NCBI GenBank assembly: GCA_038227875.1
Contig: JBBRPR010000046.1
Coordinates: forward strand, 8,261 to 72,260
From: Planctomycetota bacterium
Lineage (GTDB): Bacteria; Planctomycetota; SZUA-567; H5-PLA8
Length of the DNA stretch: 64,000 nt
Direction: 5' to 3'
Each line of letters opens with the position of its first letter. Within the stretch, counting starts at the first letter, position 1. Under the pieces are notes generated by a model. The model worked only from the letters and a program-made list of their open reading frames with translations. It did no database searches and was not told where the DNA came from. Below, in pieces: positions 1 to 64,000 of this stretch. Both the position numbers and the translations under genes were made by a program.

Positions 1-81
1 AAACGGCAGCGCCAGCAGCGCGAACGCGAGGAGAACCAAGCCGCTGAACACGGCGAAGGCTGCAATAGAGGTAGTGTCCAT
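1..81 (-). CDS. Partial CDS (N-terminus only), hydrophobic/membrane protein running off the window edge
   Basis: ATG at 81 on the minus strand reads MDTTSIAAFAVFSGLVLLAFALLALPF with no stop before position 1. Confidence 0.4.
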   Translation of the reverse strand, partial: MDTTSIAAFAVFSGLVLLAFALLALPF

Positions 82-188
82 CGCGCAGCTCCGGGCAATC
101 CGCCAACAGCATACCCGGTTTGCCTCACCGTTCAACCCGTGGGCGGGTCACTAAATTGACTGTTGCTCTTGTACCCAATCAAATACGG

Positions 189-503
189 TCAATTCTCTCG
201 AAGGATCGTAGGTATGTCACGTGCTCCATGGAGAACTCTGAACACTTCAACGCATCCGTCAGCAAACAGGTAGATCACCAAATAGTTTTCAAAGCCGCGA
301 ATTGGAAACTTGCGAATCTGCGCGAGTTTTGGATTTTTAAAGTGGCAAGGATGCCCGATGTTGGGTGCTTCAAGAAGTAGATCCAGAGTGCCCTCAGCCG
401 CGTCCAAAAACCGCAGCGCGGCGTCCAAATTCTGGTGTCGGATGTATTCGTATTGCTCGTTTAGATCAATTCGAGCACGCGGTTTAATGGACAACCGATT
501 CAT
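189..503 (-). CDS. Type II toxin, RelE/ParE family
   Basis: 104 aa; 'ARIDLNEQYEYI...DAALRF...YLVIY...VEVFRVLHGARD' is the ParE pattern; ATGA overlap with the upstream antitoxin. Confidence 0.9.
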   Translation of the reverse strand: MNRLSIKPRARIDLNEQYEYIRHQNLDAALRFLDAAEGTLDLLLEAPNIGHPCHFKNPKLAQIRKFPIRGFENYLVIYLFADGCVEVFRVLHGARDIPTILREN

Positions 504-751
504 TTAGAATGACGAGCTAACGCCTCCGACTTCAACTTCTTCCAAAATTCCTTGTCAACTGGAATAGACTCTCCTGAATTCATTCCCTCAAGAACTTTCT
601 GTTCCAGCTCTTCTTCAGCTCGCCGGACCTGATCTTCATGAACCAGATTTTGCAAATACGCTTCAACGTTTTCAAAACGCCCACACGCAATCTGATCATC
701 AATGTGCGACTTCAGCGCTTCTGGAAGATCAATCTTTACGTTGATTGTCAT
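500..751 (-). CDS. Type II antitoxin, ParD-like ribbon-helix-helix
   Basis: Start reassigned to ATG at 751 (CAGGAG RBS upstream); 'LPEALKSHIDDQIACGRFENVEAYLQNLV...LEGMNSGESIPVD' resembles ParD; coupled to the toxin. Confidence 0.85.
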   Translation of the reverse strand: MTINVKIDLPEALKSHIDDQIACGRFENVEAYLQNLVHEDQVRRAEEELEQKVLEGMNSGESIPVDKEFWKKLKSEALARHSK

Positions 752-887
752 ATCAGCGTGCTCCTGAACCAGTACTACTATATAGGATCGATAATCGGGT
801 GTGCAATACGCAACTTTCAGTTTCTGAACGTCCAATCGCCCCCCGACAGACCCAAGCCAAGAGCTAACAGCCAGGAGCCGCCCTCCC

Positions 888-2234
888 TCACTGCAGCCAC
901 AGCTTCTCCGAGTCCTCATCGTAAGCGAAGAGGTTGCCGAAGCGCGCCCAGCCGACAAACGTGGTGAACTGCGTTTCGTAGTTTTCCTGAGGCATGTTCA
1001 GCACGATGTATTCGCGGACGTGGTCGGCGTCGATTTCCTTGTTGGGCTGGCGGGCGATCATGTCGCGCATGTCGCGGAAGAGCCGCAGTTTCAAAATCAG
1101 GTCGCGCCACAAATTCTTGCGGTCGTCGGCGCCAGCCGCGACAAAACGTTTGCCGTCGGCGTTGATCAGAACCATGCGCTTGGGCGTGTCGACCAGGTCG
1201 AGCATCTCCAGCGCCTTGACGATCGTGATGACGTGCCCGAACTCCCGGTGCGTGTCGGCGACGACGCGGAAGACGTCTTCCTTGCCGCCGCGCGCATCCA
1301 GATACTCCAGCAAGCCGATGATTTCGCTGGGCACCGCGCCCGGCAGCGGTTCGAAGGCCATCGCAGCCGCAGCTGCGGCGGGAGCCACGGCAGCCGGGGC
1401 GAGTTCCGGTTCGTCGGGAATTTCATGCCCGGTGATGATTTCGTGGAGCTGGTCGACGAGCTTCAGAAACTCTGGCAGCCGGTAGTCGCGCGGACGAGGA
1501 AGCTTGTTCTCGACGATTTTCAGCACGCGGCCGGGATTCGAGGCCAGCACGACGATGCGGTCGCACATGTACACCACTTCTTTGATGTCGTGGCTGACCA
1601 TAAGGATCGACGACGGATTGCGGTCCTTCGCGGACCAGATGTCGATCACTTCCGCGCGCAGCGATTCGGCCGTCAACGCATCGACGTGGCTGAACGGTTC
1701 GTCCATGAACAGCAATTCGGGGCTGACCGAGAGAGCGCGCGCGATGCCGACGCGCTGCTTCATCCCGCCGGACAGTTCGCGCGGATAGGCTTCTTCGAAT
1801 CCCGCCAGGCCGACCATCTTGATCGCCTGATGGGCGCGGTTCGGAATTTCGTTGCTGGCGATGCCGCGGGCTTCGAGCACGACCATGATGTTTTCGGAGA
1901 CCGTCAGCCACGGCAGCAGCGCGAAGCTCTGAAAGACAATCGCCACGTCGGGATTCAATCCCACCAGCGGCTTGCCGTGCGAAATCGCCTGGCCCTGCGT
2001 GGGTACGATCAGTCCGGCGAGGATGCGCAGCAGCGTCGACTTGCCGCAACCGGAGGGTCCCAGCAGCGCGATGACTTCGCCGGGTTGCACAGCCAGCGTG
2101 ATGTTCTCGAGCACACGCAGTTTCTTGCCGTTGGGCAGCGAGAAATCATGGCTGACGTTGCGCGCTTCGCACACGCCGACCGCTTTGCTCTCCACTGTCA
2201 GAGCCGGAGGAGTTGGAGTTGCAGTGTCTGCCAT
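888..2234 (-). CDS. ABC transporter ATP-binding protein, NitT/TauT (nitrate/sulfonate/bicarbonate) type with C-terminal AAA-associated domain
   Basis: Walker A GPSGCGKS, signature LSGGMKQR, Walker B LFMDEPF, extended C-terminal domain. Confidence 0.92.
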
Positions 2235-2270
2235 CACGGGGTGCCTCTGCCTTATTCAGTATCCATGGAA

Positions 2271-3983
2271 TCAACGACTAAGCGAGTACCGAGTTTCAGC
2301 CAGATGGTACAGGCGTTTCCAGACCAGACGGTTGAAGAGCACGACCACCATGGACATGACCACGACCGCGGCGGCCAGGCGCGAGAGATTACCTTTTGCG
2401 AAGGCGAAGCTGATCTCGCCACCCAGCCCGGACCACGCGCGGTGATTCGTATCAATGAACTCTGCCACGATGCTGGTGTTCCACGCGCCGCCTGCGGCAG
2501 TCACCCATCCCGTAACGAGATACGGAAACACGCCGGGAAAGTAGATTTGCCTGAAGCGCTGCCAGCCGGTGATGTTGTAGCTCTCCGCCGCCTCGCGAAT
2601 GTCGGCGGGAATCGCCATGGCTCCGGCCACCACGTTGAACACGATGTACCACATCGTACCCAGCAGCATCAGCGCGATGCTGGCCCAATCGATATCGATT
2701 CCCAGAGTCCCCATCAGCGCCAGCACCATGGGAAACAGCATCGGCGCGGGAAACGAGGCTACAATCTGCACGATCGGTTGCAGCGAGCGGGACAGCTTGG
2801 GCGAAAGTCCGATAACCAGACCCAGTGGCAAGGCAATCAGCGTGGCGATGGCCGTGGACGCCAGCACGCGGCCCAGGGTCACAAACGAGACCTGAACCAG
2901 ATTGCTCCAGGTCATCGCGTCATTCTGGCGGAGCAGATTAAACAATTGAATGCCGCCCCAGCCCAGAATGATCAGAAGCAGGAGGAAGAGGATCGAGGAA
3001 AAAATCTTGCTGCTGCGCGTCGCCTTGGGTGCTTCGACCGCGACTGGCTTGACGCGCGCCGGCCTCTCTTTCCGTTTGAAGAAGAGGCCTTCCAGAAACG
3101 CCAGGATGCGCGAGCGGCGCAGAAAATCGAGGAACCAGGATTCCATCGCTTCAGCCTGGCCGGCGTCGTCGAGCCGGAATTTCTGCGACCAGACCACCAG
3201 CGGGCGCCAGAGCAACTGGTCGAGCGCGATGATCATCAGCATCATCGAAATAATCGCGTAAATCTGCGCGGGGCCGTTCTTCTGCGTCACCGCTTCGCTC
3301 ATGTAGGAACCCAGACCCGGCAGCGTGTTGTCCTTGAATTGCTCGCTGATCATGATGAAAAACCAGCCGCCGGCCATGCTCATCATGCTGTTCCAGACCA
3401 GGCCGATGGTCGAAATCGGAAGCTCGAGCCATTTCAATCGTTCCCACCACGTGAAGTTGTAGAGCGTCGCGGCTTCGTTCAGATTTTCAGGGACCGACCG
3501 GAGCGAATGATAGTAGCTGAAGGTCATGTTCCACGCCTGGCCGGTGAAGATGGTGATGATGGCGGCGAGCTCCAAGCCCACGCGGTTGCTCGGAAAAAGC
3601 GCGACCATGGCGAGGATCAGACCTGGCATGAAACCGAGAATCGGAATGCTCTGAAGAATGTCGAGCATGGGAACGAGCAGTCGTTCGGCGACGTGGTCCT
3701 TCGCGGCCCAGTAACCGTAGACGAGCGTAAAGACAATCGAGAAGACGTATCCGATCAAACCGCGCGTGAGCGTTAGCAGCGTATAATAAGGGAGGAGACT
3801 TGGCGAGAGATCGAACTTCTCTTGAATCTGAGCAACTTTCGGCAGCGCCCATTCGTGTGCGACGCCGAAGAGACCGAAGACCACTCCTGCGAATCCGGCG
3901 AGCAGAATGAAGTCCACCCAGATGCGTCGCGAAACAGAAAGGTAACCCGAGGCTGCGCCCCAAATCTGTCGAAATTTGATCAT
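2271..3983 (-). CDS. ABC transporter permease with two inner-membrane domains (NitT/TauT type)
   Basis: Many TM helices, two EAA loops (NEAATLY, REAAESY), adjacent to the ATPase; start uncertain (3983 or 4052). Confidence 0.9.
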   Translation of the reverse strand: MIKFRQIWGAASGYLSVSRRIWVDFILLAGFAGVVFGLFGVAHEWALPKVAQIQEKFDLSPSLLPYYTLLTLTRGLIGYVFSIVFTLVYGYWAAKDHVAERLLVPMLDILQSIPILGFMPGLILAMVALFPSNRVGLELAAIITIFTGQAWNMTFSYYHSLRSVPENLNEAATLYNFTWWERLKWLELPISTIGLVWNSMMSMAGGWFFIMISEQFKDNTLPGLGSYMSEAVTQKNGPAQIYAIISMMLMIIALDQLLWRPLVVWSQKFRLDDAGQAEAMESWFLDFLRRSRILAFLEGLFFKRKERPARVKPVAVEAPKATRSSKIFSSILFLLLLIILGWGGIQLFNLLRQNDAMTWSNLVQVSFVTLGRVLASTAIATLIALPLGLVIGLSPKLSRSLQPIVQIVASFPAPMLFPMVLALMGTLGIDIDWASIALMLLGTMWYIVFNVVAGAMAIPADIREAAESYNITGWQRFRQIYFPGVFPYLVTGWVTAAGGAWNTSIVAEFIDTNHRAWSGLGGEISFAFAKGNLSRLAAAVVVMSMVVVLFNRLVWKRLYHLAETRYSLSR

Positions 3984-4171
3984 GGAACTTCCATCACGCT
4001 GAACGTCAAATCGCAAGGGGCCGCGAGCGGAACGTAAGTAAAACTTGAACACGGGGTTTGTAACAGACAGTTAGAAAATTGAGATGAGCCAATCGTAAAG
4101 AAAGTGAACTTTTCAAAAGAATAGTTAGGTCGCACGAAATCCCGCGTGATACAGAAAGAGTTCTCAAAAAT

Positions 4172-4201
4172 AAAAAAGGCGGCCCGAAGGCCGCCTTTTT
4201 T
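4172..4201. terminator. Bidirectional intrinsic terminator
   Basis: AAAAAAGGCGGCC-CGAA-GGCCGCCTTTTTT hairpin with A/T tracts on both sides, just downstream of the pilin-like gene. Confidence 0.85.
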
Positions 4202-4222
4202 CTAACGCGGTTGTGCTTCCGA

Positions 4223-4789
4223 TCACTGCGTCGGGACCCAGTTGGTGTCCGGGTTGAACAGTGTCAGCAGGGTCGAGTTGCCCGTGTCCTGCTGGAAAAT
4301 CGTACCGTTGTTGTTGATGAGGAACTGATCGCGGCCCGTGCTATCCCAGGCGCCCGGGACGGCATTGATGGCGTAGCCGAGGGTCATGAATGAATTGACC
4401 ACGTAATTGCGCGCTCCACCCGTAGCGGCGGAAGCCTGCGAGGTCATGACGGTGAAGACGTAACCGGCCTTCGGAGTGGCCGACGTCGCTGGACCTTCGG
4501 CGCCCGCAAACGTCTTGTCGATCAGGGCGAGTTCACCGCTGATGCCCAGCAGGCTGTTCACGCCCGACAGATGCTGCGAATACTGGAGCACCGCGGACTT
4601 GGTGTAGTCCGTGCGATGGTAAATTTCCTGTGCTTCGGCGAACGCCTTGCACGCGGCGGCTGCGGCCGTTTCGTTGGCGGCCATACGCGACCGCAACAAG
4701 CTCGGGATCGCGATTGCCGCGATGATGGCGATGATCGCGACGACGATCATCAGCTCGATCAACGTGAATCCTTTGTTACGCATGTTCAT
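4223..4789 (-). CDS. Type IV prepilin-like protein (N-methylation motif; DUF2950-like C-terminus)
   Basis: 'RNKG|FTLIELMIVVAIIAIIAAIAIP' class III signal; start at 4789 or 4783. Confidence 0.9.
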   Translation of the reverse strand: MNMRNKGFTLIELMIVVAIIAIIAAIAIPSLLRSRMAANETAAAAACKAFAEAQEIYHRTDYTKSAVLQYSQHLSGVNSLLGISGELALIDKTFAGAEGPATSATPKAGYVFTVMTSQASAATGGARNYVVNSFMTLGYAINAVPGAWDSTGRDQFLINNNGTIFQQDTGNSTLLTLFNPDTNWVPTQ

Positions 4790-4864
4790 CCTCCAGGGTA
4801 CTACAGCGACACAGCCATGATCTTCGACCACCGTAGCTCTCTGCGTCCGCACGATTTAACATGG

Positions 4865-4880
4865 TGCAAACGTGAGGCCC
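4865..4880 (-). promoter_or_regulatory. Candidate sigma54 (-24/-12) promoter of the pilin-like gene
   Basis: Minus strand GGGCCTCACGTTTGCA = GG-N10-GC with TTGCA, followed upstream by an AT-rich tract. Confidence 0.55.
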
Positions 4881-5121
4881 TAAATCTAAATCTTTCGTTT
4901 AAAATTCAAGGCGTTTGGGTCACGGGTATTACAGGATCGCTAATAGGTGGCGCAAATCCGTCAGCACTAACAATTATTAGCTACAACTCGTGCATGTGAC
5001 ATTTTCAGGCGTGGTCCGGAAAGGCAATTGCCTTCATTTTTACACGATTTCAACCGATCTTTTGAATGTGCAGGGGACTGGTGAGTCTAACTTTGCACAA
5101 TCTTTGTGGAGGGAGTTACAG

Positions 5122-5391
5122 ATGCAGAAGTTCATGTTGGGTTTGATTCTCAGCGCGGGCGCCATGGGTTCGGTTCTGGCGGGAGATGGCAAGACTGACG
5201 CGCCACCCAGGCCCAAACCAGTGACGGTCTACGAGCCCCAACGCTCCGGCGATTCTTCGTGCGGATGCGACAAGGGGTTCTTCCACCCGTTCACGAAGTT
5301 CTGGGTCAAGACCGTCGGCGGAAACATGGCCGGCGGCATGAAGTCCGGCGCTTCGCACGTCAAGCACGGCATTGGTGGCGGCGGCGACTGA
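5122..5391 (+). CDS. Small secreted hypothetical protein
   Basis: GGAG RBS, ATG at 5122, Sec-type signal peptide MQKFMLGLILSAGAMGSVLA, terminator downstream. Confidence 0.65.
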   Translation: MQKFMLGLILSAGAMGSVLAGDGKTDAPPRPKPVTVYEPQRSGDSSCGCDKGFFHPFTKFWVKTVGGNMAGGMKSGASHVKHGIGGGGD

Positions 5392-5413
5392 AGTCCGCGC
5401 GCGTTAAGTAACC

Positions 5414-5449
5414 AGACCCTGGCAGCACCACGCCAGGGTCTTCTTTTTT
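5414..5449 (+). terminator. Intrinsic terminator
   Basis: AGACCCTGGC...GCCAGGGTCT stem followed by TCTTTTTT between convergent genes. Confidence 0.75.
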
Positions 5450-7994
5450 ACTTCGCGTCCGGCAATGTCAGGCGGATGTCAAACGGCGCGTACGTGATCG
5501 CATCGTAGACCTGCAGTTCCGTCACGGAAAGCCAGCGCGCGGTGGTCAGCTTGTATTTCACATAACGAGCCTGCACGGCTTCCGGCAACGCCAGCTCAAA
5601 ATTCCAACCCAGTGCCTTCTCGTTGTCCTGCACCATAAAGTTAATGGGTACGTCCTTCTTATAGATATTCGTATTTACAAATCCACGGCTGGCGAAATCC
5701 TTGCCATCTTCGCTGGTCAACACTTCAACCTTGTCCTGAACTTCGCCGCGGAACGCATCTGACCACGGCCAACCGGCGGTGATGAAAATGCGGAACGCGC
5801 CGCATTTTTGCGCGGTGCCAAGATCGACTGTGAATTCCGGCGTCTTACCGGCGTCGTACTGCAGGCCCATAGTCGGAGCATTGCCGCCGGCTTCCGGCGG
5901 ACCGGCCACGCCGTCGGTCAGCACCTTTTCACCCAGCGGGTGTTTCGTTTTCGGATCAACGCTCACGGTCACGGGCTTGCCTTGTGCCAGATTCTTGCCT
6001 TCGGTCATCCAACGATGCACGTACTTTTCGCCGCCGGCATCCTTGCCGTCGGAGTACCCGGTCTTGATCTCCTGCGCGTTCAGCGGCATTGCGACAGCCA
6101 GCGACTCCATGACCGGATGGTCGGCGCCGCCGACATCAATGGTGTACGTGAACGGCACCGCGTCGATGCGCTGCGTGTGGCTGCGTTGCACGAGCTTGCG
6201 GTCGGCCTGCACTTCATTCCACGTGAATGTGACGCTAAAGGGTTTGAACTCCGCGGCCACGGGCTTGTATTCGGCTTCCATGTGGACGTTGTGGATGCTC
6301 GAACCGGCCGTCATGAAGTACTTGAACAGAATACTGCGGTGCCCGGCAGGGATCTCGATGGATTCCTGATGCAGCACGTCCCACGGCTGTTCACAGGTCG
6401 TCAGCGAGTACGACGGCGTCCACGTCTTGCCGTCATCAAGCGAATGGAACATGTCGATGTGATTCTTCTCGTACCGGTTTGAAAACCGTCCGCCGTATGT
6501 CACGCGGGTCATGTCGCGCGGCGTGTCGAGTTTGTAGACGACGTACGCGTCAGCCTTGCGATCGGCGGGATGGACCCAGCCATAGTAATTCCATTCCTTG
6601 TCGAATCCGCACTCGATGTTCTTTTCTTCGAAGAGCAGTTCCTTGTACTTGCCCGGCCGGTTGTCCGGCCAGAGGACGATCGAATTGGTCTGCGCGCCCT
6701 GGCCGACGTAGATCGTGTTCTTGCCAATGTTCAGCTTCGGATTGGCCTTGGCGTTGATCTCGGTGATGGTCTTGATTTCAACGCTCTTCAGCAGCGCATC
6801 TTCAGCCGCGGCTTTGCCGAGCAGCTCGAACTTCAGCAGAATGTCGTACGCGCCGTTAACGTCCGCGCCGATGGCGATCTGCGCGGTCGCCTGTGGAGTG
6901 GAACCGTCCGCCGCGGCCCAGACTTCCTTCCAGGAGATACCATTGTTCGTGCTGACGGAAACGCGCAGCGAATCGGCCGGCGTCTTGCGAACGTAATCGA
7001 GCACCAGGCTCTCGCTGGTCGTCACGTTGGCGGAGGTGATCTTGTAAACAATCTCGCCGGCTTCACCGGCGCGCTGGCAGTGCAGACCGGCGGCATCGGC
7101 GACGACATTTTTGGTGGAGTGCGCGAAATTCTGAAACTGATCGTTCAGCAACGGCTTGAACGTCCAAACACCGTTTCCGCGGATGCCGAACTTCTGTGGG
7201 CTCTCCGGATCGAACGACGGCTTCTCCGGATGCTCACCGACGTTGGGAATGAAGAAGTTCGCATCGCCGCCGAGCGCATGGTACGTGCGCGTGTACGTTT
7301 CACCTTCGCGCAAGTTCAGTCGGTAGTGGTGGCCACCGTCCCAGTTGTTCCAATAGTAGCGGTATTGATGCCCGACGAACGCGCCGTGCATGGAACCGAG
7401 CGTGCGGGCGCCATCCGAACCGGTGATGAATCCATTGGGACTCGTGCAGGTCAGGCAATGGTACTTGGCGATGTGCCCGGCTTCCTTCAGTCCGTTGGAC
7501 GCGGCGCACGCGCCTTCTTGAGCGACGTCCATCACGGCGGCGATGGTCTTGCCGTCGCAGAGCGTGTACATCGCAGAAAACGCGCTGTCGTAGACGTGCC
7601 AACCGTTATCGTAATTGCATTCGGCGACCGTATGATTGGCGATGTCCCAGAATTTGACCTTCATGCCCATGCTGCCCCAGAGCGCACAGTTCATTCCCGA
7701 AACCGTGCTGCACATGGCAAAGCCATAGTCGTTGAATTGGCGGATCGGGTCGGTGCACTCAAAGCCGTGAACGATCATCGGCGTCGTCTGGCGGCGTGAG
7801 AGATGGACCCAGTAAAACATGGCCCAGACTTTCTCTTTCAGCGTCGGCCATTTCGAGGTGACGCTGTGAAGGAGAGAGGGCATGTCGGAGAAGTCCGGCG
7901 ATGCGTCGGTGACCACTTTGAGGTTGCAGTCTTCCGCGCGAAGAGTAGCGCCGCAGAGTGCTGCCGCCAGTACCGCTACGAGAATGGCTTTCAC
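5448..7994 (-). CDS. Large secreted protein with N-terminal transglutaminase-like region and C-terminal discoidin (F5/8)-like domain
   Basis: Signal peptide; C ('AMCSTVSG'), H ('NHTVAE'), D ('WHVYD') in transglutaminase-like spacing; 'NLAQGKPVTVS...TVDLG...ARYVKY...VTELQVY' is discoidin-like. Confidence 0.7.
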   Translation of the reverse strand: MKAILVAVLAAALCGATLRAEDCNLKVVTDASPDFSDMPSLLHSVTSKWPTLKEKVWAMFYWVHLSRRQTTPMIVHGFECTDPIRQFNDYGFAMCSTVSGMNCALWGSMGMKVKFWDIANHTVAECNYDNGWHVYDSAFSAMYTLCDGKTIAAVMDVAQEGACAASNGLKEAGHIAKYHCLTCTSPNGFITGSDGARTLGSMHGAFVGHQYRYYWNNWDGGHHYRLNLREGETYTRTYHALGGDANFFIPNVGEHPEKPSFDPESPQKFGIRGNGVWTFKPLLNDQFQNFAHSTKNVVADAAGLHCQRAGEAGEIVYKITSANVTTSESLVLDYVRKTPADSLRVSVSTNNGISWKEVWAAADGSTPQATAQIAIGADVNGAYDILLKFELLGKAAAEDALLKSVEIKTITEINAKANPKLNIGKNTIYVGQGAQTNSIVLWPDNRPGKYKELLFEEKNIECGFDKEWNYYGWVHPADRKADAYVVYKLDTPRDMTRVTYGGRFSNRYEKNHIDMFHSLDDGKTWTPSYSLTTCEQPWDVLHQESIEIPAGHRSILFKYFMTAGSSIHNVHMEAEYKPVAAEFKPFSVTFTWNEVQADRKLVQRSHTQRIDAVPFTYTIDVGGADHPVMESLAVAMPLNAQEIKTGYSDGKDAGGEKYVHRWMTEGKNLAQGKPVTVSVDPKTKHPLGEKVLTDGVAGPPEAGGNAPTMGLQYDAGKTPEFTVDLGTAQKCGAFRIFITAGWPWSDAFRGEVQDKVEVLTSEDGKDFASRGFVNTNIYKKDVPINFMVQDNEKALGWNFELALPEAVQARYVKYKLTTARWLSVTELQVYDAITYAPFDIRLTLPDAK

Positions 7995-8133
7995 GATGTG
8001 AGACTCCCCAAGGGTTCAATTGTCACTCGCCACTCCATGGTATGAGCTCGGACGGTTGGCTATGGGCAGGAAATTGGCTAAAATTACATATGTACAGTTG
8101 GACAGCTTGGTTACGGACGCTTCTGCGGATCGC

Positions 8134-9261
8134 TCACGGCTTCTCGCGCTTGATAATTTCCTGCATGATCTCGTTGATCGTATTTACGTACGCCGTGGTG
8201 GTGGTCGTCGCGCCTGAAATTCCATCCACCGGCTTGGCGGATTCCTGCGGCGTGCGGCCATTGAACTGTTTGAAAAATTTCTCGACTTCCGGCTTCTCCA
8301 GGCGCACGCCGCGCCGTTCCAGCCAGCGCACCGGCCGCATGTCCACGACCGTGAGTCCCGGCGACTTCAGCGCGACCAGGAACTGCGTGTCGATGCAGAT
8401 CGGGCAGGTAATGTGATGGAATCCGTTGGCCACCCACCCCACGTCCTTCTTGTCGACCTGAATGAGATAATAATCGGTGGCGTCCAGGGCCTGCGCACAC
8501 GTCACCGTAGTGGCGGTGGGGCCGAAGACCTCTTTAACGTAAGAGGCGATATCGACGGATAACTTGCCCTTCAGTTTCGCTTCGCCCAGCACGCGTTCGC
8601 AGACGGCTTCGAATGATTCTTCGACCATGCGCTGGTCGCCCTTGCTGACGAGCACAAATGCCTCGAAGGTGGCCGTGATGTCGCCGTGATCCTTGATCTT
8701 GTAGACATCTTCAATCTGCTTCAACGACATACGCCCGGTCGGCGTGTCGTTGGGAACCTTGGTGATTTTTAGTTTCGGATACTTCTTGTTGACCTCGTCG
8801 ATAATTTTCTCCGCGGCGGGCCAGTTCTTGTCGCCCGGTGTGTAATAGACCACGACCGCGTTTTTGTCGGTCGGCGTATCGCTGGACTGCTCGTTGTTAT
8901 TCCTCTTATCCTTATCCTTGTCCTTCTCTCGTTCCTTCTCCTTCTCTTTCTCTTTTTTGCGCTTCTTCTCTTCGTCCTTGCGTTTTTCCTCGTCCTTCTT
9001 CTGCTCTTCTTCCCGCTTCTTATCTTCTTCTTTTCGCTTCTTGTCGTCGTCCTTCTTCTTGCTCGAATTCCAGTCGCTATCGTTGTCCGGAGCGTCAGAG
9101 GCCTGAACCGGCGCCGATACTGCCAGCACGCCGGCGCCCATGCACATGAAAACCAACGCTAGAACGCCGGCCCGAATTGGCCTGGGGAATATCTTCTTCA
9201 TGGGATGAGGGCACATCATGTTGGCGTCGCTGATCTGCGTGGCTCTGAATTTTGACTTCAA
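8134..9261 (-). CDS. Exported protein with Lys/Glu-rich linker, thioredoxin-like region and C-terminal FMN-binding (flavinylation) domain
   Basis: Hydrophobic signal segment, KDE-rich low-complexity tract, C-terminal 'VDGISGAT' motif; start uncertain. Confidence 0.7.
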   Translation of the reverse strand: MKSKFRATQISDANMMCPHPMKKIFPRPIRAGVLALVFMCMGAGVLAVSAPVQASDAPDNDSDWNSSKKKDDDKKRKEEDKKREEEQKKDEEKRKDEEKKRKKEKEKEKEREKDKDKDKRNNNEQSSDTPTDKNAVVVYYTPGDKNWPAAEKIIDEVNKKYPKLKITKVPNDTPTGRMSLKQIEDVYKIKDHGDITATFEAFVLVSKGDQRMVEESFEAVCERVLGEAKLKGKLSVDIASYVKEVFGPTATTVTCAQALDATDYYLIQVDKKDVGWVANGFHHITCPICIDTQFLVALKSPGLTVVDMRPVRWLERRGVRLEKPEVEKFFKQFNGRTPQESAKPVDGISGATTTTTAYVNTINEIMQEIIKREKP

Positions 9262-9333
9262 CCGCTGCTGCGGCTGATCTTTTCACCTCCTGTTCTTAAG
9301 CGTGTTGTGGCGGAAGTCAAACCCGTCTGTCCG

Positions 9334-10659
9334 TTACGCATTCAATTCCGCGCGCGTTGGAAGGCGGCGGAGATCCTTTTCGCAAATTTGGAAATGCAGC
9401 GCCCGTCGCCAACGATGCGGCAGGAATAAATTCAGTATCTCACCGTCGGCGAACATGTCCAAATACGAGCACTGATAATTGAAGAACGCCAGCCGTTCCG
9501 TATCCGTCAGCGCGTTGGCGAGCACGAAGCGCGGCTCGCTCCAGGTGCGGCCTTCGTCGGTGGACAGAGAGACCCACAATTCGGATCGATCGCCCATCTG
9601 GGCGGCGTTGCCGTTCAGGCCCTGGTAATTTAAATCGTGATGCCGGTTGTGATGGAACGCGGCGAGCGTCTTGCCATCGGCAAGCGGAAAAAGCATCGGC
9701 GGTGCGTCGGGGTGGATCAGCGTCGTGGCTTTCGGATCGCTCCAGGTTTTCCCGTCGTCCTCGCTGCGCGAATCCCAGAGATGGCCCTCGGGCGTGCGCA
9801 GCTGCATGTAAACTTTACCGCCGCCCAGCGCGATCGGGCGGCCTTCGTCCATGCGGTTGAAGTTGCGGCAGTACCAGCCGCCGTGGCTCGCGTCGGGGAG
9901 CAAATCCCACGTCTGGCCCTGATCTTCGGAGCGCAACAAATACTGTCGCGTGAGCAGCGGGCGGTAGCTCCAGTCGCCTTCGTGCGCGCCGAGCAGCCAT
10001 GTGCCGCGGTCGGTCTCGGTCATGCGCATCACCGACATGCCGCGGAATCCGGGATCGTTGCGCGGGCGGATGATGCGGACTTCCGACCAGTGAAGGCCGT
10101 CGTCGTCGGAGTAGCGGTAACCGATCGGCGCATTTTCGCGCAGGCCGTTTTTGTGATGATCTCCCGGCTGCCAAAGATCCCAGACCGGCTGCGTGCCGAA
10201 CGCATAAAGTCGCTTGCTGCCCCGCGGAATCAGCGGAATAAAACCATGCTGATTGTAATCTATGTCAAACGCGACCGTGGGCCCCGTCCACGTCTTCCCT
10301 TTGTCCTTGGATCGGTACGCGACCATCGCGTTGACTTTCTTGTTCTGACCTCCATAGTGCGCGACGCCGACCCATGCGTTGTCTTTGTCGGTCTGGGGCT
10401 GCGGCAGGCCGTCGGGAAACATCAGCAGGTAGTCGCCGTTGGGCGTGATTGTGGCGCGTGTTTCAAACAGGCCGCCCCACCGGTTTCGATGCACGACCTT
10501 CCCTGTGATTCCGATGCCCGTGACCAGGCCCAGTTCCGTGTTGAGTTTTAAACGGCGAGGCAGGTCCTGGGTATAAAAATCGGAGCCTGCAACGGTGACG
10601 TTCGGGCGAATCTCTTCGGCTGGAACGGCGGGAACGTTCGGCATGCGTGGCTGCTCCAA
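9334..10659 (-). CDS. Sialidase/BNR Asp-box repeat protein
   Basis: Repeated S-x-D-x-G-x-x-W boxes (SKDKGKTW, SDDDGLHW, SEDQGQTW, SEDDGKTW, STDEGRTW). Confidence 0.85.
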   Translation of the reverse strand: MEQPRMPNVPAVPAEEIRPNVTVAGSDFYTQDLPRRLKLNTELGLVTGIGITGKVVHRNRWGGLFETRATITPNGDYLLMFPDGLPQPQTDKDNAWVGVAHYGGQNKKVNAMVAYRSKDKGKTWTGPTVAFDIDYNQHGFIPLIPRGSKRLYAFGTQPVWDLWQPGDHHKNGLRENAPIGYRYSDDDGLHWSEVRIIRPRNDPGFRGMSVMRMTETDRGTWLLGAHEGDWSYRPLLTRQYLLRSEDQGQTWDLLPDASHGGWYCRNFNRMDEGRPIALGGGKVYMQLRTPEGHLWDSRSEDDGKTWSDPKATTLIHPDAPPMLFPLADGKTLAAFHHNRHHDLNYQGLNGNAAQMGDRSELWVSLSTDEGRTWSEPRFVLANALTDTERLAFFNYQCSYLDMFADGEILNLFLPHRWRRALHFQICEKDLRRLPTRAELNA

Positions 10660-10983
10660 AGTGAGTCAAATTTGCAAATCGGCATCTGCGATTCCTGCAG
10701 GAAAGATACGCCGCGAAAACCGCGTCCGATACAGTAATTAAATGTGATTCACGGTAAATTTGTAAGGTTCAATATTAGATAGTCCCAGCTGCAAAACCCA
10801 AAAAGCGATCTTAAGGGCGCTTAACTGGCTGCATCAATCTACCTTTGCTGTCGTCGATCAAACGGTTAAACTTCATTGGTCAAGTCATGTGCGAGCCACG
10901 ACCCGCACAGACCGACCCCGCAGACGGTCCCTGATCCCATCTTTTATGTCGTTTGCCCGCACCGCATAGCCACGAGGTATCTC

Positions 10984-13392
10984 ATGCCCACTATTCTTGT
11001 CCTTGAAAGCGACGATCGTGCCTTCCGGTCACTCAGCACGGCGCTTCAGGGCAAGGTCCGAGCCGAATTGGAACTGTGCAAATCGGCTCAGGAAGGTCTT
11101 GAGCGGATTACCGAAACCGATTTCGACGCCATCATTGCGGATATCCGCCTCGCGGGCGTGAGCAAGCTCACATTGCTGGAGGAAATTCGCGCCCGCCGCC
11201 CCAACACTCCGATTGTCCTCACCTCCGCCGCTGCCACGTCGGCCGACGCTTTGAACGCGCTGCGCACTGGCGCCTTCGATTTCATCACCAAGCCCTACGA
11301 TCTCGATTACCTTATCAAGTCGCTGAATGCCGCCGTCAGTTTGAGCCGGATCAACAAGACCGTGGTGGAGAAATCCAAGCAGCTTGAATTGCGCGCCGCT
11401 GAATTCCAGGCGCTGGCCGAAGCGCGCGCACTGGCTCTCGCACATACGCGCATCCGGCTGGAGCAGGCCGTCGAAGCCGGGCAGACCGGAACGTGGGAAT
11501 TGGATCTTAAGAACAACCAGTTCTACTGGTCGCCGTTGCTGGAGAAAATCTGCGGTCTGACTGAAGGGCAGTTCAAAGGCTCACTGGACGAACTCTACAA
11601 GTTCGTCCATCCCGACGATGCGGCCAATGTCAAAAAGGAAATGGAGATCGCCATCTCGCAGGACACCGACGTCCAGCTGGAGTACCGGATCATACATTCG
11701 TCCGGCGCCGTCCGCTGGTTGCGCGTTCGTGGAAAAAGATTCTTCGATGACAATGGTGCGCCGTCCAAGCTTGCGGGCGTCTGCGTCGACATCACCGACC
11801 GGCGCAACGCCACGGATACAATCGAACTGGAGCGCGAAAAATTCCGCATCACGCTCAACAGCATCGGCGACGCGGTGATCGCCACCGATCAAGTGGGCAA
11901 TCTGTCGTTCATGAATCCCATCGCCGAACGGCTGACCGGCTGGACAACCTCGGCGGCGGTGGGCAAACCAATGGATCAGATCTTCACTATCATCAACGAG
12001 AAGACCCGGAAGTTCGAGCCCAACCCCGTCATCTCCGTGCTCCGAGACGGCAAGGCGGTGGCATTGGAAAATCACACCATCGTCATTTCCAAAGCCGGGA
12101 TTGAAACGCCCATCGAGGACAGTGCCGCTCCCATCATCAATAAGAATGGCGAAATCGCCGGAGTCGTACTGGTCTTCCGCGACGTTTCCAAGGAAAAGAA
12201 AATCCAGGCGGAACGCGATGAGCTGATGCGGCTGGAACAGGAAGCGCGCGCCGAGTCCGAACGCGCCAATCTGGCCAAAGACGATTTCTTCGCCACGCTC
12301 TCCCACGAACTGCGTTCACCGTTGACGCCGATGCTGGGCTGGAGCCGGCTCTTGAAAAAGGGCGATCTGGACGAAACCGAAAGAAAACAGGGTATCGACG
12401 TCATCGAGCGCAACGTGCTGGTGCAGGCCAAGCTGATCGACGACATCCTCGACATGTCTCGAATCATGACCGGCAAGTTGGCGCTGACCGTCGGACTGTT
12501 GGATTTCAACCGCGTGATCGCCGCCGCGGTCGACATCGTTCACAACGCCGCCGATGCCAAGCGCATCGATCTGCAGGTCACGTCTGAGACGTCGCCGCTC
12601 ACGATGATTGGCGATTCCGACCGGCTGCAGCAGGTCGTCTGGAATCTGCTGACCAACGCCGTGAAATTCACACCCAAGAACGGCAAGATCTCGATCAAGA
12701 CGGAATTGCGCAATTCCAGCGTGATCATGGTCGTCACCGATTCGGGCTCGGGCATTCCCGCGGACTTCATCCCCCATTTGTTCGAACGGTTTTCGCAGGC
12801 GAACAATTCCTCCACCCGTGTGCACGGCGGGCTGGGCATTGGGCTATCGCTGGTCAAGCAACTGGTGGAACTGCACGGCGGCACGGTGGTTGCCACCAGC
12901 GACGGAGAGGCAAAGGGGTCATCGTTCACGGTGAATCTTCCCATCCGCGCAGTCGGCGAATACGACGATCCCCAGGTTCCGCCGCAAGCGGCCGTCGCGA
13001 AAGTTGCCAAGGACATGCTCTCCGGCCTGAAAATTCTGATCGTCGACGACGAACCGGACGCCCGCGAACTGATCGGATTGTCTTTCCGTAAATTTGGCGC
13101 CAAGACCATTCTGGCCGATTCCGCCGACGATGGATTTGCGAAGTTCAAGGAAGGCGCGCCCGATTTGCTCGTCTCGGACATCGGCATGCCGGTAAAAGGC
13201 GGCCTGGAATTCATCCACATGATCCGGAAGCACGAAAATGGCGACGGCAAGGTCCCCGCCGTCGCGCTCTCTGCCTACGCCAGTGACAAGGACGGCCGCC
13301 GCAGCCTGGAGGCCGGATTCCAACTCCACATGGCCAAGCCCGTGGACCCGACGGAGCTGGTGAAGGCGGCGATTATTTTGTTGAAGCGGTAG
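10984..13392 (+). CDS. Hybrid sensor histidine kinase (REC-PAS-PAS-HisKA-HATPase-REC)
   Basis: N-terminal receiver, two PAS/PAC domains, H-box LSHELRSPL, N-box NLLTNAVKF, G-boxes, C-terminal receiver with DIGMP. Confidence 0.93.
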   Translation: MPTILVLESDDRAFRSLSTALQGKVRAELELCKSAQEGLERITETDFDAIIADIRLAGVSKLTLLEEIRARRPNTPIVLTSAAATSADALNALRTGAFDFITKPYDLDYLIKSLNAAVSLSRINKTVVEKSKQLELRAAEFQALAEARALALAHTRIRLEQAVEAGQTGTWELDLKNNQFYWSPLLEKICGLTEGQFKGSLDELYKFVHPDDAANVKKEMEIAISQDTDVQLEYRIIHSSGAVRWLRVRGKRFFDDNGAPSKLAGVCVDITDRRNATDTIELEREKFRITLNSIGDAVIATDQVGNLSFMNPIAERLTGWTTSAAVGKPMDQIFTIINEKTRKFEPNPVISVLRDGKAVALENHTIVISKAGIETPIEDSAAPIINKNGEIAGVVLVFRDVSKEKKIQAERDELMRLEQEARAESERANLAKDDFFATLSHELRSPLTPMLGWSRLLKKGDLDETERKQGIDVIERNVLVQAKLIDDILDMSRIMTGKLALTVGLLDFNRVIAAAVDIVHNAADAKRIDLQVTSETSPLTMIGDSDRLQQVVWNLLTNAVKFTPKNGKISIKTELRNSSVIMVVTDSGSGIPADFIPHLFERFSQANNSSTRVHGGLGIGLSLVKQLVELHGGTVVATSDGEAKGSSFTVNLPIRAVGEYDDPQVPPQAAVAKVAKDMLSGLKILIVDDEPDARELIGLSFRKFGAKTILADSADDGFAKFKEGAPDLLVSDIGMPVKGGLEFIHMIRKHENGDGKVPAVALSAYASDKDGRRSLEAGFQLHMAKPVDPTELVKAAIILLKR

Positions 13393-13413
13393 ATCCACCC
13401 GAGGATTTGGAAC

Positions 13414-13659
13414 ATGGTTTCTGAGCGATTAAAGAACGAGCTCGCGGAACTGCGCGCGAAGATGCTGGATATTCGCGAATTCGATGCATCCTCGTCCGAA
13501 CACTTACGAGGCCTGTTTGAATCGATCAAGAATCTTCAGGCGGTGATGACGGAGATGGTGCTGAATCAGGCGGAGGCACATATGCCGCTGGCAGTTGCTG
13601 CTGTGTCCGTGCCGAGCGGGAATGCCGTACACGCGCCGGGGGCGTTGCCGAAAGTTTGA
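13414..13659 (+). CDS. Small hypothetical coiled-coil protein
   Basis: GAGG RBS, follows the kinase; amphipathic helical sequence. Confidence 0.5.
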   Translation: MVSERLKNELAELRAKMLDIREFDASSSEHLRGLFESIKNLQAVMTEMVLNQAEAHMPLAVAAVSVPSGNAVHAPGALPKV

Positions 13660-13694
13660 AGCAGCCCTGCCACGATTGGGTGAGCTTTCCAAAC

Positions 13695-13994
13695 TCACTC
13701 TGTCTTGCGGTGAGTCACAAGCCCCAAAACAATCGCGACTGTTCCAGCAATTCCGAATATCGAAGGGCCCTGCTTAAAGTAGAGGGAACTCAAGAACTGA
13801 ATCGAGATGAGCAAGACGCCCAATCCAATCAACATAGCCCGCCAAAGCGTCACGGGTTTAGTATCAGCCAGGTCGGGCTCGCTACCATCATTGGGTTTGT
13901 TACACTTGTCGCAAAAAGACAAGTTGCCGTGAAACCAGTGACCGCAGTAATTGCATTCCGTCCATTTCTTACCGGGTGGCGGTTGCTCGGCCAT
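13695..13994 (-). CDS. Small zinc-ribbon membrane protein
   Basis: CxxC...CxxC (CNYC, CDKC) then two TM helices. Confidence 0.6.
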   Translation of the reverse strand: MAEQPPPGKKWTECNYCGHWFHGNLSFCDKCNKPNDGSEPDLADTKPVTLWRAMLIGLGVLLISIQFLSSLYFKQGPSIFGIAGTVAIVLGLVTHRKTE

Positions 13995-14104
13995 TAATTC
14001 AGTGTGCCGCGGCTATTTATCAATATACAGAAGGTTCCAGTGAAAACAGCCTTGAACCCCAGACCCACTAGCGTCCTGACACCCGGCGTCAGCAGTCTCG
14101 ACTT

Positions 14105-14917
14105 TCATTTCATGACCGCGGGACGCAACATTCCGTTGCTTAGATTTTTCAACAATGAAACTTCGGTCGACCCTGCGGCGTTGATAAACATGGCGGCGGC
14201 AGATTCGGGCCATGCGGGAACGGGACCGATTGGCGTGGCCCATCCGGGACGATAGGAATAAAACAATGCGCGCCGCGGACCGTTGGAAAAATTGTGCCCA
14301 CCCGCGTGTGCGGTGAAGCAATGAAAGAGGACTGCATCTCCCGCGCGCGCCAGAACACGGCGCACGTGCGTCGAAAATTCAGCTTCCACGCGCGTTCCCG
14401 GAGCGAGGTCCAGGCGGCGATGAGAACCGGGAACGATGTACAGCGGTCCGTTGTCGGACGTCAATGAGTCCAGGTACATGCCCACATTCACCCAAGATGG
14501 TGACGTGTTACGGAAATCATCGGCGTGCTCGGTTGTGCCCCAATCAAAGTGCAGCCACTGCCGCGCCATTTCGCTGCGCGGTTCCTGTTTCTTGGCCCAA
14601 TATACCCCTTTAAAGAAGCGCAGATCTTGACCGTAAATCGCGCGCACTGTCCGCAGCATTTCTGGGTTGGCAATCTGCGCCGCGAACTCGGGAATATCGA
14701 AAGGTGTGCCCCGTTCGCCCAGTCCTGCACGCTCAATATCGCCATAGATCTTCTGCAACCGCGCCGCGTTTAAGACGCCAGGCACCAGCACAAAACCGTT
14801 TTCGAAAAAGTAGTCCCGCCGCTCGGTCAGGGACATATTCTCAAAGTGCGCCTCCAGCAATGGTACTTCAGCAGACACCTCGGCGGCTGCCATCGGAACC
14901 GATTCAGATTGTTGCAT
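14105..14917 (-). CDS. Phytanoyl-CoA dioxygenase (PhyH) family Fe(II)/2OG oxygenase
   Basis: 'FFENGFVLVPGVL', HxD (LHFD), 'NGPLYIVPGSH', 'AGDAVLFH...AHAGGHN...RRAL'. Confidence 0.88.
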   Translation of the reverse strand: MQQSESVPMAAAEVSAEVPLLEAHFENMSLTERRDYFFENGFVLVPGVLNAARLQKIYGDIERAGLGERGTPFDIPEFAAQIANPEMLRTVRAIYGQDLRFFKGVYWAKKQEPRSEMARQWLHFDWGTTEHADDFRNTSPSWVNVGMYLDSLTSDNGPLYIVPGSHRRLDLAPGTRVEAEFSTHVRRVLARAGDAVLFHCFTAHAGGHNFSNGPRRALFYSYRPGWATPIGPVPAWPESAAAMFINAAGSTEVSLLKNLSNGMLRPAVMK

Positions 14918-15141
14918 GGATTTGTGCTAGCTCCAAAGCCTGCGCGCTCCCGAGCGCGCACGCTTCGAATACACCCGGTTAGAATGGAGCGTCTGAAAAA
15001 AGTGTGGTTTTGCTTCGCTTGCAGGATTGATTCACGACTTCGTATCTTCCATTGGGAAAAATATGAAGCCCGGCTCTATGGCTGGCACACTGGACAAGTC
15101 GACTTCGTCGATACTTTCAAAGAATACTCGAACAGTGTTAC

Positions 15142-15849
15142 GTGCCGCGAGTTTTGGCAATTGCGCGAGCTTTGGTTCGTTACGCAATCTTTGAAGTGCA
15201 ATTGACTCCGCATCTGGAATCGTTGAGTGCGTGGTGCTGCGACCGACGCTATCTTCAAGCCAATCCGCTCGAGAACGCTGGTGAGATCGACACGACGCCG
15301 GAGGAAACGCGACGCGCGCTCACTGCCGACGAGATCAAGTTGCTACTGTCCAAGTGCAAGCCTGAGAGACGCACTTTGTATAAGCTTTCGATCTGCTCGG
15401 GCCTTCGCAAGAACGAGTTGATGTCGCTTACCGTCGTCGACCTCGACGCCGCTAATTGCTGTCTCCGGCTCCGGCCAGAGTGGACGAAGAACAGGAAATC
15501 AGGCTGGCAACCGCTCCCTGCAGCGTTGACGGCGACCCTTGCCGCTGACGTGGAGGGGCTTCTCCCGACCGCTCCGTTAATCCACGTACCCAGCGACGCC
15601 AGTGCAAGATTCGAGACCGACCGTCGAAGAGCGGATTTGAAGAAAGAAACAGAGGACGGGGTCTGCAACTTCGCGTGCCTGCGCCAGACTTATATCACGA
15701 TGGTCAACGATACGGGAGCCACAACCAAAGCAACACAAACACTGACTAGGCACAGTACGCCGTCGTTGACATTCAAAACGTATGCGCGTGCGCGGTCGGC
15801 TGAACTGGTTGGTGTGGTGGAAAAGCTGGCGCTGCTGGTTGGCTCTTGA
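15142..15849 (+). pseudogene. 5'-truncated tyrosine integrase, paralogue of the 16098-17339 integrase
   Basis: From about 15215 it aligns by eye with the neighbouring integrase (YLQANPL..DTTP..RALTADEI vs YLAADPL..DTTP..RELSTDEI); lacks the N-terminal domains; HxxR motif reads ACLR. Confidence 0.75.
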
Positions 15850-15850
15850 A

Positions 15851-16012
15851 TCACTTTGAAGCATCGTCCTCTTTCGGCGTTTCTTTATCCTTGCGAAAGT
15901 GCCGGTAGGTCACAAAAAGAATTATGACTAACACAATAAAACCTAGAACAACAATTACTATGCCTTCCAATCCGATTAGGAATAGTCCGGCCAAACCATC
16001 AGCAAGGAACAA
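15851..16012 (-). CDS. Small single-pass membrane protein (53 aa), absent from the ORF track
   Basis: GGAGA RBS then TTG; MFLADGLAGLFLIGLEGIVIVVLGFIVLVIILFVTYRHFRKDKETPKEDDASK* = TM helix plus charged tail. Confidence 0.55.
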   Translation of the reverse strand: MFLADGLAGLFLIGLEGIVIVVLGFIVLVIILFVTYRHFRKDKETPKEDDASK

Positions 16013-16097
16013 AGCTTTTCTCCGCTTGAACCACTCAAAAGCGTAGCGAGGGTCTTCTACGGCGCACTACACGAATGGAGCGTTAGGTGGTTTGTAG

Positions 16098-17339
16098 TTA
16101 TACGCCCTGAGGGACTTGAACCCCCAATGGAATCTCGACGGGTTTCATACAAACACTAGCGGCATGACTGTTTACAATGTCACCCTCCGCCCCTACTGCA
16201 AGTCGTTGGGTTGCCATGGGGGCGGCGGCGGTCTGTTTCAGGGCTTCGGCAACAGATTCGGCCACGGCCCGCATTCGTTGCGCGTCCGGCTTGGCGTACG
16301 TGCTCATGGACATAGTGGCGGATGAGTGCCGGGCCAGCGTCATGATCGTTTTCAGGTCAGCCCCCGACTTCACCACGGAATTGATATAGCTCACCCGCAG
16401 GCTGTGGAACGTCGCCTTACCCGCGCCTTTGATTTCCTTTGTGATTCCAGCGTTGTCAAAGTCCCGGTCCAAATTCGCGCAACACGTTTCTTGGAGCGGC
16501 ATCGGCAAAAGCGGTGCGTCCGGCTTCTTGCCGATCGACAGCGCGGCCAGTTCGTCGGCCAGTTCACGGGCAATGGGTTGCCGGGCGTCGCGGCGGTCCT
16601 TGCAGAATTCAGCGGCCAGCGGCAACGACGGCCCGAACATGTCCAGATTGCCCACGGTCAGGTTGCGTAGTTCATTTTGCCGGTAGCCCGTTGCCAGGGC
16701 CACGCGATAGACCAAAGCCCTGTGCGGCGGCGCGGTGGCCAGCAGCTTTGCAATTTCGTCCGTGCTCAATTCGCGGTGCGGCATCTTCGGCGTGGTGTCG
16801 AACGCCACAATCGCGGCCAGCGGATCGGCGGCAAGGTATTGCCGATTCACGCACCAATCGAGGAAAGATGCGATCGCTTCACTGTACCCTTGCACTGTCT
16901 TTTCTGTCAGCGGTCCCGACTCGTCTTGACCGTGGGCCAGCAGTTCGCGCAATGCGATTTCCACGTCCGCCAATTCCACGTCTTGAATCGTCTGTAATTT
17001 CAGACGGTCGCCCCACCATTTCAACGTCCAGCCCTTTTTTCGGGCGTGGACCTTCGACCAACCAAAGCCGCGGCGGCCTCCACAACTTCGGCCCCATGCC
17101 AGATATTCGGACACCGTCGCGGCATAGTCGCGGGCCTTGTCCGATTCCTTCGGCGCGGGGCGGATGCCGTCGCGGATTTCATTTTCAATGATCTGGCGCC
17201 GGTTCGCCGTCCGCTCGGTTTCCGCGTAGCTCGTGGTGCCGGTTGCCTTCCGGCGCCGCCCCTTCCAGTCGCGATACTCGAATTTATAGCGCGGGTGGGG
17301 TTTGCCGTCCTTGTCGAAGGTTTGAAAGACATGTGGCAT
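16098..17339 (-). CDS. Tyrosine recombinase/integrase whose last codons are encoded by the att core
   Basis: Catalytic R (TGYR), K (FCKD), HSLR, ARHS, Y (STYA); ends ...LGVQVPQGV* within the direct repeat. Confidence 0.95.
   Translation of the reverse strand: MPHVFQTFDKDGKPHPRYKFEYRDWKGRRRKATGTTSYAETERTANRRQIIENEIRDGIRPAPKESDKARDYAATVSEYLAWGRSCGGRRGFGWSKVHARKKGWTLKWWGDRLKLQTIQDVELADVEIALRELLAHGQDESGPLTEKTVQGYSEAIASFLDWCVNRQYLAADPLAAIVAFDTTPKMPHRELSTDEIAKLLATAPPHRALVYRVALATGYRQNELRNLTVGNLDMFGPSLPLAAEFCKDRRDARQPIARELADELAALSIGKKPDAPLLPMPLQETCCANLDRDFDNAGITKEIKGAGKATFHSLRVSYINSVVKSGADLKTIMTLARHSSATMSMSTYAKPDAQRMRAVAESVAEALKQTAAAPMATQRLAVGAEGDIVNSHAASVCMKPVEIPLGVQVPQGV
16100..16127. repeat. att site (distal copy): duplicated 3' end of tRNA-Arg
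   Basis: ATACGCCCTGAGGGACTTGAACCCCCAA identical to 21702-21729. Confidence 0.95.
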
Positions 17340-17341
17340 TG

Positions 17342-17554
17342 TCAGCCCTTTCCCTTTCGATGCGGCGCCATTATGAACGCCGATACAGTCAAACCCGCCA
17401 TTCCCGCTTTTTCTCGCAGGCTTTCGTATTCAACTTCGCTCACGCGGATAACCACGTTGCGGCTTTTGGCGCGTTCTCCAAGTGACGGGCGGCCGGTGCG
17501 AAGCGCATCGGCTTCAATCTGTGCTTTCGTGCGTCGTTTTCGTTTCATACTCAT
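17342..17554 (-). CDS. Small ribbon-helix-helix (MobC/CopG-like) DNA-binding protein
   Basis: 'VVIRVSEVEYESLREKAGMAGLTVSAFIM' RHH pattern, basic N-terminus with GRP; directly upstream of the integrase. Confidence 0.7.
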   Translation of the reverse strand: MSMKRKRRTKAQIEADALRTGRPSLGERAKSRNVVIRVSEVEYESLREKAGMAGLTVSAFIMAPHRKGKG

Positions 17555-17579
17555 ACTCTACTTTACGCATAACAATAAT

Positions 17580-17942
17580 TCAAGAAGCTTCGAGTTTTCT
17601 TGCGGCCCGTTCGGCGTCGCGGACCTGCCGTTCGGCGCGGGCTTCAATGTGGGCAAGAACTTTGCCGGTAAGCCAAGTGGACTTCCCCGCGAATCGGAAC
17701 GGCGGCGGAAGTTCATGGCGTGACACCATTCGCCGGACGGTGCGTTTGGAAAGGTTCAACGCGGCCGACAGGGCGCATTCATCCAGCAGCGTCCGTTCCG
17801 GCAACGTCGCCAGCGCGGTGATCGTCCGACCCTGCCCGGCAGGCTTGGGTACGTCAATCGGCACAGGTGCCGGCGGCGGGAGCGCGCTTGCATGCGTGTT
17901 TTCCGGCGCCGTGGGAACGGTCGCGTCATCGTTGCTTGTCAT
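17580..17942 (-). CDS. AlpA/excisionase-like helix-turn-helix protein
   Basis: 'LLDECALSAALNLSKRTVRRMVSRHELPPPFRFAGKSTW'; ATG at 17942 overlaps the Prim-Pol stop. Confidence 0.8.
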   Translation of the reverse strand: MTSNDDATVPTAPENTHASALPPPAPVPIDVPKPAGQGRTITALATLPERTLLDECALSAALNLSKRTVRRMVSRHELPPPFRFAGKSTWLTGKVLAHIEARAERQVRDAERAARKLEAS

Positions 17943-19159
17943 TCCGGTAATCCCCAAATCTCGAATGGCCAAAGGACAATGAATTTACTTGCCGGCGCGC
18001 CCGGCACGTTCTTCGCTCGATACGTGCACTGCAATAACGGTTCTGGCTTCTGTTTAAGTTTGTTGATCAACCACCACCCGCGTTTGGCATCGGCGAGCTG
18101 TAGCAAGGGCTTCAACATTCGACCGGAGAATTTAAAGTCACGGCCTTTGCCAGCCCACCTTTGCATTTCGATGGCAATGGCAGCGACCATTTGAAGCTCG
18201 GACGACTTGTACACCAGGACACAGCGCGGCAGGGGTCGGGACTGCACGGCCTGCCAGGCGATCTGTATAGGCTTTTCATCAAGTGTCACCCGCGCCGAAT
18301 TATACCCCCGCTGCAGTTTGTCGCGGTACTCGTCTTCCGATACCCCGGCACGAAAGAATGGTCTGGCATGAGACACCCACTTATTTTCAAGCTGTTCGTA
18401 TTCACACCGCGTCAGTTCCCGACCCCACCGCTTTTCGAGCGTAATCAGCACACGGCCAAATCGAAAACATGCGGCGTCGTTTGTGTGCACTTTCTTCGGC
18501 AGTGACTCTTGCAGAACATACTTTAATTCACTTACGGATATGCCGCAGTGGTTGCTGTGTACTGTTTCGCATGCCGCAGTGGTTGCTGTGTCGTCTGTGT
18601 TAGCTGTGAGTGCTGTGTCTTCTGTGTTAGCTGTAGTCGTTAGAGTGTTTATTAAAGTTTCGCACTCTTGACCCAGTCCGGCCGCAAACGGATCTACTTC
18701 CCGCACGGCCCCCGGCGGCAGCGGCACCAGCCATTCGTAGATGCAGCCACTTGGATGCAGTGACGGCGGCAGCAAGCAGTACCCGCCTTTCCCGCGCAAT
18801 TCACCGTCCTTGACCTTGATCGTTCGGATCGTGGTTTTGCTGGTGAAGTAGACGTGTCGGCCACGGGCGGTCACCACGGTCGGCAGCGTGCGAGCGAGTT
18901 CCGGAAAATCCGCCGCCCACGATTCATAAGTTTCCAGGGTGTCAAAGTCACGGCAGCACAGCCCGCCAGACACCGGTCCGAACACGACTGCCAGACCCGT
19001 GACGCTCGGCTGTTTGAACCATGTGGACAATTCCCCGTCGGTTGCCCGTCGCGACTGAAACGTCTTCCAGCTTTGCAGCGCGGCGCGTTTGTCCTTGCCG
19101 ATCGGAATGACAGACCAGCCACGGCGGGCGTAGGCACAGGCGTTATCTAACAATGTCAT
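17939..19159 (-). CDS. Bifunctional DNA primase/polymerase (Prim-Pol) domain replication protein
   Basis: 'YARRGWSVIPI', 'CCRDFD', 'TARGRHVYF', 'YCLLPPSLHPSGCIYEW' are Prim-Pol motifs; no helicase Walker motif. Confidence 0.88.
   Translation of the reverse strand: MTLLDNACAYARRGWSVIPIGKDKRAALQSWKTFQSRRATDGELSTWFKQPSVTGLAVVFGPVSGGLCCRDFDTLETYESWAADFPELARTLPTVVTARGRHVYFTSKTTIRTIKVKDGELRGKGGYCLLPPSLHPSGCIYEWLVPLPPGAVREVDPFAAGLGQECETLINTLTTTANTEDTALTANTDDTATTAACETVHSNHCGISVSELKYVLQESLPKKVHTNDAACFRFGRVLITLEKRWGRELTRCEYEQLENKWVSHARPFFRAGVSEDEYRDKLQRGYNSARVTLDEKPIQIAWQAVQSRPLPRCVLVYKSSELQMVAAIAIEMQRWAGKGRDFKFSGRMLKPLLQLADAKRGWWLINKLKQKPEPLLQCTYRAKNVPGAPASKFIVLWPFEIWGLPE
18540..18660. repeat. Iteron-like repeat array with AT-rich flank inside the Prim-Pol gene (candidate origin)
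   Basis: ATGCCGCAGTGGTTGCTGTGT at 18540 and 18571; TGCTGTGTC(G/T)TCTGTGTTAGCTGT at 18584 and 18611; then TGTTTATTAAAGTTT. Confidence 0.7.
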
Positions 19160-19449
19160 TGGCGGGTGCCTTTCGGGCGTTCAACCAATTGCCAAACCCG
19201 CTCCAAGTGGCGTTGCGACTCAGGCGTCACGGCCGGCGCGCAGCCGATGCACTCAATGATGCCAGCACAAAACAGCGCGTTCACAACGTGGCCGATTCGG
19301 GGAGTGCCGGGGATTCCGTACTTCTTGCGAGTACGGCTTGCCGTGGTCGGTCCGGTACCCAATTCTGTAAGAAAGCAGCGCCTGAAATCCGGCGCGGGAT
19401 CCAAAACTGGCGGCTCACCAGCGGCAGAAAACAAGTCATCGCTTGTCAT
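19156..19449 (-). CDS. Hypothetical element protein
   Basis: GGAG RBS, ATG at 19449, stop overlaps the Prim-Pol start (ATGA). Confidence 0.6.
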   Translation of the reverse strand: MTSDDLFSAAGEPPVLDPAPDFRRCFLTELGTGPTTASRTRKKYGIPGTPRIGHVVNALFCAGIIECIGCAPAVTPESQRHLERVWQLVERPKGTRQ

Positions 19450-19639
19450 TGCCGCTCCAGTCCGAATGATTCTTGGACTCCAGGAAGGCGAATAGCCGTG
19501 CTCGATCGAATCGAATGGACTTGTCGGGCAAGAAGATTGCTGGAAGCAAGCCACGGCGGGCAAGCCTTGCCGCTTTGCCGTTTGGCAGCTTTAACAATTC
19601 ATCTACTTCGGTGGGTGTGAGAAACTCAGACACGCGCAA
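19436..19639 (-). CDS. Excisionase-like HTH (HTH_17/MerR-like) protein
   Basis: 'FLTPTEVDELLKL...ARLARRGLLPAIFL...IRFDRARLFAFLE'. Confidence 0.75.
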   Translation of the reverse strand: MRVSEFLTPTEVDELLKLPNGKAARLARRGLLPAIFLPDKSIRFDRARLFAFLESKNHSDWSGNDKR

Positions 19640-19690
19640 ACCCTCACTTTCCGAGAGTATTAACGCTTGTCGATAGCGGGATGTGGGCGG

Positions 19691-20380
19691 TCAGTTTTGC
19701 GGGGAGTTGCGGGAAGTCGACAGTTTTCGGTATTCGCGTGCACTTCCAGACCTGTTGTTGTGTTCTAAAAAGTGGGCTTTGGTCATCGCGTTCAACCAAT
19801 CGGTTCGAGTTGTGCGATCGTACTTGTTTCCGAGCGTTCCGGCCCTGAACCATGTGCCCGTCGTTTTAGCAACAGCTTCTAAAAAGTATTGATGCACGGC
19901 CTCCCCAATTCCGCTGGGACAGGTCGGCTGTTTACTCGCCACTTCGCCGCTGAATAGCCGATTTCGAACCAATGCCCGCTCCAAGTCTCTTGCAAGTTGC
20001 GTCGGGAAGGACCGTACGCGCTCTAACGTTCGCTCCCAGTGTCCGGCCTCTGCCAGGTCCACAGCGTCTTTCCAATCGTTTTCTAACTGTCGCTGTCTGT
20101 CGATGAAATCCGTAAGGACATTGAGCTCTTGTTCGTGAAGGGGGTATTTTTCAGTGACGGCAATTTCTTTGCACACATTGCCGAAAAGCGTCTCTTTCCA
20201 GTTGCGATCGCTCAAGTACACGGACATTTGCGAAGGACCAACGGCGCCATGTCCTCTGACTTTCAGGCTGCCTGTTACGCCGTCGAGTCGTTCGGACAGT
20301 TCTTGACCGTAACGCGCTCGCTCTGTGTCGATCGCCTTTTGGCCTTCGGTGCGTACTGCATCCCAATTCGGTGCATTCAT
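19691..20380 (-). CDS. Hypothetical element protein, possible C-terminal winged helix
   Basis: 229-aa ORF co-oriented with the element; C-terminus 'TTRTDWLNAMTKAHFLEH...AREYR' is wHTH-like by eye. Confidence 0.55.
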   Translation of the reverse strand: MNAPNWDAVRTEGQKAIDTERARYGQELSERLDGVTGSLKVRGHGAVGPSQMSVYLSDRNWKETLFGNVCKEIAVTEKYPLHEQELNVLTDFIDRQRQLENDWKDAVDLAEAGHWERTLERVRSFPTQLARDLERALVRNRLFSGEVASKQPTCPSGIGEAVHQYFLEAVAKTTGTWFRAGTLGNKYDRTTRTDWLNAMTKAHFLEHNNRSGSAREYRKLSTSRNSPQN

Positions 20381-20471
20381 GGCGCCGCTCCAGCGCTGCT
20401 CATTTGGTTATGCCGGGGGCTGTCCAGTTGAGCGACTGGACGGGGAGCTACCCCTGCCCCCAGCTGTGCTC

Positions 20472-20984
20472 TCAATGCTGCCGATTCAGAGAGCGGTAGA
20501 TCACAATCCAGACGCCGAGCAGCGTAGGCCAAAAGACTAAATTGGAGAGGGTGCACGTAACGAACAGGTGGAAGATCCCCGCCGACGACATGCCTCCGCC
20601 TGACAGCGATACGACATCAACAAACGAGATTACTGCGAAGATGACAGCAACGCACGTGCTCCACACCAGCCACCGATTGCCAGCCTGTTTACTCTCAAGC
20701 ACCAACGTAACGAGGTTGGTTTCGGTACTGCGATCATTGCTGGCTGGCGCAACGGCCCGCTCGAACTTCGCGCCAGTCCTGCCGGAACTTTGGTCCCATG
20801 CAGAGCGAGCGGATGGCGTTTCGCTGCGGGTCCCTTGGTTCCCCCCAGCGCCAACCGCGTTAGCAGCTTTCTGCGCTTCTCTGTGGGTACGGAATATTCC
20901 GGGGCTGCAATGCTCGCAGACACTCTTACCCGACGACGAAGTTAACAACTCGGCCGCCTGCCCGCAGTTCTCGCATTGTTCCAT
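20472..20984 (-). CDS. Zinc-finger-containing two-TM membrane protein (element cargo)
   Basis: CENC...CEHC at the N-terminus, two hydrophobic helices at the C-terminus, GAGGAG RBS. Confidence 0.65.
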   Translation of the reverse strand: MEQCENCGQAAELLTSSSGKSVCEHCSPGIFRTHREAQKAANAVGAGGNQGTRSETPSARSAWDQSSGRTGAKFERAVAPASNDRSTETNLVTLVLESKQAGNRWLVWSTCVAVIFAVISFVDVVSLSGGGMSSAGIFHLFVTCTLSNLVFWPTLLGVWIVIYRSLNRQH

Positions 20985-21333
20985 AGGCTCCTCACTTCAC
21001 TTTTTGCCCAAGGTTATTTTCATCCATTGCGTCTGTGATCCGCCGGTTCGGACCGATCGTCACATTCAGGTTGGGAGTCTATCGCGCATGCCCCGCAACG
21101 CAGCAATAAAGCGCCGCCAGCTGCTGCATTCTGGGGCGTTTTCATAGGTGGATTTCCCTTGGGGGCTGTGTGGAATTTAAAGACGGGCACGCGCTTTGGG
21201 GTGTCATCGGCTAACCAGTGGGGGTGCCGGGCACCTTAGAAAATTAGGCGACTACGCAACTCGAATCGTATCCGATCGGTGCCAACGCTTGCTTTTCAAT
21301 GCACGCGAATGCCGGGAGCAGTGGTCGGGGTGG

Positions 21334-21729
21334 TCACACGGGGCGAAATAGAAAGGCCACGTCTTCACCGTGGCCCATTCCCTGCATTTGCGGCGCGTCT
21401 GGCGAGCTCTCTACTTCGAACCCGATGTCTTTGACCATCGCGACGATGCCAGCGCGTAGCGCGTCCGGCAGCTTATCCCACGCGGCCACGACGGCGGCAA
21501 GATCGGCGGGCAGCGGATTCCGTTGGGTTGCCATTGGGTTGAACGCGTGGCCGGACGCGGTGTCTGTCTGTCGCGGTTGCGTCCGCTCATTGTCGAGCGT
21601 CGCTCGTACAACGTCGGGTGTCTTTTGTTGTTCGACGAATTGCGGCGCGGATTGACTCGAAACTGACGCGGTCCCGTCCGCTCTTGTAACGCCTTTAGAG
21701 AATACGCCCTGAGGGACTTGAACCCCCAA
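21334..21729 (-). other. Detached in-frame C-terminal portion of the integrase (rejoined on excision)
   Basis: Open frame starts within the att core with the same LGVQVPQGV peptide that ends the integrase and runs 122 more codons. Confidence 0.7.
21702..21729. repeat. att site (tRNA-proximal copy)
   Basis: Identical to 16100-16127; spans the T-arm and 3' acceptor strand of the tRNA. Confidence 0.95.
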
Positions 21730-21776
21730 CCTCCTGGTTCGAAGCCAGGCACTCTATCCAGTTGAGCTAAGGGCGC
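21703..21776 (-). tRNA. tRNA-Arg (anticodon TCG), CCA not encoded
   Basis: GCGCCCT acceptor, GCTC/GAGT D-stem, CCTGG-CT TCG AA-CCAGG anticodon arm, GGGGG-TTCAAGT-CCCTC T-arm, AGGGCGT-A. Confidence 0.96.
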
Positions 21777-21924
21777 TTAAATTTTCAATGTTGTTCGACG
21801 CTCATCTTACGCGGCACTCCGTCGCATTGCAAACGGGCTCCGAATTCAACCCGCGCCGGCGGCCGGATCCGGTGTAGATTGTTTTTGAAATTTGAAAACG
21901 CGACAGTGATCGGAGGCGACGGGG

Positions 21925-23372
21925 ATGCGGCTGCTTTCTGCGGCGGACATGCATATCAGCGATGCGGCGTCGTGCCGCGTGGCGCTGGAGTGCTTTGAGT
22001 GCGCGCTGCGGCAATTCCGCCCCGACGTCGTGGCCTGTCTGGGCGATCTTTTCGATAACCGCACGTTCCTGGAACAGTTCGGCCCTGAGTTTCACCGCCG
22101 ATTGCGCGCACTACATCCGGATTGGTTGTTTGTGTTTGGCAATCACGATGGCTCCGGAAATTCGCGAGGGCAGAACGACGATGGCTGGCGGACGTTTTGC
22201 GACCTCTTCGGTCCGGCTCAATACACTCGCGAAATCGGCGGCCACCATTTTGTCGTGCTGGCGAATGTACAGTCGGATTCCGGTTGGCAGGAGTTTGCTG
22301 ATGCGGAAACCCGCGCGGGCTCGGTTGTGCTGGCGCACCGGCCGCTGGACGCGGCCACGATCGAACGTTGCGCTGGCCGGGGCGCGCGGCTGATTCTCGC
22401 CGGCGATGCACATTCTTCTAAGATTTCCCGCAGCGCTGATGATTCTTGCGAGCAGCGCGTGCAGCCGCCGTTTCTGTTCGGCGGCCGGCTGGGAGACGCC
22501 GCGGGATTCAACGTCATCGATTTTGATGACGATGGGTATTCCTGCCAGTGGGTGACGCAGACGCTGCCTGCGATGCCGGGCAATTCGCGCGTCGTCGAGA
22601 ATGCGTGGCAACCGCGCTGGCGCACAAAGTCGGAGTCGAATTTTCCCGAACTGGCGGAGTGGTGCGACGTGGAGCCCTGTCGCTCGGACGAGTACCTTTG
22701 GTTCGGCGGCGCCGCGCGGCTGCAATGTTATCGTTCCGGCGTGCTGCACTGGGAGACGGACACAGCTTCGGCGACATGTGTCCGCCCGTCCATGTCCATC
22801 ACGGGGAGCGCAGCTTTCTGATCATCGGCGGAACGTGGGTCCCGGCGCCGTCTGGAACTTTTGCGTCGGTGATCGTGGTCGATCCGTTCACGGGAGACGA
22901 ATTTTATCGCGTGCCGGTGATCGGCGTGTCTCAATCGCCCACGGTTGTGGACGGTGTGATGTACATCGTCGGGCAGTGGCGGGAGATCATCGCAGTCGAC
23001 GTTGCGACAGGGAGGGAGTTGTGGCGCCGGCGCAGTCAGGTGGAGACGCCCGCCACGGCCGACCTCTCCTGGCATGATTGCCGTACAGGCGGAGGCTGGT
23101 CGGTCTGCGCGCCGGCGGTCGCCAAGCATGTCTGGACCGTGAACGCGCGCGGCGATTTGTTCGGCTATGACCGCCACAGCGGGCACGAGCGGTTTGTGTA
23201 TCCCATGGCCGTGCCACTCAACGCCGCGCCGACCTGCCCGTTTGCCAATCGGTTGGCTTGCGCACCCAAGGCGTTTCTCATCGCAGAGCAGACGCACGGC
23301 GGCGTGGTATTCAGCGTTAATGGGCAACGCATTAACGACAGCACCGGTGAGTTGTTGACGGCATCACGTTGA
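21925..23372 (+). pseudogene. Metallophosphoesterase plus PQQ-like beta-propeller protein, split by a frameshift near 22750-22765
   Basis: Frame 1 has DxH (ADMH), GD (LGDLFD), GNHD, AH, GDAH; overlapping frame 2 has propeller repeats (SPTVVDGVMYI, AVDVATGRELWR, GYDRHSGHERF). Confidence 0.65.
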
Positions 23373-23382
23373 CCGTCGCCTC

Positions 23383-23418
23383 ACTTGCACAAGTAAGTCG
23401 CTAAACTGTGCAAGTAAG
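23383..23418. promoter_or_regulatory. Inverted repeat, candidate regulator site upstream of the metalloprotease
   Basis: ACTTGCACA-N15-TGTGCAAGT; related TGTGCAGGTAAG at 23530-23541. Confidence 0.45.
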
Positions 23419-23618
23419 ACACTTAAATTCATTCCTGAAAATGTGTTACGGAAATATTCTGAACGGCAGTCACTTATTTAATGAAAGAAATCTTCGCGCT
23501 GAAGGAATATAAAAAGAGCAAAATCACATTGTGCAGGTAAGTGCAATGCGTAAAATGCACCACGAACAAATGGACTGTCTGGCAATCACAACTTGGATGA
23601 AACAAGAAAGGAGTTCTT

Positions 23619-25325
23619 GTGTCAAAACCTCGTAATCACAGAAATTTCTCTCCGCGCATGGCCTTGGCTACCTTAATGGTCATTGGCGGAACGCAGCTGG
23701 CGCTGCACGCTGAGGATGCCGCAAAACCGCGTCTGTTCAAACATACACCCCGCTACGTCGGACCCAGTCATCTCGTGAGCGGCCCGGTTGCGCCGCGCGC
23801 GGGCGGACTGACCTTTGTTCCAACATTCGACTCGTCGATCACGGGCGACAAGAATGCGACTGCCATCCAGGCGACGATCAATGCCGCCTTGACGGAGCTG
23901 GCTGCCAACTATTCCGATCCGGTCACCGTGCTGGTCACGTTTAAGAATGTGAAAACCGGGTTGGGCGCAAGTTCCACGTCGTACACCCAGGTCAGCTACA
24001 CTGATTTCCTGACGGCGCTGAAAGCCCACGCCAGCACCGCCAACGATGCGACTGCCTTGTCCCACGTTCCCACCCAGGCAAACAATCCCGTCAACAACGA
24101 TCCGAATATCACGCTGACACTCCCCAACGCCAGCGCGCTGGGCTTCTCCGCGGATCCGGGCACCGCGGACAGCACGGTAGAATTGAACATCAGCTTGATG
24201 AACATCACCGCGTCCGACTCCGATCCGCAGAAGTATTCCCTCCGCGAGACGGCGCTGCATGAACTGACCGAAGTGCTCGGCTCGTCGTCGGCGCTGGATT
24301 CGGGAACGACCGGCCCGGTCTGTCCGATCGACCTGTTCCGCTACGATGACAAGGGCAACCGCAGCTACACCCAGTCGCCCACCGCGCTGGCCTTTTTCTC
24401 CATCGATGTCGCGACCATGCTGGCGCAGTACAATCAGGATAAGAGCGGCGACTTTGGCGACTACTTCAGCGTCAACGGCAACCAAAAGCCCCAGATCCAG
24501 GACGCGTTTGGTTCGCCAGGTGTCTCCAATCTGCCATTGGGTGCGGAACTGATCACGCTGGATGTGGTCGGCTACAAGCGCATCGATGGCTCTGCACCCA
24601 CCACCGGTGGCGTCACGCCTCCGACACCGACCGCCCCGGTGATCGCATCCGCGGCAACCTGTAATCCGAATCCGGCCTACATTGGCGGACTGTGCGCGTT
24701 GTCGGTGAGCGCCACCGATCCGAATAACTCGCCCATCACCGTTGGATGGGATTTTGGCGACGGTTCGAAGGGCGCAGGCGCATCCACGTTCCATGCCTAC
24801 ACCACGGGTGGAAAGTACACCGCCACCGCGACGGTGATGGACGGTCTGGGACTTTCCACGACCAGCAGCGTTCTGGTCGATGTCAGTCTGACCATGATCA
24901 AGGCCGGCAGTGTGAAGCAGTCCTTCACGCTGAACTTCAAGTTTCCGAACAACGACGGCGGTGCCTCCAGCGGCAAGGACAAATTCGACATCACCCTGCA
25001 AAACGATGCCTTCACCACGTCGGCCGACGGCACCGACATTCAATTCATAATCGGCAACAACGTGATCGATCAGGGTACGCTCGATCGCAACAAGGCCTTT
25101 GGCGACGTCGGCAAGTTCACGGTGAATGTCCGCACGGGAACCATCCGCTACACGACGACGAAGGCGGCGCTGCAGTTCATGCTGAGCAACTTTGGTGCTG
25201 TCAACGACACCGTCAGCACCAGTCTGCAGCTTCCGATTTCATTCTCGTTCAACAATGCCATCTACGGCGACACGTACAATTTCTCGTACTTCAGCACAGC
25301 CGGCAGAATGGGTAAAGGCAAATAG
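23619..25325 (+). CDS. Secreted NF038122-like zinc metalloprotease with PKD domain
   Basis: Signal peptide, 'ALHELTEVLG', 'DLFRY', 'FFSID', PKD motif 'WDFGDGS...HAYTTGGKYTAT'. Confidence 0.8.
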   Translation: MSKPRNHRNFSPRMALATLMVIGGTQLALHAEDAAKPRLFKHTPRYVGPSHLVSGPVAPRAGGLTFVPTFDSSITGDKNATAIQATINAALTELAANYSDPVTVLVTFKNVKTGLGASSTSYTQVSYTDFLTALKAHASTANDATALSHVPTQANNPVNNDPNITLTLPNASALGFSADPGTADSTVELNISLMNITASDSDPQKYSLRETALHELTEVLGSSSALDSGTTGPVCPIDLFRYDDKGNRSYTQSPTALAFFSIDVATMLAQYNQDKSGDFGDYFSVNGNQKPQIQDAFGSPGVSNLPLGAELITLDVVGYKRIDGSAPTTGGVTPPTPTAPVIASAATCNPNPAYIGGLCALSVSATDPNNSPITVGWDFGDGSKGAGASTFHAYTTGGKYTATATVMDGLGLSTTSSVLVDVSLTMIKAGSVKQSFTLNFKFPNNDGGASSGKDKFDITLQNDAFTTSADGTDIQFIIGNNVIDQGTLDRNKAFGDVGKFTVNVRTGTIRYTTTKAALQFMLSNFGAVNDTVSTSLQLPISFSFNNAIYGDTYNFSYFSTAGRMGKGK

Positions 25326-25353
25326 TCCGGCTGAATAATCCGAAGCTGTAAAA

Positions 25354-25388
25354 CGGGAGGGGCGATCATCGCCCCTCCCGATTTTTTT
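25354..25388. terminator. Intrinsic terminator between convergent genes
   Basis: CGGGAGGGGCGAT-C-ATCGCCCCTCCCG followed by a T tract, with an A tract upstream. Confidence 0.85.
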
Positions 25389-25425
25389 GCCGCAGGCGTG
25401 TCCCGCGCGACCGGATCAACTTCAG

Positions 25426-28400
25426 CTATTCCTTTTTCTGCTCCATGACTTCGCGAATTTTGCGCGTCAGGCTGGCCGACGTAAAGGGCTTCTGGATAAA
25501 CGCCAGACCGGCATCCAGCGTGCCATGGCGCACAATGGCGTGGTCCGTGTATCCCGACGCGAAGAGCACCTTGATGTCCGGGGCTTGTGCCTTGATGCGC
25601 ACCGCCAGTTCCGGTCCACTCATTCCCGGCATGACCACATCACTTAAGAGCAGATCGACGCCCTTGTTTTCGCTGAACAACTTCAGTGCCTCGTCACCGT
25701 TCCCAGCGGCGAGGACCGTGTATCCGCTGTTGCTCAGAATGTCTCGCATTAAGTCCCGGACATATTCTTCGTCTTCCACAACCAGAATCACACCATGTCC
25801 GAAGGTTATGCGAGGATCCACGCTGGTTGAGGACCGCGCCAGCTCTTCCTCGGTTCGCGGAAGATAGATCTTGAACGTCGTACCTTTACCGACCTCGCTA
25901 TAAACCTGAATATGTCCGTTGCTCTGTTTCACCACGCCGAACACCATCGCCAGACCCAGGCCGGTGCCCTGGCCCCGCGGCTTGGTGGTATAGAACGGTT
26001 CGAAGATCCGGGTCTTGACCACCGAGTCCATGCCATGACCCGTGTCACTGACGGCCAGCAACACGTGCGGTCCGGGCTTCAGCTCCGGCCGGGTCGCGCA
26101 GAATTCTTCACTGAGTTCCACATTGGCGGTTTCCAGCGTGACCTTCCCGCCGTCGGGCATGGCATCGCGCGCGTTAACCATCAGGTTCACAATGACCTGT
26201 TCAATTTGTCCGGGATCCACCTTTACGCGCATCAACTTCGGATCGAGTTTGGTCGAAATGTCGATATCTTCGCGGACCATCCGCCGCAGCATCATGTCCA
26301 TATCCATCACGACGGTATTGAGATCCAGCACCACCGGCTGCAGCACCTGCTGGCGGCTGAAGGCCAGCAGCTGCCGGGTCAGTCCCGCGGCGCGTTCGCC
26401 GGTTTTGAAAATGAGCTCCAGGTCACGGCGTGTTTTGTCTTCGGGTTCGAAGCGATCCATGGCGATCTGACTGCGACCGTTGATCACCGTGAGCAGGTTG
26501 TTGAAATCGTGCGCCACGCCGCCGGCCAGCTGCCCGACAACTTCCATCTTCTGAGCCTGGCGTAGTTGCGCCTCCAGCTTGACGCGCTCGGAGATGTCAC
26601 GAATGTTGCATTGGATCACCTTCTTGTTGCCCACTGCGTAACTGTTGCTGACGAACTCCACCGCGATCTGGCGCCCGTCCTTGGTCTTCAGCGGCATGTT
26701 TTCAAAACGGATGTATTCCTTGATCTGAAGTTCGATGAACGCGGCCTTGGAGGCCACGATCTTCTCAAACACCCCGATTTCCCACAGCTCCTTCCCCAGC
26801 ACCTCGTCCAGCGTATAGCCCAGCAAATTCATCAGATACGGATTGCAGTCCGTAATCTTGCCGCTGAAAGCGTTGAGGATCAGGATGCCATCCTTCGCCG
26901 CTTCGAAAAGGCGGCGGAACTGTGCTTCCTTTTCCGAGATGGCAAACTCCGCCAGTTTGCGTTCGGAGATTTCCTGTACCGCGCCGTAAAAGTTCAAGGC
27001 CTCCCCTGCCGCGTTGCCCGCCACTCTCCCGCGTGCCTGCAACCAACGGAACGTTCCATCCTTCTGCCAGACCCGGTACTCAATGTCGTACGTCCCGCAG
27101 GTGTCGATCGCACGCTTCAACGCCGCGCCAACTCCGGGCTGGTCGTTCTCATGAATGGCTTGAAGGTAGGCTTGGGCGGGCAATCCCTTCTCCGCCATTT
27201 TCGCATCGAGGGAAAACATGCGCGCCGTGAAGCTGTCCGCGATCAGGTTGTCGTGAACGATATCCCAACTCCACGTCCCAATCGCGCCCGCTGCGAGTGC
27301 CGACGAGAGCCGCACTTGCGCGTCAAGCAGTTCCGCTTCGTGCTGCTTGCGCATCGAGATGTCGCGCACCGCCATCACGATATAGTTGCGGTCGAGCGGT
27401 ACCCACTTCGCGCTGTATTCCACTGGAAACGTCGTACCGTCCTTACGCCGATGGAGTCCTTCGCCACTGATGGATCCGGCCGCGCGCAAGGCGTCGATCT
27501 TTTGCGGCCAGTTCACGGCGGTGATAGAGGGATCGACGTCGCTCAAGCGCAGCCTCAGGAATTCAGTACGGGTGTACCCCAGTTCAACGCAACCCTTGTC
27601 GTTGACATCCAGAAACCGTCCCGTCTGCGCGTCGATGACTTCAAACGTGTCGTTGGACTGGTCGACCAGTGTGCGGAACAGGCGCAGCGCCGCCTCGCCT
27701 TTTTTGCGATCCGTGACGTCGCGCGCCACTTTCGATGCGCCAATCACGTTGCCTTCGGCGTCTTTGAGCGGCGAGGCGGTAACGGAAACGTCAATCCGCG
27801 CACCGGATTTGGTCTGACGCTCCGTTTCGAAATGTTCCACGCTTTTACCGGACCTGATCTTCTCCAGAATATGCGTCTCCTCGTCTGCGCGCTCGGGAGG
27901 AATCAGACGCATGATGGAAAAACCGACCATTTCGCTTGCCGTATATCCAAATATCTTTTCAGCGCCCCTGTTCCAACTGGTTACAATGCCGTTCAAGTCT
28001 TTGCTGATAATGGCGTCTTCGGACGATTCGACGATGCTGGCCATTTGCCTGCGCACGGTTTCCGCCAATTCCCGGCGGACATCCACACGATGAAGGATCA
28101 CGGCGTTAAACCAGACCAGCGCGCCAAAGATCAGGGTATCTGAGAGAATGAACAGCCACGACGCCGACTCGGCGTCCACCCAGCCGCTGGCGGTGAAACG
28201 CGATTCCACCCAGTTCATCAGAAGTGGGCCGAGCAACATGGGCAGCAACAAGCGCCGGGCAATCAAGCCTCCGGAACTGTTGCTCACCAGCAACGCCATC
28301 AACCCGCCATCCGTACGCGTACACAGCAACCCCGCCCCCAGCAGCACAAAGCAACTCGCTCCGTGAACAGTCAAGGATTCAAAGGCCGAGAGCGTCGCCG

Positions 28401-28916
28401 AGCCGAAGAAATAGCGTGAAAGTCCCAGCCAGCCGATCAACAGCGACGTCAACGTGAGAAATTGAAATGTCCTGAAATAACGCCGGCTTGTCGCCAGCAG
28501 CAGGGCGCTGCCGAGCAGCAGCCGATTCAGCGCACCAGCCATTCCCAGTCGTGTTGGAGACGCGACAGCGCGAGCATCGTAAAAGCCCAGCAGATCCAAA
28601 CCCAATTTCCATCCGCCCAGGTGTTCCATCCACTTGAGCACGCCAATCAGAATTACCAAGCTTGCGCAAATTTGAGAAACACGAACTAATTTCGCATTCC
28701 CATCGTTGGCCCTTGCCGGCATGCCAATGATATTCCGGCCAGAACGTGTCCCGCCGCTGCGAGCGGCGACATATTCGACCAGATGGGCAAGATGCATTTC
28801 AGAAACTGAATTCCGAAGCACCATCCCAACAGCACCGCGAGGCCCACAAGCGTAACAATGTCGCCAGTAGTTCTGGAAATGAGCTGGGGCCAGCGTGGAG
28901 GTGTCGAGGTATTCAT
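25426..28916 (-). pseudogene. Membrane-bound multi-PAS hybrid histidine kinase with a frameshift near 28690-28730
   Basis: Main ORF has four PAS domains, VAHDFNN H-box, NARDAM, G-boxes and a receiver; the first two TM helices lie in a different frame (ATG 28916 to stop 28686). Confidence 0.75.
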
Positions 28917-29205
28917 CAGTACATCGCTTCTATAAATTGCCGGCAACAAAACCGACACGATCACATCCAGTATGGCACAGGTCCTATAACCTACACATTT
29001 CTTATAGGGCAGTACCGGACGCGATAAAGCCCTAAACTGTCGAATTGTGGCAGCATTCGCTTGTTTTGGACTTCCACGAAATCACACTGCGCAAATTCTT
29101 CCGCGTGAGTTTTCAATTGAGGCCCGAATTTGCTCGACAAAGGTGGCATGCCGCACTACAAAAACTTGGATAGAAGCAGCATAAATTTCAGCGACGGAGA
29201 ATACC

Positions 29206-29772
29206 GTGGCCGCCAACCCGAACAGCACGCCCAACACCCCCAATCCCAACGCGCCGGAACAGCGTTCCAAACGCGCCTACAACTCGATGCTCGAGATCCG
29301 CAACAGCCTCTACCGCCGCCTCGTCGACTACGTGCTCACCAATGAAAACCGGCTCATGGACGAAGTCTCCGGCGAAGACACCTACAGCTTCACGCTGCAG
29401 CAGCTCGACGAACAGTTTCTTAACAAGCTCAACGTGGTCGAACGCGCCGTCGGCGAACTGACGCGCTGCGAAAACCGCGACGGGCAGATGACCACCACCA
29501 CTTACGAAGCCGTCGAAATCATCGCCAAGCGCCACGAGCTGCCGCAGAAAGTCGCCGACGCGCTGGCCGAGCATGGCGATTCCGATTTCCTCGACCTGTG
29601 CGTACTCCGCGCCGACGACAAGCAGGCGGAAGTGCTGCTGGTGATGGCCCGCGAAGACAACGGCCCCGCTCCGAAAAATGCCGCCCGTCCCGAACGCCTC
29701 GAACATGGCGAACAGGAACAGGGCGAGCAGGGCGAAGATGGCTCGACGGGCCCGGACACCAACGCGACCTGA
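29206..29772 (+). CDS. Hypothetical protein upstream of hemB
   Basis: GGAG RBS, host-like codon usage, co-oriented with hemB. Confidence 0.65.
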   Translation: MAANPNSTPNTPNPNAPEQRSKRAYNSMLEIRNSLYRRLVDYVLTNENRLMDEVSGEDTYSFTLQQLDEQFLNKLNVVERAVGELTRCENRDGQMTTTTYEAVEIIAKRHELPQKVADALAEHGDSDFLDLCVLRADDKQAEVLLVMAREDNGPAPKNAARPERLEHGEQEQGEQGEDGSTGPDTNAT

Positions 29773-29793
29773 TCGCGTTGAATCCCCCAGCCC

Positions 29794-30777
29794 ATGGCCT
29801 TTCCGCTCCATCGCTCGCGCCGCCTGAGAACTTCTGAAGCCCTCCGCCGTCTCGTGCGCGAGACGCGGTTGTCGGCTGGCGATTTCATCTCCCCGATATT
29901 TCTCTGCGACGGCGAAAAAGTCCGGCGCGAAGTCCCGTCGATGCCCGGCGTCTTTAATCTCTCCGTCGACGAAGCGGTACTGGAAGCCGTGCAGCTTCGC
30001 GAGCTCGGCATCCCCGCGGTGCTGCTCTTTGGCGTGCCGCCGAAAAATCGCAAGGACGCACACGGCTCCGAAGCATGGGCCGAGACCGGCCTGGTGCAGC
30101 GCGGACTGGCGGCGATCAAAAAGCGCGTGCCGGAATTGTGCCTCGTCGCCGATACCTGTTTCTGCGAATACACCGACCACGGCCACTGCGGCGTGCTCAA
30201 CGAAAAACGCGAAGTCGAAAACGATCCGACACTCGAACACCTCGCCTTGACGGCCGTCTCGCAAGCGCGCGCCGGAGCGGACATCATCGCGCCCTCTGCA
30301 ATGATGGACGGCATGGTTACCGCGATCCGCAAGGGACTCGACACGAACGGATTCGGCAACACTGCCATTCTCGCCTACAGCGTGAAGTACGCGTCGGCGT
30401 TCTACGGCCCGTTCCGGGACGCCGCCGATTCGGCGCCGGCCTTCGGCGACCGTCGGCAGTACCAGATGGATTACCACAACGTCCGCGAAGGCCTGCGCGA
30501 AGCACGCTACGACAGCGACGAAGGCGCCGACATCCTGATGGTCAAGCCCGCCTTGTCGTACCTCGACGTCATCCGCCAGGTTCGCGATCAGTGCGACCTG
30601 CCGCTCTGCGCGTACAATGTCTCCGGCGAATACAGCATGGTGAAAGCCGCCGCCCAAGCCGGCTGGATCGACGAAAAGCGCATCGTCCTGGAGATGCTGA
30701 CCTCGATCAAGCGCGCCGGAGCCGACATGATCATCACCTACTGGGCCAAAGACGTCGCACAGTGGTTGAAGGTGTAG
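29794..30777 (+). CDS. hemB: Porphobilinogen synthase (delta-aminolevulinate dehydratase)
   Basis: Zn site [11 protein letters not shown], 'APSAMMDG', '[13 protein letters not shown]', 'LMVKP', 'YNVSGEY'. Confidence 0.98.
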
Positions 30778-30813
30778 TTTTCCTCTCCCCTTTCCTTAAG
30801 AGGAGCAACAGAA

Positions 30814-31674
30814 ATGCTCATCGACTCCCACCAGCACACCAACTGGCACGGTAAAGGCTGCGACGCGGTCGTCGCCGACATGGACCAGGCGGGCATCGAC
30901 GTCTCGTGGCTGCTGTCGTGGGAAGTTCCGGATAACGAATACGATCAGTCGTATCAGCAAGTCTTCGATCCACGCAATGTCGGCATGCCGTTCACCGACA
31001 TCATTCATGCGTGCGAACGCCATCCGACGCGCTTCATCGCCGGTTACGCACCCGACCCGCGCCGGCCCGACGCGCTGGAACGCCTCGAAGCGGCCGTGAA
31101 GATGCATCAGGTCCGCGTCTACGGCGAATTGAAATTACGCGTGCTCTTCGACGACCCCGATTGCATCGCCATGTTCCGCAAGTGCGGCGAATTCAAGCTG
31201 CCGATCGTCTTCCATATCGACATCCCGCTGAAAGTGCGCCCGAAGCCGCCGAGCCGCGATTACTGGTACTGCGTCGACATCGACCGTCTGGAAACGGTGC
31301 TGAAGCTCTGCCCCGAAACCATTTTCATCGGCCACGCACCCGGCTTCTGGCGCCACATTTCCGGCGACGGCTACACCGCCGAATCCGCGTACCCGAAGAG
31401 CGAAGTCACGCCCGGCGGCCGCGTGCAGCAGTTGCTGGTGAAGTATCCGAATCTCTACGCCGACCTGAGCGCCGGCTCAGGTCTCACCGCCATCAGCCGC
31501 CCGCCGCAGGGCCACGGCCGCACATTCCTGACGGAGTTCCAGGACAAGCTGCTCTTCGGCCGCGACTGCTTCGACAACCGCCTGATGGATTTTCTAAAAA
31601 CGCAAGACCTGCCCAAAGAGGCGTGGGATAAGATCACGCATCAGAATGCGCAGAAGATCGTGCGGCCGCTTTAA
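30814..31674 (+). CDS. Amidohydrolase family protein (Amidohydro_2-like)
   Basis: 'IDSHQH', 'GELK', 'IVFH', 'FIGHAP', 'YADLSA', 'LLFGRD'. Confidence 0.85.
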   Translation: MLIDSHQHTNWHGKGCDAVVADMDQAGIDVSWLLSWEVPDNEYDQSYQQVFDPRNVGMPFTDIIHACERHPTRFIAGYAPDPRRPDALERLEAAVKMHQVRVYGELKLRVLFDDPDCIAMFRKCGEFKLPIVFHIDIPLKVRPKPPSRDYWYCVDIDRLETVLKLCPETIFIGHAPGFWRHISGDGYTAESAYPKSEVTPGGRVQQLLVKYPNLYADLSAGSGLTAISRPPQGHGRTFLTEFQDKLLFGRDCFDNRLMDFLKTQDLPKEAWDKITHQNAQKIVRPL

Positions 31675-31739
31675 ACAAGCGACTTGGTGAGGTGACGAGT
31701 ACGAACTATTGAATGGGGCTTCTTACATCAGGAAAAAAT

Positions 31740-32138
31740 ATGGAAACTGCAGTCCCGGTCGAAACTAATCCGGTTGAACCTTCTTCGAAAACCTATCGCG
31801 ACGGCATCGTTGATACCGTCACCGTCGTCTCGATCTGCGCGTTGCTTAACGACGCTTACGACATCTGGTTCGTGATTCCAAAGTTCACTGACGTCTTTAA
31901 ATCGTTTCGCGTGGAACTTCCTCCGCTCACACGGTTTTTTCTATTTCTATCGCACAGCACATCGCTCGTGTTCATCTTTCTGGGTGCAGGCATTCTTTTG
32001 CTGGAGTTCGTCCGAAGAACTCACTCACGTCGCTGGGCGTTCGCCGTAATGATTTTAGTACTCGCGATGGGACCGCTTTCCACCCAATCCGTCTTCCTTC
32101 CCATTTATAAAATACAGGATCAACTGCGACAGAAATAA
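31740..32138 (+). CDS. Small membrane protein with PilC/GspF-like segment
   Basis: 'FVIPKFTDVFKSFRVELPPLTR' and terminal 'VFLPIYKI' echo PilC/GspF motifs; three TM helices. Confidence 0.55.
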   Translation: METAVPVETNPVEPSSKTYRDGIVDTVTVVSICALLNDAYDIWFVIPKFTDVFKSFRVELPPLTRFFLFLSHSTSLVFIFLGAGILLLEFVRRTHSRRWAFAVMILVLAMGPLSTQSVFLPIYKIQDQLRQK

Positions 32139-32238
32139 GCAAATGCGCCGATCGCAAACTCGGGCGCACTCCGCCACACACGTTCGCCCACCTCTGACCC
32201 TTGGCCCCTGACCCCTCGCGCGTCAGCGCGCTGCGCCG

Positions 32239-33012
32239 CTAGTTGCCGCCGAGCTGGCTGATCCCGCTGTTGTCCTGAATCCGATGCACCAGATGCTTGG
32301 GCGGCGCTTTGCCGTCGGCCGGCTTGTCGGGCGGCAGCACGCCGACGGACGTCCGGATCGCCTCGGCCACGTAGTCGTCAATGAAGGCAGCGCCTTCCAG
32401 CCCCGAATACGGATCGCGCATGTGGCGGATCGACTCGCAGCAGCTCGCGTAGAGGTCGACGACGCTACTGGTATGAGCCTGATTGAATTTAAACGCGCCG
32501 TCGACGATCACCTTCAGCCACGTCGCTTGGGTCGACGGGCTGCGCATCAGCTGCGCCATCTCCGGCGACATCTTGGGGTACTTCTCGAGCGCCTTCTCGG
32601 TGCCGGCCTTGATTTTCTCGCGCGCTTCCCGCTTCGCGTCGTCTAAATCCGTCAGCAGTTTGCGGCGCAATTCGGGCGTGGCGTCCAGCAAGGTCTTGGG
32701 ACGCGCCGGGTCCGCGCCCTCGCCCGGAGCAGACTTCGCTGCGGCGACCGCGGGTTTTGCGTCCGTCTTTTTTCCGGCGCTGGCTTGAAGTTCCCGCCGC
32801 ACGCCATCGACGCTGATCGCGCGAATCAGCGCGACATCCAATTTTAATTCCGCGCCGCCACTGTTGAACGTGATGGCATCCGGCGTTTCCGCGACGAGCT
32901 TGCCGTTCATTTTGGAACCGTTGAGCATCTCCAGCTCATCGGCCGCCCGTGCGTTCCAAAAGATACCACAGCACGCCAGCAACCCCGCGCCCATCAGCCA
33001 TTTCATAATCAT
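32239..33012 (-). CDS. Secreted hypothetical protein
   Basis: Signal peptide ending ARA; N-terminal beta-rich 'DELEMLNGSKMNGKLV' module. Confidence 0.65.
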   Translation of the reverse strand: MIMKWLMGAGLLACCGIFWNARAADELEMLNGSKMNGKLVAETPDAITFNSGGAELKLDVALIRAISVDGVRRELQASAGKKTDAKPAVAAAKSAPGEGADPARPKTLLDATPELRRKLLTDLDDAKREAREKIKAGTEKALEKYPKMSPEMAQLMRSPSTQATWLKVIVDGAFKFNQAHTSSVVDLYASCCESIRHMRDPYSGLEGAAFIDDYVAEAIRTSVGVLPPDKPADGKAPPKHLVHRIQDNSGISQLGGN

Positions 33013-33099
33013 GCACTCCGCGAGAACCGGTGAATACGACTGCAGTTCTGTCGCACAATCCGGCGGAATGCTGCCTGCAAGTTTAAAGAAATTTCAACG

Positions 33100-34251
33100 C
33101 TACACGCGTTTCGCGTTGGCGGCCTCGCTGATTTTCTTCACGTCCTGGTCGCGGTCCAGGCGGCAGATCAGGATGTCATCGCCGCTCTGCACGACAGCGA
33201 GGTTCTCAACGCCAATCAGCGCCACACGCTTTCCCGGCGCGAAAACGAGATTGCCCTTCGCGTCCAGTGGCAGCACGGTCGTCGCGGGCCCGATGGCGTT
33301 TCCGCTGCTGGAATCCACGTGCCCCGCCACGGCGCTCCACGAACCGATGTCATCCCAATCGAACTCCGCGACAACCGTGGCGACAACCCTTGCGTGTTCC
33401 ATGATGCCGAAGTCGATCGACGTTTTCTTCAGCTCGGGAAAATGCTTTTTCGCGGCGGCCTGCCATTCCGCTCCGCCGGTCGCGGCGGGTCCGCCGGGCA
33501 GTGCGGCAAGCGCTTCGATCATCGCCGCATGTCCGGGAAGTTGCGCTTTGAATTCACCGAGCAGCGTCGACATCTGCCAGAGAAAGATACCGCCGTTCCA
33601 GTAGTACTCCTTGGATGAGACATACTGTTCCGCCGTCGCGCGATCGGGCTTCTCGCGGAATTGTTTGACGTTGTACACGGCCGGTGCGTCCGGCTTGGCG
33701 GTCTTCACCGTGACTTTATCGCCGCGCTGAATGTAGCCGTAGGCGGTCGCGGGATTCCGCGCCACGATGCCGAAGGTCATCATCGCGTTCAACTGACACG
33801 CGGCCGCGGCGCCGGTCAGCGCGCTCTGCTGAAAACGATCAAGCTGCGAAATCACATGATCGCCGGGCAGCACGAACATGACTTGATCGGCGCCCTTGCT
33901 CTCCGACGGACGGCGCGCAATCGCCGCCGCCGCGTACGCCACCGCGCCAGCGGTGTCGCGGGGTTCGGGCTCGATGAGTAGATTGCTCGCTGGCAATTCC
34001 GGCAGCGAGGCACGGATCAGCTCCGCCTGCGCACTGCCGGCGACGACGAAGCAATCGTTGGCCGAAGCCACGCCGCGCGCGCGTTCCCACGCGCCTTCCA
34101 GCAGACTCTGTGGCTGCCCCGCGCTGGGTCCGGAAGAATTTGTTTTCCCGAACAGCCGCAGATCCCACTTGGGCCGCTCGCGCCCCGACGCCGGCCACAA
34201 CCGCGACGATGCACCACCCGCCAGAATCACCGGATAGATCGATAGAGCCAT
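33100..34251 (-). CDS. manC: Mannose-1-phosphate guanylyltransferase
   Basis: 'VILAGG.SSRLWP.S...PK', 'EPEPRDTA', 'PGDHVI', 'FREKP', 'WNGGIF', 'SIDFGIME', 'WDDIGSW'. Confidence 0.9.
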   Translation of the reverse strand: MALSIYPVILAGGASSRLWPASGRERPKWDLRLFGKTNSSGPSAGQPQSLLEGAWERARGVASANDCFVVAGSAQAELIRASLPELPASNLLIEPEPRDTAGAVAYAAAAIARRPSESKGADQVMFVLPGDHVISQLDRFQQSALTGAAAACQLNAMMTFGIVARNPATAYGYIQRGDKVTVKTAKPDAPAVYNVKQFREKPDRATAEQYVSSKEYYWNGGIFLWQMSTLLGEFKAQLPGHAAMIEALAALPGGPAATGGAEWQAAAKKHFPELKKTSIDFGIMEHARVVATVVAEFDWDDIGSWSAVAGHVDSSSGNAIGPATTVLPLDAKGNLVFAPGKRVALIGVENLAVVQSGDDILICRLDRDQDVKKISEAANAKRV

Positions 34252-34430
34252 TGTGCACTCCTTCTGTTCAGGAAAGTTCGACCACATGATATCCGCGTAA
34301 ATTTGATTGAACAGCCGAGTTGCAAAATGGGGATTTTTCAAGGTGATCCAGTGACCCGGGCGGCGCAATCAGGTAAATGTAAGCTCATCCGTTTGTTCAC
34401 CGTCCGCACGGTGGAACTGGGCGCTGGGAA

Positions 34431-35882
34431 ATGGCAATGGAAGATGGAAGTGGTGCGCCCGCCGATCCGCGTGTCCCGTTGGCCGCGTGGTATCTGCAGC
34501 CCGGCCTGCGACGCATGATGATGATTCCGTTGATGGAAGCGGTGGCGCTGACAGTCCTGCTGCTCTTGTTGCGACAGTCAGGCGGCGATCCGCGCGCCAA
34601 TCTGGCGGAGAGCACTGCGGCCTTTATCGCCGCGGCCCCGCCTCCTGTCGCCAAGTCTGAAAACGCGGCTGAACTTTACGCCGCCGCCACGTTGCTGGTC
34701 CGTCCGGTTTCGGGTTTCTTAATTACCGCCCACCAAAGTTCCGAAGAAATGCAATCGCCGGCGTGGCTGGAAAACTCGGAGGCACGCGCCTATTACTCCG
34801 CCAATTTGCCGGCCATAAACGCGCTGCTACTGGCTACGCAAACTGAGAAGTGCAATTTTGGAGTCAACTACCCGCTGGGAAATTCCGCGCCGCTGCCTCA
34901 GCTGAAAAAGTTGCGCGAAGCCGGGCGCTTGCTCGCCCTGGATGCGCGCATGAAAGCCCATGCCGGAGATCACGCCGGCGCCGCCTCTACGCTGGCGGCG
35001 ATGTATGCCTTGGCGCGCCACATCGGCAGCGATCGCTTTCTGATCTCGCAACTGGTGCAGATAGCGATCGAGTCCCAAGCCGACTCAACTCTCGAAAACA
35101 TCGTGTGCTGCGATCCGCCCACGAAAACCGCGGAACTGGAAGCCTACCGCAAACAGCTCCGCACCAACCGCGAAGGCACCCAGCGCAGCATCGAGGCGCT
35201 CCAGACTGAAAAGAAGATGTGCCTCATGGGCATCGACACGTTTGCCACCAGCGGCTTGACCATGCCCATGGGAAAAAGTTCGGCCGTGGTCAATAACGAT
35301 TTTTATGCCGCGCTCTTATACCCCTCTGATCGCGCCTGCTGCCAGGAAGTCATGGACGAATTCATGGCGCGGGCCGCTCGCGGCGAGACGATGGACGACA
35401 CGGAAGTGGATGACTTTCTGTCCGCCCGCCAGATAGGGCCGATGGTAATGACGCGCATGATGTTGCCGGCGATGGGCCGTATCGTCTACCGCTTTCAACG
35501 CAACGACGAGTCGGCCCAACTGGCGGATACGGCGTTGGCGTTCCTGTTGTACCGGGCCAAATACGGTCGCGACGTGGCGCGGATTGACGATCTCGTCCCT
35601 GAATTTCTGCCAAAAGTTCCCACCGACTTCTTCCATCATCTTCCGCTCAAGCTCGCTTCGAGTCCCATTTCCGAAACGCAACACGGCTGGCAGAAGGAAT
35701 TCTTCGGCGACCAGAATATCATCCGGATCTACAGCTTCGGCAAGAATGGCATCGACGAAAATGGCCTGGGCAATGAGGGCATGGACCCCGATGACCAGGC
35801 CTTCATCCTTCCGCCTCTGGGATTCAAGCCCGCTCCGCCCGTGAAAGCTCCCGCGGGATCAAACACCGGAGCCGACTTCTGA
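34431..35882 (+). CDS. Hypothetical membrane-anchored protein with pseudopilin-like C-terminus
   Basis: N-terminal TM, helical body, C-terminal 'LVPEFLPKVPTD...IYSFGKNGIDENG' resembling GspG-type tails. Confidence 0.7.
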   Translation: MAMEDGSGAPADPRVPLAAWYLQPGLRRMMMIPLMEAVALTVLLLLLRQSGGDPRANLAESTAAFIAAAPPPVAKSENAAELYAAATLLVRPVSGFLITAHQSSEEMQSPAWLENSEARAYYSANLPAINALLLATQTEKCNFGVNYPLGNSAPLPQLKKLREAGRLLALDARMKAHAGDHAGAASTLAAMYALARHIGSDRFLISQLVQIAIESQADSTLENIVCCDPPTKTAELEAYRKQLRTNREGTQRSIEALQTEKKMCLMGIDTFATSGLTMPMGKSSAVVNNDFYAALLYPSDRACCQEVMDEFMARAARGETMDDTEVDDFLSARQIGPMVMTRMMLPAMGRIVYRFQRNDESAQLADTALAFLLYRAKYGRDVARIDDLVPEFLPKVPTDFFHHLPLKLASSPISETQHGWQKEFFGDQNIIRIYSFGKNGIDENGLGNEGMDPDDQAFILPPLGFKPAPPVKAPAGSNTGADF

Positions 35883-36652
35883 TGGACGCCCCCGTTCCCA
35901 ATCCCTCCGCCTCCATCGCTCCGCGGGGCGGAATTGTGGCGCGGTGGTTGCAGCGGCGTCGCGCGCGGCGAGAGGCTTCGCGCGACTTCGATTCACGCTG
36001 GGTCGGCCGCGCGCTGTTGTTGCCGGTTATCGCGTCCCAGTTCGTCTGGTTTCCAGTCGCCAACGCGGTCTCGGCGGCGCTGTTACTGGCCACGGCGCTG
36101 TGCGGCGCACTGATTTGCGCTTACTACGCGCATCTGCTTCTGGCGCGGCTGCAGTGTTCGCTGCTGGAATTCCTGGTGCTGATCGCCGGACTGGGCAGTT
36201 GGCTGGGAATGCTGCTGGCCAGTCCCGCGCTCTACGCGCTGGGGACGCACTGGGTCGTGATTCTCACACTCTTTGGCGCGGGCTGGGTGCTCCACGGCGC
36301 GGTGCTCGGAGTGGCACAAGCGCGACTGCTGGGCGTGGAATCGCCGGCCGCCCGGGCGTGTCATATTCTTCTGGGTTGGATTACGTCCGGGTCGCGCGGT
36401 GTGCTGCTGCTGGGTTTGTCGCTGTCGCTGATTCGTCTCGCTGACCGGCGGAGCTTTGCAGAAATGCTCGGCCAGCGCTTGGCCACATGGGGAACCGCGC
36501 TCTTCATAGCGGGAATCGCCGGGGCCCTGCTGAGCTTCGTGGTGAATTTCAAAACCCGCCGCGCCGCACAGAAAATCCTGGGCGAAACCGTTCCCCAATC
36601 TCGCGCGATCAGTGCGGCTCAACCAGCGCACAATGCCACCTTCCCCGCGTGA
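35882..36652 (+). CDS. Integral membrane hypothetical protein
   Basis: Multiple hydrophobic helices; TGATG coupling with the upstream gene. Confidence 0.65.
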   Translation: MDAPVPNPSASIAPRGGIVARWLQRRRARREASRDFDSRWVGRALLLPVIASQFVWFPVANAVSAALLLATALCGALICAYYAHLLLARLQCSLLEFLVLIAGLGSWLGMLLASPALYALGTHWVVILTLFGAGWVLHGAVLGVAQARLLGVESPAARACHILLGWITSGSRGVLLLGLSLSLIRLADRRSFAEMLGQRLATWGTALFIAGIAGALLSFVVNFKTRRAAQKILGETVPQSRAISAAQPAHNATFPA

Positions 36653-36740
36653 ATTTCTTCGCGAGGACCGTCAGGTCAATTGGCCTGCTGTGGGCTTTTA
36701 ACCAGTAAGCCAATTGGGTCGCGGGGTCTGTGTCACTGGT

Positions 36741-36772
36741 GTGAGCATAAGGAAAATTTTCCTTATGCTCAC
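36741..36772. other. Perfect 32-bp palindrome centred on GGAAAATTTTCC (terminator or operator)
   Basis: GTGAGCATAAGGAAAATTTTCCTTATGCTCAC, overlapping the kinase stop codon between convergent genes. Confidence 0.6.
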
Positions 36773-39720
36773 TTCGCGGGCGTAAACGCCAGCCGCATGC
36801 CCAGCTCGTAGCTCCACGCGTTCGGCGAGAGGCTCCGGCGCGCCGTGGAGCGGCAGTCGATCGGGCGGAACAGATACGAGCCGCCGCGCAGCGCGCGCTT
36901 GGCGTTGCTGGGTACGTCTGTCGCGTCGGCAATGATCTCCGGCGCGTTGGGCGACTGTGCCTGGGGGTATTCGGAGTATGCGTCCTGGCACCACTGGAAG
37001 ACGTTGCCCGACATATCCATCGCGCCGCACCAGCTGCGGTTGTCGAACGCCCCCACCGGCGCAGTGAACGCAAAGCCGTCGTCGGCTCCGGAATACGTCC
37101 AGCCCCGCGGTCCCAGCGGATGGAGCCGCTGATCGCTGTGGTTGGCGCGGCGGCCGTCCCAGGAATTGCCCCACGGGTAGTTGAAATTCTTCGGACCGCG
37201 CGCGGCGTATTCCCATTCGGCTTCCGTCGGCAGGCGCAGCGTTTTGCCGCACTGCTTCGACGCCCATTCCGCAAACGCAGTGCAGTCGCGCCAGTTCAAA
37301 TTGACCACGGGATGATCTTCGCCTTGCTGGAATCCCGGCTTCATCCACGACGCGCCCGGCGTCAGCGTCCAGGCGTGATCGACGAGCGTGTACGCCTCGC
37401 CGCGGCGTTCGGCGGCGGTTCGGTACTGCGTCGCAGAGACAAACGCACGGAACTGCGCGACGGTCACCGGCGTCTTGGCGATGTAGTACGCGCCCACGTC
37501 CACTCGGTGAGCTGGAACTTCGTCGGCGTAGTCTTTTTCGTCGGCCTGCGCTTTCCGGCAGAGCTCCGCCAGTGCGGAGCGATCGGTGCCCATCATGTAC
37601 GTGCCGGCCGGCACGAGCACAAAATCCATCGAGATGCCATTGCCCAGATCGGCCGTGACCTCCTTCGGCAGATCTGCGCTCACCGCCAGTGGCGCCGGCG
37701 CGGGCTTGGCTGCTTCGGCGAGCTTCTTGGCTTCGGCCGCTTCCTGATCGGCTTTCGCCTTGCCTTCGGCGAGCTTCGCGGCTTCCTCGGCTTTTGCCTT
37801 CGCAGCGGCGGCCGCAATCGCGGCCTGTTTTTCCGGCTCAGTCTTTTTCGCTTCGGCGGCTTCGGCTTCAGCTTTCGCCTTGGCGGCGGCTTCCTGTTCG
37901 GCCTTGGCGCGCGCTTCAGCTTCGGCGATCTTCTTCTTTTCGATTTCCTCAGCCTTCAGCTTTTCCGCGGCGGCGACTTTGGCGTCTTCTTCAGCCTTCA
38001 GTTTCGCGGCTTCCGCGGCCTGCTTTTCCGCGTCGTCTTTCTTCGCCTTTTCGGCGGCTTCCGCTTCAGCCTTCAGCTTCGCGTCCTGCTCTTCCTTCGC
38101 TTTCGCTTCGGCCGCGAGCTTCGCCTTGGCTGCTTCCTCTTCCTTGGCCTTCGCTTCGACAGCAGCGGCCGCGACTTTGTCCTCTTCGGCTTTCTTGTCG
38201 GCGGCGAGCTTGTCCGCGTCGGCCTTGGCTTTGGCTTCGGCGTCAGCTTTTTCTTTTGCCTCTCGCTCGGCTCGTTCCTTATCGGGGACCTTGTCCGGCA
38301 CAACTGCAACGACCGGCGGCTTCTTCTTGCCCAGGAATCCCAACTGCCACGCGCCACCCGCGACGGCGATCAGCAGCAGCGCGGCGGCCATCAGCGGCAT
38401 CATCATGCTGCGTTTGGGAGCGGCGCCGACTTCCTCCAACTCCGCGCCTTCCTCGATGCTCTGATCGGGAATCGTGATCTCCGCCGTGTCCGGAACTTCT
38501 TCGATGGTTCCCGCCGGAGTCGACGCCAGATCCTGCGCCAGCGCTTCGGTCTCAGCGCTCGCGCCACGCCCCGATGCGGGCCCCGCCACCGGGAAGGACA
38601 GCTTGCCGCCAATGACTGTGACATCGTCGCCCGGTCCGCCCGAGGCCGCCGATGCGGTGGACTCCGCCGCCATCGGTTCAGCGTTGGAGAGAAAATTCTT
38701 GATCGCCGGATCCAGATGCGCGACCGTCGGCAGCAGCGCATCGATGGCTTTCAACGCTTCGGCCTGCGCTTCCACCGTGCCGTTGTAGGCGCTGCGGGCG
38801 AGCTTCAAAGCGTTGAGCAGGATCGACCCGTTCTGGAATCGCGCCGACGCGTTCTTCTTTAGGCACGCTTCAACCACGCGGTTGGTCGCGCGCGAAACAT
38901 CGGGCCGCCACGTCCGCAGGTCGTTGCTGTCGTGTGTCACCGTCGACGAGAGCACCACGCTCAGGCTCGGCCCACCAAACGGCGGCTGGCCGACCAGCAG
39001 GCCGTACATCGTCGCACCCACCGAAAAGATATCCGATGCCGCCGTAATGTTCTTCGAGCCGACCGCTTCTTCCGGCGACATGAATCCGGGCGTACCGGTT
39101 TCCGCCGGCGAACCTTCGAGCATGCGGGCCGTGGCGTCGTTGTACGCCAGTCCGAGATCGGCGAGCTTGGCCTGCGCGTACAGCGGCGTGTCGTTGTTCT
39201 CACCATTCGGGATGATGATGCTCGACGGGCGGATATCGCGGTGGATGAACCCCGCGGCGTGTGCGGCGGCCAGACCCTCGCAGGCGGCGATGCACAGTTC
39301 GAGCACCGCGACTTCGTCCATGCCGGGCTTCAGGCGTTCGCGCAGGATCGTCAGCTGATGCTGAGCCGAACGGCCGTTGATGTACTCCATGACCTGGAAG
39401 AACACGTCCGCTTCCGTGCCTACTTCATAAACCTTGACCAGCCGCGGTGACTCCACCGATTCCGCCGCGCGCGCATTGGCGAGGAACAGGCCGAAGCGTT
39501 CGGTGCGTTCATCCTTCGCATACGGAATAATTTTGACCGCGACTTCGCGATCCAGCGTCGGGTGCACGGCGCGATAGCAGGCGCCGCTTTCGCCTTGTCC
39601 AATCTTGGTGAGCAACGGAATGCCGCCAAGCGCGGGCTGTCGAAACGCGCCGACCTGCATGCGGCCGACACTCTGCAGTAAAGTTTCGTGGGTGAGGTCC
39701 TGACTGGTAATTTCTGCCAT
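36769..39720 (-). CDS. Ser/Thr kinase domain - TM - Ala/Glu/Lys-rich stalk - FGE-sulfatase (SUMF1) domain protein
   Basis: VAVK, HRDIRPSSI, DLGLA, GTPGFMSPE; TM 'ALLLIAVAGGAW'; TolA-like repeats; 'RLPTEAEWEYAARG', 'DMSGNV', 'RGGSY'. Confidence 0.9.
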   Translation of the reverse strand: MAEITSQDLTHETLLQSVGRMQVGAFRQPALGGIPLLTKIGQGESGACYRAVHPTLDREVAVKIIPYAKDERTERFGLFLANARAAESVESPRLVKVYEVGTEADVFFQVMEYINGRSAQHQLTILRERLKPGMDEVAVLELCIAACEGLAAAHAAGFIHRDIRPSSIIIPNGENNDTPLYAQAKLADLGLAYNDATARMLEGSPAETGTPGFMSPEEAVGSKNITAASDIFSVGATMYGLLVGQPPFGGPSLSVVLSSTVTHDSNDLRTWRPDVSRATNRVVEACLKKNASARFQNGSILLNALKLARSAYNGTVEAQAEALKAIDALLPTVAHLDPAIKNFLSNAEPMAAESTASAASGGPGDDVTVIGGKLSFPVAGPASGRGASAETEALAQDLASTPAGTIEEVPDTAEITIPDQSIEEGAELEEVGAAPKRSMMMPLMAAALLLIAVAGGAWQLGFLGKKKPPVVAVVPDKVPDKERAEREAKEKADAEAKAKADADKLAADKKAEEDKVAAAAVEAKAKEEEAAKAKLAAEAKAKEEQDAKLKAEAEAAEKAKKDDAEKQAAEAAKLKAEEDAKVAAAEKLKAEEIEKKKIAEAEARAKAEQEAAAKAKAEAEAAEAKKTEPEKQAAIAAAAAKAKAEEAAKLAEGKAKADQEAAEAKKLAEAAKPAPAPLAVSADLPKEVTADLGNGISMDFVLVPAGTYMMGTDRSALAELCRKAQADEKDYADEVPAHRVDVGAYYIAKTPVTVAQFRAFVSATQYRTAAERRGEAYTLVDHAWTLTPGASWMKPGFQQGEDHPVVNLNWRDCTAFAEWASKQCGKTLRLPTEAEWEYAARGPKNFNYPWGNSWDGRRANHSDQRLHPLGPRGWTYSGADDGFAFTAPVGAFDNRSWCGAMDMSGNVFQWCQDAYSEYPQAQSPNAPEIIADATDVPSNAKRALRGGSYLFRPIDCRSTARRSLSPNAWSYELGMRLAFTPAK

Positions 39721-39985
39721 GCGTCCCCGCCGATCCGTGTGAGTCCACGACATGATGCGCAGCGCGCAGTTATGTCATTGTTTTCCGACGACAACACAAC
39801 GTGCAAAGTTCACCTGAAGCTTAGTGACCGGAAGTGCCGATACAACAAGTTTTGCGGAAAAATCTCCTCTACCTTAATTCACGCAAGCAACCTTCTCTCT
39901 GATTCGCCATTTTTTATGGAACTTTCTTCCCGATCACTCGTTCTAAACCTACATGTGTTGATTCGACCACTGAACAGGAGAAGCC

Positions 39986-40582
39986 ATGCGTTACTCATTA
40001 ACGTTACTTATCGTGATGACCGCTCTCGCTCGAGCGGACGTTTCCCCAAAGCCACCCACGCCGCCGAAACCCGTGCCGCCGATCAAAGTGGACGTGGTGG
40101 AAAACGAGAAGCCACAAAATGCCGCGGAGGTCAAAGTCGATCTCGTCGCGCATCTCGGCTCGGCTCCCCTCAAATTGGAAATTCCACGCAAGGTCTTGGA
40201 GCAGCTCAACGCCCCGGTGAGCACTCCGGCCAAAAAGGGATCCAGCTTGTCTCCGCGTAAAGCGATCACGACAGGCCTGGCGTTCACTCTGGCCTTGGCG
40301 CTGGGTGGACTGTGGTTCTCGGTCCGGCGTCCCGGCCACGCGCGGCATGTGCTCATGCTTGCGGCCATCGCCATGCTCGGCCTCAGCGCCAGCTCCGCTT
40401 CGTGGGCCGATAGCCCGCCCGGAGATCGTCCGAAACGCGAGGAAGCCCCCGTAGAATTCCAGGACATGAAGATGGGCAAGGTAACTATTGAAGTGGTGGA
40501 CGGCCCTGCGGAATCCCTCGTGATCCTAAAGAGCGACGATGCAGACCTGCTGATCAAAGGCAAGAAGGAAGGTGACAAATGA
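39986..40582 (+). CDS. Exported protein with N-terminal signal, internal TM and a second signal-like segment
   Basis: AGGAG RBS; ARA|DVSP; TM 'GLAFTLALALGGLWFSVRR'; SWA|DSPP. Confidence 0.75.
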   Translation: MRYSLTLLIVMTALARADVSPKPPTPPKPVPPIKVDVVENEKPQNAAEVKVDLVAHLGSAPLKLEIPRKVLEQLNAPVSTPAKKGSSLSPRKAITTGLAFTLALALGGLWFSVRRPGHARHVLMLAAIAMLGLSASSASWADSPPGDRPKREEAPVEFQDMKMGKVTIEVVDGPAESLVILKSDDADLLIKGKKEGDK

Positions 40583-41145
40583 AACCACAGTCAGCATTCC
40601 TGAAGTACTTACTGGTGTTGACGTTCGTCCTATTGGCGCTTCCTTTGAGCGCCGATGAAGCGCCAGCGCCGCTCGGAGCTGTTAAACCGCCGCCCGTCTC
40701 GGTAAAAATTGACGCGAAGGCGACGGAAACACACATCCAAATCTCCCGTGAGGCTCTGAAACAGTTGCTGAATTTGAAGGAAAATCATGGCGACGGCAGT
40801 GTCGGATTCATCTCCAGCCCGGACCGCACTCTCGGAGCGGGGTTGGCAATGTCGTTGGCTCTGGTCCTCGGTGGCCTTTACCTCGCACGCAAGCGCGGAG
40901 GCCGCGCGGTTTTAAGTCCCATGGCGATGCTGGCGATCATCGGCGTGCTCTGCGCCGGGTCCGTTGCGCTAGCCGATAAAGCACCAACCGTCCCCCCGGT
41001 TTCACCGGCAGTCCCCGCTGATCGCTCCGTGGCCAATCCTGCAAATTCGTCCATCGTTGTGAGTGATCGCGACGCGGCGGAATTCACAATTAACCCCATG
41101 ATCCTGCGCCTGGTGAAACGGCGCCTGACACCCAAAGGCAACTGA
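40579..41145 (+). CDS. Paralogue of 39986-40582 with the same two-signal architecture
   Basis: LSA|DEAP; TM 'GLAMSLALVLGGLYLARKR'; ALA|DKAP; ATGA overlap with the upstream gene. Confidence 0.75.
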   Translation: MKPQSAFLKYLLVLTFVLLALPLSADEAPAPLGAVKPPPVSVKIDAKATETHIQISREALKQLLNLKENHGDGSVGFISSPDRTLGAGLAMSLALVLGGLYLARKRGGRAVLSPMAMLAIIGVLCAGSVALADKAPTVPPVSPAVPADRSVANPANSSIVVSDRDAAEFTINPMILRLVKRRLTPKGN

Positions 41146-41161
41146 TTCGAAGGGATAGGTA

Positions 41162-41332
41162 ATGCATTCAATACTTACAGCAGCAAACGCCTTCCTGGCG
41201 GACATTGCTCCGCGCCGCGAGTTGACTCCAATGAAGACCTCCGACTACGCACTTCCGGTCGTCGGAGTTCTCTTTGTGGCGCTGACGGCATTCATAGTGA
41301 TCCGCTCATTGAAACGGAAACGAGATAAGTAA
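41162..41332 (+). CDS. Small membrane peptide (56 aa), absent from the ORF track
   Basis: MHSILTAANAFLADIAPRRELTPMKTSDYALPVVGVLFVALTAFIVIRSLKRKRDK*; fills the gap between operon genes. Confidence 0.7.
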   Translation: MHSILTAANAFLADIAPRRELTPMKTSDYALPVVGVLFVALTAFIVIRSLKRKRDK

Positions 41333-41337
41333 CCGTC

Positions 41338-42381
41338 ATGAACTCCGCGCCCTCGACGCTGACCTCAGGAGTGCCCGCATTCAACGGCAACGTTGAGCCG
41401 CGTGCGCTTTCCTCCGCGTGGTATTTTGGCGGAGCTGCGTTGGCTTTGGCGCTGCTGGCCGCGACGCTGGCCGGTTGCGTGCCGCTCGGATTTTCGATCG
41501 TCACGGTCTTCCTCTTCGCCGGTCCGCACAATTGGCTGGAGACCCGTTACTTTCTCTCCCGCATGCCGGCGCATTGGGGGCCGCTGCGTTCCTTTTTTCT
41601 GCTCGCCATCGGCGGAGCCATCACGCTGACGGCCAGTTTCGCGGCGCTGCCGTGGCTGGCCCGCTCGCTGAATTGGAGCGACGGCGCGTGGTCGACGTCG
41701 ATCTCTGTTTGGAATACGGCGCTGGTGCTCTGGATCGCCACGCTGATCGATCTGCGTGGGCGCCAGTCGCCGCGGCGCGATTGGTCCTGGTCGTACGCCG
41801 CCGGTTTTGCGTTCATCAGCGTCGCGTGGCTGATGCCGCAGGCCTGGGACTTGGGACTCGTCTACCTCCACCCGCTGGTGGCGCTGTTTTTTCTCGACCG
41901 TGAGTTGGGACGGAATCGTCCACAGTGGCGCAGCGCCTATCGCCTCGCGTTGCTGAGTGTACCGCTGCTGCTCACGGTGCTCTGGTTGAACTTGAAGAAC
42001 GCCGCGCCGCTGCCGGGCGATGATGCGCTGAGCGTCCGCATTACGCAGCACGCGGGCGCTGGAATCTTGACCGGCGTCTCGTCGCATTTTCTCGTCGCCG
42101 CGCATACGTTTCTGGAAATGCTCCACTACAGCGTCTGGCTTATCGCCATTCCGCTGGTCGGGATGAAGGCTGCGCCATGGTCGTTGAACTCCGTGCCGCT
42201 CTACCGGCGTTCACCGCTCTGGCGCAAGGTCGTATGTGGAATCGTGCTCTGCGGCGGAGTGTTGGTCGTCGTATTGTGGAGCGCGTTCCTCGCCGACTAC
42301 CCGATGACACGCGACATTTACTTCACCGTCGCGATGCTGCATGTGCTGGCGGAAGTACCCTTCTTGCTGAGGACAATTTAG
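41338..42381 (+). CDS. Polytopic membrane protein with multiple His/Glu motifs (possible membrane metalloenzyme)
   Basis: GPHNWLE, YLHP, HTFLEMLHY, LHVLAE within or next to TM helices. Confidence 0.75.
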   Translation: MNSAPSTLTSGVPAFNGNVEPRALSSAWYFGGAALALALLAATLAGCVPLGFSIVTVFLFAGPHNWLETRYFLSRMPAHWGPLRSFFLLAIGGAITLTASFAALPWLARSLNWSDGAWSTSISVWNTALVLWIATLIDLRGRQSPRRDWSWSYAAGFAFISVAWLMPQAWDLGLVYLHPLVALFFLDRELGRNRPQWRSAYRLALLSVPLLLTVLWLNLKNAAPLPGDDALSVRITQHAGAGILTGVSSHFLVAAHTFLEMLHYSVWLIAIPLVGMKAAPWSLNSVPLYRRSPLWRKVVCGIVLCGGVLVVVLWSAFLADYPMTRDIYFTVAMLHVLAEVPFLLRTI

Positions 42382-42756
42382 TTGTCGGATACGACCTGGC
42401 TTTGGGAATTCCTGCCGCGCGGGTATCTCCAATCGATCGCCATCGAGACGCCCGTGCTGCTGCTGGGCCTCTCGCGCATTCACCCACTGAAGCATAAGCT
42501 TATCGCTGGTGTCTGGTTGACCGCGTGTACGTATCCCATCGTCGTGCTGGTGCTGCCATGTTTAATCTCCATGGAGACGCACCGAGTCGCGTACCTGATC
42601 GTCGCCGAGACCTTCGCTCCTGCCGCCGAATGCGCGCTCTTCTGGGCCGCGTTCATCCGCAGCAATCCCGAAGCGCAGCCGGGCTTTTGGCGCGATATGA
42701 TCACGGTGACGCTGGCCAATCTGGCGTCGTTTGGACTCGGTATGCTGTTGCAATAA
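42382..42756 (+). CDS. Four-TM membrane protein
   Basis: Abuts the upstream stop; intramembrane polar motifs IETP, TYP, AE..AAE, ANLAS. Confidence 0.7.
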   Translation: MSDTTWLWEFLPRGYLQSIAIETPVLLLGLSRIHPLKHKLIAGVWLTACTYPIVVLVLPCLISMETHRVAYLIVAETFAPAAECALFWAAFIRSNPEAQPGFWRDMITVTLANLASFGLGMLLQ

Positions 42757-43165
42757 GGTGTTTTTTTGTGTTGGCGCCGGTACCTTAACAGGCGGTTTTC
42801 TACGCGATATCAAGTCGTAGATTGGTCAACCGACGCGAAATGGACGCCCTATGAACTCGTTAAGTGCAAAACAAATTTGTATTGAGATCGCTCATCTACT
42901 GACTTCGGAGGTTATACGTCCAGAAGAACGGTCCCGTCTTAACGTTCGAACACTTCGGCGAAGGCGGTCTGGTCCCGCTGCAGGATCGCAGCGTTCAGCA
43001 GCGCGTGGTCGTCGCGCGCCTCCATGCTGGAGAGATCCTGTGCCAGGTTCGTGTCCAGAGCACCCGTTGTAAGCCCCGCCCAGCCCGATACGCAGCCATT
43101 TCTTCGCTCTCGAATTCCTTCCCTCCACCGACAGGAACTGGCAACCTGATTTTTAAAAATTCGTG

Positions 43166-43202
43166 AAAAGAAAACCGGGAAACTTCTTTTGAAGTTCCCC
43201 GG
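43166..43202 (-). terminator. Intrinsic terminator of the DUF1549/1553 gene
   Basis: CCGGGAAACTTC-TTTT-GAAGTTCCCCGG hairpin with an adjacent A tract (U tract on the minus strand). Confidence 0.6.
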
Positions 43203-43232
43203 TTCGGTAATGACCTCTGATTTTTCACACCA

Positions 43233-45086
43233 TCAATGAATCGTCACAAACTCCGCGCAGTTCACCAGCACCCAGAGTAAGTCATCGGCACTACCCTTCA
43301 GTTCCACCACGTCCTCCCGCTCCCGCGGAGTTGGTGGGCGGCAGAGCGTGGCGGCGAAAAGCGTCTCAATCGGCCGGCCTCCACCTCCGCCGCGCAACAT
43401 CCGTTGGATCACCGGCGCGTGCATCATCAACAGGGCCAGCCGCACCGTGCCCTGGAATTCCACTGACGCGACACCCGGCTGGCCTTCGCCTTCGGAATGA
43501 AATTGCTGCAGCAGCGTGTAGAATTCCGCGACGTCGGAATTCCCTCGGCGCAGATTGTACGCCTCGGAATGCCGCAGCCCTTCCAGAAACGTCTTGGCCT
43601 TCGTCCCGTCGTTGGCCGCTTTCAGCACCGCGCAGAAGACCATCTCCGGCGTCATCGGCCGCACGTCGGCGCGGGCGGCGTAGCGTACCGCTGTCAGGCG
43701 TTCTCTACCCGTCGGACCATAGCTGCTGCGCTGATAGGCACGGGTGTTGGCGACGATGGCGATCAAGCGGCGCAGATCGCGGCCGGAGTTTCGGAAGTCT
43801 TCCGTTAGAATCTGCAACGCCTCCGGATGGGTCGGCGGATTTTTTTCACGCAGGTCGTCGACAGGTTCGACGAATCCGTGCCCCAGCATCGCCTGCCAAA
43901 TGCGATTGACCGCGACGCGGTCAAAGTTCTCGTTGCGCTCGCCGGTGATCCATTCCGCCAGTTCCTTGCGGTACTTCTGTCCTTGAGACTCCACCTTGTA
44001 CTTCGGAACCGATGACGGAAAGCCGGAATAGTTGCGCTGGCCTTGCTGCGGCGCAGGTGGCTTGTCCTTCTTTTCGGGTACGGCGGAGCGCGCCATGCCA
44101 GGCAGCGCAGGATCCAGAATCAGCGACGAATCCGGCGGATCGAACGTCCCGGACGTGATGCGGTTGTCATTATCGAGCAGGCTGATTTCGCTGCCGGAGG
44201 TATACGAAAAGAACGCCACGACTTTCCAGAAGTCTTCCTGCGTCCACTTATCGAACGGATGATCGTGGCACTGCGCGCAGCCCATGCGCATGCCCAGGAA
44301 GGTGCGCGTGACATGGCCGACAGTTTCCGGCAGCCCTTTTGTCTCCAGATGACGGCCGAGATACACGATGGCCGGGGAGTGCGGGAGCTGGGCCGCTTGC
44401 GGCGACATGTACGCGTTGCCAAAGTACGGGAGCTCGCCATAGGACGTGAGCAGTTGTTCAACCCAGACGTCGTAAGGCGTGTTGTACCTGATATGTTCGT
44501 GAAGCCACTGGCGAAAACGGCTGGAGGAGTCGTTCGAGACAAACTCGCGCTCGCCACCCAGCAGTGTCGCCATCCAGAACGACGCCCAACGTTCGGCGTA
44601 GTCGGGCGACTTGACCAAATCGTCAATTTTTCTGCTGCGCCGGAATTCCGGCGGACAGTTCATGAAATACTTGATCTCCTGGACCGAAGGCAGTTGGCCG
44701 GTCAGGTCGATCGAAACACGGCGCAGGAACGTGGCGTCGTCGCAGAGTTCCTCTGGAGTGATATGCAGCAAATCGAGGTTGTGCTCGATTGCGCCATCGA
44801 CATCAGCGGCAACATCGGCGATGGACTTCAGCGGCGACTTCGCATCCTTCGGCGGCAGCCGCGGCGCCACCAGCTTGATCTCGATCGACTCGTCGTCATC
44901 GTCTTTGGCGCCCGAGCGCGCCGGCTTGGGAGCAACGGCTCCATCCATCGATGGCGACTTCTCCAAATCCGGATCGGGTCGCGGCCCGATCGTTGCATCG
45001 CCCTCCGCATCCGATTCCGCAAACGCGTAACCGCCGGAGACGAGAGCGAGGAGGAGCGCTGCCACGATACGAAGTCGGAGATTCAC
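43233..45086 (-). CDS. DUF1549/DUF1553 domain protein (planctomycete type)
   Basis: 'DDATFLRRVSIDLTGQLP', 'FLGMRMGCAQCHDHPFDKWTQEDF', 'VNRIWQAMLGHGFVEPVDD', 'NPPTHPE'; probable GTG start at 45086. Confidence 0.9.
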   Translation of the reverse strand: MNLRLRIVAALLLALVSGGYAFAESDAEGDATIGPRPDPDLEKSPSMDGAVAPKPARSGAKDDDDESIEIKLVAPRLPPKDAKSPLKSIADVAADVDGAIEHNLDLLHITPEELCDDATFLRRVSIDLTGQLPSVQEIKYFMNCPPEFRRSRKIDDLVKSPDYAERWASFWMATLLGGEREFVSNDSSSRFRQWLHEHIRYNTPYDVWVEQLLTSYGELPYFGNAYMSPQAAQLPHSPAIVYLGRHLETKGLPETVGHVTRTFLGMRMGCAQCHDHPFDKWTQEDFWKVVAFFSYTSGSEISLLDNDNRITSGTFDPPDSSLILDPALPGMARSAVPEKKDKPPAPQQGQRNYSGFPSSVPKYKVESQGQKYRKELAEWITGERNENFDRVAVNRIWQAMLGHGFVEPVDDLREKNPPTHPEALQILTEDFRNSGRDLRRLIAIVANTRAYQRSSYGPTGRERLTAVRYAARADVRPMTPEMVFCAVLKAANDGTKAKTFLEGLRHSEAYNLRRGNSDVAEFYTLLQQFHSEGEGQPGVASVEFQGTVRLALLMMHAPVIQRMLRGGGGGRPIETLFAATLCRPPTPREREDVVELKGSADDLLWVLVNCAEFVTIH

Positions 45087-45227
45087 GGGTGGTTCCCTGG
45101 CACGTCCTGCAAGAGTCGTACGTCGCGTCCATTCGACGGAGCAGAGGTGCCAGGTGCAGCATGAAAAGTGGTGAGAAATTAAAGGACGAGAGATCGCCCG
45201 CACGAACCCGCTGGTTTTCACAAATAT

Positions 45228-45322
45228 GCCCCAACGGGGCATCGGCTACAAAGCCCAAAGTTGCGCCGGAGGCGCTACCCTGGGTATAGTCGCGCTCCAG
45301 GTAGGCAACCCTGTAAGGGTTG
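45228..45322. repeat. Composite palindromic (REP-like) element of three hairpins
   Basis: GCCCCAACGGGGC; CCCAAAGTTGCGCC-GGA-GGCGCTACCCTGGG; CAACCCTGTAAGGGTTG. Confidence 0.55.
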
Positions 45323-45841
45323 TGGCAATACTCGCTCTCAGGAATATTCAAATTGGACCAGCACCTCGCCATTGCAGCAGAATTACAGCGAATGATATCC
45401 GACGCATGGCGGAACGTCCCAATGCCCACAGGAAGCGTTGCTGATTCTGGGTGTCCAGAAGACTCGGACATTCAAAAGAAATTCTCAAACAAGTCGATCG
45501 ACGAGATCGACCTCGACTCTAAGACCTATAATGAAGAAATGCCGCTTATCTATATGACTCCTGAAGCAAAGCTCTACTACATCCAAGCCTACTTTCGCTA
45601 CGTGCTGGATTCGCAACGCATTCAGAATAATGAAATTCGATTTGCCACACCTAACCTTCACTTGATTGACACGCTGGCTGGAAAGAGCGAGCGGAAAATG
45701 ACGTGTTATTCCGTCGACCAAATGAAGTGCATCCTTGCCTTCTTGGAATTTGTGCTGCGTTTCCCCGATCTCTTCGGCGAGTCCGATAGAGTTGCACGCA
45801 TCCAGAAAGGCGTTGCGGCTTGGAAGAAAAAGATTCAGTAG
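45320..45841 (+). CDS. Hypothetical protein (AT-richer insert; start uncertain)
   Basis: Open 173-codon frame; helical 'LIYMTPEAKLYYIQAYFRYVL' segment. Confidence 0.55.
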   Translation: MWQYSLSGIFKLDQHLAIAAELQRMISDAWRNVPMPTGSVADSGCPEDSDIQKKFSNKSIDEIDLDSKTYNEEMPLIYMTPEAKLYYIQAYFRYVLDSQRIQNNEIRFATPNLHLIDTLAGKSERKMTCYSVDQMKCILAFLEFVLRFPDLFGESDRVARIQKGVAAWKKKIQ

Positions 45842-45842
45842 G

Positions 45843-45880
45843 AAAACAAAACCGGGCATCTCTCTGAGAGAGATGCCCGG
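45843..45880 (-). terminator. Intrinsic terminator after groEL
   Basis: CCGGGCATCTCTC...GAGAGATGCCCGG hairpin with AAAACAAAA (U tract on the minus strand). Confidence 0.8.
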
Positions 45881-45947
45881 CTCTGCAATACCCTTTGACT
45901 TCCCTGCGGTGCCCGGTCCCCGACTCCAGACCCCCGGCCCCGGCAGT

Positions 45948-47567
45948 TTAGTACTCTTCGCCGCCGCCAGCCGGCGCAGCAGCCTTTTCTTTCTTCAGTT
46001 CGGAGATCGCGGCATCGGTCGTCAGCAGCAGCGCGGAGACGCTTGCGGCGTTCTGCAGTGCGGACTTGACCACCTTGGCCGGATCGAAGACGCCGTCTTT
46101 CACCATGTCGCCGTAGGTTTCGGTCAGGGCGTTGAAGCCGAAGTTCTTGTCCTTCGCTTCCTTCACCTTGCCCACCACCACCGCGCCTTCGTGACCGGCG
46201 TTTTCAGCGATCTGCCGGCAGGGAGCTTCCAGCGCCCGGCGGATGATTTCCACGCCGATCTGTTCGTCGCCCTTCAGCTTGAGGCTGTTGAGCGATTCGC
46301 TGGCGCGCAGCAGGCCGACACCACCGCCGGGGAGGATGCCCTCTTCGACGGCCGCGCGAGCGGCGTGCAACGCGTCTTCGACGCGCATCTTCCGTTCCTT
46401 CATTTCCGTTTCCGTCGCGGCACCGACGCGGATCTGCGCCACTCCGCCAGCCAGCTTGGCCAGGCGTTCCTGGAGCTTTTCCTTGTCGTAGTCGCTGGTG
46501 GTCGCGTTGATTTCGTTCTTGATCTGCGTGATGCGGGCCTGGATGTCGCCCGACGATCCCGCGCCTTCGATCAAGGTCGTGTTTTCCTTGTCGATCTCGA
46601 CTTTCTTCACGCGGCCGAGGTCTTCCATGGTCACCGATTCCAGACCGATGCCCAGGTCTTCGGTGATCGCCTTGCCGCCGGTCAGCACCGCGATGTCCTG
46701 CAACATCGCCTTGCGGCGGTCGCCATAACCGGGGGCCTTGACGGCCGCGCACTGCAGCGTGCCGCGGAGCTTGTTGACGACCAACGTGGCCAGCGCTTCG
46801 CCTTCAACTTCTTCGGCGACGATCAGCAACGGCTTGCCGGCCTGCGCGATCTTTTCCAGCAACGGCACGATGTCCTTGACCGTGGAGAGCTTCTTTTCGT
46901 AGATGAAGACAAAGGCGTTATCGAGCACCGTCTTCATTTCGCCGACATTCGTGACGAAGTGGGGCGAGAGGTAGCCGCGGTCGAAGCTCATGCCTTCCAC
47001 CAGTGCGACTTCCGTCTTCAACGACTTGCCTTCTTCGACCGTGATGCAGCCGTCCTTGCCGACCTTGTCCATCGCCTGCGCGATCATGTCGCCGATTTCG
47101 GAATCGTTGTTGGCGGCAATCGAAGCCACCGCGGCGATTTCCTTGCGGCCCGTGACCGGCGTCGACGCCTTGGTCAGCGCGTTGACGACGCATTCCACGG
47201 CCTTGTCGATGCCGCGCTTGATCGCGGTGGCGCTGGCGCCGGCCGTGACGTTCTTCAAGCCTTCATCGAAAATTGCTTCAGCCAGCACGACGCTGGTGGT
47301 GGTGCCGTCGCCGGCAACGTCGTTGGTCTTGCTGGCAACTTCCTTCACCAGCTGCGCGCCCATGTTCTCGTATTTGTCTTCCAGCTCGATTTCCTTGGCC
47401 ACCGTCACGCCGTCGTTGGCGACGGTGGGGGAACCGAAGGACTTCTCCAGGATCACGCAGCGGCCTCGCGGTCCGAGCGTGACTTTGACTGCGCGGGCGA
47501 GTTTCTTCACGCCCTGCCGCAGCGCTTCACGCGCTTCCTGATCGAACGCAATCTTCTTTGCAGCCAT
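45948..47567 (-). CDS. groEL: Chaperonin GroEL
   Basis: '[10 protein letters not shown]', 'AGDGTTT', '[10 protein letters not shown]', '[12 protein letters not shown]'. Confidence 0.99.
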
Positions 47568-47622
47568 CGTTCTTTAAACCTCCCAAAAGTTTTAACTCAA
47601 TCGCTTTGTCGCAGGACACTGC

Positions 47623-47919
47623 TTAGGACTTGACCACGGCCAGCACGTCTTCTTCGGGCATCAACAGGAATTCTTCGCCGTCGATTTTCACTTCCGTTCC
47701 GGCATAGGATGCAAACAGGACGCGGTCGCCCTTCTTGACCTGGAAACCGCCGCGGGAGCCGTCTTCCAAAAGCTTCCCGGAACCCAGCGCAATGATCTTG
47801 CCTTCCTTGGGCTTTTCCTTGGCCGTATCCGGCAGGACGATGCCGCCAGCCGTCTTTTCTTCGGCCTGAAGGCGCCGGACCAGAATCTTGTCGCCCAACG
47901 GTGTGACGTTCGTGGACAT
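47623..47919 (-). CDS. groES: Co-chaperonin GroES
   Basis: 'PLGDKILV', mobile loop '[18 protein letters not shown]', 'YAGTEVK'. Confidence 0.99.
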
Positions 47920-47982
47920 AACGAAAGTTCTCCTTAAAGAACGTGGTTCTGTGAATGACCCCTGACGAAGCGCACAGAAAAG

Positions 47983-47998
47983 AGCAACCCATGGGCCA
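47983..47998 (-). promoter_or_regulatory. Sigma54 (-24/-12) promoter of groES-groEL
   Basis: Minus strand TGGCCC-ATGGG-TTGCT matches TGGCAC-N5-TTGCW, about 65 bp upstream of groES. Confidence 0.75.
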
Positions 47999-48203
47999 GC
48001 CCTGTCGATTCAGACTAAGTCATTGTATGGAAGAGTCTTAGATGATCCAGCTCAGCCCTTCCCAGCTACGGATCGAGTCATACTGACCCGCTCATTTCCC
48101 ATACCTTCCGCCCTGACGGGTCAATATAATGGGGGCGAAATACCTGCGTTATGGGCGTTCAAAGGGTATTCTATGGTTAGAGCAGTCCTCGGGAGGGTCT
48201 ATA

Positions 48204-48566
48204 ATGGAAATGCCCCATGTAAAGTTGAGTGAAGAAACCATTGGCTTCTGTCATAAACACAAGCGCGAAGACGCACCTTTGTTCGTTCATTTGTACGTCG
48301 AACACGACGAGAGCGTCACCGTGGAAGACCCCGAAACGGAGTGGCCCGCGGTCATCGGACTGCGCTTCGCCACGGATACCGCGTCGTGGAGCCAGCAGCT
48401 GACGCAGTACCTGGTCAAACACGAAACGCATCAGGAAGAAGAGCTATCGTTGGAAGAGGAAATTGCGCGCGACGCGATCGTCAACTACGAGAAGCACCGT
48501 CACCTTGTCGACGATGCCGTCCGCTTTTTGAATAAGTTGGGTCTGGCCGCCGTGCGGGCGCCTTAG
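48204..48566 (+). CDS. Hypothetical protein
   Basis: GGGAGG RBS before ATG 48204; host-like codon usage. Confidence 0.65.
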   Translation: MEMPHVKLSEETIGFCHKHKREDAPLFVHLYVEHDESVTVEDPETEWPAVIGLRFATDTASWSQQLTQYLVKHETHQEEELSLEEEIARDAIVNYEKHRHLVDDAVRFLNKLGLAAVRAP

Positions 48567-49372
48567 CGCGTCGCCACTTCTGCGGGGCGGTCCTTCTTCG
48601 CGATCTCCGCCAGACCCGGCCATTCCAGCCACGGATCGAGAATCGCTTCGCGGCGTTCGGCGCCAGTCTCAGGTCCTTTCGGACGGTCGTTGGGCGTGAG
48701 GCGGAAGAACACCGCGTAACGGACGTGCGGCGAAAGATTGACCGCGGCCGTATGCGCCAACAGGTAGTGCGCGAAGACCACGTCGCCGGCCTGGCCCGTC
48801 ACGTGATGAGCTTCGGGCATCTCGATCTTCGGCAGACCGCCGTCGGTCAGCGCTTCGGGACCATGTTCGCGGAGGTACTTCGCGAACGCATGATGCGTTC
48901 CCGGCCAGACGGTGAAATTGCCGCAGTACTGTTCCGGCACGTCGCTGAGCAGCACGCAGGCGATCATGGCGAAATTGAGGACGCGGCCTTTCGGCACGCC
49001 GTTATGTTCCGACCAGGTGCCGTCGATGTGCGGCGCGAGATTCGGGCGCGCAGTCTTTGCATACGACGGAAAGCGCAGCGCGATTTGCGCGCCACCGGAG
49101 CGGTTGATCTTGCCTGCGCCGAGAAGCGATTCAGCCAGCGAAAACGCGGGCGTCGCGTTGAGCAGATCGGTGATCACCGGCAGGCGTTGAATTTCAGGGC
49201 AGTACGATTGAGAGCGGACTTTGTGAATGTCTTCCAGCGGAATGCCGTTGCCGATCGAATGGTTCATGGCCTTCAGCGCGTCGTTGACCATGATGCGGGG
49301 CACGACGCCGGGAATCTTGACGAATCCCCGTTCGTAAATTTCAGTCTTCTGTGCGACGGATAGTTCCATCAT
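48563..49372 (-). CDS. Phytanoyl-CoA dioxygenase (PhyH) family protein
   Basis: 'YERGFVKIPGVV', HxD (PHIDG), 'GNFTVWPGTH', 'AGDVVFAHYLLAH...VRYAVFFR'. Confidence 0.88.
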   Translation of the reverse strand: MMELSVAQKTEIYERGFVKIPGVVPRIMVNDALKAMNHSIGNGIPLEDIHKVRSQSYCPEIQRLPVITDLLNATPAFSLAESLLGAGKINRSGGAQIALRFPSYAKTARPNLAPHIDGTWSEHNGVPKGRVLNFAMIACVLLSDVPEQYCGNFTVWPGTHHAFAKYLREHGPEALTDGGLPKIEMPEAHHVTGQAGDVVFAHYLLAHTAAVNLSPHVRYAVFFRLTPNDRPKGPETGAERREAILDPWLEWPGLAEIAKKDRPAEVATR

Positions 49373-49569
49373 CCGCGTCCTCCAGGGCCTTTAAGGTAAC
49401 TGCACTCCTTTCAATTAACGACGCCGCACAAAGTGAGTCAACGATTTGGCATTGTTTTCCGAGAGGAAAACTTCCACCCCCTTTGGAACGTAGGATGGAA
49501 CAGTGCAACTCGCCTGGAAAGCGTCGGAAAACTTCGAATCGAAGGTGAAGAGCGCTGCTGATTCTTGAC

Positions 49570-49591
49570 CTTCCGGAAAATTTTCCGGAAG
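49570..49591. promoter_or_regulatory. Perfect 22-bp palindrome, candidate operator upstream of the PhyH gene
   Basis: CTTCCGGAAAATTTTCCGGAAG, with further GGAAAACTTC half-sites near 49465 and 49526. Confidence 0.55.
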
Positions 49592-49665
49592 TTACCTCAC
49601 CGACTGCCAAACATATGTCCCGCCCTTGGAACAGCGTGCTCGTCCCATCAGCCGCATGAGGAAAT

Positions 49666-49696
49666 AAAAAGGACTCAGGCCACGTGGCCTGAGTCC
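49666..49696 (-). terminator. Intrinsic terminator of the MoxR/vWA operon
   Basis: AAAAA-GGACTCAGGCCAC-GTGGCCTGAGTCC palindrome just past the last stop codon. Confidence 0.75.
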
Positions 49697-49725
49697 CCTG
49701 GGGCCTGAATGTTGTTCACCACCAG

Positions 49726-51489
49726 CTATTTCTTCATATCCTGCTTTATCCCATCCAGCAGCGCGCGCATCTTCGCCTTCAATTCATCCTGCGAATTTTT
49801 CTGCGCGTCGATCTGCTTGTAGATCGCTTCAATATTCGCCTGCATTTCGAGTGCCTTTTCTTCCTTGGAAATCACCGAGAGCTTGATGTCCTGCGTGCGC
49901 GGATACGCCTTGACCATGCCGTCCCGGGTTTCGGCCTTTTCGCGCGGTTCGCCACCTTCGTCGGCGGGGCGATCCTTGACCCAGTCGTTGGCTTCACAAT
50001 CGTCGTCGGCTTCGAGCCAGATGATCAGCTGGTCGCCAACCTTGAGCGACAGCGAGCCGAGGTTGTCCCAGATGAACTTGGCGTGTTCGATATTCTTCCC
50101 CTGCGGGAAATTGGGGATCTCATAGCGCTTGACGTCCCCGCCCTTCTTGCTGTCCTTCTGATCTTCCGCCGAAATGACGCGGTACGCGATCCAGACCGTG
50201 CGCACGTTGAAGTCGTCACGCGCACTGAAGACCAGCACCGGCTTGCTCGCGGTTGTGATCGTCATGTCCTTCGACGGCTTTTCAAGATGGATCGACGGCG
50301 GGTAATCGGGCTTGGCTTCGATCGGGTACTCCACCGCCGGATCGCTGTTTTTCAAGCCGTCCGTGTCGGTCAGGTTGATGTGAAACGTGCAGCTTTTGTC
50401 GATCGCCATCTTCGCGCAGGTCCAGACCAGGCCCTCGGCGTCCTTCTTTTCCAGCGCGACGCTCTTGCCATCGGAGCGGTCCAACGACGCCTGGCGCAGC
50501 GCCTTGGTGCTGGTCAGCGTCACATCAGTGGTTGAACCGGTCAGCACCGTGACCGAGCCGAACTTGTCGCCGGGCGGGTCGGGCAGCTTGGTGTACGCGG
50601 GTAGATGATGCTGCATCGAGCTTTTATTGACGTCGACTTCCGGCCGCGCGATGACGCGCACGCGCTTGGCGTTTTCCTTGGCATCGCCGAGGAAAACCAC
50701 CGCGTCCACATCTTCAAGCACCTTCGACAGTGTCGCGGTGTAGGTGGCGCCGCCGGCGGGATTCAGGTCGACGGAGATCGAATTCTTTCCCGGCGGCGTG
50801 AACTGAACATGGCCGCTGTCCTTGGGGATTACGCTGTTTTCGTCCAGCGTGACCTGGATGGTGAAATCATCGCCGCGTGCCACGAACGGCGGCGTCTTGA
50901 TCTCGCGGATGCGCGTGCTCGTCGGGAAGTGCGCATCGGAACTGACCAGCCGCTTGCCCATCGCCGCAACGTAATCGGAATTCTTGTAGGCAAGGGCGGC
51001 ATTGATCAACACCACCACAACGGCGGCGATGACGATCTTGACCATCAGGTCCTTATTGATGATCTTGAAGAAGTCCATCGGCCGCGACATATCGCCGGTT
51101 TCAGTTTCGAGCGCCTGGATGAGTTCCGTCGATCCGACGTACTCGCCGCGCTTGCCCGCGCGCGCCAGCTGCAGCGTGGAAATCAGGCGGCCGCGCAGTT
51201 CCGGATTGCGCGCCTCCAGTCGCAGCGCGACCGTGTCGTCGTCCATCTCCTTGCGCATTTCTTTGATCAGAAACCGGTTGACGCAATATCCCACTGCTGA
51301 AATTGCCGCCGTCGCAAAGACCAGCCGCGCCGCGTAGGGCAGGTCGCAGATCCAATCCAGCAGGAAGTACGCGACCAGCGCACCGATCAGCACCAGCACG
51401 CTGCGGCAAACGCCCACGAAAACGACGACGCTCTTCTCTTTGCGTCGCACAGCGTCGATGCGATAAGTCAAATCTGAGAGTGTTGACAT
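49726..51489 (-). CDS. Membrane protein with Ig-like domains and coiled-coil end (DUF4175-like), MoxR operon
   Basis: Three N-terminal TM helices, 'PELRGRLISTLQL', 'PAYT', 'ARDDF', beta-rich repeats. Confidence 0.75.
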   Translation of the reverse strand: MSTLSDLTYRIDAVRRKEKSVVVFVGVCRSVLVLIGALVAYFLLDWICDLPYAARLVFATAAISAVGYCVNRFLIKEMRKEMDDDTVALRLEARNPELRGRLISTLQLARAGKRGEYVGSTELIQALETETGDMSRPMDFFKIINKDLMVKIVIAAVVVVLINAALAYKNSDYVAAMGKRLVSSDAHFPTSTRIREIKTPPFVARGDDFTIQVTLDENSVIPKDSGHVQFTPPGKNSISVDLNPAGGATYTATLSKVLEDVDAVVFLGDAKENAKRVRVIARPEVDVNKSSMQHHLPAYTKLPDPPGDKFGSVTVLTGSTTDVTLTSTKALRQASLDRSDGKSVALEKKDAEGLVWTCAKMAIDKSCTFHINLTDTDGLKNSDPAVEYPIEAKPDYPPSIHLEKPSKDMTITTASKPVLVFSARDDFNVRTVWIAYRVISAEDQKDSKKGGDVKRYEIPNFPQGKNIEHAKFIWDNLGSLSLKVGDQLIIWLEADDDCEANDWVKDRPADEGGEPREKAETRDGMVKAYPRTQDIKLSVISKEEKALEMQANIEAIYKQIDAQKNSQDELKAKMRALLDGIKQDMKK

Positions 51490-51506
51490 GGCATTGTCCT
51501 TCTGAC

Positions 51507-51617
51507 AGTTTTGAGTTTTGAGTTCTCAGTTTTTAGTTACTGCTAAAAACTTTAACTCATTCGCCCAAAACTCACTTCACTTCCACCTGCGCAACTAAAA
51601 ACTCAAAACTGAAAACT
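51507..51617. repeat. Inverted heptamer tandem repeats
   Basis: (AGTTTTG)n-like run 51507-51538 and complementary (CAAAACT)n-like run 51593-51617. Confidence 0.75.
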
Positions 51618-51621
51618 GCTC

Positions 51622-54150
51622 TTAAAGCAGGTCGCTCCGTTTGCGGCACAGCCACTCCCCACCCATCATCAGCGTGAACAGAATCAATAGCAACGGGGAA
51701 TCCCAGAGCGTTTTTTCCTTCCGTTCTTCCAGCGGCCGCTGCGACTGCTGGATGTCCTTGAGCAGATCGCCAGTCTGGTCGGCGAAGTACATGTGCGCCT
51801 TGGACGTGCTGTCACCGCGCACGCTGGATCGCGCGATGTTGTCCAGCACTTCCTTCTTCATGTCCGGCGAATCCATTTCGACCTGCGGGATCGTGACCAC
51901 GAAGTCCGCGTGCGCCTGCTGATCGTCGTCTTCGTCTTTCAGCGTCACGCGGAACTTGCCGTCGACTTTGCATGGCGGCGTCGGCGCGCGGAAATTGCCC
52001 TTCTGTCCGGGCACCGGCGTCAGGTCGACTTTGTACTGATTGCTTTCGTTGTTCAAATCCGTGACCAGCGCTGTAACGTGATCGGCCGTCGTTTCGTTCA
52101 GATCCTTCTTCGTCAACACGCGCGCGTCGATCTTCACCGAATCGCCGATCGCGTATTCTTCCTTGTCGGTGCTGATTTCAATGCGCGCCGTGCGGCCCAG
52201 CAACTTATCCAGCCCCAGGTACTGAACGACGTGGCCGTGGAAGCGTTCCAGCGCATCAGGTCCCAGTTCGATCGGATAGCGCATGCGCCAGAGGTCCGCG
52301 AACGCCTGGTAGAGCACCTTGCCGCGTCCGTTGCGGGCCAGCACCATCAGCGGCGTCTCTTCGCCGCGCTTGGTCACGACCGGCGCATGTTCGCCGGCAA
52401 AGGTCAGCAGCGGAATGGCGCCCAATTTCGCGCGCGTTGCCTTGTGGCACCAGTACATCGGCGGCATCAGTTCCCACAGATTGCGGCTCTGTTCTTCGGT
52501 GCTGGCGCCCGTGCCTTCGGCCATCGCACTTTCCAGACGCAAAATCGGATTGGTCTTGCCGTCGGGCGTCAGGATCGCGCGGAAGGAATCGACCAGCGGC
52601 GCGCGCTCTTCGTCTTCCACCGTGATTTCCGGATTGCGATCGAATTCGACCGGCAGCAGGCCTTCCAGCTTCGATTCCTTGTACTGGTCGGGGAAGTTGT
52701 TCTTGCCGGCGATGAACCAGATGCCGCCGCCTTCTTCGACCACGAACTTGCGGACGTTTTCCAGATCCTTCTCGGTGAAGAATCCGTCGTTGGGCATGTT
52801 GCCGAAAATGATCACGTGGAATTTGAAGAGCTCCTCGCGGGTCGGGAATTCCTTGAGGAAGATGGGGCTCTGCTTGGCCAGTTCGGCCATGTCCGGCACG
52901 CGCAGCAGAATCTTGCAGTTTACGCGCTTGTCGCGCAGCAGCGAATTCTTGAGGTAGCGGAATTCCCAGCGCGGTTCGGATTCGATCACCAGCACGTTGA
53001 ACTTCTGGTCGATCACTTCCACTTCGCGCGACTTGCTGTTGTTCGACGGTTCGCTGTCGTGAAGGTCCGGGTTGGCCAGCTTGATCTCCACCTTATAGGT
53101 GAAGCGGCCGGGCTTCTTGGCCTTCACGCGCACGATCTCGGTCTGTTCGCCACTCTCGCGCAACGTCACCGGCTGGCGCGCCAGCTCTTCGGTGTCGCTG
53201 CTGACGATCAGGTTGGCCTGCTCGCCGTTGAAGCCGTGCTGATGGACGATGACTTCGATGCGCACCGGATCGTCGACGAAGATCTTGCTTTCCATCATCA
53301 TGTACGTCAGCGCCACGTCCTGCGATTCAGGCACGCCGATGCCGATCGGGAAGATGCGCGCCGGCGAATCCTGCGCGACGACAGTCGGCTCTTCGCCCTT
53401 GTTGTTGCCGCCGTCGGTGATCAGCACGATGCCGGAAAGCGGCTGGCCCTTCACACGGTCGATCGTGCGGCGCAGTGCGCCGCCGATTTCCGTGACCATG
53501 CCGTCGGGCTTGACGGAGTCGATTGCATTGGCGTCGAGCTTCTTGCCTTCGGAGCCCACAGCCGCCATTTCGTCCGCGCGCGCGAAGTTCCACATCTCCA
53601 CGTCGTACTGGCTCTGCAGCTTGTCGATCAGCGCGATGTCCTTGCTCTTGAACAAGGATGTCGTCACGTCCCAGCGCGTCGACTTCGCCACCGCCGCTTC
53701 CGCCGCGGAGCTCAGCGACTTGGCGTCATTGCTGCTCATCGGCACTTCGCCCAGCACGTGCGCGGGAACGAGCCGGTCTTCAGGGCGTGAATACGTATCG
53801 GTGCGCGACATCGATTTCGAATTGTCGACCAGGATCACCACTTTGCCTTTGACGTAACTGCGCAGCATGATGTCGAGCACGGGATTGGAAATGATGAACA
53901 GCAGAATCCACACGCCCATCAAGCGCAGCCCGGCCATGATCTTGCGCCGGCGGTTGGTGCAGTATTCCGGCTCGCGCTTGTAGAACCACCAGATCCCATA
54001 CGCCGCCGCGCCGCCAGCCATCACAAACAGCAACTTCTGAAACGGCGTGCTGGCGTTCGCAAAACGGATATGCAAACTGCCAATCTCCGCGTTCTGCGTC
54101 GGTCCCATTCCCAATAGTCTAAGCAGCAAATTCAGCATTACTTTTTCCAC
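51622..54150 (-). CDS. vWA domain and class-I GATase-like domain membrane protein
   Basis: MIDAS 'DNSKSM', 'LITDG', 'EPRWEFRYL', 'FVVEEGGG', C-terminal 'LWD...EWLCRKR'. Confidence 0.85.
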   Translation of the reverse strand: MEKVMLNLLLRLLGMGPTQNAEIGSLHIRFANASTPFQKLLFVMAGGAAAYGIWWFYKREPEYCTNRRRKIMAGLRLMGVWILLFIISNPVLDIMLRSYVKGKVVILVDNSKSMSRTDTYSRPEDRLVPAHVLGEVPMSSNDAKSLSSAAEAAVAKSTRWDVTTSLFKSKDIALIDKLQSQYDVEMWNFARADEMAAVGSEGKKLDANAIDSVKPDGMVTEIGGALRRTIDRVKGQPLSGIVLITDGGNNKGEEPTVVAQDSPARIFPIGIGVPESQDVALTYMMMESKIFVDDPVRIEVIVHQHGFNGEQANLIVSSDTEELARQPVTLRESGEQTEIVRVKAKKPGRFTYKVEIKLANPDLHDSEPSNNSKSREVEVIDQKFNVLVIESEPRWEFRYLKNSLLRDKRVNCKILLRVPDMAELAKQSPIFLKEFPTREELFKFHVIIFGNMPNDGFFTEKDLENVRKFVVEEGGGIWFIAGKNNFPDQYKESKLEGLLPVEFDRNPEITVEDEERAPLVDSFRAILTPDGKTNPILRLESAMAEGTGASTEEQSRNLWELMPPMYWCHKATRAKLGAIPLLTFAGEHAPVVTKRGEETPLMVLARNGRGKVLYQAFADLWRMRYPIELGPDALERFHGHVVQYLGLDKLLGRTARIEISTDKEEYAIGDSVKIDARVLTKKDLNETTADHVTALVTDLNNESNQYKVDLTPVPGQKGNFRAPTPPCKVDGKFRVTLKDEDDDQQAHADFVVTIPQVEMDSPDMKKEVLDNIARSSVRGDSTSKAHMYFADQTGDLLKDIQQSQRPLEERKEKTLWDSPLLLILFTLMMGGEWLCRKRSDLL

Positions 54151-54202
54151 TAATCCAAGCGAACCACTCTCTACATCCCTGTACTACACTCAGTCCTCAG
54201 TC

Positions 54203-56413
54203 CTACATCTTGGGCGACCACCGGTGCGCCAGCACCGACTCTGCGGCCAGCAGCGCGAAAACCAGGAACATCAGCCACGGCCACAGTTCTGTGCCGTGCC
54301 GTTCGCTCTGCATCTTGTTCTGAAAATCTTCGGCCTTCTGAATGTACGTGAACGCGAAGTCCGGGTAATCCGTGTGCAGCGTCTCCTGCGTCACGAACGA
54401 GAGATTCGATTCCTGTTCCGTGTTGGCGTTCAAGGCGTAGGTCAGCGTGACTTTGGGTACGCGGTCGAGGACCACGTCGTAGAAGCCCGCCTTGTCGGTC
54501 TCGTGGAAGTCGAACGCGGCGCGGCCGTCGGGTGTCATTTCCGGGCGCGTTTCACGGCGCTGGCCAGGCGGCGGCGGAATGATGCGCACGATCGCCGTCT
54601 GGTCGGCCATCGGCAGCGTGCCGTGAATCGTCGCGGTCACGGGCAGATTCTTCGGCTGCCGGTTGCCCAGCGTCAGCATGTTCGACGTGCGCAGCATGAT
54701 GATCGCGAACGCCGGCTGCGTCGGCAGATTGGTCCACGCCGTCGTCGCCGGGAACGCAAAGAGGAAGACGAAGCCCTGGCCGATGCGTTTCTCGATGATC
54801 GCCGGCTTGCCGTTGGCCAGAGAGGCCACGACGCGAACGCTATCGTCCTTGGCAACTTCCAGATCGTAGCCCTTGTACACCTTGATATCGTTGAGGAACT
54901 GCGCGCCGAAATCCGGGTTGTTGAATTCCGTCATCACCGGGTGCGACAGCTTTTCCGTCGAGAACGGCACCGACGGCGGCAACTTCGCGTCGCCCACGGC
55001 CGGCGCTTCGCCCCACGTCGCCTTGATCGTCGCCGGCAGCAGTTTCAATCCCGCGTCGCCGAAGTTCGTGTTGTAATCTTCAACGTCGATCTGATCGCCG
55101 AGGAAAATCATCAGGCCCATGCCCGCACGTACCTGCTTTTCGATGCGCTGCACGCCGGCCTTCGGAATCCGCGCCACATTGGAAAGCACCATCGCCTGGT
55201 AGTTGAGCAGATTCTTTTCGTTGAGGCGGTAGTGCGGCACCGATTCGGTCGTGATCACGTTCTGCTTGTCCGGATTTTCCGGATCCTTCGGCGAGAGCAC
55301 ATACTTCAGGTAGCCGGTTTCGTTGGAGAGCGGATCTTCCGCGCGCTGGTCCTTGCCGTCCACGAGCAGAATCTGCGCTTCCTGCACCACTTCAATTGAA
55401 CAGAAGCGGCGGTTGTCGGCCATCAGGCGGTCATCGGCCAGGCGCACTTCGATCTTGTGATCTCCGCCGGTCGAGAATTTCGTTTCGAAATGAACGCTGC
55501 TGACTTCGCCCGCCGGCAGGTTCACGGTTTGGCGGTCGAAAGGCTTGTCGTCTTTGCCCGTCGGATCGACGTAAAAATCCACCGGCAGCGCCGAGAGTTC
55601 CGTCTGTCCGAAGTTCTTGATCTTGGCCACGAAGCGCGAGGGCATGTCGGTCGCCACCAGCGTGTCTTCGGGCGTCAGTTCGATCACCGCCGCGTTCTCG
55701 CCGCCGCCGTCGCCGGCGTTGATCAGGTAAACGGCCGCATTGTCGCTCAGCCGCTTGAGCTGCGCTTTGAAATCGGTGGAGACGAACTTCGGATCCCACG
55801 CGCGCGACTGCATGTCAGTGATGATGTACAGTTCGCGCCGCGACGAGACGTATTCGGGATGCGTGTCGAACACCTTCTGCGCGCGCTGCAGCGCCTTTTC
55901 CAGGTTTGTGCCGCCGTCGGAAAGCTGCACCGACTGCTGCATCTCCTGTTCGAGATACGCCATGTTGTTCGACGGATCGCCCAGCGGCGCGCGCACGTCG
56001 TCATTAAACGTAAAGAGCGCGCACCAGCTTCCGGAATCCAATTGCGCCAGCACGTTGCGGGCAAGCTTCTTGCCCAGTTCGAAGCGTGTTTCCTGGCCGT
56101 TGGTGTAGGCCATCGACATGGAATTATCGAGCAGGATGATGGCCGCCGTCCGGCTGCCGCCACCGGGGATGCCCCGCGCACTGATCGCCGGCCGCGCCAG
56201 CGCCAGAGCCAGGAAGACCACCGCCAGCGTGCGGATGACCATCATGATGATGTCGCGCAACTGTAGCCGGCGCGCGTTTTTCTGGATCGCTTGGAGCAGG
56301 AATTCCATCGCCGCCCACTGAATCGGCGTGAACCGCCGCTTGTTCAGCAGATGGATCAGGATCGGCACAGATCCCAGCGCAGTGCCATAAAGAAGGAGAG
56401 TATTTAAAAACAT
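54203..56413 (-). CDS. BatA N-terminal domain / vWA / Ig-like membrane protein
   Basis: 'VPILIHLLNKRR...WAAMEFL...LALARP' BatA motif, MIDAS 'DNSMSM', 'ITDMQ', C-terminal TM 'ELWPWL'. Confidence 0.88.
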   Translation of the reverse strand: MFLNTLLLYGTALGSVPILIHLLNKRRFTPIQWAAMEFLLQAIQKNARRLQLRDIIMMVIRTLAVVFLALALARPAISARGIPGGGSRTAAIILLDNSMSMAYTNGQETRFELGKKLARNVLAQLDSGSWCALFTFNDDVRAPLGDPSNNMAYLEQEMQQSVQLSDGGTNLEKALQRAQKVFDTHPEYVSSRRELYIITDMQSRAWDPKFVSTDFKAQLKRLSDNAAVYLINAGDGGGENAAVIELTPEDTLVATDMPSRFVAKIKNFGQTELSALPVDFYVDPTGKDDKPFDRQTVNLPAGEVSSVHFETKFSTGGDHKIEVRLADDRLMADNRRFCSIEVVQEAQILLVDGKDQRAEDPLSNETGYLKYVLSPKDPENPDKQNVITTESVPHYRLNEKNLLNYQAMVLSNVARIPKAGVQRIEKQVRAGMGLMIFLGDQIDVEDYNTNFGDAGLKLLPATIKATWGEAPAVGDAKLPPSVPFSTEKLSHPVMTEFNNPDFGAQFLNDIKVYKGYDLEVAKDDSVRVVASLANGKPAIIEKRIGQGFVFLFAFPATTAWTNLPTQPAFAIIMLRTSNMLTLGNRQPKNLPVTATIHGTLPMADQTAIVRIIPPPPGQRRETRPEMTPDGRAAFDFHETDKAGFYDVVLDRVPKVTLTYALNANTEQESNLSFVTQETLHTDYPDFAFTYIQKAEDFQNKMQSERHGTELWPWLMFLVFALLAAESVLAHRWSPKM

Positions 56414-56464
56414 GCGTCCGTTTCAGTCCCTGCCCTAATCTGTCCGTTAGAACCCGATTCTAAA

Positions 56465-56605
56465 TCTCACGCAAAGCCGCAAAGACGCAAAGAACAGCTT
56501 TTTTGAGTCTTCACAAAAATGCCGAGCCTCACTCCCACCTCATGCACAATCGATCAACTCCCATCCGTACTTTTCGTTCGTGCCGTTCTTTGCGTCTTTG
56601 CGAGA
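56465..56605. repeat. Intergenic inverted repeat built from CGCAAAGA octamers
   Basis: CGCAAAGACGCAAAGAAC (56478-56495) is perfectly complementary to GTTCTTTGCGTCTTTGCG (56585-56602). Confidence 0.75.
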
Positions 56606-56611
56606 GATAAA

Positions 56612-57544
56612 TTAACGCGAGATCCTGCGCAGCGCGCGGCTGTGCAGGAAGGTTTGCAGTGCGATCTCCAAGGGTTGCGCCGTGTTGATCAGCGCGTAGT
56701 CGACGTTGTTGCGTTCGCAGGCCGTCTTGACCGCGAGAATGTGTTTGTTCAGCGCTTCGAGGTACTCCTTGCGCAGCATGCGCGGCTGGCAGAGGATCGG
56801 GTCGTAGCCTTCCAGTCCTTCGAATTTCACCTGGCCGTCGAACGGGAAATCCAGTTCGTACGGATCCATGATGTGAAAGACGATGATCTCGTGGCGCGCG
56901 AAACGGAGGTGGTTCAGGCCGTCGAGAATCTTTTTGGGCGTGTCGAGCAGATCGCTGACCAGCACCACGATGCCGCGCCGCTTAATGCGGTCGGAAAACT
57001 GATGCATGATGTCGGCGACATCGGTTTTCTTCATCGGCTTGACGGCTTCCAGTTCGCGGCAGATGCGATTGATGTGCGCGCGCGACTGCTTGGGCTCGAT
57101 GAACGTCTGCAGGCCTTCGTTGAACATCGCCACGCCCACGCTGTCGGTCTGGGAGACAATGAGGTACGAAAGCGCCGCCGTGAGGTAATTGGCGTACTCC
57201 AGCTTCGGACACGCGGCCTTGGGCGACCCGTAAAGCATCGATTCGCTGGAGTCGTGAAGAATGTGGGCAACGTAGTTGGTTTCAACTTCGTACTGCTTGA
57301 TGAAGTACTTCCCGGCCTTGGCGTAGATCTTCCAGTCGAGATGGCGCGGGTCGTCGCCGATCGTGTATTCGCGATGCTGCGCGAATTCGACGGAAAACCC
57401 GTGGTAGGGCGAGCGATGCTGACCGGCCATGTAGCCTTCGACGACCTGCTGCGCCGCCAGCTCCAGTTTATCGACCCGGTTGAAGACCTTTGGATCGATG
57501 TACTTGGACAGCACCGCCGATTTTTTTTCCGACATCAACGCCAT
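56612..57544 (-). CDS. DUF58 domain protein
   Basis: 'GQHRSPYHGFSVEFAQHREY..GDDPRHLDWK', 'DSSESM', 'VSDL'. Confidence 0.92.
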   Translation of the reverse strand: MALMSEKKSAVLSKYIDPKVFNRVDKLELAAQQVVEGYMAGQHRSPYHGFSVEFAQHREYTIGDDPRHLDWKIYAKAGKYFIKQYEVETNYVAHILHDSSESMLYGSPKAACPKLEYANYLTAALSYLIVSQTDSVGVAMFNEGLQTFIEPKQSRAHINRICRELEAVKPMKKTDVADIMHQFSDRIKRRGIVVLVSDLLDTPKKILDGLNHLRFARHEIIVFHIMDPYELDFPFDGQVKFEGLEGYDPILCQPRMLRKEYLEALNKHILAVKTACERNNVDYALINTAQPLEIALQTFLHSRALRRISR

Positions 57545-57576
57545 GGAAACCTCGTGGATCGAGCGTTCCGATCAAC

Positions 57577-57692
57577 CGTGGTCCGGGCGTCCCGCCCGGT
57601 CTTCTTGAAATGGAGGAGCGAACTTCACGCCACACGTCTCTTGCAACTGCTCGCCGAATCCGTCGCTGACCGGGCGGGACGCCCGGACCACG
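57577..57692. repeat. REP-like 25-bp perfect inverted repeat pair
   Basis: CGTGGTCCGGGCGTCCCGCCCGGTC (57577-57601) / GACCGGGCGGGACGCCCGGACCACG (57668-57692); each unit is itself a hairpin. Confidence 0.8.
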
Positions 57693-57694
57693 AA

Positions 57695-58888
57695 CTAGTT
57701 CGCGGCGGCTGACGACGACAGCTTCTCGGTCTTGGGGATGTGCTGGAGCAGCTTCTCGATCACCTTGTCGGTGGTGATGCCTTCGGCCTGGGCCGTGAAG
57801 TTACAGGCAATGCGGTGACGCATCACCGACGGCGCGACCGCGGCGATGTCTTCGCACGAGACATGGAACTGTCCGTTGAGGATCGCGCGCGACTTTCCGG
57901 CGAGAATCAAATTCAAGCTCGCGCGCGGACCGGCGCCCCAGCTGATCCAGTTCTTGATGAAGTCCGGCGCTTCGCCGCCGTTAGGGCGCGTCGAGCGCAC
58001 GATCTTCTTCGCGTACTGGTAGACGTGTTCGGCCACCGGGCAGCGCAGCACGATCTCCTGCAGCTTCATGATCTGCTCGCCGGTGATCACCGGCTTGATC
58101 TGCACCTTCGACGGCGTGGTCACGCGCTTCATGATCTCCAGTTCTTCGTCGTCGGTCGGATAGTCGACGAAGATCTTGAAGATAAAGCGGTCCAACTGCG
58201 CTTCGGGGAGCGGGTAGGTACCTTCTTGTTCCAGCGGATTCTGCGTGGCGAGCACGAAGAACGGCGGGGTCAGCTTGTGCTGATTGCCGCCAACGGTCAC
58301 CGATTTTTCCTGCATCGCTTCCAGCAGCGCGGCCTGCGTCTTGGGCGGAGTTCGATTGATTTCGTCGGCCAGACAAATGTTACAGAACAGCGGCCCCTTG
58401 ATGAAGCGGAAGACGCGTTCGCCGGTGGATTTGTCATCCTGGATCACTTCCGTGCCGGTGATGTCGCTGGGCATCAAGTCGGGCGTGAACTGCACGCGTT
58501 TGAAGGACAGGTCCAGACACTTGGCCAGCGACGCGATCAACAGCGTTTTGGCCAGTCCGGGAACACCTTCCAGCAGCACGTGGCCCTTGGCGAAGATCGC
58601 GATCAGAATTTCTTCGACGACCTTGTCCTGTCCGACGATCACCAGCGCAATTTCGTTCTTCAGCGCTTCGTAGGCGTCCTTGAGCGCCTTGACCGCTTCC
58701 ATGTCGCCCATCGGCGCCTCTTCATGCGTCGATCCGGCGTCTTCGGCCGCGCTGCTCGCCTTAGAAGGGGCAGCATCGCCCTTCCCCGGCCCGCGAAGGA
58801 TCGCGCCGCATTTGCATTTCACTTTGCCGTACTGGGCTTCCTGTAAGTTGAAGCTGCGGCCACATTCTTCGCATTTGATGATCGGCAT
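57695..58888 (-). CDS. moxR: MoxR family AAA+ ATPase with N-terminal zinc ribbon
   Basis: '[11 protein letters not shown]', '[12 protein letters not shown]', '[22 protein letters not shown]', 'LPEAQLDRF'; N-terminal CEEC...CKC. Confidence 0.93.
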
Positions 58889-59141
58889 GGTCACCCTTTC
58901 CCATCTTTTCGTAAGCAAATCAACGGTTTGTCATGGACTCGCTTCTGATTACACCATTCGAAGTAAAACAACCAATACATCTTTATCGAAAATACGGAAA
59001 TTGCAGCGTCCACGCGGTTTAGGTCAGCTCCAACCCACGAAAAACCAATCGCAAGTACCACAGGTGGTACACCCGTCGGTGTCAAAAAGACCACACTGAA
59101 ACATCTTGACCGATTTGCTCTATTCCTCCACCATAAATGTC

Positions 59142-60662
59142 ATGCCCTACGTCACCTTGCACCGCCCGGCTCGTCAGCCCCGCGAACGGCTGCTCCTGAT
59201 TGGCGGCTTCCAGCCCGACTTCTACGCCGCACTCCAGCGCACCGATCTGCTTGTGGAAGAAGTCCTCGACGGCAAGGAAGCTCTCGCCTGCGCCGCCCAA
59301 CGGGAGTACGGCGTCGTCGTCTGCTCGCTGCGCATGGCCGGAGCCTGGGGCTTGGACGTCCTCGACGCGATCGTCAAGGCCGATCCCTCGGCTCCGGTAA
59401 TCATGTCCACCGCCGAACAGAGCCCCCAGGTCGTCGTCGACGCCATGCAGCGCGGCGCCTTCGACTACATCATCGAACCCTACACCGACCTCCCCGACGT
59501 CCTGCGCGTAATCGACCGCGCCGTGCTGCGCCGCCTGACGCTCCGCGAAGGCCGCCGCATCCGCGACACGCTGGCCGGCAGTGACGCGCGATTTTTCGAT
59601 GAACTCGTCGGCCGCTCCGCGCCCTTGCGGGAACTCTGTGAGTTAATTCGCCAGGCCGCGCCCTCCGATTCCCCCATCTTGATCGAAGGCCCGTCAGGCG
59701 CCGGAAAAGAACTCGTCGCCCGCGCCATCCACGGCGCCAGTTCGCGCCGCGCGCAGGCGTTCATCTCCGTCAACTGCGGCGCGATGTCCGAAACGCTGCT
59801 GGAAAGCGAATTGTTCGGACACGAAAAAGGCGCGTTCACCGGAGCCGACAGCACGCGCGTGGGCCTGTTTGAAGCCGCGCACGGCGGCACGCTCTTCCTC
59901 GACGAAATCGGCCTGCTCTCGCCGGCCTGCCAGCGCAAACTGCTGCGCGTACTGGAAGGCGGCGTGATCCGCCGCGTCGGCGCCACGCGGGAATTCCAGG
60001 TCGACGTCCGCGTCGTCGCCGCCGGCAACGAAGCGCTCGAGGGGCTGGTGAAGTCCGGCCGCTTCCGCGAAGACCTCTTCTACCGGCTCAACGTCGTCAG
60101 CCTGAATGTCCCCAGCCTCGCCGCGCGCAAGGACGACATCCCGCTGCTCAGCTACCACTTCGCCGCGCGTTTCGCCAAAGCCGCGAAGAAACCGTTCGAA
60201 GCCTTCTCGCCGCAAGCGCTCGCCGCGCTCAGCGCCTACAATTTTCCCGGCAACATCCGCGAACTGCGCAATCTCGTTGAGCGCGCCGTCGTCTTCAGCC
60301 GCGGTCCGGTGATCACGCTATCCGATCTGCCCGAATCCGTTCGCCGCCTCGCACCACTCGATCCAATGGGACCGGCGACCGACCGCCCCGCCGAACGCAG
60401 CGAAAGCACCGCCGCCCGCGACGTTCATTTCCTCACCTCCGGGAATCTGGGCCTCGACGAACGCCTCGAGGGCATCGAAACGGCATTGATCAAGGAAGCG
60501 CTGCGCCAATCCAAAGGCAACCGCAGCCACGCCGCCAAGCTCCTGAAAATCAAACGCACGACGCTGCTGCAAAAGTTGACGCGCCTGAAGTTAGCCGACA
60601 ATACCAGCCGCGTCCGCAAGGCATCCAAGCCCCGACCGCGACGGAAATCGAGCAAGAAATAG
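59142..60662 (+). CDS. Sigma54-dependent NtrC-family activator (degenerate receiver - AAA+ - Fis HTH)
   Basis: GPSGAGKE, GAFTGA, LFLDEI, FREDLFYRL, PGNIREL, HTH 'GNRSHAAKLLKIKRTTL'. Confidence 0.95.
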   Translation: MPYVTLHRPARQPRERLLLIGGFQPDFYAALQRTDLLVEEVLDGKEALACAAQREYGVVVCSLRMAGAWGLDVLDAIVKADPSAPVIMSTAEQSPQVVVDAMQRGAFDYIIEPYTDLPDVLRVIDRAVLRRLTLREGRRIRDTLAGSDARFFDELVGRSAPLRELCELIRQAAPSDSPILIEGPSGAGKELVARAIHGASSRRAQAFISVNCGAMSETLLESELFGHEKGAFTGADSTRVGLFEAAHGGTLFLDEIGLLSPACQRKLLRVLEGGVIRRVGATREFQVDVRVVAAGNEALEGLVKSGRFREDLFYRLNVVSLNVPSLAARKDDIPLLSYHFAARFAKAAKKPFEAFSPQALAALSAYNFPGNIRELRNLVERAVVFSRGPVITLSDLPESVRRLAPLDPMGPATDRPAERSESTAARDVHFLTSGNLGLDERLEGIETALIKEALRQSKGNRSHAAKLLKIKRTTLLQKLTRLKLADNTSRVRKASKPRPRRKSSKK

Positions 60663-60720
60663 TGTCAAATTTTTGACAGTCACTGCACAGCCGCTTCTCT
60701 CCACTGTCATTATTCTGACA
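60663..60720. promoter_or_regulatory. Two TGTCA-N6-TGACA enhancer-like sites
   Basis: TGTCAAATTTTTGACA (60663-60678) and TGTCATTATTCTGACA (60705-60720), 42 bp apart. Confidence 0.7.
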
Positions 60721-60806
60721 CTTAAAGCCCTGTCCCGGCGCCTCGACCATTCCATAAACATTTCAAGCCAAATGCCTTGCAAGATACGCACACAATTTTC
60801 GTCCGT

Positions 60807-60822
60807 TGGCCAATCCGTTGCC
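60807..60822 (+). promoter_or_regulatory. Sigma54 (-24/-12) promoter of the aminotransferase genes
   Basis: TGGCCA-ATCCG-TTGCC, about 35 bp upstream of ATG 60858. Confidence 0.75.
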
Positions 60823-60857
60823 TATAAAGCTCCCGTCGCCCACGGAGATGCCGAAAA

Positions 60858-62099
60858 ATGCCAACGCTCGACGTCGCACCTCAAACCCTTGCCCTCGACG
60901 GCGGTCCCAAAGCCAAGTCCACTCCGTATGGCACCGGAAAACGCTTCGGGCAGGAAGAACTGCAGCAGCTGAGCGAAGCGCTCGACCAGCAAACGCTCTT
61001 CTTCGCCTCGGGAAAGAAGACCCGCGAATTCCGCGAGCGCTTCGCCGCGCGATACGGCATCAAACACTGCGTCACCTGCACCAGCGGCACCGCCGCGCTC
61101 CATATTGCGCTGGCCGCGTGCGGCATCCAGCCCGGCGATCAGGTCATCACCGCCTCAATCACCGACATGGGCACCTGCTCGGCGATCCTGATGTGCGGCG
61201 CGATCCCCGTCTTCGCCGATCTCCATCCCACCAACTTCACGCTCGATCCGGCCTCGGTCGAAAAGTGCATTGGCCCGAAAACCGCCGCGATCGTCGCCGT
61301 TCATCTCACCGGCGCGCCCTGCGACATGGACGCACTGAAAGCCATCGCCACCAAACACAACCTCTGGCTGGTCGAGGATTGCGCGCAGAGCTACCTGACC
61401 GAGTACAAGCGCCAGCTCTGCGGCACGCTCGGCGACATCGGCTGCTTCTCGCTCAACGATTTCAAACACATCTCCGCCGGCGACGCGGGCATGGTGCTTA
61501 CCCACGACGACGAGCTCGCGCACCGGGCCGAACTCTTCGCCGACAAATGCTACGACCGCGCCCCCGGCGCCGCGCGCAACCCGTTCTTCGTCGCTCCGAA
61601 CTACCGCATGAACGAACTCCAGGCCGCCGTCGGTCTCGCGCAACTGGCCAAACTCGATTCCATCGTCGCGCGCCGCCGCCACTACGGCGATGCGCTCCAC
61701 GCCGGCCTCGCTGGATTGCCCGGCCTGATTCCACAAGGCTTCGTCGACGGTGCGCGCCCCAGCTACTGGTTCTACATGTTCCGCATCGATCCGGCCGTAC
61801 TCGGTCCGCGCGAACGCTTCGTCAGCGCGCTGAACGCCGAAGGTCTCAACGCCAGCGCCGGCTACGTCGACCGCGCCACGTACCTCTACGATGTCTTCAC
61901 GAAAAAGCAGGGCTTCGGCGGCAGCGCTTTTCCGTTCTCGCTCGCGCCGGAGATCCAGTACACGCCGGGCCTCTGCCCCCGCGCCGAAGAGATCGTCGAC
62001 CACGTTGTCCGCCTGAGCGTCAATGAATTCTTCACCGATGCCGATCTGCAGCAGACGCTCGCGGGCGTCCGCAAAGTCGTCCACGCTTTCACCCGTTAA
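60858..62099 (+). CDS. DegT/DnrJ/EryC1/StrS family PLP aminotransferase
   Basis: 'TSGTAALH', 'VEDCAQ', 'FSLNDFKHI' (PLP lysine), 'NYRMNELQAAVG'. Confidence 0.93.
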   Translation: MPTLDVAPQTLALDGGPKAKSTPYGTGKRFGQEELQQLSEALDQQTLFFASGKKTREFRERFAARYGIKHCVTCTSGTAALHIALAACGIQPGDQVITASITDMGTCSAILMCGAIPVFADLHPTNFTLDPASVEKCIGPKTAAIVAVHLTGAPCDMDALKAIATKHNLWLVEDCAQSYLTEYKRQLCGTLGDIGCFSLNDFKHISAGDAGMVLTHDDELAHRAELFADKCYDRAPGAARNPFFVAPNYRMNELQAAVGLAQLAKLDSIVARRRHYGDALHAGLAGLPGLIPQGFVDGARPSYWFYMFRIDPAVLGPRERFVSALNAEGLNASAGYVDRATYLYDVFTKKQGFGGSAFPFSLAPEIQYTPGLCPRAEEIVDHVVRLSVNEFFTDADLQQTLAGVRKVVHAFTR

Positions 62100-62110
62100 G
62101 CGAATTTTGG

Positions 62111-62130
62111 ATGGGGAAAATTTTCCCCAT
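62111..62130. promoter_or_regulatory. Perfect 20-bp palindrome, candidate operator upstream of the second aminotransferase
   Basis: ATGGGGAAAATTTTCCCCAT. Confidence 0.55.
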
Positions 62131-62174
62131 GTTGGCTTTTGACCAGCTAGAAAATTCTAAGGAGCCATGCCACC

Positions 62175-63479
62175 GTGCCGACTTCAGCGCCCGTTGAAAA
62201 CGCAACCCTCGCCCTCCATGGCGGCACGCCCGCCGTCTCGGGAACACACGAAGCCATGTTCCGCTGGCCGATCATCACCGAAGAGGACGAGATGGCGGTG
62301 CTGGAAGTTCTTCGCGCCGGCAAGATGTCGGGCGTCGAAGTCACCAAGAAGTACGAAGCCGAATTCGCCGCGTGGCACGGCGTCAAATTCGCCCTCGCGC
62401 ACAACAACGGCACCGCCAGCTTGCACGCCGCGCTCTGGGCCTGCGGCGTCGGCGCCGGCGACGAAGTGATCGGGCCGAGCTTCACCTACTGGGCCAGCGT
62501 CCTTCCAGCGCTCAATCTCGGCGCGAGCGTCGTCTTCGCCGACATCGATCCGCGCAGCCTCACGCTCGATCCGAATGACATCGAAAAACGCATCACGCCT
62601 CGCACCAAGGCGATCGTCGCCGTCCACTACTGCGGCCACCCCTGCGACATGGACCCGATCATGGCCATCGCGCGCCGCCACGGACTCAAGGTCGTCGAAG
62701 ACAACAGCCACGCGCAAGGCGCGCGCTACAAGGGCCGGCTTACCGGCACGCTCGGTGACGTCGCCGGCATCAGCCTGATGAGCGGCAAGTCACTGGCGTG
62801 CGGCGAAGGCGGCATGCTCCTGACCGACGACCCGGTCCTCTACGAACGCGCCGTCGCCTTCGGCCATTACGAACGCACCGGCGGAGCCAGCCGCTACACC
62901 GCGCAGTCTTCCACGCTGAACTCCGTCGATCTGCAGAAGTATGCCGGTGTGCCGTTGGGCGGATTCAAGTACCGCATGCATCAGCTCTCATCCGCGCTCG
63001 GTCGCGTGCAGTTGAAGCACTACGCCGCGCGCAGCGCCGAAATCCGCAGCGCGATGACCCGTTTCTGGTCGCTGCTGGAAGGCACGCCCGGCATCCGTCC
63101 GCACCGCATCGACACGCCCGACAGCCACATGGGCGGCTGGTATAATCCCCTCGCCCATTATGTTCCGGAAGAACTAAACAACACGCCGGTCGAAACTTTC
63201 TGCGCCGCGCTCCGCGCCGAAGGCGTGCCCGCGCAACCCGGCGCCAACGCGCCGCTGCACGCGCACCTGGTCTTCCACGAAGCCGACATCTACCACGACG
63301 GCCGCGCGACAAACCAGACGCCCACGCGCTTCGGCGATCTCCCCGTGACGTCTGCTGTCTCCCGCCGCTGTTTCAACGTCCCCTGGTTCAAACACGACGA
63401 CGCTGAAATCATTGCGCAGTACGCACACGCCATAAAAAAGGTGGCGGCCAATTGCAGCGCGCTCAAATCTCTTTCTTGA
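62175..63479 (+). CDS. DegT/DnrJ/EryC1/StrS family PLP aminotransferase (second paralogue)
   Basis: 'NNGTASLH', 'VEDNSHAQG', 'SLMSGKSLACGEGG', 'KYRMHQL'. Confidence 0.93.
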   Translation: MPTSAPVENATLALHGGTPAVSGTHEAMFRWPIITEEDEMAVLEVLRAGKMSGVEVTKKYEAEFAAWHGVKFALAHNNGTASLHAALWACGVGAGDEVIGPSFTYWASVLPALNLGASVVFADIDPRSLTLDPNDIEKRITPRTKAIVAVHYCGHPCDMDPIMAIARRHGLKVVEDNSHAQGARYKGRLTGTLGDVAGISLMSGKSLACGEGGMLLTDDPVLYERAVAFGHYERTGGASRYTAQSSTLNSVDLQKYAGVPLGGFKYRMHQLSSALGRVQLKHYAARSAEIRSAMTRFWSLLEGTPGIRPHRIDTPDSHMGGWYNPLAHYVPEELNNTPVETFCAALRAEGVPAQPGANAPLHAHLVFHEADIYHDGRATNQTPTRFGDLPVTSAVSRRCFNVPWFKHDDAEIIAQYAHAIKKVAANCSALKSLS

Positions 63480-63495
63480 GTGTTTCAACGGGCTG

Positions 63496-64000
63496 CTAAG
63501 GAAGACAGAACGTGAATTCGTCTTTCGTTAGAAATCCGAGTTTGCCGTCTTGAACAATTCCGGAGACTCGGCCGTGGATGCCGAGTGGACCGTCGCCCTT
63601 GGTCACGAGTTTGTGCACCATTTTTCCCGTGGCTACTTCGTAGACTCGCATTTCAAAATTGCGCCCGTCTTCGATCTGTGCGACCAGGTGCTTATCGAAC
63701 ACATGCGGGTACAGGTAGACTTTCGGCTTGGCCTGGAAACCTTCTTCCTTGGCGGGATTGAAAAGCTTTTTCCCCGTTGCGCATTCGTAACCGACCAGCA
63801 GAAAACCCTGTCCCGGATGCAAGGCCAATCCGTATAGATTCTTGCCATCCATCACCACTGAGTACGTGGGCAACGGCGCATTGCCATCCTTTGGATTGGT
63901 CGTCCAGAGCATCTCGCCGGTTTCCGCGTTCATCATGTGGAACGCCTTGTCCGTGAAATCCTCCTTGAGCACCCCGAAGTATTTTCCCTTCGCGAAGAAG
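63496..64000 (-). CDS. C-terminal part of a PQQ-like beta-propeller repeat protein (partial)
   Basis: 'NAETGEMLW', 'ECATGKKLF', 'EVATGKMV' repeats; frame appears to continue past the window edge. Confidence 0.7.
   Translation of the reverse strand, partial: FFAKGKYFGVLKEDFTDKAFHMMNAETGEMLWTTNPKDGNAPLPTYSVVMDGKNLYGLALHPGQGFLLVGYECATGKKLFNPAKEEGFQAKPKVYLYPHVFDKHLVAQIEDGRNFEMRVYEVATGKMVHKLVTKGDGPLGIHGRVSGIVQDGKLGFLTKDEFTFCLP

Follow-up and report, generated by a model that had tools for sequence, protein, structure and literature searches.

Within the window (the whole stretch of DNA that was analysed, 64,000 nucleotides) a 28-bp direct repeat, ATACGCCC...CCCCAA, is present in two copies without a single mismatch (Table 1). 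No equivalent pair appeared in 100 shuffles, and the window contains no third, degenerate copy when up to 3 mismatches are allowed. The repeat corresponds to the 3' end of tRNA-Arg(TCG) plus one base, and the pair bounds a mobile element of 5,602 bp in the 3' end of this tRNA gene. By the Islander definition, quoted in PMC4383910, a tRNA-integrating genomic island comprises an intact tDNA, a fragment of it that has been displaced, and an integrase lying between the two; all three are present here. Two further stretches, one on each side of the core, share a shorter repeat and are putative arm-type sites, judged by sequence. As background, a shared match of at least 14 nt occurred in 47 of 20,000 control segment pairs of the same genome.

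Table 1. Features of the integrated element and its borders, in window coordinates
Feature	Position	Strand	Basis
int in its integrated-state form (413 aa), a tyrosine recombinase whose catalytic residues are all present	16098..17339	-	PF00589 E 1e-12; phrog_1; family alignment
Distal att core copy, displaced 3' tRNA-Arg fragment; its minus strand codes for the 9 C-terminal residues of the integrase in the integrated state	16100..16127	.	Exact repeat and ORF end
Candidate arm-type site, int side of core	16204..16221	.	17/18 identical to 21521-21538, 14 nt exact
NikA-like ribbon-helix-helix protein, 70 aa	17342..17554	-	PF21983 E 5e-7
HTH_17 protein, 130 aa, candidate excisionase, just upstream of int	17580..17972	-	PF12728 E 2e-4, below Pfam cut-off
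Prim-Pol replication protein, 406 aa	17939..19159	-	PF09250 E 1e-19
HTH_17 protein, 67 aa, second excisionase or regulator candidate	19436..19639	-	PF12728 E 1e-7
Two function-unassigned ORFs, 229 aa and 170 aa, within element	19691..20984	-	ORF calls
Non-conserved 25-aa tail end and stop codon	21334..21411	-	Most relatives stop 2-10 residues past motif
Conserved helix pair motif (DLAAVVAAWDKLPDALRAGIVAMVKD...)	21412..21507	-	Predicted helices, invariant W84 and P88, coding score
Linker part of tail frame, ~65 codons, open, in phase with int, poorly conserved, predicted disordered	21508..21701	-	
Candidate arm-type site, tail side of core	21521..21538	.	Same repeat as 16204-16221
Proximal att core copy, 3' end of intact tRNA-Arg(TCG)	21702..21729	.	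Exact repeat and ARAGORN
tRNA-Arg(TCG), integration target, regenerated by element	21703..21776	-	ARAGORN

The region is an integrated, plasmid-like Prim-Pol element. Its Prim-Pol protein is 32% identical to that of a circular contig, L005, and counterparts of its 130-aa HTH_17 protein adjoin int in eight related loci (tblastn; L002, L003, L005, L007, L008, L015, L025 and L042). The 229-aa and 170-aa ORFs had no match in Pfam or PHROG.

According to the initial annotation, the att core lies inside int and forms the end of the integrase, with a stop codon completed by the flank, and the repeat coordinates and the ORF end confirm this. The 413-aa protein terminates in ...IPLGVQVPQGV; its residues 405-413, downstream of the catalytic Y348, are encoded by the core, and the TAA stop is made up of one repeat base and two flanking chromosomal bases. 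When the int frame is read on from the tRNA-side core, it stays open for 122 codons up to a stop at 21334-21336. Joining the ends of the element by script gave a single ORF of 535 aa (junction ...QVPQGVFSKGVTRADG...), in agreement with the lengths proposed for the circular and the integrated state. The catalytic residues had been expected to remain in the short form, and the family alignment places R220, K247, H312, R315, H338 and Y348, all invariant or nearly so, within the 413 aa. With this R-K-H-R-H/W-Y set and a recombinase fold, the protein belongs to the PF00589 tyrosine recombinases. Only int and its tail frame cross the att core. The chance of a 122-codon open frame arising from base composition is roughly 1% (our own estimate, not the output of a tool), and the case therefore rests on comparative tests rather than on the open frame.

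The frame relation across att was compared in 23 elements in which the att repeat links the 3' end of int to the region upstream of the conserved tail motif. In 20 the two parts were in phase and the joined ORF was free of stops; one element was out of phase and two, with a 1-nt indel between the repeat blocks, were ambiguous. The probability of finding at least 20 of 23 in phase, at an expectation of 1/3, is 1.6e-7. These elements measure 4.9-14.2 kb, use at least 11 tRNA targets (11 identified isoacceptors) and carry int in either orientation relative to the tRNA. A sample of 40 stretches that was collected from the tail side included 5 with int downstream but without a repeat of at least 11 nt, and 20 without int within reach, 10 of which were cut by a contig end. 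The in-frame fusion of int and tail is maintained family-wide. If the tail were instead an independent first gene of an operon, its phase with int would be a coincidence; its position at the upstream end of a string of co-directional genes would fit such a gene. However, the conservation of a stop-free phase despite differing cores and orientations, together with the existence of fused proteins on circular or small contigs, makes this very improbable.

Such fusions were found directly. Seven close homologues of the integrase, 496-630 aa long, terminate in the motif, and a PF00589 domain is present in all 13 proteins longer than 302 aa that match the tail profile; in each, the motif is at most about 10 residues from the C-terminus. 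The contigs of these 13 integrases are 2.4-13.5 kb long. L005, a contig of 6,430 bp with a 127-bp terminal repeat, closes into a circle of 6,303 bp that contains a Prim-Pol gene, an HTH protein gene and a 520-aa fused integrase in the same gene order as the window. The statement in the initial annotation that similar peptides occur in planctomycetes, as orphan ORFs or as integrase tails, proved right on both counts.

The conserved part of the tail is a motif of some 30 residues, DLAAVVAAW..LP.A.RAGIVAMV, shaped like a helix-turn-helix. Each of the 126 homologues aligned has its W and P (W84 and P88 in the window tail). In 39 distinct copies of the motif the nucleotide entropy at codon positions 1, 2 and 3 was 1.08, 0.79 and 1.59 bits, respectively; the invariant Pro is encoded by all four of its codons and the invariant Leu by four or more. 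This third-position variation and codon diversity reveal coding-type conservation and therefore selection on the helix pair as a protein. Thus neither of the two computable outcomes that the initial annotation named as refuting, stops or a random frame past the core and a tail lacking coding-type conservation, was observed. The coding score of the motif was 0.53 bits per codon in the int frame, compared with -0.55 and -1.18 when the other frames are read; that of the linker was also highest in the int frame, though weakly.

A DNA-level cause, namely that the sequence past the core is conserved as attP arm sites for binding of the integrase or a host factor, might be suggested by the 14-nt exact repeat common to both arms, and by myxophage Mx8, for which Magrini in 1999 reportedly found that attP function requires sequences flanking the core on both sides inside int. 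For the motif this is disfavoured and we give it hardly any credence, as the third codon positions vary most, the invariant residues use several codons and the shared 14-mer falls in the linker, outside the motif. Arm sites in the linker DNA would be compatible with a switched integrase.

Conservation and predicted structure are confined to some 32 residues of the 122-residue tail (positions 75-106 of a 131-aa frame), and the 122-aa C-terminal domain of the initial annotation must be redrawn: what stands is the helix pair of about 30 aa, while the remainder is a disordered linker and a 25-aa end that most relatives lack. For the window tail, helices were predicted at residues 75-82 and 89-106 (pLDDT 87-95). 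In an AlphaFold2 model of a fused relative (P0017) the core was confident, the linker had a pLDDT below 50 and the helix pair reached about 91; the recombinase core of this model matched XerA, Tn1549 Int, lambda Int, IntI and Cre (Foldseek E 1e-11 to 1e-7). We considered whether the confident prediction of the pair in this fused model pointed to docking on the core, and rejected this, as the pair is predicted equally confidently when folded alone. The second helix is hydrophobic and rich in small residues (AGIVAMV), which suggests protein-protein contact rather than DNA reading; the pair may associate with itself, or dock to Int or the putative HTH_17 excisionase. The tail gave no match in Pfam at E up to 1 besides sub-threshold noise and none in PHROG, and an Atlas comparison returned just unnamed planctomycete clusters at 0.85-0.86, under the lead threshold.

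The helix pair could also be mainly a free-standing small protein with its own start, acting as a regulator or as a partner of Int in trans, with the fusion additional or secondary. All 120 of 120 representative matches to the motif are short ORFs of 37-227 aa, but gene callers would produce these from a severed tail in any case. Of 98 orphan tail ORFs, 36 begin in tRNA-derived peptide (6.1 per 1000 aa, against 0.9-1.2 in controls), and the open frame therefore extends back into att. In the genome of the window a separate ORF of 66 aa (P0122) was called from an internal ATG; however, the stretch from core to motif is not conserved and shows no start that relatives share. More in keeping with an independent protein are a 57-aa motif ORF that stands alone inside L025 without an att repeat, the copies beside an int yet out of frame in L135 and, as a second motif, in L231, and the confident predicted folding of the pair by itself. 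A weak match in L139 is likewise beside an int and out of frame. Against this, the long proteins that have the motif are all integrases, and a purely independent gene would have no need of the phase conservation seen in 20 of 23 elements. On balance we consider a mainly free-standing role rather unlikely.

No excision junction of this copy was found at the att sites in the assembled contigs compared with 15000-22800. Three sequencing runs containing the element, all represented by Logan contigs, came from one sediment study; one of them may be the source sample, and no RNA run was among those listed. The contigs show neither a circle joint nor an empty-site joint. One simply breaks at the tRNA; its loose end at 21701 was rejected as an empty site of the same strain, since it does not match the left flank. 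The lack of a junction, together with the unusual 25-aa extension past the motif, would be in line with a dead remnant whose tail frame, though still open, no longer serves any function. This is improbable, however, for an element whose att copies are identical at 28 of 28 positions, in which int and all other ORFs are open and the motif residues intact.

We therefore prefer, with a probability of about 80%, a state-switched integrase: the att core lies inside the int gene of a Prim-Pol element, integration leaves a protein of 413 aa and excision restores a 535-aa fusion with the helix pair. The attP core would be located in the 3' part of int, past the catalytic tyrosine, in a stretch coding for disordered linker. 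From the free circle, a long integrase would be made that consists of the recombinase core, the linker with its tRNA-derived peptide and the helix pair. Integration would sever int at the core, so that the chromosomal form ends early and the segment coding for linker and helices is left 5.6 kb off, beside the regenerated tRNA; excision would rejoin the two.

The closest precedent is the Int/IntX (= IntP/IntR) system of Myxococcus phage Mx8. As described in two papers (PMC6070905, PMC4383910), Mx8 Int is a tyrosine integrase with a tRNA-3'-derived attP core in the int ORF after the catalytic domain, and integration exchanges its C-terminus while the catalytic core is kept. The present element, and 20 of its relatives, have in common with Mx8 that integration replaces a C-terminal segment encoded past the catalytic tyrosine, so that the catalytic part of the protein stays whole. 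The target of the element is likewise the 3' part of a tRNA gene, here tRNA-Arg(TCG). Even the sizes are nearly equal: Mx8 Int has 533 aa, with about 110 residues after the tRNA-derived 'TGLEP', compared with 535 aa and 122 residues here. An excisionase-type gene is situated just upstream of int in both (uoi in Mx8, the HTH_17 candidate in the element). The Mx8 isoforms are said to differ in activity, as reportedly found by Tojo in 1996 and Magrini in 1999. By likeness to Int/IntX, the long form would be the integration-proficient enzyme and the short form may be attenuated or differently directed, stabilising the integrated state.

The likeness is one of mechanism rather than of descent in one sequence family: judging from sequence, the element's integrase shares its mode of action with Mx8 Int and lies outside the Mx8 sequence family. 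The two cores are only remotely related (BLASTP not significant; hhalign probability 94% over the generic recombinase core), and there is no homology between the tails (BLASTP not significant; hhalign probability 0.2%). A tblastn search with the integrase in 50,697 phage records did not reach Mx8. Mx8 is a tailed phage of 49.5 kb, whereas the present host is a plasmid-like Prim-Pol element of 5.6 kb. The tail of the latter is a conserved module common to many elements with many tRNA targets, and no statement on family-wide conservation of the Mx8 tail was found in the literature searched.

The parallels drawn in the initial annotation, SSV1-type integrases and mycobacteriophage BPs, hold in that att lies inside a gene, but both fit less well. 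In the SSV1-type archaeal integrases, att is inside the integrase gene and recombination rewrites that gene (PMC8371274). Their 'suicidal' integration splits the gene into inactive N- and C-terminal parts and separates the catalytic domain from the multimerisation part; the present element, unlike these, keeps a whole catalytic protein (residues and fold) and loses only the linker and helix pair. Mycobacteriophage BPs, like its relatives with integration-dependent immunity, has attP inside its repressor gene, and the integration state sets the C-terminus of that protein; this system is also mentioned in a Gordonia phage abstract. Here it is int that crosses att, and no repressor-like ORF does. 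In Cre and lambda Int, which share the recombinase fold of this integrase lineage (Foldseek, P0017 model), a C-terminal segment contacts the neighbouring protomer and controls activity. By analogy, this trans-acting segment offers a way in which a tethered helix pair might act, although here, unlike in Cre and lambda Int, the segment is on a disordered tether of 60-100 residues and removable by recombination.

A wider reading, which we offer only tentatively, is that the helix pair is a portable, state-reporting module of mobile elements of the PVC group, toggling two proteins per crossover. Attached to Int in the circle, it would turn the enzyme towards integration, for instance by linking protomers or keeping the excisionase away. 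In the chromosomal state the severed tail would be made as a small free peptide with effects in trans, either on the short Int or on related elements that arrive later, a form of superinfection control. A core placed in a disordered linker would explain how these integrases could be retargeted to many tRNAs, in either orientation, with the enzyme unharmed.

A state-switched integrase C-terminus is not new in principle, and since Int/IntX, not cited in the initial annotation, is the closest precedent, the idea is less new than that annotation implied. What is new is the lineage of the integrase, together with the conserved module in its tail and how widely that module occurs. The full-text literature searched, which covered few subscription journals, yielded Mx8, SSV and BPs-type cases, and no description of the arrangement or of the motif in Planctomycetota was found in it. 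For 25 years the Mx8 case has been a curiosity, an enzyme whose own reaction edits and thereby regulates its gene; our results suggest that another, separate lineage of integrases follows this logic as a conserved design under selection. With many natural variants and a recognisable C-terminal module, the idea becomes testable at family scale. Island-finding software gains a new signature, a motif ORF that shares the phase of int across att, and a large class of 'hypothetical' small ORFs beside planctomycete tRNA genes would be explained as severed integrase tails. The disordered linker, which lets a DNA core dictated by the tRNA sit in a coding region, may also help engineers of programmable integrases.

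Of 401 genomes sampled from the phylum of the window, 73 contained the motif, which also occurs in loci of Verrucomicrobiota. The search for related loci was seeded with an alignment of 12 integrase sequences; most distant integrase relatives show no motif, which turned up at 11 of 80 genome loci and at 6 of 80 metagenome loci, many of the loci being short. In two loci (L021 and L027) it lies outside the fusion arrangement, on the opposite strand, although there it reads through another tRNA fragment.

The 5,602-bp element is flanked by a 28-bp direct repeat without mismatches (16100-16127 and 21702-21729); no comparable repeat pair was obtained in 100 shuffled sequences. The position of the tRNA-Arg(TCG) gene predicted by ARAGORN (see table) shows that the repeat consists of the 3' end of this tRNA plus one base. 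The distal repeat copy encodes the C-terminus of the integrated form of the integrase (short form, ...LGVQVPQGV), with two bases of its TAA stop supplied by the chromosome. At the tRNA-side copy, the same frame remains open for 122 further codons (the tail), up to a stop at 21334-21336. The initial annotation had described this arrangement, and its statements on the repeat, the tRNA, the end of the integrase and the open tail frame were all confirmed by the repeat, ORF and tRNA analyses. Its prediction that circularisation yields a 535-aa integrase, against 413 aa when integrated, also held, as a scripted join of the element ends gave a single 535-aa ORF (long form), and the family alignment showed that the short form contains all catalytic residues, as had been claimed. 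Recombination at the 28-bp core necessarily turns the 535-aa gene into the 413-aa gene and back. Among the assembled contigs of the sequencing runs that contain the element, no junction resulting from excision of the window copy was seen.

All genes between the two repeats are located on the minus strand. The Prim-Pol gene contains three tandem 27-31-nt repeats (18545-18629), coding for a Thr/Ala-rich linker (…TTTANTEDTALTANTDDTATTAA…). The arms flanking the core share 17 of 18 nt, including 14 nt exact (16204-16221 versus 21521-21538); equal sharing was found in 47 of 20,000 control segment pairs of the same genome. As judged from this match, the pair may represent candidate arm-type Int sites inside coding sequence, and we regard it as a lead only.

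Genes of the element and its tRNA target (window positions)
Feature	Position	Strand	Match or tool
int, tyrosine integrase, 413 aa	16098-17339	minus	PF00589, phrog_1
NikA-like protein, 70 aa	inside element	minus	
HTH_17 protein, 130 aa	inside element	minus	
Prim-Pol, 406 aa	inside element	minus	
HTH_17 protein, 67 aa	inside element	minus	
Three ORFs, 135, 229 and 170 aa	inside element	minus	no family match (Pfam, PHROG)
tRNA-Arg(TCG)	21703-21776	minus	ARAGORN

Just outside the element, a second, N-terminally truncated tyrosine integrase (15142-15849, plus strand; 235-aa ORF, PF00589 E 1.5e-8) is oriented towards the displaced tRNA fragment at 16100 and aligns to positions 108-359 of the family profile. 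It has the appearance of a relic left by an older element in the same tRNA-Arg with the opposite integrase orientation. A third att copy was not found in the window with up to 3 mismatches allowed.

The 131-aa frame containing the tail was compared to 1.84 billion representative proteins (E <= 1e-3). This yielded 120 matches, all short (37-227 aa), with a common block close to the C-terminus. This motif of approximately 30 residues has the consensus P.DLAAVV.AW..LP.AVRAGIVAMVKA and matched no family in Pfam or PHROG. The initial annotation had proposed that the tail be examined for coding-type conservation, and this was found for the motif. In the alignment of 127 sequences, the W and the P of 'LP' are invariant (126/126) and the D, L, A, G, I, A, M and V positions are conserved in more than 85%. 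Among 39 distinct DNA copies, nucleotide entropy was 1.08, 0.79 and 1.59 bits at codon positions 1, 2 and 3, respectively, and all four codons of the invariant proline are in use, indicating that selection acts at the protein level rather than on a DNA site. In codon-usage scoring, trained on the window's own genome, the integrase phase came first for the motif part (0.53 bits per codon versus -0.55 and -1.18) and was weakly best for the linker between core and motif (-0.08 versus -0.33 and -0.69). Among the 98 orphan tail ORFs in which the motif is preceded by 25 residues or more, 36 contain a peptide derived from a tRNA T-arm; such peptides occur at 6.1 per 1000 aa, versus 0.9-1.2 in two controls. 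Most homologues end 2-10 residues past ...AMVKA, as does the closest tail homologue (P0121, 75% identical), whereas the window tail runs on for another 25 residues (21334-21411, minus strand).

It had also been suggested to search for the tail at integrase C-termini. Homologues of the integrase are 402 to 630 aa long, and in BLAST the tail matched the C-terminal ends of eight long ones (E <= 0.014). In the family alignment, seven proteins of 496-630 aa carry the motif at their end, after a variable stretch. A tail-profile search limited to proteins of more than 302 aa found 13, all containing PF00589 (13/13), with the motif no more than approximately 10 residues from the C-terminus; their contigs measure 2.4-13.5 kb. 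A translated tRNA T-arm/acceptor sequence (e.g. GFEP, DSNP) forms the end of many shorter homologues, and the att core therefore overlaps the 3' end of int family-wide. One metagenome contig of 6,430 bp (L005) begins and ends with the same 127 bp in direct orientation, as is typical of a circular molecule, here of 6,303 bp. Its gene order is that of the window element, and identities are 32% for Prim-Pol, 45% for the HTH protein and 49% for the integrase, which is a fused protein of 520 aa. It follows that the long form is encoded by free circles of this element family. A 473-aa integrase on a 108-kb contig (P0004, 66% identical) ends in 50 residues resembling the start of the window tail linker (LFKGLTRTDASG...), with a stop preceding the motif; either a truncated tail or an attP-type junction inside a large contig could account for this.

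The frame relation past att in homologous elements, a further check proposed in the initial annotation, was determined in two samples. The integrase-first sample comprised 161 loci (80 metagenome loci, 80 genome loci and the window), of which 18 matched the motif. It is fused to int in 3 (L005, L015 and L054; L042 weakly so in another search), located 4-9 kb upstream on the same strand in 11, adjoining int out of frame in 2 (L135; L139 weak) and on the opposite strand in 2 with identical sequence (L021 and L027), where the motif ORF reads through a different tRNA fragment. An att direct repeat joins the int 3' end to the upstream region of the motif in 10 of the 11 same-strand loci; 8 are in phase, L112 is out of phase and L113 is ambiguous due to a 1-nt indel between two repeat blocks. 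No linking repeat was found in L133 or for a second, internal motif ORF of L025.

Of 401 genomes sampled from within the phylum of the window, 73 matched the tail profile; among the 243 high-quality genomes, 50 did so. For the tail-first sample, 40 stretches of approximately 15 kb downstream of the best matches on long contigs were used. Thirteen contained a downstream int plus a 23-67-nt repeat (in phase in 12, ambiguous in L213) and 5 an int but no repeat of at least 11 nt; 20 had no int within this reach, 10 of them ending at contig ends, and in 2 (L203 and L207) the motif closes long open frames unmatched by the integrase profile. Both samples together give 20 in-phase elements out of 23, and none of the joined ORFs is interrupted by a stop before the end of the motif. 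The probability of at least 20 of 23 at a chance of 1/3 is 1.6e-7, although some elements are kin (two each at Ala-TGC, Asn-GTT, Asp-GTC, Leu-CAA and Ser-TGA). With one element per identified target, 11 isoacceptors and 4 elements without identified target remain, all in phase. The integrase reads antisense into an intact tRNA in 13 cases and sense into one in L161; the arrangement also holds in the window and L204, where int lies beside a displaced tRNA fragment. Integrated forms have 0-54 residues after the core and excised forms 55-122. These comparisons of sequence show that evolution keeps the long reading frame intact.

An AlphaFold2 model of the circular-contig protein (P0017, 69-row alignment) consists of a confident recombinase body (residues 1-411, pLDDT mostly >90), a disordered stretch (424-482, pLDDT <50) that includes the tRNA-derived peptide, and helices at 487-496 and 501-516 (pLDDT ~91). 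In structure comparison the body matches XerA, Tn1549 Int, lambda Int, IntI and Cre. Modelled alone (90 homologues), the window tail has helices at 75-82 and 89-106 (pLDDT 87-95), the remainder scoring 54-68. The amphipathic helix pair noted in the initial annotation is thus predicted, but its 122-aa 'domain' is better described as a tether plus a module of approximately 30 residues. Since the pair is confident when folded alone, the fused model is uninformative on docking. That a coding region tolerates cores from different tRNAs, read in either direction, is explained by the location of the att core in a disordered tether. The second helix (AGIVAMV) is hydrophobic with many small residues, and on this composition protein-protein contact is favoured over DNA reading.

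The closest system is the integrase of myxophage Mx8. The deposited genome of Mx8 encodes an Int of 533 aa with a tRNA-derived 'TGLEP' peptide approximately 110 residues before its end, and the excisionase gene uoi is directly upstream, strikingly similar to the 535 aa, 122-residue tail and HTH_17 gene of the window element. In the original Mx8 papers (Tojo 1996, Magrini 1999), 112 residues are reportedly replaced by 13, with lower activity of IntX. The two integrases have only the generic recombinase core in common and their tails are unrelated; judged by sequence, the window element works like Mx8 Int but is outside its family. BPs-type systems have attP within the repressor gene, unlike the window element. 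The review PMC6070905 describes attP within int of Mx8, with integration creating a new 3' end and an altered integrase with changed properties, and according to the Islander paper (PMC4383910) the integrases of Mx8 and SSV reach across attP. In SSV-type integrases the gene is split into inactive halves (PMC8371274), which is not the case here. The principle of C-terminus switching by attP in int is thus already known from Mx8; new are the integrase lineage, the conserved removable module, the att site in a disordered linker and the breadth. No description of the arrangement or motif in Planctomycetota or relatives was found in full-text literature, with most subscription journals outside this scope. 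By analogy, the long form of the circle would be an enzyme tuned for attP x attB, and the chromosomal short form would be attenuated or dependent on an HTH_17 protein for excision, a switch on the principle of 'reversible covalent modification' as described for Mx8.

The motif is also present as stand-alone or out-of-frame copies. A second copy in the 9.5-kb element of L025 (3817-3987), a 57-aa open frame away from the att repeats, is possibly a free-standing paralogue. Directly past the integrase 3' end, motif ORFs in a different frame (L231:11959-12270, L135:10896-11186) may reflect the junction of tandem non-identical elements or a frameshift. The frames of 468 aa (L203:7759-9162, genome G001) and 316 aa (L207:45-992, G369) with the motif at their end may belong to a different protein class with the same tail. 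The window's own 9.3-Mb genome contains four more motif copies (C113:9603-10139, C11:20157-20231, C11:13930-14220 and C135:3774-4097) and a related integrase broken across two frames (C121:6191-7661). In the closest integrase relatives (L003:3671-4971, 71% identity; L002:3251-4705, 73%) the attachment sequences differ: the former reads antisense into an intact tRNA-Glu(TTC) and the latter has the core peptide DAVRIPAGT, unlike that of the window. It follows that this lineage is quick to change both target and orientation.
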